DNA of 64,000 nucleotides from Escherichia coli (lineage in GTDB: Bacteria; Pseudomonadota; Gammaproteobacteria; Enterobacterales; Enterobacteriaceae). A program made the position numbers and the translations under genes. The DNA lies in assembly GCF_050320075.1 (NCBI RefSeq), contig NZ_CP190018.1; one strand, given 5' to 3'. This document shows positions 1 through 64,000 of the stretch, piece by piece. The notes beneath the pieces were generated by a model that was given only the letters and a program-made list of their open reading frames with translations, had not been told where the DNA came from and searched no databases. The first letter of the stretch is position 1; each line of letters starts with the position of its first letter.

Positions 1-104
1 GTGGGGGAATAATCAAAAACGATGCACACCGGGGTTACCGGGTACACATATTTCATCATGCCAGCGAGTCCGGTTCTGGCACGGAAGAAACCGGACGTTA
101 TGAT

Positions 105-515
105 TTAGTGCGGAAATATTTGTGTAGTGTTCTGAATGTTCTCAGTAAAGAGTAATGAATTATCAAAGGTATAGTAATACCTTTTGTTTTCGTGGATATT
201 TGTAATCCATCTGAAAACCCCTGCTGTAGCAAGATTTTTCCTGTATTCGTAAAATGATAACTCTCCTGATTTGAATCCTTTTAAGGTGGCTTCTATAAGG
301 CATTTATTTTTTGAAAATCTTACATTTACAACCTTACCCTGTCCTTTTATTAAAACCGTATTATCGTTTTCAAGAACAAGATGAATATTCTCTGTGGCTA
401 AATAGTAAATGTAATGTGAGACATTGTGACGTTTTAGTTCAGAATAAAACCAGTGATAGTTTAAATTATTTCGCACTTTATCGAATATTTGTTTAAAAAT
501 GGCAATCTGAGCCAT
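105..515 (-). CDS. DUF1398-family lambdoid late-region protein (YbcV-like)
   Basis: 141-aa ORF (likely start at internal Met, MAQIAIFK...); sequence recalls YbcV-type proteins found between lysis genes and cos in lambdoid prophages; identification from memory, not searched. Confidence 0.5.
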
Positions 516-572
516 TGTAGTACCTTCCATGTGATATGAGGGGGCGTAGTCTGCACGATTATCTAAATTGCT

Positions 573-806
573 TCAATCTGGTCTGACCTGTTTTCTGAGC
601 AATTCAGTAATGTCACTCTTTTCTTTGTTTGCTTCAGGCGAAACTCTTTTTTCTGAGCACAGTCTCCGGCGGCAGGCTTCAATGACCCAGGCTGAGAAAT
701 TCCCGGACCCTTTTTGAACAAGAGCGATGTTAATTTGTTCAATCATTTGGTTAGGAAAGCGGATGTTGCGGGTTGTTGTTCTGCGGGTTCTGTTCTTCGT
801 TGACAT
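573..806 (-). CDS. small lambdoid prophage protein (YlcI/DUF3950-like), basic N-terminus
   Basis: 77-aa ORF, Arg/Thr-rich N-terminus then conserved-looking core; position upstream of cos as in DLP12-type prophages; family assignment recalled, uncertain. Confidence 0.4.
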   Translation of the reverse strand: MSTKNRTRRTTTRNIRFPNQMIEQINIALVQKGSGNFSAWVIEACRRRLCSEKRVSPEANKEKSDITELLRKQVRPD

Positions 807-974
807 GAGGTTGCCCTGTATTCAGTGTCGCTGATTTGTATTGTCTGAAGTTGTTTTTACGTTAGGTTGATGCAGATCAATTAATACGATACCTGCGTCA
901 TAATTGATTATTTGACGTGGTTTGATGGCCTCCACGCACGTTGTGATATGTAGATGATAATCATTATCGCTTTA

Positions 975-1180
975 CGGGTCCTTTCCGGTGATCCGACAGG
1001 TTACGGGGCGGCGACCTCGCGGGTTTTCGCTATTTATGAAAATTTTCTGGGGAAAATCATGTCGGTACTTCTCGAACATAACTATTTGTTTTTTCTAATA
1101 TCGAATCCGTAAAAGGTCCGACATGAAAACGCCTAAAAAAGTCATTTTCGGGCACTTTCATGTCGGCCCCTGTATTTATT
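975..1180. other. cos: phage cos site (cosQ-cosN-cosB); 12-nt cohesive end GGGCGGCGACCT at 1005-1016
   Basis: Sequence ...ccgacaggttacg|gggcggcgacctcgcgggttttcgctatttatgaaaattttc... matches the lambda genome ends as I recall them; lies immediately upstream of Nu1. Confidence 0.85.
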
Positions 1181-1193
1181 GTGAGACTGTTTC

Positions 1194-1713
1194 ATGAAGG
1201 TTAATAAAAAGAAACTTGCCGAAATTTTCAACGTGGATCCGCGAACGATTGAACGCTGGCAGTCTCAGGGACTCCCTTGCGTCTCCGGAGGTGGTAAGGG
1301 CGTTGAATCTGTATTTGATACCGCCATGGCAATTCAGTGGTATGCGCAGAGGGAAGCTGATATCGAAAATGAAAAACTCCGTAAAGAGGTTGAGGATTAC
1401 AGGGCTGCCAGTGAGGCAGATCTCCAGCCTGGGACTATTGAGTACGAACGCCATCGACTTACGCGTGCGCAGGCCGACGCACAGGAGCTGAAGAATGCCA
1501 GAGACTCCGCAGAGGTGGTGGAAACCGCATTCTGTACTTTCGTGCTGTCACGGATCGCAGGTGAAATTGCCAGTATTCTTGACGGGATCCCTCTCTCGGT
1601 ACAGCGGCGTTTTCCGGAACTGGAAAACCGACATGTTGATTTCCTGAAACGGGATATCATCAAAGCCATGAACAAAGCAGCCGCGCTGGATGAACTGATA
1701 CCGGGGTTGCTGA

Positions 1714-1739
<26 letters not shown>
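1194..1739 (+). CDS. nu1: terminase small subunit Nu1
   Basis: 181 aa; near-identical over its length to lambda Nu1 as recalled (MxVNKKxLAxIF...EYIEQS); follows cos. Confidence 0.95.
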
Positions 1740-5420
<3,681 letters not shown>

Positions 5421-5440
<20 letters not shown>

Positions 5441-6740
5441 TCTCCCGCATATTGCCAGCATGGCTTTTAATGAGCCGCTGATGCTTGAACCCGCCTATGC
5501 GCGGGTTTTCTTTTGTGCGCTTGCAGGCCAGCTTGGGATCAGCCGCCTGACGGATGCAGTATCCGGCGACAGCCTGACTGCCGGAGAGGCACCCGCGGCG
5601 CTGGCGTTATCCGGTGATGATGACGGACCACGACAGGCCCGCAGTTATCAGGTCATGAACGGCATCGCCGTGCTGCCGGTGTCCGGTACGCTGGTCAGCC
5701 GGACGCGGGCGCTGCAGCCGTATTCGGGAATGACCGGTTACAACGGCATTATCGCCCGTCTGCAACAGGCTGCCAGCGATCCGATGGTGGACGGCATTCT
5801 GCTGGATATGGACACACCGGGCGGGATGGTGGCGGGAGCATTTGACTGTGCTGACATCATCGCCCGTGTGCGAGACATAAAACCGGTATGGGCGCTGGCC
5901 AACGACATGAACTGCAGTGCAGGTCAGCTGCTTGCCAGCGCCGCCTCCCGGCGTCTGGTCACGCAGACCGCCCGGACAGGCTCCATCGGCGTCATGATGG
6001 CTCACAGTAATTACGGTGCTGCGCTGGAGAAACAGGGCGTGGAAATCACGCTGATTTACAGCGGCAGCCATAAGGTGGATGGCAACCCCTACAGCCATCT
6101 ACCGGATGATGTCCGGGAAACACTGCAGTCCCGGATGGATGCAACCCGCCGGATGTTTGCACAGAAGGTGTCGGCATATACCGGCCTGTCCGTGCAGGCT
6201 GTGCTGGATACCGAGGCTGCAGTGTACAGCGGTCAGGAGGCCATTGATGCCGGACTGGCTGATGAACTTGTGAACAGTACCGATGCGATCACCGTCATGC
6301 GTGATGCACTGGATGCACGTAAATCCCGTCTCTCAGGAGGGCGAATGACCAAAGAGACTCAATCAACAACTGTTTCAGCCACTGCTTCGCAGGCTGACGT
6401 TACTGGCGTGGTGCAAGCGACGGAGGGCGAGAACGCCAGCGCTGCGCAGCCGGACGTGAACGCGCAGATCACCGCAGCGGTTGCGGCAGAAAACAGTCGC
6501 ATTATGGGGATCCTCAACTGTGAGGAGGCTCACGGACGCGAAGAACAGGCATGCGTGCTGGCCGAAACCCCTGGTATGACCGTGGAAACGGCCCGCCGTA
6601 TTCTGGCCGCAGCACCACAGAGTGCACAGACGCGCAGTGACACTGCGCTGGATCGTCTGATGCAGGGGGCACCGGCACCGCTGGCTGCAGGTAACCCGGC
6701 ATCTGATGCCGTTAACGATTTGCTGAACACACCAGTGTAA
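5421..6740 (+). CDS. C: head maturation protease/scaffold C (Nu3 expected from an in-frame internal start)
   Basis: Track ORF 5286..6740 is an upstream in-frame extension; GTG at 5421 preceded by GAGGAGAAGA gives the 439-aa lambda gpC-like product (VTAELRNLPHIASMAFNEP...). Confidence 0.85.
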
Positions 6741-6749
6741 GGGATGTTT

Positions 6750-7082
6750 ATGACGAGCAAAGAAACCTTTACCCATTACCAGCCGCTGGGCAACAGTGAC
6801 CCGGCTCATACCGCAACCGCGCCCGGCGGATTGAGTGCGAAAGCGCCTGCAATGACCCCGCTGATGCTGGACACCTCCACCCGTAAGCTGGTTGCGTGGG
6901 ATGGCACCACCGACGGTGCTGCCGTTGGCATTCTTGCAGTTGCTGCTGACCAGACCAGCACCACACTGACGTTCTACAAGTCCGGCACGTTCCGTTATGA
7001 GGATGTGCTCTGGCCGGAGGCTGCCAGCGACGAGACGAAAAAACGGACCGCGTTTGCCGGAACGGCAATCAGCATCGTTTAA
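6750..7082 (+). CDS. D: head decoration protein D
   Basis: 110 aa from second Met ([15 protein letters not shown]...), lambda gpD-like. Confidence 0.9.
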
Positions 7083-7102
7083 CTTTACCCTTCATCACTA
7101 AA

Positions 7103-7124
7103 GGCCGCCTGTGCGGCTTTTTTT
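7103..7124 (+). terminator. hairpin plus T-run after D
   Basis: gccgc-ctgt-gcggc followed by ttttttt. Confidence 0.4.
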
Positions 7125-7191
7125 ACGGGATTTTTTTTATGTCGATGTACACAACCGCCCAGCTGCTGGCGGCAAATGAGCAGAAATTTAA

Positions 7192-7199
7192 GTTTGATC
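7192..7199. repeat. target-site duplication GTTTGATC (left copy)
   Basis: Identical 8-mer directly flanks both ends of the IS. Confidence 0.85.
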
Positions 7200-7229
7200 G
7201 TAAGCGACTCGTCAGAACCGTATTGATAT

Positions 7230-8801
7230 TTACTGAGAGCTCAGATCAACTTTCCAGGGCAACAGATCGCGTACCCGGTTTGCCGGCCAGTCCTGGATAT
7301 GTTCAATGACGTAACGCAGCCACTTTTCTGGCTCCACATTGTTCAGACGGCATGTGCCGATCAGCGAGTACAACACCGCCGCATGTTCACCACCGCTGTC
7401 GGAACCCGCGAACATCCAGTTTTTCCGGCCTACGGCCACTCCCCGTAAGGCGTTCTCTGCGATGTTGTTGTCGATTTCCACCCAGCCATTACTGCAGTAC
7501 ACGTTCAGTGCATCCCACTGTTTCAGCAGGTATGCGAACGCTTTTGCCGTATCTGAGTGACGCGACAGTGTTTTCATCTGTTGCTGTATCCAGTCATACA
7601 GTGACTGCATCAGTGGCGCGGCTCTGGCTTTTCTTGCCGCCAGACGCTGTTCTGCTGAACAGCCCCGGACCTCTGCCTCGATGGCATACAGTTCACCGAT
7701 ACGCTGCAGGGCTTCCGTGGTGATGTAGGTGGGCGCTCTTGCATGCACATCGTGGATTTTTCTCCGGGCATGAGCCATACACGCGGCTTCCGTTATTCTG
7801 CCGGATTCGTATAACGCCCGGTAACCACCGTAAGCATCGGCCTGAAGCACACCGCTGTAACCGGCCAGGTGATTTTGTGGATGGATACCTTTCCGGTCCG
7901 GACTGTACGCGAACCAGACCGCCGGGGGCATCTGTGAACCGGCGTTACGGTCATCACGGACGTAGACCCACAGCCGGGCTGTCCGGGTTTTACCGCTGCC
8001 CGGCTCCTGGACCGGGACGGGGATATCATCAGCATGGACTTTACCGGGCATCAGCACATACTGGCGCAGGACGTCATACAGCGGCTCCAGCAGTTCAGCA
8101 ACAGCACCTGTCCAGCGCCCCAGTGTGGCACGGCTCAGCTCCACTCCCTGACGACGGTATATTTCTGACTGGCGGTATAACGGCAGATGGTCTGCATATT
8201 TCCCGGTGACAACATGGGCCAGAAGCCCCGCTCCGGCATAACTGCGTGCAATGGGTTTTGAAGGTACTGGTGCCTGCACGATATGGTCGCACCGGCAACA
8301 GGCCTGTTTCGGACGTTGTGTTTCGATAACCTTAAAGGCGCTGCTGATAAGCTCCAGTTGCTCTGACACATCACATCCCAGAGAACTGAGTTCACCACCA
8401 CAGGCAGGACAGCATTCCTCTTCCGGCCGGATAACCCGGGTTTCACGGGGAAGTGAGGCCGGTAACGGTTTACGGGCTGAAGACTGGCGCAGGGCGGATG
8501 GCAGTACCGGGTCATATTGCTCACCCAGCGTTTCCGCCATTTCTTCCTGAAGTGCGCTGATTCGCTCCTGTGCTTCCTGTATCTGCCGTTCGGTTTTTGC
8601 ACGAAGTTTTTCTGAGCTTTTACCGAACTGCATACGTTGCAGTTTCGCAACCAGCGCCTTCAGCCGGTTGATTTCGGAAGCATAAGCCGCCACCCGCTGT
8701 GAGAGCAGGCGGTTGTATTCAGCCATCTGGCGGATGGTGTCCTGTTGCGTCTGCAACAGTGCCCGCAGGCGGGCGTTCTCATGAGCAAGTGAGGTGTCCA
8801 T
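7230..8801 (-). CDS. tnpC: IS66-family transposase (Orf3/TnpC)
   Basis: 523 aa; N-terminal coiled-coil/leucine-zipper region, CxxC...C zinc-finger-like motifs and IS66 transposase-like core. Confidence 0.85.
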
Positions 8802-8820
8802 ATCCTCACTTTACAACGGG

Positions 8821-9168
8821 TTATATGCGGATTCCAGCGCGTTCCGTTCGTTTCGGGTGCTTCCAGTTGATACCTTCAAGAAGCATGGATAACTGAGCCG
8901 GAGTAAGGTGCACCTTGCCGTCACGGGTGACTGGCCAGACGAAGCGGCCCCGCTCCAGGCGTTTGGTGAAGAGGCACAGTCCGTCACTGTCAGCCCACAA
9001 CACTTTTATCTGGTCACCCCGGCGTCCGCGGAAGATGAACAGGTGTCCGGAGAACGGGTCATCCTTCAGGACGTTCTGAACTTTTGATGCCAGGCCGTTA
9101 AAGCCATTTCGCATATCGGTGATACCTGCAACCAGCCAGATACGCGAACCTGCAGGGAGAGATATCAT
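8821..9168 (-). CDS. tnpB: IS66 Orf2 (TnpB) accessory protein
   Basis: 115 aa, typical IS66 orf2 sequence (…FIFRGRRGDQIKVLWADSDGLCLFTKRLE…); ATGA overlap with upstream orf. Confidence 0.8.
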   Translation of the reverse strand: MISLPAGSRIWLVAGITDMRNGFNGLASKVQNVLKDDPFSGHLFIFRGRRGDQIKVLWADSDGLCLFTKRLERGRFVWPVTRDGKVHLTPAQLSMLLEGINWKHPKRTERAGIRI

Positions 9169-9845
9169 CAGTGGCTGCTCCCTTTTATTTCGCGGATAAG
9201 TGTCTGTAATAACGCCGGCGTCAGTTTACCTTTAAGCCTGAGAGTTCCGGCCGGCAGAACCAGCTCACAACACAGACTGTCGGACGGTGTATTTATCTGC
9301 TCTGGTTCCTGTGCGGGGGCCGGGATTTTATTATCCGGCTCCGGCGTTAACGTCACGGGAAGCAGTGCCGGCATATTTTTTCCGGAAGGCAGCAGGCCAC
9401 CTTTCCGGTATTGATGGCGCCAGTTGAAGAGCAGGTTATCGTTGATTCCGTTTTCCCGGGCGATCTGCGCCACACAGGCTCCGGGCTGCAGTGACTGCTC
9501 CACTAAGGCGATTTTAAACTCATAAGGGAAGTTGGGCCGCCGGGGACGTTTTTTTACCACGGGGGCTTCGGATATAACGGTGCTTTCAGGACGTACGACT
9601 GGTACCGTGGAAAATTGTCCGTAAAGGCAGGCATCAAGTTCCTGCTCCGACATGCCTGCGGGCAAAGGCCACGAAAGGCCAGCTCTCCGAAAGCGCACGA
9701 ACATACTACAAACTGTTGATTTTGGTACACCCAGGCGACGCCCGGCCACAACCCGGGGTAAATGTTCTTCAAAGTGAAGACGTAAAGCTTCAGTGATCCA
9801 GGTCCGGTGTTTCATACGATAGTGTCCATTAAAAATGATGGACAT
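9168..9845 (-). CDS. tnpA: IS66 Orf1 (TnpA) accessory protein
   Basis: First ORF inside the element, 53 bp from the IS end, same strand as orf2/orf3; true start may be an internal Met. Confidence 0.65.
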   Translation of the reverse strand: MSIIFNGHYRMKHRTWITEALRLHFEEHLPRVVAGRRLGVPKSTVCSMFVRFRRAGLSWPLPAGMSEQELDACLYGQFSTVPVVRPESTVISEAPVVKKRPRRPNFPYEFKIALVEQSLQPGACVAQIARENGINDNLLFNWRHQYRKGGLLPSGKNMPALLPVTLTPEPDNKIPAPAQEPEQINTPSDSLCCELVLPAGTLRLKGKLTPALLQTLIREIKGSSH

Positions 9846-9898
9846 TATTTTTGTAGAGCCGGAGGAAACAGACCAGACGGTTTAAATGAGCCGGTTAC

Positions 9899-9906
9899 GT
9901 TTGATC
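9899..9906. repeat. target-site duplication GTTTGATC (right copy)
   Basis: Identical to 7192-7199. Confidence 0.85.
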
Positions 9907-10912
9907 CGCTGTTTCTGCGTCTCTTTTTCCGTGAGAGCTATCCCTTCACCACGGAGAAAGTCTATCTCTCACAAATTCCGGGACTGGTAAACATAGCGCT
10001 GTACGTTTCGCCGATTGTTTCCGGTGAGGTTATCCGTTCCCGTGGCGGCTCCACCTCTGAATTTACGCCGGGATATGTCAAGCCGAAGCATGAAGTGAAT
10101 CCGCAGATGACCCTGCGTCGCCTGCCGGATGAAGATCCGCAGAATCTGGCGGACCCGGCTTACCGCCGCCGTCGCATCATCCTGCAGAACATGCGTGACG
10201 AAGAGCTGGCCATTGCTCAGGTCGAAGAGATGCAGGCAGTTTCTGCCGTGCTCAAGGGCAAATACACCATGACCGGTGAAGCCTTCGATCCGGTTGAGGT
10301 GGATATGGGCCGCAGTGAGGCGAATAACATCACGCAGTCCGGCGGCACGGAGTGGAGCAAGCGTGACAAGTCCACGTATGACCCGACCGACGATATCGAA
10401 GCCTACGCGCTGAACGCCAGCGGAGTGGTGAATATCATCGTGTTTGATCCGAAAGGCTGGGCGCTGTTCCGTTCCTTCAAAGCCGTCAGGGAGAAGCTGG
10501 ATACTCGTCGCGGCTCTCATTCCGAGCTGGAGACAGCGGTGAAAGACCTGGGCAAAGCGGTGTCCTACAAGGGGATGTATGGCGATGTGGCCATCGTCGT
10601 GTATTCCGGACAGTACGTGGAAAACGGCGTCAAAAAGAACTTCCTGCCGGACAACACGATGGTGCTGGGGAACACTCAGGCACGCGGTCTGCGCACCTAT
10701 GGCTGCATTCAGGATGCGGACGCACAGCGCGAAGGCATTAACTCCTCTGCCCGTTACCCGAAAAACTGGGTGACCACCGGCGATCCGGCGCGTGAGTTCA
10801 CCATGATTCAGTCAGCACCGCTGATGCTGCTGGCTGACCCTGATGAGTTCGTGTCCGTACAACTGGCGTAATCGTGGCCCTTCGGGGCCATTTTCTCTCT
10901 GTGGAGGAGTCC

Positions 10913-11308
10913 ATGACGAAAGATGAACTGATTGTCCGTCTCCGGTCGCTGGGTGAGCAACTGAACCGTGATGTCAGCCTGACGGGGACGAAAGAAGAAC
11001 TGGCGCTCCGTGTGGCAGAGCTGGAAGAGGAGCTTGATGACACGGATGACGCTGCCGGTCAGGATACCCCTCTCAGACCGGAAAATGCGCTGACCGGACA
11101 TGAAAATGAGGTGGTATCAGAGCAGCCGGATACCATGATTGATACGGCTGCTCTGGTCACGGTCGTGGCACTGGTGACGCTGCATACTGATGCACTTCAC
11201 GCCACGCGGGATGAACCTGTGGCATTTGTGCTGCCGGGAACGGCGTTTCGTGTCTCTGTCGGTGTGGCAGCTGAAATGACAGAGCGCGGCCTGGCCAGAA
11301 TGCAATAA
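10913..11308 (+). CDS. FI: DNA-packaging/head assembly protein FI
   Basis: Starts MTKDELIVRLRSLGEQLNRDVSLTGTKEELALRVAELEEELDD...; lambda gpFI-like; track ORF starts 39 nt earlier. Confidence 0.85.
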   Translation: MTKDELIVRLRSLGEQLNRDVSLTGTKEELALRVAELEEELDDTDDAAGQDTPLRPENALTGHENEVVSEQPDTMIDTAALVTVVALVTLHTDALHATRDEPVAFVLPGTAFRVSVGVAAEMTERGLARMQ

Positions 11309-11319
11309 CGGGAGGCGCT

Positions 11320-11673
11320 GTGGCTGATTTCGATAACCTGTTCGATGCTGCCATTGCCCGCGCCGATGAAACGATACGCGGGTACATGGGAACGTCAGCC
11401 ACCATGACATCCGGTGAGCAGTCCGGCGCAGTAATACGTGGTGTTTTTGATGACCCTGAAAATATCAGCTATGCCGGACAGGGCGTACGCGTTGAAGGCT
11501 CCAGCCCGTCCCTGTTTGTCCGGACTGATGATGTGCGGCAGCTGCGGCGTGGAGACACGCTGATCATCGGTGAGGAAAACTTCTGGGTAGATCGGGTTAC
11601 GCCGGATGATGGCGGAAGCTGTCATCTCTGGCTTGGGCGGGGCGTACCGCCTGCCGTTAACCGTCGCCGCTGA
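11320..11673 (+). CDS. FII: head-tail connector FII
   Basis: 117 aa, lambda gpFII-like. Confidence 0.9.
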   Translation: MADFDNLFDAAIARADETIRGYMGTSATMTSGEQSGAVIRGVFDDPENISYAGQGVRVEGSSPSLFVRTDDVRQLRRGDTLIIGEENFWVDRVTPDDGGSCHLWLGRGVPPAVNRRR

Positions 11674-11684
11674 AAGGGGGATGT

Positions 11685-12263
11685 ATGGCCATAAAAGGTC
11701 TTGAGCAGGCCGTTGAAAACCTCAGCCGTATCAGCAAAACGGCGGTGCCCGGTGCCGCCGCAATGGCCATTAACCGCGTTGCTTCATCCGCGATATCGCA
11801 GTCTGCGTCACAGGTTGCCCGTGAGACAAAGGTACGCCGGAAACTGGTAAAGGAAAGGGCCAGGCTGAAAAGGGCCACGGTCAAAAATCCGCAGGCCAGA
11901 ATCAGGGTTAACCGGGGGGATTTGCCCGTAATCAGGCTGGGTAATGCGCGGGTTGTCCTGTCCCGCCGCAGGCGTCGTAAAAAGGGGCAGCGTTCATCCC
12001 TGAAAGGTGGCGGCAGCGTGCTTGTGGTGGGAAACCGTCGTATTCCCGGCGCGTTTATTCAGCAACTGAAAAATGGCCGGTGGCATGTCATGCAGCGTGT
12101 GGCCGGGAAAAACCGTTACCCCATTGATGTGGTGAAAATCCCGATGGCGGTGCCGCTGACCACGGCGTTTAAACAGAATATTGAGCGGATACGGCGTGAG
12201 CGTCTTCCGAAAGAGCTGGGCTATGCGCTGCAGCATCAACTGAGAATGGTAATAAAGCGATGA
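11685..12263 (+). CDS. Z: tail completion protein Z
   Basis: 192 aa, lambda gpZ length/position. Confidence 0.9.
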   Translation: MAIKGLEQAVENLSRISKTAVPGAAAMAINRVASSAISQSASQVARETKVRRKLVKERARLKRATVKNPQARIRVNRGDLPVIRLGNARVVLSRRRRRKKGQRSSLKGGGSVLVVGNRRIPGAFIQQLKNGRWHVMQRVAGKNRYPIDVVKIPMAVPLTTAFKQNIERIRRERLPKELGYALQHQLRMVIKR

Positions 12264-12655
12264 AACATACTGAACTCCGTGCAGCCGTACTGGATGCACT
12301 GGAGAAGCATGACACCGGGGCGACGCTTTTTGATGGTCGCCCCGCTGTTTTTGATGAGGCGGATTTTCCGGCAGTTGCCGTTTATCTCACCGGCGCTGAA
12401 TACACGGGCGAAGAGCTGGACAGCGATACCTGGCAGGCGGAGCTGCATATCGAAGTTTTCCTGCCTGCTCAGGTGCCGGATTCAGAGCTGGATGCGTGGA
12501 TGGAGTCCCGGATTTATCCGGTGATGAGCGATATCCCGGCACTGTCAGATTTGATCACCAGTATGGTGGCCAGTGGCTATGACTACCGGCGCGACGATGA
12601 TGCGGGCCTGTGGAGTTCAGCCGATCTGACTTATGTCATTACCTATGAAATGTGA
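12260..12655 (+). CDS. U: tail terminator protein U
   Basis: 131 aa, lambda gpU length/position. Confidence 0.9.
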
Positions 12656-12662
12656 GGACGAT

Positions 12663-13403
12663 ATGCCAACACCAAATCCTCTGGCACCGGTGAAAGGGGC
12701 CGGGACCACACTGTGGGTTTATAAGGGGAACGGTGACCCTTATGCGAACCCGCTTTCAGACGTTGACTGGTCGCGTCTGGCAAAAGTTAAAGACCTGACA
12801 CCCGGCGAACTGACCGCTGAGTCCTATGACGACAGCTATCTCGATGATGAAGATGCGGACTGGACTGCGACCGGGCAGGGGCAGAAATCCGCCGGAGATA
12901 CCAGCTTCACGCTGGCGTGGATGCCCGGAGAGCAGGGGCAGCAGGCGCTGCTGGCGTGGTTTAATGAAGGTGATACCCGTGCCTATAAAATCCGCTTCCC
13001 GAACGGCACGGTCGATGTGTTCCGCGGCTGGGTCAGCAGTATCGGTAAGGCGGTGACGGCGAAGGAAGTGATCACCCGCACGGTGAAAGTCACCAATGTG
13101 GGACGTCCGTCGATGGCAGAAGATCGCAGCACGGTAACAGCGGTAACCGGTATGACCGTGACGCCAGCCAGCGCTTCCGTAGTGAAAGGGAAGAGCACCA
13201 CGCTGAGCGTGGCATTCCAGCCGGAAGGCGCAACCGACAAGAGCTTCCGTGCGGTGTCAGCGGATAAAACAAAAGCCACCGTGTCGGTCAGTGGTATGAC
13301 CATCACCGTGAATGGCGTTGCTGCAGGCAAGGTCAACATTCCGGTTGTATCCGGTAATGGTGAGTTTGCTGCGGTTGCAGAAATCACCGTCACCGCCAGT
13401 TAA
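12663..13403 (+). CDS. V: major tail tube protein V (with C-terminal Ig-like domain)
   Basis: 246 aa from internal Met ([22 protein letters not shown]...), lambda gpV-like. Confidence 0.95.
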
Positions 13404-13418
13404 TCCGGAGAATCAGAG

Positions 13419-13841
13419 ATGTTCCTGAAAACCGAATCATTTGAACATAACGGTGTGACCGTCACGCTTTCTGAACTGTCAGCCCTGCAGCGTATTGAGC
13501 ATCTCGCCCTGATGAAACGGCAGGCAGAACAGGCGGAGTCAGACAGCAACCGGAAGTTTACTGTGGAAGACGCCATCAGAACCGGCGCGTTTCTGGTGGC
13601 GATGTCCCTGTGGCATAACCATCCGCAGAAGACAAAGCAGCCTTCCATGAATGAAGCCGTTAAACAGATTGAGCAGGAAGTGCTTACCACCTGGCCCACA
13701 GAGGCAATTTCTCATGCTGAAAACGTGGTGTACCGGCTGTCTGGTATGTATGAGTTTGTGGTGAATAATGCCCCTGAACAGGAAGAGGACGCCGGGCCCG
13801 CAGAGCCTGTTTCTGCGGGAAAGTGTTCGACGGTGAGCTGA
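13419..13841 (+). CDS. G: tail assembly chaperone G
   Basis: 140 aa, lambda gpG-like. Confidence 0.9.
   Translation: MFLKTESFEHNGVTVTLSELSALQRIEHLALMKRQAEQAESDSNRKFTVEDAIRTGAFLVAMSLWHNHPQKTKQPSMNEAVKQIEQEVLTTWPTEAISHAENVVYRLSGMYEFVVNNAPEQEEDAGPAEPVSAGKCSTVS
13817..13823 (+). other. -1 programmed frameshift slippery heptamer G GGA AAG (G to G-T)
   Basis: Heptamer in the G frame (codons GGA AAG) 18 nt before the G stop; T frame open from 13823. Confidence 0.8.
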
Positions 13842-14257
13842 GTTTTGCCCTGAAACTGGCGCGTGAGATGGGGCGACCCGACTGGCGTGCCATGCTTGCC
13901 GGGATGTCATCCACGGAGTATGCCGACTGGCACCGCTTTTACAGTACCCATTATTTTCATGATGTTCTGCTGGATATGCACTTTTCCGGGCTGACGTACA
14001 CCGTGCTCAGCCTGTTTTTCAGCGATCCGGATATGCATCCGCTGGATTTCAGTCTGCTGAACCGGCGCGAGGCTGACGAAGAGCCTGAAGATGATGTGCT
14101 GATGCAGAAAGCGGCAGGGCTTGCCGGAGGTGTCCGCTTTGGCCCGGACGGGAATGAAGTTATCCCCGCTTCCCCGGATGTGGCGGACATGACGGAGGAT
14201 GACGTAATGCTGATGACAGTATCAGAAGGGATCGCAGGAGGAGTCCGGTATGGCTGA
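13823..14257 (+). CDS. T: tail assembly protein T portion (expected to be made as G-T fusion by -1 frameshift)
   Basis: 144-codon open frame overlapping G 3' end, lambda gpT-like. Confidence 0.85.
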   Translation: MFDGELSFALKLAREMGRPDWRAMLAGMSSTEYADWHRFYSTHYFHDVLLDMHFSGLTYTVLSLFFSDPDMHPLDFSLLNRREADEEPEDDVLMQKAAGLAGGVRFGPDGNEVIPASPDVADMTEDDVMLMTVSEGIAGGVRYG

Positions 14258-16811
14258 ACCGGTAGGCGATCTGGTCGTTGATTTGAGTCTGGATGCGGCC
14301 AGATTTGACGAGCAGATGGCCAGAGTCAGGCGTCATTTTTCCGGTACGGAAAGTGATGCGAAAAGAACAGCGGCAGTCGTTGAACAGTCGCTGAGCCGAC
14401 AGGCGCTGGCTGCACAGAAAGCGGGGATTTCCGTCGGGCAGTATAAAGCCGCCATGCGTATGCTGCCTGCACAGTTCACCGACGTGGCCACGCAGCTTGC
14501 AGGCGGGCAAAGCCCGTGGCTGATCCTGCTGCAACAGGGTGGTCAGGTTAAGGACTCCTTCGGCGGGATGATCCCCATGTTCCGGGGGCTTGCCGGTGCG
14601 ATCACCCTGCCGATGGTCGGGGCCACCTCGCTGGCGGTGGCGACCGGTGCGCTGGCGTATGCCTGGTATCAGGGTAACTCAACCCTGTCCGATTTCAACA
14701 AAACGCTGGTCCTTTCCGGTAATCAGTCGGGTCTGACGGCAGATCGTATGCTGGTCCTGTCCAGAGCCGGGCAGGCGGCAGGGCTGACGTTTAACCAGAC
14801 CAGCGAGTCACTCAGTGCACTGGTTAAGGCGGGGGTAAGCGGTGAGGCTCAGATTGCGTCCATCAGCCAGAGTGTGGCGCGTTTCTCTTCTGCATCCGGT
14901 GTGGAGGTGGACAAGGTCGCTGAAGCCTTCGGGAAGCTGACCACTGACCCGACGTCGGGGCTGACGGCGATGGCGCGCCAGTTCCATAACGTGACGGCGG
15001 AGCAGATTGCGTATGTTGCTCAGTTGCAGCGTTCCGGCGATGAAGCCGGGGCATTGCAGGCGGCGAACGAAGCCGCAACGAAAGGGTTTGATGACCAGAC
15101 CCGCCGCCTGAAAGAGAACATGGGCACGCTGGAGACCTGGGCAGACAGGACAGCGCGGGCATTCAAATCCATGTGGGATGCGGTGCTGGATATTGGTCGT
15201 CCTGATACCGCGCAGGAGATGCTGATTAAGGCAGAGGCTGCGTTTAAGAAAGCAGACGACATCTGGAATCTGCGCAAGGATGATTATTTTGTTAACGATG
15301 AAGCGCGGGCGCGTTACTGGGATGATCGTGAAAAGGCCCGTCTTGCGCTTGAAGCCGCCCGAAAGAAGGCTGAGCAGCAGACTCAACAGGACAAAAATGC
15401 GCAGCAGCAGAGCGATACCGAAGCGTCACGGCTGAAATATACCGAAGAGGCGCAGAAGGCTTACGAACGGCTGCAGACGCCGCTGGAGAAATATACCGCC
15501 CGTCAGGAAGAACTGAACAAGGCACTGAAAGACGGGAAAATCCTGCAGGCGGATTACAACACGCTGATGGCGGCGGCGAAAAAGGATTATGAAGCGACGC
15601 TGAAAAAGCCGCAACAGTCCGGCGTGAAGGTGTCTGCGGGCGATCGTCAGGAAGACAGTGCTTATGCTGCCCTGCTGACGCTTCAGGCAGAACTCCGGAC
15701 GCTGGAGAAGCATGCCGGAGCGAATGAGAAAATCAGCCAGCAGCGCCGGGATTTGTGGAAGGCGGAGAGTCAGTTCGCGGTACTGGAGGAGGCGGCGCAA
15801 CGTCGCCAGCTGTCTGCACAGGAGAAATCCCTGCTGGCGCATAAAGATGAGACGCTGAAGTACAAACGCCAGCTGGCTGCACTTGGCGACAAGGTTACGT
15901 ATCAGGAGCGCCTGAACGCGCTGGCGCAGCAGGCGGATAAATTCGCACAGCAGCAACGGGCAAAACGGGCCGCCATTGATGCGAAAAGCCGGGGGCTGAC
16001 TGACCGGCAGGCAGAACGGGAAGCCACGGAACAGCGCCTGAAGGAACAGTATGGCGATAATCCGCTGGCGCTGAATAACGTCATGTCAGAGCAGAAAAAG
16101 ACCTGGGCGGCTGAAGACCAGCTTCGCGGGAGCTGGATGGCAGGCCTGAAGTCCGGCTGGAGTGAGTGGGAAGAGAGCGCCACGGACAGTATGTCGCAGG
16201 TTAAAAGTGCAGCCACGCAGACCTTTGATGGTATTGCACAGAATATGGCGGCGATGCTGACCGGCAGTGAGCAGAACTGGCGCAGCTTCACCCGTTCCGT
16301 GCTGTCCATGATGACAGAAATTCTGCTTAAGCAGGCAATGGTGGGGATTGTCGGGAGTATCGGCAGCGCCATTGGCGGTGCTGCCAGTGGTGGAGCATCC
16401 GCGTCAGGCGGTACAGCCATTCAGGCCGCTGCGGCGAAATTCCATTTTGCGACCGGGGGATTTACGGGAACCGGCGGCAAATATGAGCCAGCGGGGATTG
16501 TTCACCGTGGTGAATTTGTCTTCACGAAGGAGGCAACCAGCCGGATTGGTGTCGGCAACCTGTACCGCCTGATGCGGGGCTATGCGGAAGGTGGTTATGT
16601 GGGCGGTGCCGGAAGTCCGGCGCAGATGCGGCGGGCTGAAGGCATTAATTTTAATCAGAACAATCACGTGGTGATTCAGAACGACGGTACGAATGGTCTG
16701 CCAGGTCCACAGATGATGAAGGCAGTGTATGACATGGCCCGCAAGGGTGCCCGTGATGAAATTCAGGCACAGATGCGTGATGGTGGTCTGTTCTCCGGAG
16801 GTGGACGATGA
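14250..16811 (+). CDS. H: tail tape measure protein H
   Basis: 853 aa, coiled-coil-rich, lambda gpH length and position. Confidence 0.95.
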   Translation: MAEPVGDLVVDLSLDAARFDEQMARVRRHFSGTESDAKRTAAVVEQSLSRQALAAQKAGISVGQYKAAMRMLPAQFTDVATQLAGGQSPWLILLQQGGQVKDSFGGMIPMFRGLAGAITLPMVGATSLAVATGALAYAWYQGNSTLSDFNKTLVLSGNQSGLTADRMLVLSRAGQAAGLTFNQTSESLSALVKAGVSGEAQIASISQSVARFSSASGVEVDKVAEAFGKLTTDPTSGLTAMARQFHNVTAEQIAYVAQLQRSGDEAGALQAANEAATKGFDDQTRRLKENMGTLETWADRTARAFKSMWDAVLDIGRPDTAQEMLIKAEAAFKKADDIWNLRKDDYFVNDEARARYWDDREKARLALEAARKKAEQQTQQDKNAQQQSDTEASRLKYTEEAQKAYERLQTPLEKYTARQEELNKALKDGKILQADYNTLMAAAKKDYEATLKKPQQSGVKVSAGDRQEDSAYAALLTLQAELRTLEKHAGANEKISQQRRDLWKAESQFAVLEEAAQRRQLSAQEKSLLAHKDETLKYKRQLAALGDKVTYQERLNALAQQADKFAQQQRAKRAAIDAKSRGLTDRQAEREATEQRLKEQYGDNPLALNNVMSEQKKTWAAEDQLRGSWMAGLKSGWSEWEESATDSMSQVKSAATQTFDGIAQNMAAMLTGSEQNWRSFTRSVLSMMTEILLKQAMVGIVGSIGSAIGGAASGGASASGGTAIQAAAAKFHFATGGFTGTGGKYEPAGIVHRGEFVFTKEATSRIGVGNLYRLMRGYAEGGYVGGAGSPAQMRRAEGINFNQNNHVVIQNDGTNGLPGPQMMKAVYDMARKGARDEIQAQMRDGGLFSGGGR

Positions 16812-17137
16812 AAACCTTCCGCTGGAAAGTGAAACCCGGTATGGATGTGGCTTCGGCCCCTTCCGTAAGAAAGGTGCGCTTTGGTGATGGCTATTCCCAG
16901 CGAGCGCCTGCCGGGCTGAACGCTGACCTGAAAACGTACAGCGTGACGCTTTCTGTTCACCGTTGGGAGGCCACGGCGCTGGAGTCGTTTCTGGCTGAGC
17001 ACGGGGGCTGGAAGGCCTTTCTGTGGACGCCGCCTTATGAGTGGCGGCAGATAAAGGTGACCTGCGCAAAATGGACGTCGCGGGTCAGTATGCTGCGTGT
17101 TGAGTTCAGCGCAGAGTTTGAACAGGTGGTGAACTGA
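16808..17137 (+). CDS. M: tail tip protein M
   Basis: 109 aa, lambda gpM-like. Confidence 0.9.
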   Translation: MKTFRWKVKPGMDVASAPSVRKVRFGDGYSQRAPAGLNADLKTYSVTLSVHRWEATALESFLAEHGGWKAFLWTPPYEWRQIKVTCAKWTSRVSMLRVEFSAEFEQVVN

Positions 17138-17835
17138 TGCAGGATATCCGGCAGGAAACACTGAATGAATGCACCCGTGCGGAGCAGTCGGCCAGCGTGG
17201 TGCTCTGGGAAATCGATCTGACAGAGGTCGGTGGAGAACGTTATTTTTTCTGTAATGAGCAGAACGAAAAAGGTGAGCCGGTCACCTGGCAGGGGCGGCA
17301 GTATCTGGCGTATCCCATTCAGGGGAGTGGTTTTGAACTGAATGGCAAAGGCACCAGTACGCGCCCCATGCTGGCAGTCTCTAACCTGTACGGCATGGTC
17401 ACCGGGATGGCGGAAGACCTGCAGAGTCTGGTCGGCGGAACGGTGGTCAGGCGTAAGGTTTACGCCCGTTTTCTGGATGCGGTGAACTTCGTCAACGGAA
17501 ACAGCGATGCCGATCCGGAGCAGGAGGTGATCAGCCGCTGGCGCATCGAACAGTGCAGCGAACTGAGCGCGGTCAGTGCCTCTTTTGTACTGTCCACACC
17601 GACGGAAACGGACGGCGCTGTTTTTCCGGGGCGCATCATGCTGGCCAACACCTGCACCTGGACCTATCGCGGTGATGAGTGCGGTTATCACGGTCCGGCG
17701 GTCGCGGATGAATATGACCAGCCGACGTCCGATATCACGAAGGATAAATGCAGCAAATGCCTGAGTGGCTGTAAGTTTCGCAATAATGTCGGCAACTTTG
17801 GCGGCTTCCTTTCCATTAACAAACTTTCGCAGTAA
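17137..17835 (+). CDS. L: tail tip protein L
   Basis: 232 aa, lambda gpL-like. Confidence 0.9.
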   Translation: MQDIRQETLNECTRAEQSASVVLWEIDLTEVGGERYFFCNEQNEKGEPVTWQGRQYLAYPIQGSGFELNGKGTSTRPMLAVSNLYGMVTGMAEDLQSLVGGTVVRRKVYARFLDAVNFVNGNSDADPEQEVISRWRIEQCSELSAVSASFVLSTPTETDGAVFPGRIMLANTCTWTYRGDECGYHGPAVADEYDQPTSDITKDKCSKCLSGCKFRNNVGNFGGFLSINKLSQ

Positions 17836-17840
17836 ATCCC

Positions 17841-18584
17841 ATGACAGAGACAGAATCAGCGATTCTGGCGCACGCCCGGCGATGTGCGCCAGCGGAGTCG
17901 TGCGGCTTCGTGGTGAGAACGCCGGAGGGGGAAAGATATTTTCCCTGCGTGAATATCTCCGGTGAGCCGGAGGATTATTTCCGGATGTCGCCGGAGGACT
18001 GGCTGCAGGCAGAGATGCAGGGTGAGATTGTGGCGCTGGTCCACAGTCATCCCGGTGGTCTGCCCTGGCTGAGTGAGGCTGACCGGTGGCTGCAGGTGCA
18101 GAGTGATTTGCCGTGGTGGCTGGTCTGCCGGGGGGCGATTCACAAGTTCCGCTGTGTGCCGCATCTCACCGGGCGGCGCTTTGAGCACGGGGTGACGGAC
18201 TGTTACACGCTGTTCCGGGACGCTTACCATCTGGCGGGGATTGAGATGCCGGATTTTACGCGGGAGGATGACTGGTGGCGTCACGGTCAGAATCTCTATC
18301 TGGATAATCTGGAGGCCACAGGGCTGTATCAGGTGCCGTTGTCAGCGGCGCAGCCGGGCGATGTGCTGCTGTGCTGTTTTGGTTCATCGGTGCCGAATCA
18401 CGCCGCAATTTACTGCGGCGACGGCGAGCTGCTGCACCATATTCCTGAACAACTGAGCAAACGAGAGAGGTATACCGACAAATGGCAGCGACGCACACAC
18501 TCCCTCTGGCGTCACCGGGCATGGCGCGCATCTGCCTTTACGGGGATTTACAACGATTTGGTCGCCGCATCGACCTTCGTGTGA
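17841..18584 (+). CDS. K: tail tip assembly protein K (MPN/JAMM-like motif HSHPGG plus NlpC/P60-like C-terminal part)
   Basis: 247-aa ORF; a shorter lambda-style annotation would start at Met 17985, but the metalloprotease-like motif region argues for the long form. Confidence 0.85.
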   Translation: MTETESAILAHARRCAPAESCGFVVRTPEGERYFPCVNISGEPEDYFRMSPEDWLQAEMQGEIVALVHSHPGGLPWLSEADRWLQVQSDLPWWLVCRGAIHKFRCVPHLTGRRFEHGVTDCYTLFRDAYHLAGIEMPDFTREDDWWRHGQNLYLDNLEATGLYQVPLSAAQPGDVLLCCFGSSVPNHAAIYCGDGELLHHIPEQLSKRERYTDKWQRRTHSLWRHRAWRASAFTGIYNDLVAASTFV

Positions 18585-19123
18585 AAACGGGGGCTGAAGC
18601 CATCCGGGCGCTGGCCACACAGCTCCCGGCGTTTCGTCAGAAACTGAGCGACGGCTGGTATCAGGTACGGATTGCCGGGCGTGATACAGGTGAAACGGAA
18701 TTATCAGCCCGTCTTAATGAACCGCTGGCAAATGGTGCTGTGATCCATATCGTGCCGCGTCTGGCAGGAGCCAAAAGTGGCGGTGTGTTTCAGGCTGTGC
18801 TGGGGGCGGCTGTTATGGCGGTTGCTATATGGATGCCGGGGGTAGGAATTATGGCGAGTAATCTGCTGTTTTCTCTCGGTGCCAGTATGACGCTTGGCGG
18901 TGTTGCACAGATGCTGGCCCCTAAACCCAAAACCCCCCGCACACAGACAACGGATAACGGCAAACAGAACACCTATTTTTCTTCACTGGATAATATGGTT
19001 GCCCAGGGCAATGTTCTGCCCGTTCTGTACGGTGAAATGCGCGTGGGATCACGTGTGGTATCTCAGGAGATCAGCACAGCAGATGAAGGTGATGGTGGTC
19101 AGGTTGTGGTGATTGGTCGCTGA
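18482..19123 (+). CDS. I: tail tip assembly protein I
   Basis: 213 aa, overlaps K 3' end in another frame as in lambda. Confidence 0.85.
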   Translation: MAATHTLPLASPGMARICLYGDLQRFGRRIDLRVKTGAEAIRALATQLPAFRQKLSDGWYQVRIAGRDTGETELSARLNEPLANGAVIHIVPRLAGAKSGGVFQAVLGAAVMAVAIWMPGVGIMASNLLFSLGASMTLGGVAQMLAPKPKTPRTQTTDNGKQNTYFSSLDNMVAQGNVLPVLYGEMRVGSRVVSQEISTADEGDGGQVVVIGR

Positions 19124-19183
19124 TGAAAAACGTTTTATGTGAAACCGCCTCCGGGCGGTTTTATCGTTTATGGAGCATGACGA

Positions 19184-22100
19184 ATGGGTAAAGGCAGCAG
19201 TAAGGGGCATACCCCGCGCGAAGCGAAGGACAACCTGAAGTCCACGCAGCTGCTGAGTGTGATCGATGCCATCAGCGAAGGGCCGGTTGAAGGTCCGGTG
19301 GATGGATTAAAAAGCGTGCTGCTGAACAGTACGCCGGTGCTGGACAGTGAGGGGAATACCAATATATCCGGCGTCACGGTGGTGTTCCGGGCCGGTGAGC
19401 AGGAGCAGACTCCGCCGGAGGGATTTGAATCCTCCGGTTCCGAGACGGTGCTGGGTACGGAAGTGAAATATGACACGCCGATCACCCGCACCATCACGTC
19501 GGCAAACATCGACCGTCTGCGCTTTACCTTCGGTGTGCAGGCACTGGTGGAAACCACCTCAAAGGGGGACAGGAATCCATCGGAAGTCCGCCTGCTGGTT
19601 CAGATACAACGTAACGGTGGCTGGGTGACGGAAAAAGACATCACCATTAAGGGTAAAACCACCTCGCAGTATCTGGCCTCAGTGGTGGTGGATAACCTGC
19701 CGCCGCGCCCGTTTAATATCCGGATGCGCAGGATGACGCCGGACAGCACCACAGACCAGCTGCAGAACAAAACGCTCTGGTCGTCATACACCGAAATCAT
19801 CGATGTGAAACAGTGCTACCCGAACACGGCACTGGTCGGCGTGCAGGTGGACTCGGAGCAGTTCGGCAGCCAGCAGGTGAGCCGTAATTATCATCTGCGC
19901 GGGCGTATTCTGCAGGTGCCGTCGAACTATAACCCGCAGACGCGGCAATACAGCGGTATCTGGGACGGGACGTTTAAACCGGCATACAGCAACAACATGG
20001 CCTGGTGTCTGTGGGATATGCTGACCCATCCGCGCTACGGCATGGGGAAGCGTCTCGGTGCGGCGGATGTGGACAAATGGGCGCTGTATGTCATCGGCCA
20101 GAATTGCGACCAGTCGGTGCCGGATGGCTTTGGTGGCACGGAGCCGCGCATCACCTGTAATGCCTGGCTGACCACGCAGCGCAAGGCGTGGGATGTGCTC
20201 AGTGATTTCTGCTCGGCGATGCGCTGTATGCCGGTATGGAACGGGCAGACGCTGACGTTCGTGCAGGACCGGCCATCGGATAAGGTGTGGACCTATAACC
20301 GCAGTAATGTGGTGATGCCGGATGATGGCGCGCCGTTCCGCTACAGCTTCAGCGCCCTGAAGGACCGTCATAATGCCGTTGAGGTGAACTGGATTGACCC
20401 GAATAACGGCTGGGAGACGGCGACAGAGCTTGTGGAGGACACGCAGGCCATTGCCCGTTACGGTCGTAACGTTACGAAGATGGATGCCTTTGGCTGTACC
20501 AGCCGGGGGCAGGCACACCGCGCCGGGCTGTGGCTGATTAAAACAGAACTGCTGGAAACGCAGACCGTGGATTTCAGCGTCGGCGCAGAAGGGCTTCGCC
20601 ATGTACCGGGCGATGTTATTGAAATCTGTGATGATGACTATGCCGGTATCAGCACCGGTGGTCGTGTGCTGGCGGTGAACAGCCAGACCCGGACGCTGAC
20701 GCTCGACCGTGAAATCACGCTGCCATCCTCCGGTACCACGCTGATAAGCCTGGTTGACGGAAGTGGCAATCCGGTCAGCGTGGAGGTTCAGTCCGTCACC
20801 GACGGCGTGAAGGTAAAAGTGAGCCGTGTTCCTGACGGTGTTGCTGAATACAGCGTATGGGGGCTGAAGCTGCCGACGCTGCGCCAGCGACTGTTCCGCT
20901 GCGTGAGTATCCGTGAGAACGACGACGGCACGTATGCCATCACCGCCGTGCAGCATGTGCCGGAAAAAGAGGCCATCGTGGATAACGGGGCGCACTTTGA
21001 CGGCGAACAGAGTGGCACGGTGAATGGTGTCACGCCGCCAGCGGTGCAGCACCTGACCGCAGAAGTCACTGCAGACAGCGGGGAATATCAGGTGCTGGCG
21101 CGCTGGGATACGCCGAAGGTGGTGAAGGGTGTGAGCTTTATGCTTCGCCTGACCGTGGCAGCGGATGACGGCAGTGAGCGGCTGGTCAGCACGGCCCGGA
21201 CGACGGAAACCACATACCGCTTCAGGCAGCTGGCGCTGGGAAGCTACAGGCTGACAGTCCGGGCGGCAAATGCCTGGGGGCAGCAGGGCGATCCTGCATC
21301 GGTATCGTTCCGGATTGCCGCACCGGCAGCGCCGTCGCGGATTGAGCTGACGCCGGGCTATTTTCAGATAACCGCCACGCCCCATCTTGCCGTTTATGAT
21401 CCGACGGTACAGTTTGAGTTCTGGTTCTCGGAAAAGCGGATTGCGGATATCAGGCAGGTTGAAACTACAGCCCGCTATCTTGGCACGGCGCTGTACTGGA
21501 TAGCTGCCAGTATCAATATCAAACCGGGCCATGATTATTATTTTTACATCCGCAGTGTGAACACCGTTGGCAAATCGGCATTTGTGGAGGCTGTTGGCCA
21601 GCCGAGTGATGATGCATCCGGCTATCTGGATTTTTTCAAAGGCGAGATAGGGAAAAGCCATCTGGCTCAGGAGCTGTGGACGCAGATTGATAACGGTCAG
21701 CTTGCGCCTGACCTGGCTGAAATCAGGACGTCCATTACGGATGTCAGCAATGAAATCACGCAGACCGTCAATAAGAAACTGGAAGACCAGAGTGCGGCAA
21801 TTCAGCAGATACAGAAGGTTCAGGTTGATACAAATAATAACCTGAACAGCATGTGGGCTGTGAAGCTGCAGCAGATGCAGGACGGACGCCTTTATATCGC
21901 GGGTATTGGTGCCGGTATTGAGAACACCCCTGACGGCATGCAGAGTCAGGTGCTGCTGGCGGCGGACAGGATTGCGATGGTTAATCCTGCGAATGGCAAC
22001 ACAAAGCCGATGTTTGTTGGTCAGGGCGATCAGATATTCATGAACGAAGTGTTCCTGAAATATCTGACGGCTCCCACCATTACCAGCGGCGGTAATCCTC

Positions 22101-22663
22101 CGGCATTTTCCCTGACACCGGACGGGCGGCTGACGGCGAAAAATGCCGATATCAGCGGTAACGTGAATGCGAACTCCGGGACGCTCAACAACGTCACGAT
22201 TAACGAGAACTGCCGGGTTCTGGGAAAACTGTCCGCGAACCAGATTGAAGGCGATCTCGTTAAAACAGTGGGTAAAGCTTTCCCCCGGGACTCCCGTGCA
22301 CCGGAACGGTGGCCATCAGGGACCATTACCGTCAGGATTTATGACGATCAGCCGTTTGACCGACAGATTGTTATTCCGGCGGTGGCATTCAGCGGCGCTA
22401 AGCATGAGAGAGAGCATACTGATATTTACTCCTCATGCCGTCTGATAGTGCGGAAAAACGGTGCTGAAATTTATAACCGTACCGCGCTGGATAATACGCT
22501 GATTTACAGTGGCGTTATTGATATGCCTGCCGGTCACGGTCACATGACGCTGGAGTTTTCGGTGTCAGCATGGCTGGTAAATAACTGGTATCCCACAGCA
22601 AGTATCAGCGATTTGCTGGTTGTGGTGATGAAGAAAGCCACCGCAGGCATCAGTATCAGCTGA
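19184..22663 (+). CDS. J: central tail fibre / host specificity protein J
   Basis: 1159 aa, lambda gpJ-like order and N-terminal/central sequence. Confidence 0.9.
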
Positions 22664-22682
22664 ATTTTATAGCCCCAATACG

Positions 22683-22706
22683 GGCGTCAGAAATGACGCC
22701 TTTTTT
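22683..22706 (+). terminator. hairpin plus T-run after J
   Basis: ggcgtc-agaaat-gacgcc followed by tttttt. Confidence 0.5.
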
Positions 22707-22730
22707 ATTGCAGAAAAGCGAGAGGTAATT

Positions 22731-23330
22731 ATGCGTAAATTATGTGCTGTTATTCTGTCCACAGTAGTCTGGCTGGTCGCCGCTGGTACGCCAGCGAGCG
22801 CAGCAGAGCATCAGTCCACACTAAGCGCCGGGTATCTTCAGACCCATACTGATATGCCCGGCAACGATGACCTGAAGGGCATTAACGTGAAATACCGTTA
22901 TGAATTTACGGACACGCTGGGGCTGGTGACGTCATTCAGTTATGCCAATGCCAAAGATGAGCAAAAAACGCATTACAGCGATACCCGCTGGCATGAAGAT
23001 TCAGTGCGTAACCGCTGGTTCAGCATGATGGCGGGGCCGTCTGTACGCGTGAATGAATGGTTCAGTGCTTATGCGATGGCAGGTGTGGCTTACAGCCGTG
23101 TTTCGACTTTTTCCGGGGATTATCTCCGCGTAACTGACAGCAAGGGGAAAACGCACGATGTGCTGACCGGAAGTGATGACGGTCGCCACAGCAACACGTC
23201 TCTGGCGTGGGGGGCTGGCGTGCAGTTTAACCCGACCGAATCCGTGGCCATTGATATTGCTTATGAAGGTTCCGGCAGTGGCGACTGGCGCACTGACGGT
23301 TTCATCGTGGGTGTCGGTTATAAATTCTGA
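22731..23330 (+). CDS. lom: Lom outer-membrane protein (Ail/Lom family)
   Basis: 199 aa with signal peptide, beta-barrel-type sequence ending ...GVGYKF; lambda lom position. Confidence 0.9.
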   Translation: MRKLCAVILSTVVWLVAAGTPASAAEHQSTLSAGYLQTHTDMPGNDDLKGINVKYRYEFTDTLGLVTSFSYANAKDEQKTHYSDTRWHEDSVRNRWFSMMAGPSVRVNEWFSAYAMAGVAYSRVSTFSGDYLRVTDSKGKTHDVLTGSDDGRHSNTSLAWGAGVQFNPTESVAIDIAYEGSGSGDWRTDGFIVGVGYKF

Positions 23331-23357
23331 TTAGCCAGATAACACAGTGTTATGACA

Positions 23358-23383
23358 GCCCGCCGGTTCAGGCGGGCTTTTTT
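23358..23383 (+). terminator. hairpin plus T-run after lom
   Basis: gcccgcc-ggttca-ggcgggc followed by tttttt. Confidence 0.5.
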
Positions 23384-23388
23384 GTGGA

Positions 23389-25794
23389 GTGGATATGGCA
23401 GCAGTAAAAATCTCAGGTGTGCTGAAAGATGGTGCGGGAAAACCAATACAGAACTGCACTATTCAACTGAAGGCAAAGCGTAACAGCACCACGGTACTGG
23501 TGAACACGGTGGCCTCTGAAAATCCGGATGAAGCCGGGCGTTACAGCATGGATGTTGAGTATGGCCAGTACAGCGTCACCCTGCTGGTTGAAGGTTTTCC
23601 GCCTTCGCATGCCGGGAGCATTACCGTCTATGAAGGTTCCAGACCAGGTACGCTGAATGATTTTCTCGGTGCCATGACGGAAGAGGATGTCATGCCGGAG
23701 GCATTGCGCCGTTTTGAGGAAATGGTGGAAGAAGCGGCACGCAACGCCGAAGCCGCCTCTCAGAGCGCAGCGGCGGCAAAGAAATCCGAAACGGCTGCGG
23801 CATCATCGAAGAACGCGGCGAAAACCTCAGAAACGAATGCAGCTAATAGTGCACAGGCGGCAGCGACCTCAAAGACTGCATCGGCAAACTCCGCGACAGC
23901 AGCCAAAAAATCAGAAACCAACGCGAAAAATAGCGAGACAGCCGCAAAGACGAGCGAAACCAACGCAAAGTCCAGCCAGACGGCAGCGAAAACCAGCGAA
24001 ACGAATGCCAAAGCCAGTGAAACTGCGGCAAAAAACAGCCAGGTTGCAGCAGCCCAAAGCGAGAGCGCGGCAGCCGGTTCTGCGACTTCAGCAGCTGGAT
24101 CAGCAACTGCTGCGGCTAACAGCCAGAAAGCTGCGAAGACGAGTGAAACTAACGCAAAGTCCAGCCAGACGGCAGCGAAGACCAGCGAAACGAATGCCAA
24201 AGCCAGCGAAACTGCGGCGAAAAACAGCCAGGTTGCAGCAGCCCAAAGCGAGAGCGCGGCAGCTGGTTCTGCAAGCGCGGCGGCTGCTTCTGCCACTGCA
24301 TCAGCCAACAGTCAAAAAGCGGCAAAAACCAGTGAAACCAATGCAAAGACAAGCGAGACTGCAGCGGCGAACTCGGCGAAAGCATCGGCAGCAAGCCAGA
24401 CAGCAGCTAAAGCAAGTGAAGACGCAGCCAGAGAGTATGCAAGTCAGGCAGCAGAGCCGTATAAATATGTCTTACAGCCACTGCCTGATGTGTGGATACC
24501 GTTTAACGATTCACTGGATATGATTACGGGCTTTTCGCCGTCATATAAAAAAATTGTTATTGGTGATGATGAAATAACGATGCCTGGCGACAAGGTTGTT
24601 AAGTTTAAACGCGCATCAACTGCCACATATATCAATAAATCAGGCGTATTTAGTGTTGCTAAAATTGATGAGCCACGATTTGAAAAAGAAGGTTTATTGA
24701 TTGAAGGACAGCGCACTAACTATTTTGTTAAATCCAATACTCCCGCTGAATGGACGAGTACCAGCAATATCGATAAAACTAATAATGGTGTTGATGAATT
24801 TGGTTTTTCATATGCCAAAATGCGAACAAAAGATAATATGACAGGACAATCATCTGCACTTAGTCTGCATACATGCAGTGCATCCCGGGGGATTGATGTT
24901 AGTGGCGATAATAAGTATTGCACTGTTTCATGCAGGGTTAAAGCTCCTGATGGTCTTCGTTGTCGTTTGCGTTTTGAAAAATACGATGGGTCGGTTTATA
25001 CATTTTTAGGAGATGCTTATTTAACTTTCGGAACTCTGATAATAGAAAAAACTGGCGGAGCAGCCAATAGAATAGCAGCTACTGCAACTAAAGATCCGGT
25101 TACAGGGTGGATTTTCTATGAGGCAACTATAGAAGCTGTTGAAGGTGAAGCCTTAATTGGCGCAATGATTCAGTATGCGCCGAAAAAAGGTGGTATAACT
25201 GAAGCGGGAGATTATATTTACCTTGCAACACCACAATTTGAAAACGGCGGATGTGCTTCATCTTTTGTTATTACGACAACTGCACCCGCAACCCGCTCCA
25301 GTGATATGGTGACGATCCCAACTGAAAATAATATCTATAATAGACCGCTTACGTGTCTTGTCGAGGTCAATAGAAATTGGGGCGATATTCCTCCTAATGT
25401 AGCACCGCGTATTTTTGATTTTTCTGGTGTGCCACCTATTGAGTCAATTACATACGCTTTTAACACAACTGAGAAATATTACGGTCAGCTTTATATACAA
25501 ACTTATAAAGCGTTGACAAGTACTTACGTTTCTAGTGTGTTTGCTGGTCGAACTGATGTTCGAAAATTCATTGGTGGTTTTAATATTTATTCTGATGGTA
25601 CTAAACGAGTAGTTTCTAACGGTGAGGCTACTAAAACTATGAAAACGGAGTGGACGGGCGTAAAAACACGGACCTTTATTCGAATTGGAGGTCAAGCCAC
25701 ATCGGGAACTCGTCATCTATTCGGCCATTTGAGAAATCTTCGTCTCTGGCATAAAGAATTAACTGATGCGCAAATGGGGGAGAGTATTAAATGA
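23389..25794 (+). CDS. stf: side tail fibre protein (Stf-like), chimeric: lambda-like N-terminus, repeat shaft, AT-rich divergent C-terminal domain
   Basis: 801 aa; N-terminal ~100 aa match lambda Stf as recalled (MAVKISGVLKDG...); internal Ala/Ser/Thr/Lys repeats; composition shifts to AT-rich from about nt 24480. Confidence 0.85.
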   Translation: MDMAAVKISGVLKDGAGKPIQNCTIQLKAKRNSTTVLVNTVASENPDEAGRYSMDVEYGQYSVTLLVEGFPPSHAGSITVYEGSRPGTLNDFLGAMTEEDVMPEALRRFEEMVEEAARNAEAASQSAAAAKKSETAAASSKNAAKTSETNAANSAQAAATSKTASANSATAAKKSETNAKNSETAAKTSETNAKSSQTAAKTSETNAKASETAAKNSQVAAAQSESAAAGSATSAAGSATAAANSQKAAKTSETNAKSSQTAAKTSETNAKASETAAKNSQVAAAQSESAAAGSASAAAASATASANSQKAAKTSETNAKTSETAAANSAKASAASQTAAKASEDAAREYASQAAEPYKYVLQPLPDVWIPFNDSLDMITGFSPSYKKIVIGDDEITMPGDKVVKFKRASTATYINKSGVFSVAKIDEPRFEKEGLLIEGQRTNYFVKSNTPAEWTSTSNIDKTNNGVDEFGFSYAKMRTKDNMTGQSSALSLHTCSASRGIDVSGDNKYCTVSCRVKAPDGLRCRLRFEKYDGSVYTFLGDAYLTFGTLIIEKTGGAANRIAATATKDPVTGWIFYEATIEAVEGEALIGAMIQYAPKKGGITEAGDYIYLATPQFENGGCASSFVITTTAPATRSSDMVTIPTENNIYNRPLTCLVEVNRNWGDIPPNVAPRIFDFSGVPPIESITYAFNTTEKYYGQLYIQTYKALTSTYVSSVFAGRTDVRKFIGGFNIYSDGTKRVVSNGEATKTMKTEWTGVKTRTFIRIGGQATSGTRHLFGHLRNLRLWHKELTDAQMGESIK
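23945..24322 (+). repeat. two tandem ~189-bp (63-codon) near-identical repeats inside the stf shaft
   Basis: aacgcaaagtccagccagacggcagcgaa... recurs at 23962 and 24151; embedded in a longer array of shorter AAKTSETNAK-type units. Confidence 0.75.
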
Positions 25795-26072
25795 AAGATT
25801 TAACACTCAAATTTGCAGACAGGGCCGACTTTTCGGCCTTTATGGAGAGCATTGGCTATTATGATGACGAGTCGATGCAGGATGATATTCTTATTGACGT
25901 GATAGGTAATGTGTACAAAGAAACCGGAGAACTGACTGAAGATGGCGAACCGGTATGTGTTAAGGAAGACGGATATTTTGTAAACGTGCGCATCATTAAT
26001 GATTCGCAAATATCGTCAATATTCGATGAATACGTGGTTGCTGTTGAGCATCAACTTCGTGGCTGGATGTGA
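25791..26072 (+). CDS. acidic 93-aa hypothetical protein, translationally coupled to stf
   Basis: ATG overlaps stf stop (ATGA); AT-rich; no family recognised. Confidence 0.55.
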   Translation: MKDLTLKFADRADFSAFMESIGYYDDESMQDDILIDVIGNVYKETGELTEDGEPVCVKEDGYFVNVRIINDSQISSIFDEYVVAVEHQLRGWM

Positions 26073-26081
26073 GGAAGAAAA

Positions 26082-27122
26082 ATGGCTACATCGACAGTAA
26101 TTCCTGATGACATCAAAACGCTAAAATCCGACGTTAGCAAATTAAAAAACGATCAAGGAAGCTACGCAACAAAATTATATGTAGACAGCAAAGATGAAAT
26201 CGTTGGTGACTGGTCTGTTTCATGGTATCAGCAGGTATTGCCAACTAGCGGAGCTATATTTGGGAGAAAACTCCGCTCAACTCACAGGACGGCAGGTGTT
26301 GAGGATGCGTATTGCGAACTATACCTCAAAAAATGGATAGACAGTCCAGGTAACGCAATGGCGCGCCTTAACCTGAACGATAACGGGACAAACATTTGCT
26401 GGGACTTTACCAACCTTTATGGCGGTACGATGATTTTTCCCGGTGACAGCGGATACCTCAAAATGGGTAACTGCCTTATGTCATACAGCAAGCGTGGAAG
26501 TAACGCGCTTATTAAATTTGATTACACCGACACATTACAGATCAAATATGCCAATCATGGGTCAACCATGACATTAAACACACAGGGAACCGCTTATGCT
26601 GGTGTTACTGCTCAATTGTGGGGCAACTCCAGCCGTCCTGTTGTTTATGAAGTCGGTGTTGATGGTGGCGCTTATATGTTCTATGCGCAGAAAAATACCG
26701 ATAACACCTATATGTTAAGCGTTAATGGTGCATGTCATGCCACCGCATTTAACCAGCATTCCGACCGGGATCTGAAAGACAACATTCAGGTGATCGATAA
26801 TGCAACCGACCGCATCCGTAAAATGAACGGCTATACATACACGCTTAAAGAAAACGGTATGCCCTATGCTGGTGTCATTGCACAGGAAGCTCTGGAAGCA
26901 ATCCCAGAAGTTGTAGGTTCCGCAATGAAATATCAGGACGGTGCGAGCGGATCGGAAGGTGAAGAAGGTGAACGTTATTACACAGTAGATTATTCTGGTG
27001 TTACTGGCTTGCTTGTTCAGGTAGCCAGAGAGTCAGACGACAGAATAACAGCACTGGAAGAAGAAAACGCAGAATTAAGACAAAGATTATCTGCAATTGA
27101 TGCGGCGCTTGCGTCTAAATAA
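26082..27122 (+). CDS. tail-fibre-like protein with C-terminal intramolecular chaperone/self-cleaving domain (peptidase S74-like)
   Basis: 346 aa; good SD GAGGAAG before ATG; C-terminal ...NQHSDRDLKDNIQVIDNATDRIRKMNGYTYTLKENGMPYAGVIAQEALEAIPEVV... followed by a coiled-coil tail resembles the autoproteolytic chaperone domain of endosialidase/T5 L-shaped fibre proteins. Confidence 0.65.
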   Translation: MATSTVIPDDIKTLKSDVSKLKNDQGSYATKLYVDSKDEIVGDWSVSWYQQVLPTSGAIFGRKLRSTHRTAGVEDAYCELYLKKWIDSPGNAMARLNLNDNGTNICWDFTNLYGGTMIFPGDSGYLKMGNCLMSYSKRGSNALIKFDYTDTLQIKYANHGSTMTLNTQGTAYAGVTAQLWGNSSRPVVYEVGVDGGAYMFYAQKNTDNTYMLSVNGACHATAFNQHSDRDLKDNIQVIDNATDRIRKMNGYTYTLKENGMPYAGVIAQEALEAIPEVVGSAMKYQDGASGSEGEEGERYYTVDYSGVTGLLVQVARESDDRITALEEENAELRQRLSAIDAALASK

Positions 27123-27158
27123 TATTAAGGGGCCGAGCGCCCCGTTTTATTGGGTAGG

Positions 27159-27458
27159 ATGAAAATGGATATAACACCTTTCCTTCATGCGCTTTGTGCT
27201 GTGGCTGCGCAGCTACTGATTGGTCTTTTTACCGGGAACTGGGCTTACGGGGCGATAGCCGGTTGTACGTTCTTCATTGCGCGTGAACACACCCAGGCAG
27301 AATATCGCTGGATCGAAATGTTCGGGCATGGCAAGCGAATGAATATGCCGTGGTGGGGCGGTTTTGATCCACGCGCGTGGGATGTGGCAAGCCTGATGGA
27401 TTTTGCTGTGCCGGTGGTGGCGTGTCTGCTGGTCTGGCTGTTGGTTAATCGTGGGTGA
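27159..27458 (+). CDS. small hydrophobic membrane protein (2-3 predicted TM helices), function unknown
   Basis: Track ORF begins with TTG at 27150; ATG at 27159/27165 more plausible; hydrophobic stretches [16 protein letters not shown] and [15 protein letters not shown]. Confidence 0.5.
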
Positions 27459-27608
27459 AAAAAGGTGGGCTGTATATGCAACGGAGGAAGAAACCACGTT
27501 GCTGGAAGCCTGGAAGAAGTATCGGGTGTTGCTGAACCGTGTTAATACAACAACTGCACCGGATATTGAATGGCCAACAGTACCCATTATCGAATAGTGC
27601 ATTACGAA

Positions 27609-27650
27609 CTGCAGGATATTATATGGGATAATATTCTGCAGTTTATTGGG
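27609..27650 (+). terminator. 14-bp-stem hairpin plus T-rich tail ending the fibre-operon transcript
   Basis: ctgcaggatattat-atggg-ataatattctgcag then tttattgg. Confidence 0.4.
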
Positions 27651-27670
27651 GCTGTATTTTAAAAAGGTGT

Positions 27671-29002
27671 TTATTTTGAGTGAATTATCACCTTGTTTTT
27701 TCCGGTTCTTTTGGCTTGATATAACGCTTTGTCGGCATTGACTAACATTTCAGATGGACTGAGATTATTCTCTTTTGAAGCAAAGCAACCAATACTGACA
27801 GTTATTTTCTCAGGTCCATGCGATAATAATTTTTCCGAGCATTGCTCTTCAATGTTTTTTCTGATTCGCTCTGCAATTGATAGCAAGAGTTTTTGAGTAT
27901 TACCTTTAATGATAATACCGAACTCCTCACCGCCTAAGCGCCCTAATATATCCTCTTTCCTGATGGATTTTTTTATTATTCTGGTAACCATTACTATGAC
28001 TTGATCACCCATATGATGCCCCCATTTGTCATTGATGCTTTTGAAACTGTCAATATCTAACATTATTACTGAGAAATCATGGTGTTTTGATATATTCTTC
28101 AATGAGTCAATAAAGTATCTTCTATTGTATGTATTCGTTAGTGGATCATGAATTGCCATATGATTAGCATGATTTAATTTCCTGAAAACATAATACATGA
28201 GTGTTGAAATGATATAAATCATTGATATCAATTCAAGAAATTTTGTCATGTACCATGCAGGATGGGATTTATCAATAAAATACAATAAAATTAGATTATT
28301 GCATACTGACACTATACTAATAAGTATTATACACAACCATATTTTTGAGTAATTACGTATGCTGATGCATGAGCTGATAAGTAATACAAGCCAAAATACT
28401 GATATTATTTTGGTGTACACGATATTCCACGTCGACAAATGACGATTCAGCGAGTATTGTATAATATTAAGACTATATTTTATATGGTCACTGCTTAGAT
28501 TTTTTGCTACAAACGGAGTAATAAAAAGAATTAATATTGACAAAACAACAATTATTATGTTTCTTTTATCTTCTAAAATACTTTTATTTTTAACATTGGT
28601 GGAATAAACAGCCAGAAAGATTATAGATATAAAGCTGAACTGACGGAATAGATAATATATTGCGATATCATTTGATTTCTGATAGATTGTAGATAAATCG
28701 TTACCTAACGGAGATAAAGAAATAATAGCCACTTCTAATAAATAATACGTGTTGCTCAAAAACGCGAATGAAAGAATTAAGAGATAACTTTGTCTCTGAT
28801 TAGAAACATAGTAAAGCAATAGAAAAATAAAAATCATCAGGTTTATGAAAAAAAGCCCAATAATGAAAACACTATAACTTATTTGTGTTGTTTGTGTTAT
28901 GTATATTCCATTATTTTCATGCAGTAACAAAAATATAATAGAGATGCATGAAAATAAAAAGATGAAGATTTTTATTTTTATAGGTACCTGGTTGATAATC
29001 AT
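27671..29002 (-). CDS. membrane-anchored GGDEF-domain diguanylate cyclase (N-terminal polytopic membrane domain of unrecognised type)
   Basis: 443 aa; SD AGGTG 6 nt upstream; C-terminal GGDEF motifs incl. RKEDILGRLGGEEF (I-site RxxD + GGEEF); about 8 hydrophobic helices N-terminal; extremely AT-rich. Confidence 0.85.
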   Translation of the reverse strand: MIINQVPIKIKIFIFLFSCISIIFLLLHENNGIYITQTTQISYSVFIIGLFFINLMIFIFLLLYYVSNQRQSYLLILSFAFLSNTYYLLEVAIISLSPLGNDLSTIYQKSNDIAIYYLFRQFSFISIIFLAVYSTNVKNKSILEDKRNIIIVVLSILILFITPFVAKNLSSDHIKYSLNIIQYSLNRHLSTWNIVYTKIISVFWLVLLISSCISIRNYSKIWLCIILISIVSVCNNLILLYFIDKSHPAWYMTKFLELISMIYIISTLMYYVFRKLNHANHMAIHDPLTNTYNRRYFIDSLKNISKHHDFSVIMLDIDSFKSINDKWGHHMGDQVIVMVTRIIKKSIRKEDILGRLGGEEFGIIIKGNTQKLLLSIAERIRKNIEEQCSEKLLSHGPEKITVSIGCFASKENNLSPSEMLVNADKALYQAKRTGKNKVIIHSK

Positions 29003-29594
29003 GTACGCACCTGAGAATGATATATATATAATATGTATCGCTACAAATAACGATAATTTCTTACTGGTGATAGTATACTATTATTCTGGTTAATCGCTGT
29101 CAAATTGATGATTTTGGTTAGTATTGCAATAGCGAAGGGTTTGATCCGGTAAGACTGGCTAGGCAAGGCTATACCAAAAAATCAGTGTAGGTTCAGAAAA
29201 CGATGCACCATACAATCATCAATAATTTCAAATTGTCCATTGTGCATAAATCATAAAGAAAACCGCAGCACGTCGTATGCAAGAACGTGCTGCGGTTGGC
29301 TGGTGAGCTTTCGATAGTGCGAGTATTGAATGATTTCCAGACGTTACCGATTTTATATAACTGCAGTGGAATTATTCAACACACAGGCAAAACGGAATAA
29401 GCTGAGAAAAAAGCGTGCTTTCCCAATCTGGGGCAAATCACGTCTGAATGACACCTGAAAACAGGTGGTAGCCTCAAGAAGGCTTGGAATATTCTTCTTT
29501 AATGTTATGTAATTCATTGATTTTTCTTGTACGATTTTAAGACATTTATTCCAAGAAAAATTTTTAACTCTTTGATTTTTCGACTCTGTATCAT

Positions 29595-29656
29595 CGGTCT
29601 CGAAAACCGGAGTAGGGGCAACTCTACCGGGGGTTCAAATCCCCCTCTCTCCGCCA
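29595..29656 (+). other. 3' 61 nt of tRNA-Ser (serU-type, anticodon CGA region to CCA): prophage attR core copy, not a complete tRNA
   Basis: ggtctcgaaaaccggagtaggggcaactctaccgggggttcaaatccccctctctccgcca matches the 3' two-thirds of serU as recalled; the 5' acceptor/D-arm is absent upstream. Confidence 0.85.
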
Positions 29657-30323
29657 CCTTATCAATGACTTATCTCCCGACTTCCCGCCTTGCTTTTCCT
29701 AAACAGAACAATCGTAGAATATTCTTGAAGGGTTAGATCGTCACTGTTTTCTGTTCGATACTGTGACATTCAGCACTTGATTCGCTATGGATCTGACAGG
29801 AAGGTTTCGAGCGAAAATCTGCAGTTATTCAGTCGTTTTCTTATCGGTCACCATTATTCTTTTAGACATTGATCCTACGAAGCTGCCGCAAAGTTGGTGG
29901 TGGGAACTGAAGTTGCGTAGAGAAGGAGTCAATAATTGAGCCAAAAAAGGAACGCGGCCGTCAGATTAAAGCCGCGGGACAAAGTCCATAATTTCCAAGA
30001 GTTGTTGAATTTCCCAACTTTTTTGAAAGCCTTTGTATCATACTAACAAGTAAAAAAGGTTTAAATACCAAAATTAACCTATATTTCTGGTTAGCTTTAC
30101 CATGACAGATGACTTGCTCCTGGAGACATTGGCGCAGCCAGTCTGTATTGGTGAGTTGTGTATTTATTGTTCGCCGTTTTCTCAGTTTTTTCTACAGACA
30201 TAATAAAAAAGACACGTCTCAAGCATGAGCGTGTCTGAGTTTGTCTTATTTATTTGTCTTGGTAAATTATTGTCGTTACTACTAGGCACTGTTCTGTTAA
30301 ATAATTGAATCAGCGAAAAAAAA

Positions 30324-30974
30324 TCAATGAGACATCATTTCCTCGACCACTTCTTCGCTACTCAACTGATAGGGATAATACGTTGGCCAGTTTTCCATTT
30401 CATTTAATAAAGATTGCTGTGAATCATTACCCATAAAAATGTGAAAATGAGATGATTTTCGTGGTGCAATTATATGATCGCTAAATTGAATATATTTAGG
30501 GGCTTTGCTTTCAGGATCTTTACATTCGAATAAATAACGAACGCCTTTCTTACCTGATTTATAGGTGAGTATTTTGTATCCATCGTAATCATATTTACAG
30601 GATGTTGTTTCATTATTTCTATGGAATTCAACAATGCCGTCCTCAATGCCAATCATCTCGATATCTGTCACATAACCTTTGCGATAATAATCTTTAATTT
30701 CAGCAAATGTTTTGGTTTTATCTGCATCCGCTTTCTTCTGAAAGACGGGGTCAAGTTTGCCACTTTGCAGTAAAGGATAAACGGATTGCCATACTCCATC
30801 CCAGTCACTTAGCGTTCGGTTTTGTACATTGGCATCATCAAAAACACCATTAGCAGCTTTTTGTTCGACCTCTGTTAAGGGTTTGCCGTGTGAGTGATGA
30901 CCATGCGAAAAGGCAGGAGCGCTAACAATAAAGACACCTAAAGCAACAGCCAGTTTATGAAGACGAATCGCCAA
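30324..30974 (-). CDS. zinT: zinc/cadmium-binding periplasmic protein ZinT
   Basis: 216 aa, signal peptide plus His-rich HGHHSHG motif. Confidence 0.95.
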
Positions 30975-31152
30975 AACAGTTTCCTCCAGAGTTAATGTAT
31001 ATAATGTGTAATGTTATATTGTAACATATAACAAAATGCAACAACTCTTAGGAAACGAGTGCAAAGTTACCTCAGGTATATTTTCCTATCTTATTGAAAT
31101 GACATAAATTATGTCGATGATTTGAGGTTGATGACAAACGAAACATAACCTG

Positions 31153-31192
31153 ATGTGATCTGCGTAGGCCGGATAGGGCGCTCGCGCCGCAT
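31153..31192. repeat. REP-type palindromic element
   Basis: gtaggccggatagggcgctcgcgccgcatccggcag in the zinT-msrQ intergenic region. Confidence 0.6.
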
Positions 31193-31230
31193 CCGGCAGG
31201 GATAACGCGTACTTTGTCGGTAATATGAAG

Positions 31231-31866
31231 TTATAGAGATAATTTGTTGTGAACCTGCTTGCGTAACCGGTTGAAAAGGGAAAGCAACTTCTTATACCGT
31301 AAGGCTAAAAGCAGTACCGCCAGCCCAGCGTAGATGAGTGGCTGCGGTGAAATAATCTTCACTGACCACAGATAATGTATTGGGGCCAGGATCGCGACAA
31401 GATAGACGAAATTATGCAACTGTTGCCAGTGCTTGCCGAGTTTTCGCTGCATCGCCTGGGTTGAAGTAAACGCTAAAGCAAGCAAAATAACCCAGCTGAT
31501 AATTCCTAACGTTAAATAAGGCCGGGTAATTAACTCCTTACCTAATAACGCCAGATTATTCACGCCCAGCTCCAGTAATGCGTAACTGGTTAAATGCAGT
31601 GTCGCCCAGGCAAAGCACCATAAGCCTAACAGGCGGCGAGTGCGTATCAATAACGGCTGTTTTGCGTAGCGTGCCAGAGGTGTGATTAACAAGGTCGCCA
31701 GCAAAAATTTCAGTGCAGTGCGACCAGTAAAATGCTGAATATCTTTCACTGGATCGGCACCCAGTCCACCGTGATTGATCGCCCAGACCAGCCAGAGAAA
31801 CGGCAACAATCCGGCAAGATGCAGGCAAACTTTCATCCATGTCACCTGTTTTGCTGTCAGACGCAT
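31231..31866 (-). CDS. msrQ: methionine sulfoxide reductase haem-binding membrane subunit MsrQ
   Basis: 211 aa, polytopic; immediately downstream of msrP. Confidence 0.95.
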
Positions 31867-32877
<1,011 letters not shown>

Positions 32878-32979
32878 TCACACTTTTTTGTCGTTAGCCA
32901 GCAAGAGCCGTTTACTGTTAATCTGTCAGGGAGTGTCCTCCCTAACAGTAGCAGAGATCTGCTTTTACATATTTATGCA

Positions 32980-33393
32980 TTAACTGCCACGATAGGTTGA
33001 ATACCCATATTGGCTAAGTAATAAAGGCACATGATAATGCTCGTTCACTTTATTAATATGAAATTCAACGGGGATCTCAGGGAAGAAACTTTCAAGATTT
33101 TGTTTCTTGAAATAGTCCCCGGTTTTAAATACGACACGGTAATCGCCCGTAGTTGCAGTTTGCTCGGGCCACAGTGCCTTAATTCGTCCATCCTTATCTG
33201 TTTTGGCGGTATTAAGTTGTAACCAGCCGTTGTCCGCTTTCTTTTCAAGAGTGACTGTCACGTCGGCAGCGGGTTTTCCTGTTTGCTGGTTCAAAATGTG
33301 CACGCTAAGAATGTTTTGTTGTGCAGCATAGACCAAAGAAGGTAATGAAAATGCAGCCGTTACTACGGAGAGAACTAAATAACGCTTTAACAT
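32980..33393 (-). CDS. hiuH: 5-hydroxyisourate hydrolase (transthyretin-like)
   Basis: 137 aa, signal peptide, C-terminal ...YRGS. Confidence 0.95.
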
Positions 33394-33462
33394 GTTTATA
33401 TCCTTGTCATGTGAATGAGTTTTGAGGATAGCGAAAAAGCGTCCAGGGTAACCTTACAGCAG

Positions 33463-33480
33463 CATTACAATTTTGTAATG
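33463..33480. promoter_or_regulatory. HprR-box palindrome in the hiuH/hprR divergent promoter region
   Basis: cattacaattttgtaatg is the reverse complement of the HprR box consensus as I recall it (CATTACAAAATTGTAATG). Confidence 0.6.
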
Positions 33481-33525
33481 AACCAGGCTGTTTCTATAAC
33501 ATATGATTTATGGCATATTATTTTC

Positions 33526-34197
33526 ATGAAGATTTTACTTATTGAAGATAATCAAAGGACCCAGGAGTGGGTAACGCAGGGGCTTTCCGAAGCGGGTTAT
33601 GTCATTGATGCCGTTTCTGATGGCAGAGATGGGCTTTATCTTGCGCTGAAGGATGATTATGCATTGATCATTCTGGATATTATGCTTCCGGGTATGGATG
33701 GCTGGCAGATCTTACAAACGTTAAGAACAGCAAAGCAAACCCCTGTTATTTGCCTTACTGCAAGGGATTCTGTCGATGACAGAGTCAGAGGGCTGGACAG
33801 TGGAGCAAATGATTATCTGGTAAAACCTTTTTCATTTTCTGAGTTGCTGGCAAGGGTTCGGGCACAATTAAGGCAACATCATGCTTTGAATTCAACATTA
33901 GAAATCAGTGGCTTAAGAATGGACTCTGTTAGTCAAAGTGTGAGCAGGGACAATATCAGTATTACACTGACGCGCAAGGAGTTTCAGTTACTTTGGCTAC
34001 TGGCCTCCAGAGCTGGCGAAATTATACCCAGAACGGTTATTGCGAGTGAAATTTGGGGAATCAACTTTGATAGTGATACCAATACGGTGGACGTCGCCAT
34101 TCGCAGGCTCCGCGCAAAAGTTGATGATCCTTTTCCTGAAAAGCTAATCGCCACAATCCGGGGGATGGGCTATTCATTCGTAGCGGTAAAAAAATAA
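33526..34197 (+). CDS. hprR: two-component response regulator HprR (OmpR family)
   Basis: 223 aa from MKILLIEDNQ...; track ORF extends 37 codons upstream. Confidence 0.95.
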   Translation: MKILLIEDNQRTQEWVTQGLSEAGYVIDAVSDGRDGLYLALKDDYALIILDIMLPGMDGWQILQTLRTAKQTPVICLTARDSVDDRVRGLDSGANDYLVKPFSFSELLARVRAQLRQHHALNSTLEISGLRMDSVSQSVSRDNISITLTRKEFQLLWLLASRAGEIIPRTVIASEIWGINFDSDTNTVDVAIRRLRAKVDDPFPEKLIATIRGMGYSFVAVKK

Positions 34198-35555
34198 TGA
34201 AAAGATTATCTATAACCGTCCGTTTAACCTTGCTTTTTATATTGGTGCTGTCTGTTGCTGGCGCTGGAATTGTCTGGACTCTCTATAATGGCCTGGCAAG
34301 TGAGTTGAAATGGCGCGATGATACAACACTCATTAACCGGACAGCGCAGATCAAGCAGTTGTTAATTGATGGGGTAAATCCAGATACGTTACCTGTGTAC
34401 TTTAACCGGATGATGGATGTTAGTCAGGATATCTTGATCATTCATGGTGATAGCATCAACAAAATTGTTAACCGGACGAATGTCAGTGATGACATGTTAA
34501 ATAACATACCTGCTACTGAGACAATCAGCGCAGCTGGCATTTACAGAAGCATTATTAATGATACAGAGATAGATGCTTTACGAATTAATATTGATGAAGT
34601 TTCGCCATCATTAACGGTTACTGTGGCTAAATTGGCTTCAGCCAGACATAACATGCTTGAACAGTATAAAATTAATAGCATTATAATTTGCATTGTCGCC
34701 ATTATACTTTGCTCAGTATTAAGTCCGCTGTTAATCAGAACGGGGTTACGAGAGATCAAAAAGTTGAGTGGTGTAACGGAAGCGCTGAATTATAACGATA
34801 ACCGGGAGCCTGTTGAGGTTAGCGCATTACCGAGAGAACTAAAACCTCTTGGGCAGGCGTTGAATAAAATGCACCAAGCCTTAGTCAAAGATTTTGAACG
34901 CCTAAGTCAATTTGCTGACGATCTCGCTCATGAACTTAGAACGCCAATTAATGCATTACTGGGTCAGAATCAGGTTACGCTCAGTCAAACCAGAAGTATC
35001 GCTGAATATCAAAAAACAATTGCCGGAAACATTGAAGAGCTGGAAAATATTTCGCGGTTAACAGAGAACATACTGTTTCTTGCCAGGGCAGATAAAAATA
35101 ATGTTTTGGTGAAACTGGACTCGCTTTCTCTCAATAAGGAAGTCGAAAATTTGTTGGACTATCTTGAATACCTTTCAGACGAGAAAGAGATTTGCTTTAA
35201 GGTCGAGTGCAATCAGCAAATCTTTGCGGATAAAATTTTACTACAACGAATGTTATCGAATCTTATTGTTAACGCTATTCGATATTCGCCAGAAAAATCG
35301 CGCATTCTTATAACCAGTTTTCTTGATACCAACGGCTCTCTTAATATTGATATCGCCAGCCCTGGTACGAAAATTAATGAGCCTGAAAAACTCTTCCGTA
35401 GATTTTGGCGCGGAGATAATTCGCGTCATTCCGTAGGTCAGGGACTTGGTCTTTCTTTAGTCAAAGCGATTGCCGAATTGCATGGGGGAAGTGCTACGTA
35501 TCACTATCTCAATAAGCTTAATGTGTTCCGGATTACGTTACCGCAAAGAAATTAA
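34197..35555 (+). CDS. hprS: sensor histidine kinase HprS
   Basis: 452 aa, two TM segments, HisKA/HATPase motifs; overlaps hprR stop. Confidence 0.95.
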   Translation: MKRLSITVRLTLLFILVLSVAGAGIVWTLYNGLASELKWRDDTTLINRTAQIKQLLIDGVNPDTLPVYFNRMMDVSQDILIIHGDSINKIVNRTNVSDDMLNNIPATETISAAGIYRSIINDTEIDALRINIDEVSPSLTVTVAKLASARHNMLEQYKINSIIICIVAIILCSVLSPLLIRTGLREIKKLSGVTEALNYNDNREPVEVSALPRELKPLGQALNKMHQALVKDFERLSQFADDLAHELRTPINALLGQNQVTLSQTRSIAEYQKTIAGNIEELENISRLTENILFLARADKNNVLVKLDSLSLNKEVENLLDYLEYLSDEKEICFKVECNQQIFADKILLQRMLSNLIVNAIRYSPEKSRILITSFLDTNGSLNIDIASPGTKINEPEKLFRRFWRGDNSRHSVGQGLGLSLVKAIAELHGGSATYHYLNKLNVFRITLPQRN

Positions 35556-35586
35556 CATAGGGCTTCAGTACGCCATAAATTAACCG

Positions 35587-35626
35587 TGAAAAACGCAGCC
35601 ACGTCGTGAGTATTAACGTGGCTGCG
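35587..35626 (-). terminator. hairpin terminator between convergent hprS and hchA
   Basis: cgcagccacg-loop-cgtggctgcg with T-run on the minus strand. Confidence 0.5.
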
Positions 35627-35661
35627 ATTGATTATGCGCTTACATTACAATGTAACAGGGA

Positions 35662-36513
35662 TTAACTCGAGTAAGCGGCCAGCATTTCCTGCGCCGCCAG
35701 TTTACCCAACGCATTCGCTGCGAAAGGACTGTCGCCGGTGAGAACTTTACGGTCCTTATGTACTCGCCCGGTGATGTCGTCATTAATAATGTTCATGCAC
35801 ATTTTCTTCAGCTCTTCGCCGAAGTACCAGGTGAGATGACCCGGCATATAGCCTATCTCTGGCGTTTGTTTGTCTGCGGCGTCTGGGAATGCGCAAATGG
35901 AATAACCATTCAGTGGGTTATCGCCGTGGCGAAGTGCCAGAAAAGCCGCCGGACCGTGGCAAAGGGATATAACAAAACGGTCATTTTTGATTGCCCACTG
36001 TAAAGCGGCAGCCACGTCCTGGCTTTCTGGTAAACCAATAAGTGCGCCATGACCACCAGGAACAAAGATTGCTGCATATTCGCTGTCAGCGTTGAGGCTG
36101 GCGACAACATCCGCGAGTTTATTCGGATTGCGGAACAACGATTTATGCTGCTCAAAGAATGGCATTACTTTTTCATCTTTGTGTGGCATAGCCCAGTATT
36201 CAAACTTGGTCATCAGACCGGAAATGGTCGCCACTTCGAATTCGAAACCTGCAGCATGGAGATGATACAACGGCAGCAACGTTTCAATCGGATGGTTACC
36301 GGTCGAAAACAGTTTGCCGTTATCGGTCGGCAAATAACGTTCGTCCGCGGCGATCACCAGAATTTTATGTTTACCACGATAAGGTTTTGGGTAGTCCACG
36401 CCATCAAGATCAGAGACAGGACTAGTATATTGGCTAAGCGAATATTCTGAAGGGAAGAATGCATTATCTTCAGCAATATCGACCTGCGGATTTTTACTTG
36501 TTTGAACAGTCAT
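35662..36513 (-). CDS. hchA: Hsp31 glyoxalase/protein deglycase HchA
   Basis: 283 aa, DJ-1/PfpI family sequence. Confidence 0.95.
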   Translation of the reverse strand: MTVQTSKNPQVDIAEDNAFFPSEYSLSQYTSPVSDLDGVDYPKPYRGKHKILVIAADERYLPTDNGKLFSTGNHPIETLLPLYHLHAAGFEFEVATISGLMTKFEYWAMPHKDEKVMPFFEQHKSLFRNPNKLADVVASLNADSEYAAIFVPGGHGALIGLPESQDVAAALQWAIKNDRFVISLCHGPAAFLALRHGDNPLNGYSICAFPDAADKQTPEIGYMPGHLTWYFGEELKKMCMNIINDDITGRVHKDRKVLTGDSPFAANALGKLAAQEMLAAYSS

Positions 36514-37024
36514 AGTGTATTCCTTATTGTTGCTTAGTTAGGGTAGTCACTATATTTGCGACTGAGCTGGTCGCTATTTTTAACCAGGCTGGAAAATTGA
36601 GTCAATATATCGAAAGCGGTAGTCGGCGGGTGTAAGTATGTAATGATGATGCTGCACTGGTGTTGAATATTATTCACGCCAAATTTTCCTTATTGAGCAA
36701 CGTCGTCGCAAGTGGCCTCAATGATTTTAGACCATTATCAGAGGTCCGGGGCGGCAGGGAGAGATTTAGTGCTGTGGAATATTGTGGTGCTGATGAATAT
36801 TTATATCCCGGATTGGTAGAGAAAAAGCTTTTTCCATGCACTTTTTTTGCAAATATTTCTGTATGGGAGGCGGTTTTGTTGCAGATTAATTCATAAAGAA
36901 ATGCATTTGGGTGTTGGCTGGAAGAGTCGCGGGTAGATGTTATTGTGCCAGCAGGGGCAGGGTAAGGTACTGTATCGATATGCTTTGGCAATTGCATGTG
37001 CCGCAGAGGGAGATGAAATGCCAA

Positions 37025-37062
37025 TAAAAAAGCCTGAGTTCGATGAGGGACGAACTCAGGCT
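37025..37062 (-). terminator. hairpin terminator downstream of the porin gene
   Basis: agcctgagttcg-loop-cgaactcaggct with T-run on the minus strand. Confidence 0.5.
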
Positions 37063-37104
37063 AGTGTTAACTTTTACAGTAACACGCCGCGGCGCGTTGG
37101 CTGA

Positions 37105-38298
37105 TTAGAACTGGTAGACTAAGCCCACAGCAACGATATCATCGGTAGCGATGCCGTTTGCTTTGTAGAAGTCGTCGTCGTTGTCCAGCAGGTTGATTTT
37201 GTAATCAACGTAGGTGGACATGTTTTTGTTGAAGTAGTAAGTCGCACCAATATCAACGTATTTAACCAGATCTTTATTGGTGTAACGTGGGTCGCCGTTG
37301 CCGTCATGAGCCCAACCACCTAAATCCTTACCTTTAGATTGCAGGTAAGCGATGGACGGGCGTAGGCCGAAGTCGAACTGATACTGAGCAACAACTTCAA
37401 AGTTTTGGGTTTTGTTCGCAATACCACCTCTGTCAATGTCGTTATTGTCTTTTCCGCTGCCATATGCAGTCATATTACGTGTTTCTGCATACATTGCCGC
37501 TAAATAGACATTATTCGCATCATATTTAGCACCGACTGTCCATGCTTCAGCTGTTTCACCACCAGCATATTTATTCGAGCGTTGCTCACCTAAACCAGTA
37601 GCACGTTGGTTATCAGTACGGTCAGAGTTTGAATATGCAGCCCCGAGGCTTAACCCGAAGTCAAAGTCATAGGAAGTGGACATACCGAAACCGTCACCAT
37701 TTTCTTTAGACAGTTTACGATTATTACCATTACCAGAACCTTCTTGATCCCAAAGCCCACCCGATCCTTCATTATTACCCTGATATTGCAGAGCAAAGTT
37801 CAGGCCATCGACCTGACCAAAGAAGCCATTGTTACGGTAGGTTGCAACACCATTAGCACGACCGTTCAGGAAGTTGTCGGCACCAGCATAGGTATCGCCA
37901 CCAAATTCTGGCAGCATATCGGTCCATGCTTCAATGTCATATACGACACCGTAGTTACGACCATAGTCGAAAGTACCATTCTGACCAAAGCCTAAACCTG
38001 CAAATGCCAGACGCGTTGCGGGATTACCTTTGTCGCTTTCAGGACCGTTTGCGCCAATGTTAAATTCCCACTGACCATAACCAGTGAATTGGTCAGCGAT
38101 CTGAGTTTCACCTTTGAAACCGATACGGGCATATGACATGTCGCCATCGCTGCCAGCATCATCAGAGAAGTAGTGCAGGCCCGCTACTTTTCCGTACAAA
38201 TCCAGTTTATTACCATCTTTATTATAGACTTCAGCCGCATTTGCTGCGCCAGCAACTAATAACGCCGGGACCAGCATTGCCAGAACTTTTCTTTTCAT
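37105..38298 (-). CDS. yedS: OmpC/PhoE-family general porin (yedS-type), apparently intact
   Basis: Starts [27 protein letters not shown]..., ends ...GLVYQF; track ORF extends 10 codons upstream. Confidence 0.85.
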
Positions 38299-38845
38299 TA
38301 TGTATTCCCTTGTGATTATAATCTTCATGAATATATCAATAAGTGCCGTTATCCAAAAAAAAGCACATTTGGATACTATTCTATGAAGTTCATTTTATTT
38401 TAAAGATTACATGTAACAAATATATTTAAAAGATTTCAAAATGTTTCTAATCTATTTAATATAATTCAGAATTATGAATTCTAAATATAAATATTCATGA
38501 AAATTATAAATGTATATCAATATGTTATGAGTTGAGCGGAAACATAGGGGGTATCAATGATTGTTGCGCCAAACGGCTGGTGTGATCACGCGCACATTAA
38601 TGAAGGCATAAAAAAAGCCGGCATCATGCCGGCCCAAAAAAAATAAACAAGACGATAAAAGGCTAATAACGGAAGCATCATGACACAGAATAATAAAAAG
38701 GTATAATTGTAATCAGTGCTAATATATTGATTGAATGAATTAATAAAGCCGATATCAAAGATAAATAAAATCGCTCAAAACGATTTTTCCTGTATTCACT
38801 GCCGTTGCGCAAAAATTATCTATTTGTTCAAAAAATGATTGAGTC

Positions 38846-39229
38846 TTGACTGGCTCATCCAATGTGGAAAAATGTGACTTTTATCACATAATAGTACTAA
38901 GTCTGAATTTTCCGGGTTATCTCAAAATGGAATACGGTTCGACAAAGATGGAAGAGAGACTCTCTCGCAGCCCTGGCGGCAAATTGGCTTTGTGGGCTTT
39001 CTATACATGGTGTGGCTATTTCGTCTGGGCAATGGCGCGTTACATCTGGGTGATGAGCCGGATCCCTGATGCCCCGGTGTCGGGATTTGAAAGCGATTTA
39101 GGCTCTACCGCGGGAAAGTGGTTAGGGGCACTGGTCGGATTTTTATTTATGGCTCTGGTCGGGGCATTGTTAGGCAGCATTGCCTGGTATACCCGACCTC
39201 GTCCCGCACGTAGCAGACGCTATGAATAA
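38846..39229 (+). CDS. yedR: inner membrane protein YedR
   Basis: Two hydrophobic helices; start codon uncertain (an internal GTG or Met is possible). Confidence 0.7.
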   Translation: MTGSSNVEKCDFYHIIVLSLNFPGYLKMEYGSTKMEERLSRSPGGKLALWAFYTWCGYFVWAMARYIWVMSRIPDAPVSGFESDLGSTAGKWLGALVGFLFMALVGALLGSIAWYTRPRPARSRRYE

Positions 39230-39268
39230 AAACTGCTAAGGTTGCGACTCTTTGGCAACGGAGCGCGT

Positions 39269-39964
39269 ATGGACTTACAACACTGGCAGACACAGTTCGA
39301 AAACTGGTTGAAAAACCATCATCAGCACCAGGACGCGGCCCATGACGTATGTCATTTTCGCCGCGTCTGGGCTACGGCACAGAAGCTGGCGGCAGATGAC
39401 GATGTCGATATGCTGGTGATTTTAACCGCCTGTTATTTTCACGATATTGTGAGCCTGGCGAAAAATCATCCGCAACGGCAGCGTTCTTCAATCCTGGCGG
39501 CAGAAGAGACGCGTCGCCTGCTCCGTGAAGAGTTCGTGCAATTTCCGGCGGAGAAAATCGAGGCCGTTTGTCATGCCATTGCCGCTCACAGTTTCAGCGC
39601 GCAAATCGCCCCCTTAACAACGGAAGCTAAAATCGTCCAGGATGCGGATCGGCTGGAAGCCCTGGGTGCGATTGGCCTGGCGCGCGTGTTTGCTGTTTCA
39701 GGGGCATTGGGCGTGGCGCTGTTTGATGGTGAAGATCCGTTCGCACAGCATCGCCCGCTTGATGATAAACGCTACGCGCTGGATCATTTCCAGACTAAGT
39801 TGCTGAAGCTACCGCAAACCATGCAAACCGCAAGAGGCAAGCAGCTGGCGCAGCACAACGCGCAATTTTTAGTCGAGTTTATGGCGAAGCTCAGTGCCGA
39901 ACTGGCGGGGGAGAATGAAGGTGTCGATCACAAGGTGATAGATGCGTTTTCACCCGCGGGCTGA
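39269..39964 (+). CDS. yedJ: HD-domain phosphohydrolase YedJ
   Basis: 231 aa from [10 protein letters not shown]...; HD motif. Confidence 0.9.
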
Positions 39965-40030
39965 GCGCGTGGCCCTAAATGGCTGTAATTATGTTAACCT
40001 GTCGGCCATCTCAGATGGCCGGTTAAATCT

Positions 40031-41449
40031 ATGCAGGAAAATATATCAGTAACCGATTCATACAGCACCGGGAATGCCGCACAGGCAATGCTGGAGAAAC
40101 TGCTGCAAATTTATGATGCTAAAACGCTGGTGGCGCAGCTTAATGGTGTGGGTGAGAATCACTGGAGCGCGGCAATTTTAAAACGTGCGCTGGCGAATGA
40201 CTCGGCATGGCACCGTTTAAGTGAGAAAGAGTTCGCCCATCTGCAAACGTTGCTACCCAAACCACCGGCACATCATCCGCATTATGCGTTTCGCTTTATC
40301 GATCTGTTTGCCGGAATTGGCGGCATCCGTCGCGGTTTTGAATCGATTGGCGGACAGTGCGTGTTTACCAGCGAATGGAACAAACATGCGGTACGCACTT
40401 ATAAAGCCAATCATTATTGCGACCCGGCGACGCATCATTTTAATGAAGATATCCGCGACATCACCCTCAGCCATAAAGAAGGCGTGAGTGATGAGGCGGC
40501 GGCGGAACATATTCGTCAACACATTCCTGAACACGATGTATTACTGGCGGGTTTTCCTTGTCAGCCATTTTCGCTGGCTGGCGTATCGAAAAAGAACTCG
40601 CTCGGGCGGGCGCACGGTTTTGCCTGTGATACCCAGGGCACGCTGTTCTTTGATGTGGTGCGTATTATCGACGCGCGTCGACCGGCGATTTTTGTGCTCG
40701 AAAACGTCAAAAACCTGAAAAGCCACGACCAGGGTAAAACGTTCCGCATCATCATGCAGACGCTGGACGAACTGGGCTATGACGTGGCCGACGCAGACGA
40801 TAACGGGCCGGACGATCCGAAAATCATCGATGGCAAACATTTTCTGCCGCAGCACCGTGAACGCATCGTGCTGGTGGGTTTTCGTCGCGATCTGAATCTG
40901 AAAGCCGATTTTACTCTGCGTGATATCAGCAAATATTTCCCTGCACAGCGAGTGACGCTGGCGCAGCTGCTGGACCCGATGGTCGAGGCGAAATATATCC
41001 TGACGCCGGTACTGTGGAAGTACCTCTATCGATATGCGAAAAAACATCAGGCGCGCGGTAACGGCTTCGGTTATGGAATGGTTTATCCGAACAATCCGCA
41101 AAGCGTCACGCGTACGCTGTCTGCGCGTTATTACAAAGATGGCGCGGAAATTTTAATCGATCGCGGTTGGGATATGGCCACGGGTGAGAAAGACTTTGAC
41201 GATCCGCTGAATCAGCAACATCGCCCACGTCGGTTAACGCCTCGTGAATGCGCGCGTTTAATGGGGTTTGAAGCGCCGGGAGAAGCGAAATTCCGCATTC
41301 CGGTTTCGGACACTCAGGCCTATCGCCAGTTCGGTAACTCGGTGGTCGTACCGGTCTTTGCCGCGGTGGCAAAACTGCTTGAGCCAAAAATCAAACAGGC
41401 GGTGGCGTTGCGTCAGCAAGAGGCACAACATGGCCGACGTTCACGATAA
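40031..41449 (+). CDS. dcm: DNA-cytosine C5 methyltransferase Dcm
   Basis: 472 aa; PC and ENV motifs ([14 protein letters not shown]). Confidence 0.95.
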
Positions 41450-41900
41450 GGCCACTCGCAGCAAAAATATGCGCGCGATTGCTACGCGTGATACGGCGAT
41501 TGAGAAGCGCCTCGCCAGTCTGTTAACCGGGCAGGGCCTGGCATTTCGCGTTCAGGACGCGGATCTCCCCGGACGCCCGGATTTTGTCGTTGATGAATAT
41601 CGCTGCGTGATATTTACCCACGGCTGCTTCTGGCATCATCATCACTGCTATCTGTTTAAAGTGCCTGAGACACGAACCGAGTTCTGGCTGGAGAAGATAG
41701 GTAAAAATGTTGAGCGCGATCGCCGCGATATCAGTCGCTTGCAGGAACTCGGCTGGCGCGTATTGATTGTCTGGGAGTGCGCGTTACGTGGGCGCGAGAA
41801 GCTGAAGGATGAAGCGCTTACCGAGCGTCTGGAAGAGTGGATCTGCGGCGAAGGTGCCAGCGCGCAGATCGACACGCAGGGGATTCATTTACTCGCTTGA
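41430..41900 (+). CDS. vsr: very-short-patch repair endonuclease Vsr
   Basis: 156 aa from [21 protein letters not shown]; overlaps dcm 3' end in a different frame (known arrangement). Confidence 0.95.
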
Positions 41901-42809
41901 TGCGTCCTGAATAACTGGCGCAACTACGGGTTTTGCCGGGAAGAGATATTTTCCCAACGTGACCAGTACCACCGCGAAGACAATTACGCCGAGCGCCAGC
42001 CATTCAATCTTCGACAGCGTCTCTCCGCCCAGTCCCGTACCCAGCAAGACCGCGACCACCGGGTTAACGTAGGCGTAGCTGGTGGCGAGAGCCGGACTGA
42101 CGTTGCGGATTAAATACATATAAGCGTTAATGGCGATAATCGAACCAAACAGCGCCAGATAGCCGACCGCAAGGAAGCCTGAAAGGGAAGGGAGCGCCGT
42201 CAGTTTTTCACCTGCAATCATCGACGCGATCATTAACACCACGCCTGCTGCCAGCATCTCAATCGCACCCGCCATCATCCCTACAGGTAATGTAATGCGC
42301 GAGCCATAAACCGAGCCAAACGCCCAGCTAATCGAGCCGATTAAAATCAGAATCGCGCCCCACGGATTGCCGCTTAAATTTCCACCGCTATTGAGCATGA
42401 TGATTCCGGCAAGCCCAATGGCGATACCCACCCATTCCAGTTTGCGCGTTTTAATGCCAAATAGGCGGCTGAAGCACAAGGTAAAGAGAGGCACGGTTGC
42501 AACCACTACGGCGGCGATGCCGGAAGGAACATTTTGATGTTCGGCAACCGTTACCATGCCATTACCGACAGCCAGCAATAACAGGCCAATCAGCGCGGCA
42601 TTGAGCAGCGGACGTAGCGGGGGGAGTTTGTGTCCGCGCAGTAGCAAAAATGCCAGCAATAAAATACCGGCTGCCAGGAATCGCACGCCCGCCATCATTA
42701 ACGGCGGCCAGCTTTCCACGCCAATCCGAATGACAAAATAGGTTGAGCCCCAAATGATATACAACGCAAACAACGCGCCAAAAAGCGGTAACAACTGGCG
42801 GAAACGCAT
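41889..42809 (-). CDS. yedA: EamA/DMT-family transporter YedA
   Basis: 306 aa, about 10 TM helices. Confidence 0.9.
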   Translation of the reverse strand: MRFRQLLPLFGALFALYIIWGSTYFVIRIGVESWPPLMMAGVRFLAAGILLLAFLLLRGHKLPPLRPLLNAALIGLLLLAVGNGMVTVAEHQNVPSGIAAVVVATVPLFTLCFSRLFGIKTRKLEWVGIAIGLAGIIMLNSGGNLSGNPWGAILILIGSISWAFGSVYGSRITLPVGMMAGAIEMLAAGVVLMIASMIAGEKLTALPSLSGFLAVGYLALFGSIIAINAYMYLIRNVSPALATSYAYVNPVVAVLLGTGLGGETLSKIEWLALGVIVFAVVLVTLGKYLFPAKPVVAPVIQDASSE

Positions 42810-42981
42810 AATCCCTCACGGTGGAAATAAAAAGGTGGTTCATAGTAAACGTGAAAATCATTCTGCTGGCGAGAGATATAATTGCACTTGATTGTTAAAA
42901 AAATGTTGACCTGTGAAGCAAGTATCAGAGCTGCCGTTTTTGCTTCATACTTACACCCTTCAACAATAAAAATGAGAGGGA

Positions 42982-43899
42982 ATGCTTTTGGCCGGGAGTA
43001 GTTTACTGACGTTGCTCGATGATATCGCCACACTGCTGGACGATATTTCCGTGATGGGCAAACTGGCGGCGAAGAAAACCGCCGGTGTATTAGGGGATGA
43101 CTTATCGCTCAATGCGCAACAAGTTTCAGGCGTGCGCGCCAACCGGGAACTTCCCGTGGTCTGGGGCGTGGCGAAAGGATCGCTGATCAATAAAGTGATT
43201 CTGGTGCCGCTGGCGCTGATCATCAGTGCGTTTATCCCGTGGGCGATTACGCCACTGTTGATGATTGGCGGCGCGTTTCTCTGCTTTGAAGGGGTAGAGA
43301 AAGTGCTGCATATGCTGGAGGCGCGTAAACATAAAGAAGATCCGGCGCAGAGTCAGCAGCGTCTGGAGAAGTTGGCGGCGCAGGATCCGCTGAAGTTTGA
43401 AAAAGACAAAATAAAAGGGGCGATTCGTACCGATTTTATATTGTCTGCGGAAATCGTCGCCATCACGCTGGGGATTGTGGCAGAAGCGCCGTTGCTTAAT
43501 CAGGTGCTGGTGCTTTCAGGCATCGCGCTGGTAGTGACCGTGGGCGTCTACGGTCTGGTAGGGGTTATCGTTAAGATTGATGACCTGGGGTATTGGCTGG
43601 CGGAAAAATCCAGCGCGCTGATGCAGGCATTAGGTAAAGGGTTATTGATCATTGCGCCCTGGTTGATGAAGGCGTTATCGATTGTCGGCACGCTGGCGAT
43701 GTTCCTCGTCGGCGGCGGGATTGTGGTACATGGTATTGCGCCGCTGCATCACGCCATTGAACATTTCGCCGGGCAGCAAAGTGCAGTGGTGGCGATGATA
43801 TTACCGACTGTTTTAAATCTGATTCTTGGTTTTATCATCGGTGGCATCGTGGTGCTGGGAGTGAAAGCAGTAGCGAAAATGCGCGGTCAGGCACATTAA
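42982..43899 (+). CDS. yedI: DUF808 inner membrane protein YedI
   Basis: 305 aa. Confidence 0.9.
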
Positions 43900-43977
43900 T
43901 ACTCGCACAGGCTATTATGCAAAATTCGCCATCTTAAACTAAGGTGAACAAGTTTCACTCGAAAAAAGGAGGCGAGT

Positions 43978-44160
43978 ATGAGCTTTATGGTTAGTGAGGA
44001 AGTTACGGTTAAAGAGGGCGGCCCGCGGATGATTGTCACCGGATACTCCAGCGGTATGGTTGAGTGTCGTTGGTATGACGGTTACGGGGTCAAGCGGGAA
44101 GCTTTTCATGAAACCGAGCTTGTTCCGGGGGAGGGGAGTCGTTCTGCGGAAGAAGTTTGA
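43978..44160 (+). CDS. yodC: small protein YodC
   Basis: 60 aa. Confidence 0.85.
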   Translation: MSFMVSEEVTVKEGGPRMIVTGYSSGMVECRWYDGYGVKREAFHETELVPGEGSRSAEEV

Positions 44161-44330
44161 AAGGGTATCATTAACACCAGGCCGGATCACATCCGGCCTG
44201 GTGTGCCAATGCCTGCAATGAATGATAGTCGCGTCTTATCATGCCACCATTATAAAATTATCGCTGTTTTGCGGTACGTTATCGCCGGGTTATGCCAGAA
44301 TCATAAAAAAGCAGGTTGGGAGTCGTCAGG

Positions 44331-46858
<2,528 letters not shown>

Positions 46859-47037
46859 TTACCAGGATGATTCTCAAAACAGCACAAATTATCAAAGATG
46901 TTTTTTTCGGGAGCGATCCCGTTGACGCCAGAGCCACCAAGGGGTGACGCGCGTCACATTTCTATTCATAAGTAGCGTTAATCATTCATATCACGAATAT
47001 TTTCTTGTCAGCGAAAAAAATTGCGGATAAGGTGATG

Positions 47038-47124
47038 AACACATCAGATTTCCTGGTGTAACGAATTTTTTAAGTGCTTCTTGCTTAAGCAAGTTTCATC
47101 CCGACCCCCTCAGGGTCGGGATTT
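47038..47124 (+). ncRNA. dsrA: DsrA small regulatory RNA
   Basis: aacacatcagatttcctggtgtaacgaattttttaagtgcttcttgcttaagcaagtttcatcccgaccccctcagggtcgggattt matches DsrA as recalled, incl. terminal hairpin plus U-run. Confidence 0.9.
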
Positions 47125-47137
47125 TTTTATTGTGCAT

Positions 47138-64000: not shown

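Follow-up and report, generated by a model that had tools for sequence, protein, structure and literature searches.

The window analysed here is a 64-kb stretch of the Escherichia coli chromosome. From position 1 to ~29590 it carries the late half of a lambda-like prophage, running from terminase through the tail and tail-fibre genes, and to the right of the prophage lie the host genes zinT, msrQP, hiuH, hprRS, hchA, an ompC-like porin gene, dcm/vsr, DsrA, RseX, fli genes and fliE-yedL-yedK (Table 1). No complete tRNA was found in the window with ARAGORN; alignment revealed a piece of the tRNA-Ser gene serU at the right edge of the prophage. Similarity to K-12 serU ends at the left edge of this 62-nt fragment, and the phage SerU-LTIIb match at the fragment is annotated as tRNA-Ser. 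The fragment is attR, which places the first of the two hairpins considered here (copy 1) ~300 bp inside the prophage.

Table 1. Features of the window that bear on the two hairpins.
Feature	Position	Strand	Basis or remark
tfa remnant (tail-fibre assembly gene), end of the late operon	27403-27597	+	ORF; RefSeq 'tail fiber assembly protein, partial'
Diverged hairpin directly following the tfa remnant, 3' of the cyclase gene	27609-27641		Marginal family member
Cargo gene encoding a 443-aa diguanylate cyclase with a sensor domain; follows copy 1 in the minus-strand direction	27671-29002	-	ORF; RefSeq annotation
Promoter-like site TTGACA-17-TAGTAT upstream of the cyclase gene	29075-29103	-	Consensus match only; 3 sites in the region vs 3.1 expected
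U-rich tract 3' of the hairpin as read on the minus strand (UUUUCUUUAUGAUUU)	29248-29262	-	Sequence
Hairpin copy 1, 11-bp stem CCGCAGCACGT/ACGTGCUGCGG, 11-nt loop	29263-29295	-	Sequence; model match; fold; family stem covariation
Conserved 60-nt non-coding block	29296-29355	-	Phage matches; dinI right flank; no consistently open reading frame
Phage-side arm between module and attR	29356-29594		29400-29600 is 97-99% identical to phages ev099, mEp332 and PhiR70_1
tRNA-Ser serU, last 62 nt; attR core and prophage right edge	29595-29656	+	Identical to the 3' part of K-12 serU
hchA terminator hairpin (listed in the initial annotation)	35594-35626	-	Not a demonstrable family member; itself a good terminator
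yedL cassette, ~600 bp (35 nt, hairpin, yedL, 51 nt upstream)	61183-61785		Empty site in strain B-1109
Hairpin copy 2, 5 nt past the stop codon of yedL	61217-61249	-	Model match; sequence; fold
yedL (GNAT N-acetyltransferase)	61255-61734	-	ORF; annotation

Read on the minus strand from right to left, the copy-1 locus consists of the serU fragment, a ~240-bp phage arm, the conserved block and the hairpin with its UUUUCUUU tail, followed further left by the promoter-like site, the cyclase gene, the diverged hairpin and the tfa remnant. Copy 1 and the block make up a non-coding module of ~103 bp (29253-29355) with the hairpin at its left end, and the block terminates in ...CCGATTTTA. RefSeq lays a fragment of a 'capsid protein' pseudogene over 29284-29355; stop codons interrupt that frame in 32 of 61 variants of the block, and no frame with a start codon stays open across all of them. 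We therefore rejected the block as a protein-coding fragment, since the reading frame is not kept across homologues, and the pseudogene is probably an annotation artefact. At GGCTGG[NN]AAC, the two adjacent positions in brackets (29304-29305) take at least seven dinucleotides across phages (TG, CG, TT, CT, AG, CA and TA), with the rest of the block near-invariant around them. The block also holds an octamer, GCTGGNNA, that lies one base off Chi (GCTGGTGG).

On either side of the module the prophage end has its own peculiarities. In another strain, Ec-042-T5-ESBL, the same cyclase gene and the module upstream of it lie beside a tail-fibre remnant at the lambda attachment site (ybhB-bioA), and in strain YZLc1-3 the cyclase gene is frameshifted; the cyclase gene and the module look like a cargo unit moving between phages. 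To the right, the interval between the serU fragment and zinT (29657-30323), which in K-12 contains yodB, spans only ~670 bp and has neither an ORF of at least 100 aa nor an annotated gene, and yodB appears to be missing from this strain. The nearest minus-strand gene upstream of copy 1 is zinT, at a distance of 1 kb. A stem-loop with a T-run on the minus strand (30205-30240, judged by eye), ~90 nt past the end of zinT, probably serves as the terminator of this gene, and transcripts from zinT are therefore unlikely to run on into copy 1.

Copy 2 is the hairpin alone, with the block and the dinI-like gene that commonly follows it (see below) replaced by yedL. The yedL cassette sits between an integrase remnant by fliE and yedK, and the empty site in strain B-1109 reads ...ggagcgtcta / ctttgtctaatag... 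across the junction. A query from the yedL end matched 2691 of 5426 genomes, many of them only at its left 67 nt, i.e. without yedL and the hairpin; the ~600-bp insertion is missing from about half of E. coli. As a phage cargo the cassette had no match among 50,697 phage records. The fliE-yedK interval (59900-61125 and 61183-61785) is an insertion hot spot in which even 'empty' strains carry the integrase remnant, and a leucine-rich-repeat effector-like pseudogene (DUF5503; EspR3/EspR4 in other strains) has been inserted separately to the left of the yedL cassette.

Likeness and distribution of the hairpins

Copies 1 and 2 agree at 33 of 37 positions, with the core GCAGCACGTCG(T/A)ATGCAAGAA(C/T)GTGCTGCG(GT/TC)TGGCT, and a repeat finder widens the match to 49 nt at 84% (29253-29301 vs 61207-61255). 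The initial annotation had reported about this number of shared positions, loop included, and both its coordinates and its count were verified. It had also judged the likeness to exceed that of two independent terminators, which is what the searches bear out. In the 64 kb, the only two sites matched by a degenerate 30-mer are the two hairpins, and 100 shuffles contained no match. A covariance model trained on 35 copies from other phages, to which the window contributed no sequence, scores 79.1 bits on copy 1 (29252-29303, E=4.6e-19) and 48.0 bits on copy 2 (61206-61257, E=9.1e-11), and copy 2 has the family loop with one change and CTGGCT after the stem. These comparisons indicate that both hairpins are related by descent and originate from a stem-loop at the tail-fibre/attachment-site end of lambda-like prophages. 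The resemblance is thus real but ordinary, being explained by shared prophage ancestry.

The third hairpin named in the initial annotation, that of hchA, had been taken for a weaker relative. Against the same model the hchA hairpin (35582-35635) scores only 12.9 bits (E=0.21), level with chance hairpins, so that its membership of the family is not supported; its fold of -21.5 kcal/mol is followed by a UUUUU tail. The diverged hairpin just after the tfa remnant is a marginal case: its model match (27598-27649) reaches 15.3 bits (E=0.051), and it folds at -15.0 kcal/mol (z=-5.7). It is placed as is the tfa-proximal copy of lambda (22562-22614; 35.1 bits, E=1.9e-7), which has two family members, one on either side of ea47. 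The second of these (24151-24203) is the model match that opens the phage match at 24162-24258 described below. The window parallels lambda in that its marginal second member lies beyond the cargo (cyclase) gene. Since ea47 in lambda is flanked by two members and the cyclase gene is flanked likewise, with one of the two marginal, the arrangement hints at recombination at the hairpin as the way in which cargo genes are acquired.

The genome-wide copy count proposed in the initial annotation was run, and a 90-nt query around copy 1 found matches in 5415 of 5426 complete E. coli genomes, at a median of 4 places; at a coverage of at least 80% the module is present in 5150 of the 5426. The number of places climbs with prophage load, from 2-5 in K-12 or B-like strains to 10-11 in O157 strains. 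A 113-nt query (29246-29358) matched 221 phage records, among them HK97, lambda, phi80, HK633, mEp460, Stx1/Stx2 phages and some Salmonella phages, with 95% identity to HK97 at 20936-21039 and 89% to lambda at 24162-24258, and the ykgJ-ecpE region of K-12 matched as well. The distribution described here thus covers E. coli, Shigella-type Stx phages and a few Salmonella phages. The suggestion that copy 1 belongs to a short repeated element is borne out by these records, in which the ~103-bp module recurs with shared flanks. We found no description of the module as such.

Retrieval by a pattern in the block yielded 125 copies comprising 68 distinct sequences. On the left, similarity halts at the base of the stem, where at least eight unrelated flanks adjoin; on the right it halts within 2 nt of CCGATTTTA(C), and at least six classes of flank are found. 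The variants of the hairpin go with the left flank, while the block is near-invariant. The left flank ends either in plus-strand genes (tfa, a pin-type invertase or a small membrane protein) that stop 2-30 nt before the stem or in a minus-strand cargo gene. The orientation of the module is constant, and it is always flanked by the tail-fibre or cargo genes towards one end and by attP/int towards the other, as seen in HK97 (tfa, module, annotated sib, attP core, int) and in the window itself (tfa remnant, cyclase gene, module, serU fragment); the hairpin is likewise placed in ES18 (tail-fibre gene, hairpin, attP, int) and in Gifsy-1 (gogB, hairpin, attR). The module is a marker for the attR-proximal end of lambda-like prophages, fossil ones included, and the position at island boundaries that the initial annotation had pointed out follows from this site.

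In 83 of the 125 copies, the right flank is a minus-strand dinI-like gene encoding an 82-aa protein with an upstream LexA box (TACTGTGTTTGTATACAGTA), the stop codon of which falls ~9 nt past the block. Sampling 81 loci through the DinI protein alone recovered the module downstream in 73 of them; a scan of genome contigs with the DinI protein gave only 2 loci. Because the dinI-like gene ends just beyond the block, the module on the minus strand reads as a dinI 3'UTR with a terminal stem-loop. The chromosomal dinI of E. coli was rejected as a relative, its 3' end being short and unrelated. The remaining right flanks comprise lambda-type sib (HK97), the lambda b region, the end of an IntS-type integrase gene and the serU-type arm of the window, a class (TATAACTGCAG) with 10 copies; these four unrelated dinI-less flanks all meet the block within 2 nt of the same point. 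No dinI adjoins copy 1 in the window, so this copy is an orphan ~300 bp from attR without a gene to terminate. The proposal that it is the relic of a lost gene fits these data, given that the gene found directly upstream on the minus strand in most sampled copies is absent here.

Stem conservation and terminator character

Folded as minus-strand RNA, copy 1 reaches -23.8 kcal/mol (z=-6.3), and its U-rich tract follows. Copy 2 folds at -14.7 kcal/mol on the minus strand (z=-2.4), where its stem has two A-C mismatches and its tail is weak (CCUUUAUUCAUC), and better on the plus strand (-23.6 kcal/mol). Both copies therefore form a stable GC-rich stem-loop on the minus strand, and a U-rich tract 3' of the stem is present in copy 1 and weak in copy 2 (CCUUUAUU). 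The initial description of both as minus-strand hairpins with T-runs thus stands for copy 1, whereas copy 2 makes a poor minus-strand terminator. Their positions differ as well: copy 2 follows the yedL stop codon directly and is presumably a weak end of the yedL transcript, copy 1 has no adjacent gene, and most phage copies come after dinI. A terminator scan found none at these sites; its loop limit of 8 nt is shorter than the loop of this hairpin.

In the family as a whole, at least 5 U within 8 nt after the stem occur on the dinI-sense (minus) strand in 76 of 171 copies (44%) and on the plus strand in none, and the largest class has a U-tract on neither strand, so that a plain terminator, as first proposed, is not the whole story. 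The stem, which is 11-14 bp long, is kept base-paired by compensatory change. All 11 stem pairs have changed on both sides, with 43 compensatory cells against 9.7 +/- 2.6 in shuffles; 90% of stem cells are paired, and the covariation signal collapses when partner columns are slid. Wobble pairs show no strand bias (27 G-U vs 31 A-C). The loop, CGTATGCAAGA, is more conserved than the stem, and no covarying structure was found inside the 60-nt block. Between modern phages and the relic in K-12, identity is ~97% over the block and ~75% over the adjacent dinI remnant.

Taken together, the module is a terminator-like or 3'-stabiliser-like element between convergent genes, in a position like that of lambda sib yet not sib, and its most likely role, judged from sequence and context, is that of a terminator or RNA-end stabiliser where opposing transcripts meet. 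We put at about 70% the probability of the explanation as a whole, in which both hairpins have a common origin in a stem-loop marking the right-hand end of lambda-like prophages, where convergent transcription meets. Rightward late transcription (of the tail-fibre gene, tfa or a pin-type invertase) would meet leftward transcription from dinI, cargo or int at the stem-loop. The full form presents the stem-loop and then the block on the plus strand and, on the minus strand, a dinI 3'UTR with its terminal hairpin. The stem-loop would stop or end-protect the mRNA of dinI (or yedL), and probably the late mRNA too, acting as an intrinsic terminator where a U-tract is present and as a barrier to 3' exonucleases elsewhere, and it may also shield the cargo promoter and the tail genes from leftward read-through. 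The serU-integrating prophage of the window has the module and lacks dinI, so that the hairpin of copy 1 lies upstream of the cargo gene for the cyclase; this copy has the full anatomy of an intrinsic terminator on the minus strand, on which it would be predicted to terminate transcription. Against this explanation stand the minority share of U-tracts, the lack of a wobble bias and the A-C mismatches of copy 2. Moreover, a plain terminator does not predict a loop more conserved than its stem, a block at ~97% beside a dinI remnant at ~75%, or the junction shared by four flanks.

Comparison with known elements

Several known systems share features with the module. Intrinsic terminators and 3' stabiliser stem-loops likewise have a GC-rich stem, here of 11 covarying base pairs, between convergent units, and the U-tract after copy 1 and 44% of the family conforms to them; the module differs in its 11-nt loop of conserved sequence, the lack of a U-tract in most members and the attached block. 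The lambda sib/tI retroregulator is a stem-loop across attP from int, which is read by leftward transcripts and parted from int on integration. However, it has no sequence similarity to the module, HK97 carries sib (21042-21091) beside the module rather than within it, the module's stem falls short of the length of a typical RNase III substrate, and dinI usually lies between the module and attP. We therefore rejected sib/tI as the identity of the module, for want of homology and with a stem of only 11-14 bp.

Mosaic-boundary sequences occur in lambda-like phages. The module resembles them, and also the phage 'morons' of lambda-like phages (Juhala et al. 2000, as cited in PMC4104026), in that single cargo genes (cyclase, ykgJ, ea47, gogB, yedL) adjoin the hairpin between the tail-fibre genes and att and in that homology limits fall exactly at the module edges. 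In contrast to morons, the hairpin is upstream of most such cargo genes and occupies a terminator position only for dinI and yedL.

Two small RNAs also share features with the module. DinR of Klebsiella pneumoniae is an Hfq-dependent sRNA derived from the dinI 3'UTR (PMC10907235); like the module, it is non-coding and is bounded by the stop codon of a dinI gene under LexA control and by a terminal hairpin, a position shared by the 83 dinI-flanked family copies and by neither window copy, both of which lack dinI. It comes from chromosomal dinI, whereas the module comes from prophage dinI-like genes, and the ftsZ pairing was not found for the module. The Shigella flexneri sRNA CssrB (RF02799) is ~180 nt long by Northern blot, with a 3' end set by terminator prediction (PMC3071730), and the 3' end of its model equals the module hairpin with the left flank AAAUC(G/A)UAAAG(A/G)AAA. 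However, the match reaches 44.1 bits against a gathering score of 76, lies on the plus strand of the window and lacks ~100 model positions, and we rejected CssrB as the identity of the module on this threshold. The Rfam comparison suggested in the initial annotation thus returned only this sub-threshold match on the opposite strand, covering the hairpin and ~13 nt of its left flank. At the gathering threshold the only Rfam families in the window are DsrA and RseX, both elsewhere, and no known sRNA was found at the module site.

Competing readings and the K-12 fossil

We also considered that the block and hairpin constitute a regulatory small RNA, or, put more broadly, a distinct and unnamed RNA element of lambda-like prophages, either an SOS-induced sRNA or a cis signal from the dinI 3'UTR, that was kept after dinI loss; we judge either form unlikely. 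Such an element would explain why the block is conserved above both of its neighbours, why its junctions with four unrelated right-hand modules fall on one and the same nucleotide, and why almost all E. coli retain a ~97% identical copy in the ykgJ-ecpE interval, and it accords with the location of the block in the 3'UTR of a LexA-box dinI-like gene, with the stem and U-tail that end copy 1 and, by analogy, with the cutting of DinR from a dinI 3' end. The remaining data point the other way. Complementarity to the ftsZ leader of E. coli is at the shuffle mean (-25.4 vs -24.6 +/- 4.0 kcal/mol), on which basis ftsZ targeting in the manner of DinR or DicF was rejected; covariation within the block is absent; and among near-identical dinI loci the block shows a diversity (0.050) not far from the value at third codon positions (0.071). 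Many copies lack the U-tail, and no Rfam family matches at the gathering threshold. The dinI-less classes have no consistent -35 element, and the single promoter match in the window, TTGAAT-18-TAAAAT, is within chance (one of 3 sites vs 3.1 expected) and has no counterpart with a comparable -35 in the other flank classes, as judged by eye; we rejected it as a promoter of a free-standing block. In O157, the highlighted Hfq-bound sRNAs map to the PR' site, and EcOnc31 of Sp5, the only candidate checked at a right end, was rejected as the module, being a different sequence.

A block without function of its own could also be a conserved 'linker', a substrate for homologous recombination at a mosaic boundary through which tail-fibre and cargo modules reassort with dinI, att and int modules. 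The joining of so many left and right flank classes through the same ~103 bp, hairpin variants that follow the left flank across a near-invariant block, and the two copies flanking ea47 in lambda, with the marginal second copy beyond the cyclase gene in the window, all favour it; it leaves the compensatory upkeep of the stem, the conserved loop and the ~97% persistence in a fixed chromosomal relic unaccounted for, and we consider it improbable. It is compatible with the convergent-transcription explanation rather than exclusive of it. Very improbable, in our estimation, is that the module is a phage attachment site, as the GenBank record of HK633 has it ('attP; similar to non-coding region between ykgJ and yagV', 20680-20760). 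The module does always lie ~25-360 bp from attP, but the homology between HK633 and chromosomal IntS-type prophages begins ~25 nt rightward of the module (query positions 329-333), the module of the window is intact at ~240 bp from the serU core, the lambda-type core of HK97 is ~190 bp off with sib in between, at least four different integrase/att types are found beside the module, and the ykgJ-ecpE region of K-12 looks like a fossil prophage end, not an empty attB. The HK633 label is probably misplaced. We give almost no credence to the notion that the hairpins are independent terminators that came to look alike through chance or convergence, or that they are copies of a miniature repeat able to move freely. 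GC-rich terminator stems can look alike (the hchA stem shares 14 nt with the HK97 variant), and the module does occur several times per genome with discrete ends; however, the E-value of copy 2 (9e-11) against a model from other phages, the common loop and post-stem CTGGCT and the lack of matches in shuffles speak against chance, and the constant position and orientation inside prophages speaks against a mobile repeat, of which neither terminal inverted repeats nor target duplications were seen at the junctions read.

In K-12, the module between ykgJ and ecpE is followed by a frameshifted dinI remnant, and the adjacent yagU-ykgJ interval holds the Rfam RNA IS009 (202 bits), which has been reported as the sRNA EcsR2 (PMC4350180). 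The IS009/EcsR2 sequence reads as the 3' end of a tfa gene. Given this tfa-like sequence together with ykgJ, the module and the dinI remnant, the yagU-ecpE region looks like the end of a lambda-like prophage that has become fixed in E. coli as a fossil, in the order tfa remnant, ykgJ, hairpin, block, dinI remnant.

Two database annotations are corrected by these results, the RefSeq 'capsid protein' pseudogene and the HK633 'attP', and a chromosomal gene, yedL, proves to end at a stem-loop of a phage family. On present evidence the element is an ordinary terminator or 3'UTR relic; were the block an SOS-linked RNA, it would be a widespread prophage-borne regulator to set beside the one known dinI-derived sRNA. 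The ~103-bp module is a usable marker of prophage ends, for example in the yagU-ecpE region of K-12 and at the fliE-yedK hot spot.

Follow-up and report, generated by a model that had tools for sequence, protein, structure and literature searches.

An intact allele of the yedS porin gene of Escherichia coli, at a locus where four divergent allele classes share one promoter and signal peptide

Results

The window, a 64,000-nt stretch of Escherichia coli DNA, carries a minus-strand open frame at 37105..38328 (407 aa) in which an internal ATG at 38298 yields a 397-aa protein beginning MKRKVLAM. The coding sequence is placed at 37105..38298 (397 codons plus stop) and specifies a 376-aa mature porin of an OmpC/OmpN-like allele family, called class A below. 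This start is backed by a Shine-Dalgarno sequence read from the DNA, AAGGGA, at 38306..38311 on the minus strand and 7 nt before the ATG, and by an OmpC-like signal peptide ending ANA/AE. Citrobacter orthologues, which have no upstream ATG, support the same start, and the AAGG of the Shine-Dalgarno sequence is kept in Escherichia, Citrobacter and Superficieibacter. A terminator scan placed an intrinsic terminator with a 12-bp stem and a T-run at 37031..37062 (minus strand), 43 nt past the stop codon; having a Shine-Dalgarno sequence and a terminator to itself, the gene constitutes a monocistronic unit. A stretch of 2,387 bp around the porin gene is 100% identical to E. coli Ec-U3, in which PGAP annotates a CDS at the same coordinates (WP_106475183.1).

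The order of genes is hprR, hprS, hchA, the porin gene, rseX, drpB (yedR), yedJ, dcm, vsr and yedA, an order that identifies the yedS locus of E. coli. The placement between hchA and rseX-drpB-yedJ-dcm is collinear with the yedS fragments of K-12, and the same arrangement is present in E. albertii and E. whittamii. The PGAP product name in Ec-U3, 'porin OmpC', would instead make this gene simply the canonical osmoporin gene ompC, and the NCBIfam OmpC model NF007841 does score the protein above its cut-off (546.8 versus 484 bits). However, NF007841 is a subfamily model on which canonical OmpC scores 771.6, and the window protein is only 63% identical to canonical OmpC by BLASTP. The canonical gene lies in the context apbE-ompC-micF-rcsD, a setting different from that of the window gene, which has hchA on one side and rseX/drpB on the other; no MicF gene was found by Rfam within 36000-39500. 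Genomic context and sequence identity thus refute the canonical OmpC identity, to which we attach virtually no probability. Membership of the OmpN/OmpK37/OmpS2 group was likewise rejected, as the window has rseX rather than micC and the protein is 67% identical to OmpN.

Because the Pfam Porin_1 profile (PF00267) matches over the full length, with 476.4 bits (threshold 23.7; E = 7.6e-143) across residues 27-397 and profile positions 1-337 of 337, 37105-38298 is not a chance ORF. A phmmer comparison with PDB sequences gave OmpK37 as the best match (E = 6.5e-147), then OmpK36 and OmpC, then OmpK35, PhoE and OmpF, and alignment with the mature chains of solved porins begins at query residue 22. 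The 21-aa signal peptide (codons at 38236..38298, minus strand) ends AGAANA, precedes a mature start AEVYNK, resembles that of OmpC and is invariant in 10 of 10 E. coli alleles aligned. An AF2 model built on a 104-sequence alignment reached pLDDT 88.8 and pTM 0.87 with 16 strands; it superseded a model from only 12 sequences that was unusable at pLDDT 49. Foldseek placed the model closest to OmpK37 of Klebsiella pneumoniae (PDB 6v78; 64% identity, TM 0.95), with E. coli OmpC at 60% identity and TM 0.96; across OmpK37, OmpC, OmpK36 and OmpF, TM ranged from 0.94 to 0.97 and rmsd from 1.5 to 2.7. The 16-stranded barrel looked for by structure prediction was thereby recovered. The protein ends in GLVYQF with a terminal aromatic Phe and has the PEFGG motif in the L3 constriction loop. 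Its pore-lining residues, with the basic ones on the barrel wall, are conserved: in the alignment of alleles K37, R147 and D121 do not vary, and R58, R96 and E131 hardly do. Surface loops L4-L7 are unusually long and hold the roughly 30 residues by which the protein exceeds OmpC. The gene encodes a Sec-exported, 16-stranded beta-barrel general porin, for which trimer formation and non-specific channel conductance are predicted by membership of the porin family. The original prediction of an uninterrupted 397-aa porin ORF with a signal peptide was borne out by the list of open reading frames, the Ec-U3 CDS and the full-length Pfam match, and its yedS-type, OmpC-family assignment by locus context and porin family profiles.

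The DNA upstream of the gene had been described as a region of about 550 bp, 38299-38845, rich in AT. Its composition was confirmed: GC content is 29.1% over these 547 bp, compared with 50.8% for the window as a whole, a value in the bottom ~1% among stretches of that size. It falls to 22.1% in the core at 38299-38470; the coding sequence itself has 46%. The region is not a single promoter, since it contains rseX with its own terminator, and its extent needs correction: because 38846 is merely the mechanical TTG start of an ORF, the true intergenic span reaches the start of drpB, which maps from the identical genome Ec-U3 to window position 38948. Like yedS, the gene for the Hfq-binding sRNA RseX is encoded on the minus strand; it occupies 38610..38699 and matches Rfam RF01401 over model positions 1-94 of 94 with 95.1 bits (gathering threshold 50, E = 5.5e-13). 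A terminator scan placed its terminator at 38615-38635 on that strand, and 311 bp separate this terminator from the yedS ATG. Presence of rseX at the yedS locus is confined to Escherichia. The rseX gene was missed in the first reading of the sequence and is also unannotated by PGAP in Ec-U3.

Conservation of the upstream DNA was followed in an alignment of 11 sequences from E. coli (three allele classes), E. albertii, E. whittamii, three Citrobacter and Superficieibacter. Across genera it was strong only over the proximal ~170 bp, and the core yedS promoter and 5′ UTR were delimited on this basis at 38299..38470 (minus strand), conserved in three genera. A scan for the σ70 consensus was not above chance in this AT-rich DNA (11 sites versus 7.0 ± 3.1 expected), and the promoter was therefore assigned from conservation between genera. 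Within the conserved core, a candidate −10 element, TAGAAT, lies at 38378-38383 (minus strand), downstream of four OmpR-like half-sites phased at 10 bp, GAAACATTTT, GAAATCTTTT, AAATATATTT and GTTACATGTA, at 38408..38447 on the minus strand and kept in 11 of 11 aligned sequences. The 11-mer ACATTTTGAAA, the core of these half-sites, has a single copy each in the window and upstream of ompC, the latter lying within the 20-mer TTTACATTTTGAAACATCTA, which we take to be the OmpR C1 box. OmpR may bind at 38408-38447.

Just downstream of the rseX terminator, a CRP-like site, TGTGATCACGCGCACA, was read from the sequence at 38581..38596 and is conserved within Escherichia; its K-12 equivalent, ggTGTGAtcaggcGCACAtta, is among in-vitro footprints, labelled 'yedS' (PMC12871828). 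Sequence at 38700..38947 was assigned to the rseX promoter and the divergent drpB promoter region, and in the drpB promoter a palindromic CRP site, TGTGATAAAAGTCACA, at 38873-38888 corresponds to a further K-12 in-vitro footprint (PMC12871828). The AT-rich upstream DNA is therefore a composite of the core promoter and UTR, the CRP-like site, rseX and the divergent drpB promoter. Among regulators catalogued elsewhere, PgrR SELEX lists 'yedX/yedS', although these two genes are not adjacent.

In K-12 the gene at the same place (yedS_1/2/3) is flagged 'frameshifted; internal stop' and is 93.6% identical over 2.4 kb. Alignment located its lesions at codon 162, where CAG has become TAG (window 37813-37815), and at gene nt 666, where 1 bp is deleted (window ~37633). 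Neither the stop nor the 1-bp deletion of K-12 is present in the window gene; both the description of yedS as a pseudogene in K-12 and the claim that this copy is uninterrupted were upheld. The state of the locus was surveyed in 20 complete E. coli genomes, obtained by taking every second match from a listing spaced evenly over 5,431 E. coli records, and each intact call was re-translated independently. An intact porin of 352-404 aa was present in 12 of the 20; four carried a point, frameshift or IS1 lesion, two a partial deletion, and in two the region was absent. An intact gene is thus usual in E. coli, and the difference from K-12 is unremarkable in itself. Intact relatives are also frequent in the protein database, where P0030 is found on at least 1,000 contigs; another relative, P0004, shares 98% identity with the window protein and is found on 106.

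Inactivation is concentrated in one allele class. Lesions were present in 7 of 11 sampled class-A genomes and represent at least five independent events (stop plus frameshift, 11-bp deletion, 1-bp deletion, nonsense codon and IS1), whereas 11 of 12 sampled non-A genomes were intact. The frequent inactivation of class-A alleles implies that the gene is dispensable. It also fits a reading in which the window ORF is intact but cryptic, never expressed, still open only by chance and decaying toward the pseudogene state seen in K-12 and O157:H7; that the region is silenced by H-NS in K-12 and that antibodies against YedS are rare in humans (recombinant YedS was recognised by 1 of 141 human sera; PMC11242715) point in the same direction. 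Codon comparisons argue otherwise. When the window allele was compared with class-A relatives in E. coli, E. albertii, E. whittamii and Citrobacter, dN/dS was 0.01-0.07 in the barrel, turns and L3 versus 0.11-0.42 in external loops, and amino-acid differences within class A were 29% in loops versus 2% in strands. Judged from these sequences, the barrel is under strong purifying selection, and the contrast between loops and barrel is the signature predicted for an expressed, surface-exposed protein. Core promoter, Shine-Dalgarno sequence and signal peptide are conserved across genera, and intact class-A proteins are found on hundreds of contigs, P0004 being one example. In addition, a functional YedS affecting carbapenem susceptibility in a carbapenem-resistant clinical isolate is attributed to Warner et al. 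2013 (AAC 57:1935) in two citing papers (PMC4048246, PMC11267920). A dead, cryptic ORF is therefore considered an unlikely description of the window gene, which is better read as a functional allele in its intact state.

Comparison of alleles across the species revealed four classes at this one locus, with proteins 59-94% identical to the window protein. Among 5,426 complete genomes, class A (window and K-12; OmpC/OmpN-like) was represented in 1,661, class A2 (the L008 type, nearest to the syntenic Enterobacter porin) in 366, class B in 1,528 and class C in 1,140, the last two matching OmpK35 and the OmpF model best. Alleles at least 99% identical to that of the window occur in at most 60 of these genomes. 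Nucleotide diversity is 0.5% in the 5′ UTR and signal peptide (38228-38376), 20-37% over the codons of the mature protein and ~4% directly past the stop codon, so that the class boundaries coincide with the signal-peptide junction and the stop codon. The yedS locus is thus a hotspot of allele replacement, with at least four divergent classes behind a shared promoter and signal peptide that do not vary. In the sampled genomes, repeated knock-out affects the long-looped class A, whereas the other classes are almost always intact.

Such divergence could mean that the porin and its AT-rich flank were recently acquired by horizontal transfer, for example from Salmonella, which would explain both low GC and xenogeneic silencing by H-NS. 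The region is indeed AT-rich, dS between E. coli alleles is very high (0.19-0.44), 'possible Salmonella origins' are mentioned in PMC8313858, and the L008-type class shares 80% identity with the syntenic porin of Enterobacter hormaechei versus 73% with the window allele. Yet a porin gene lies beside (drpB)-yedJ-dcm in at least seven genera (Escherichia, Citrobacter, Superficieibacter, Enterobacter, Lelliottia, Buttiauxella and Trabulsiella), and the AT-richness is limited to regulatory DNA, the CDS being 46% GC. In a simple neighbour-joining tree without bootstrap, class A grouped with the syntenic Citrobacter and Superficieibacter genes, as vertical descent predicts, class A2 with the syntenic Enterobacter and Trabulsiella genes, and classes B and C on the OmpF side. 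Given this synteny and the grouping of class A, the locus looks ancestral, and it would be the allele that moves and gets replaced. Recent acquisition of porin and flank together is accordingly regarded as improbable, marginally more so than a cryptic ORF.

Possible control of yedS by small RNAs was examined with RNAduplex, limited to sRNA seed regions and the initiation region of the mRNA, as folding of full-length sRNA-mRNA pairs had given giant, meaningless duplexes; the RybB and MicF sequences used were verified, that of RybB by Rfam. The 5′ domain of RybB is predicted to pair at 38278..38295 (minus strand), corresponding to mRNA +4..+21 and codons 2-7, with −17.2 kcal/mol (z −3.6; 5 of 1000 shuffles reach this value). 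This is comparable to the known targets ompC (−17.4 kcal/mol) and ompF (−21.1 kcal/mol), and RybB may accordingly recognise yedS within codons 2-7. In the 2013 work of Warner, MicF is said to control YedS. Pairing in the manner of ompF was rejected, as the MicF 5′ end did not pair with the yedS initiation region (z +1.2 versus −4.7 for the ompF control). For RseX, the known target ompC did not stand out in this crude duplex test.

Discussion

The gene at 37105-38298 is yedS (ompS1 in another notation), here in an intact allele; yedS is the third E. coli locus for a general-diffusion porin of OmpC type. Taken jointly with the regulation and channel role proposed below, this reading is considered very probable. 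The gene is already known, and intactness is its usual condition. Among described systems the closest is E. coli YedS itself: the K-12 copy lies at the same locus, belongs to the same allele class and has 90-95% nucleotide identity; signal peptide, Shine-Dalgarno sequence and core promoter are identical to those of the window, and loops L4-L6 differ. OmpC shares the fold, the PEFGG eyelet, the OmpR-box core and an almost identical signal peptide, but differs in sequence, in its locus with the divergent micF and in being abundant where YedS is probably silent. OmpK37, OmpN and YedS are alike in being minor porins with an adjoining sRNA gene. The loci are nevertheless different, as ompN adjoins micC (L093 and L089; E. 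coli, E. whittamii) and yedS adjoins rseX, and YedS has about 20-30 extra residues in L4-L7 relative to OmpK37 and OmpN.

The regulatory parallel lies with OmpS1 of Salmonella, a quiescent porin for which silencing by H-NS and StpA, antagonism by LeuO and dependence on OmpR have been modelled (PMC4264507). Salmonella ompS1 and yedS are alike in AT-rich regulatory DNA, OmpR-like boxes and, probably, silence under laboratory conditions, and the window gene has the AT-rich regulatory region characteristic of quiescent porins. The name equivalence 'yedS (ompS1)' in PMC2731931 suggests that the two genes may be orthologous. None of the 80 loci listed in the homologous-locus search was that of Salmonella ompS1, and the rseX gene of the window locus is restricted to Escherichia. 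In hns/stpA mutants of K-12, derepression extends to RseX 'and surrounding areas' (PMC8313858), an observation in keeping with the original prediction that the yedS promoter is of the type silenced by nucleoid proteins. A 2.5-fold decrease of yedS(ompS1) on σE induction has also been recorded (PMC2731931).

A working model can be proposed from these observations. By analogy with Salmonella ompS1, H-NS and StpA bound to the AT-rich DNA would keep yedS silent under laboratory conditions, and once this silencing is lifted, transcription would proceed from an OmpR-type porin promoter through the four phased OmpR-like half-sites. Under envelope stress, the σE-dependent sRNA RybB might shut off the yedS mRNA by pairing at codons 2-7. 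The neighbouring RseX represses ompA and ompC and could thereby shift porin composition toward YedS, in analogy to the pairs ompC-micF and ompN-micC. YedS, when made, would serve as an alternative diffusion channel and as an alternative surface for phages and antibodies; this would be consistent with variation concentrated in the loops and with how often class A is lost.

The class pattern at the locus is itself an observation, and selection rather than neutral recombination may maintain it. One possible explanation, to which we give somewhat less than even weight, is a long-lived polymorphism of porin 'cassettes', exchanged by recombinational allele replacement and held by balancing or frequency-dependent selection that phages, colicins or immunity would exert on a normally silent porin.

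For annotators, the label 'porin OmpC' is generic; the gene is really yedS and this copy is intact. That an extra functional porin can alter entry of beta-lactams and carbapenems once OmpC and OmpF are lost is already appreciated, as is its potential as another target for phages or antibodies. The allele pattern may help to explain the use of the yedS-yedR intergenic region as a marker of host source (PMC11267920). The cassette-like structure of the alleles is the only part that perhaps deserves a separate study at the population level, and four classes behind one promoter, together with the recurrent loss of class A, could be of interest to those concerned with the host range of porin-dependent phages, with vaccines and with outer membrane permeability.

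An sRNA gene and regulatory sites between yedS and drpB

The AT-rich sequence that the original prediction treated as the yedS upstream region contains the rseX sRNA gene, located at 38610-38699 on the minus strand of the window. No annotation for rseX was made by PGAP in the identical genome of E. coli Ec-U3. Within Escherichia, the gene was found in E. coli, E. albertii and also E. whittamii; in Citrobacter, Enterobacter and the remaining genera that were compared, the syntenic locus lacks it.

The best match to the sigma-70 consensus in this region (ATGACA-16-TATAAT, 11/12) is on the plus strand at 38680-38707; it is directed toward drpB and lies antisense to the rseX 5′ end. This element could be a drpB promoter, or it could drive antisense transcription through the promoter of rseX. 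Two CRP-type sites were also identified. The first, TGTGATCACGCGCACA (38581-38596), is just downstream of the rseX terminator. The proposed start of yedS is about 210 bp farther downstream from this site, a distance too great for classical activation of the yedS promoter. The second, TGTGATAAAAGTCACA (38873-38888), lies within the drpB promoter and forms an almost perfect palindrome. A K-12 footprint table has entries matching both sites (PMC12871828).

The lowest-GC stretch of the window lies elsewhere, at 28451-28750 (25.7% GC), inside a gene for a sensor-domain diguanylate cyclase (about 27671-29002). This gene is carried by a lambdoid prophage remnant beyond zinT, at approximately 22,900-29,400 as positioned from the Ec-U3 annotation (locus L103), which also contains a Lom/Ail-family protein, tail-fibre genes and a capsid fragment.

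Inactivation of the locus in other E. coli

Among the O157:H7-type genomes sampled (E. coli O157:H7 and relatives; loci L005, L106 and L107), drpB and yedS are both annotated as frameshifted, indicating that both divergent genes of the intergenic region are broken in that lineage. IS1 interrupts the class B porin gene in strains ABWA45 and HZ13 (database matches H49 and H50) and the class A porin gene in FACU 2024 (locus L007). Since these insertions fall in different allele classes, IS1 is a recurrent route of inactivation at the yedS locus.

The hchA flank

Between yedS and hchA lies a 591-bp spacer (36514-37104) that shows a strong GC skew, must contain the hchA promoter, and in the window holds no convincing gene. 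Small hypothetical proteins are annotated in this spacer in some RefSeq genomes, and in E. coli E69 (locus L022, 5186-6252) it extends to about 1,070 bp and includes an additional ORF of 134 aa on the opposite strand. In Citrobacter, Superficieibacter, Buttiauxella and others (loci L027-L039 and L076), one or two tRNA genes occur within 1-4 kb after the syntenic porin, in the place of hchA-hprSR, so this flank with hchA is specific to Escherichia.
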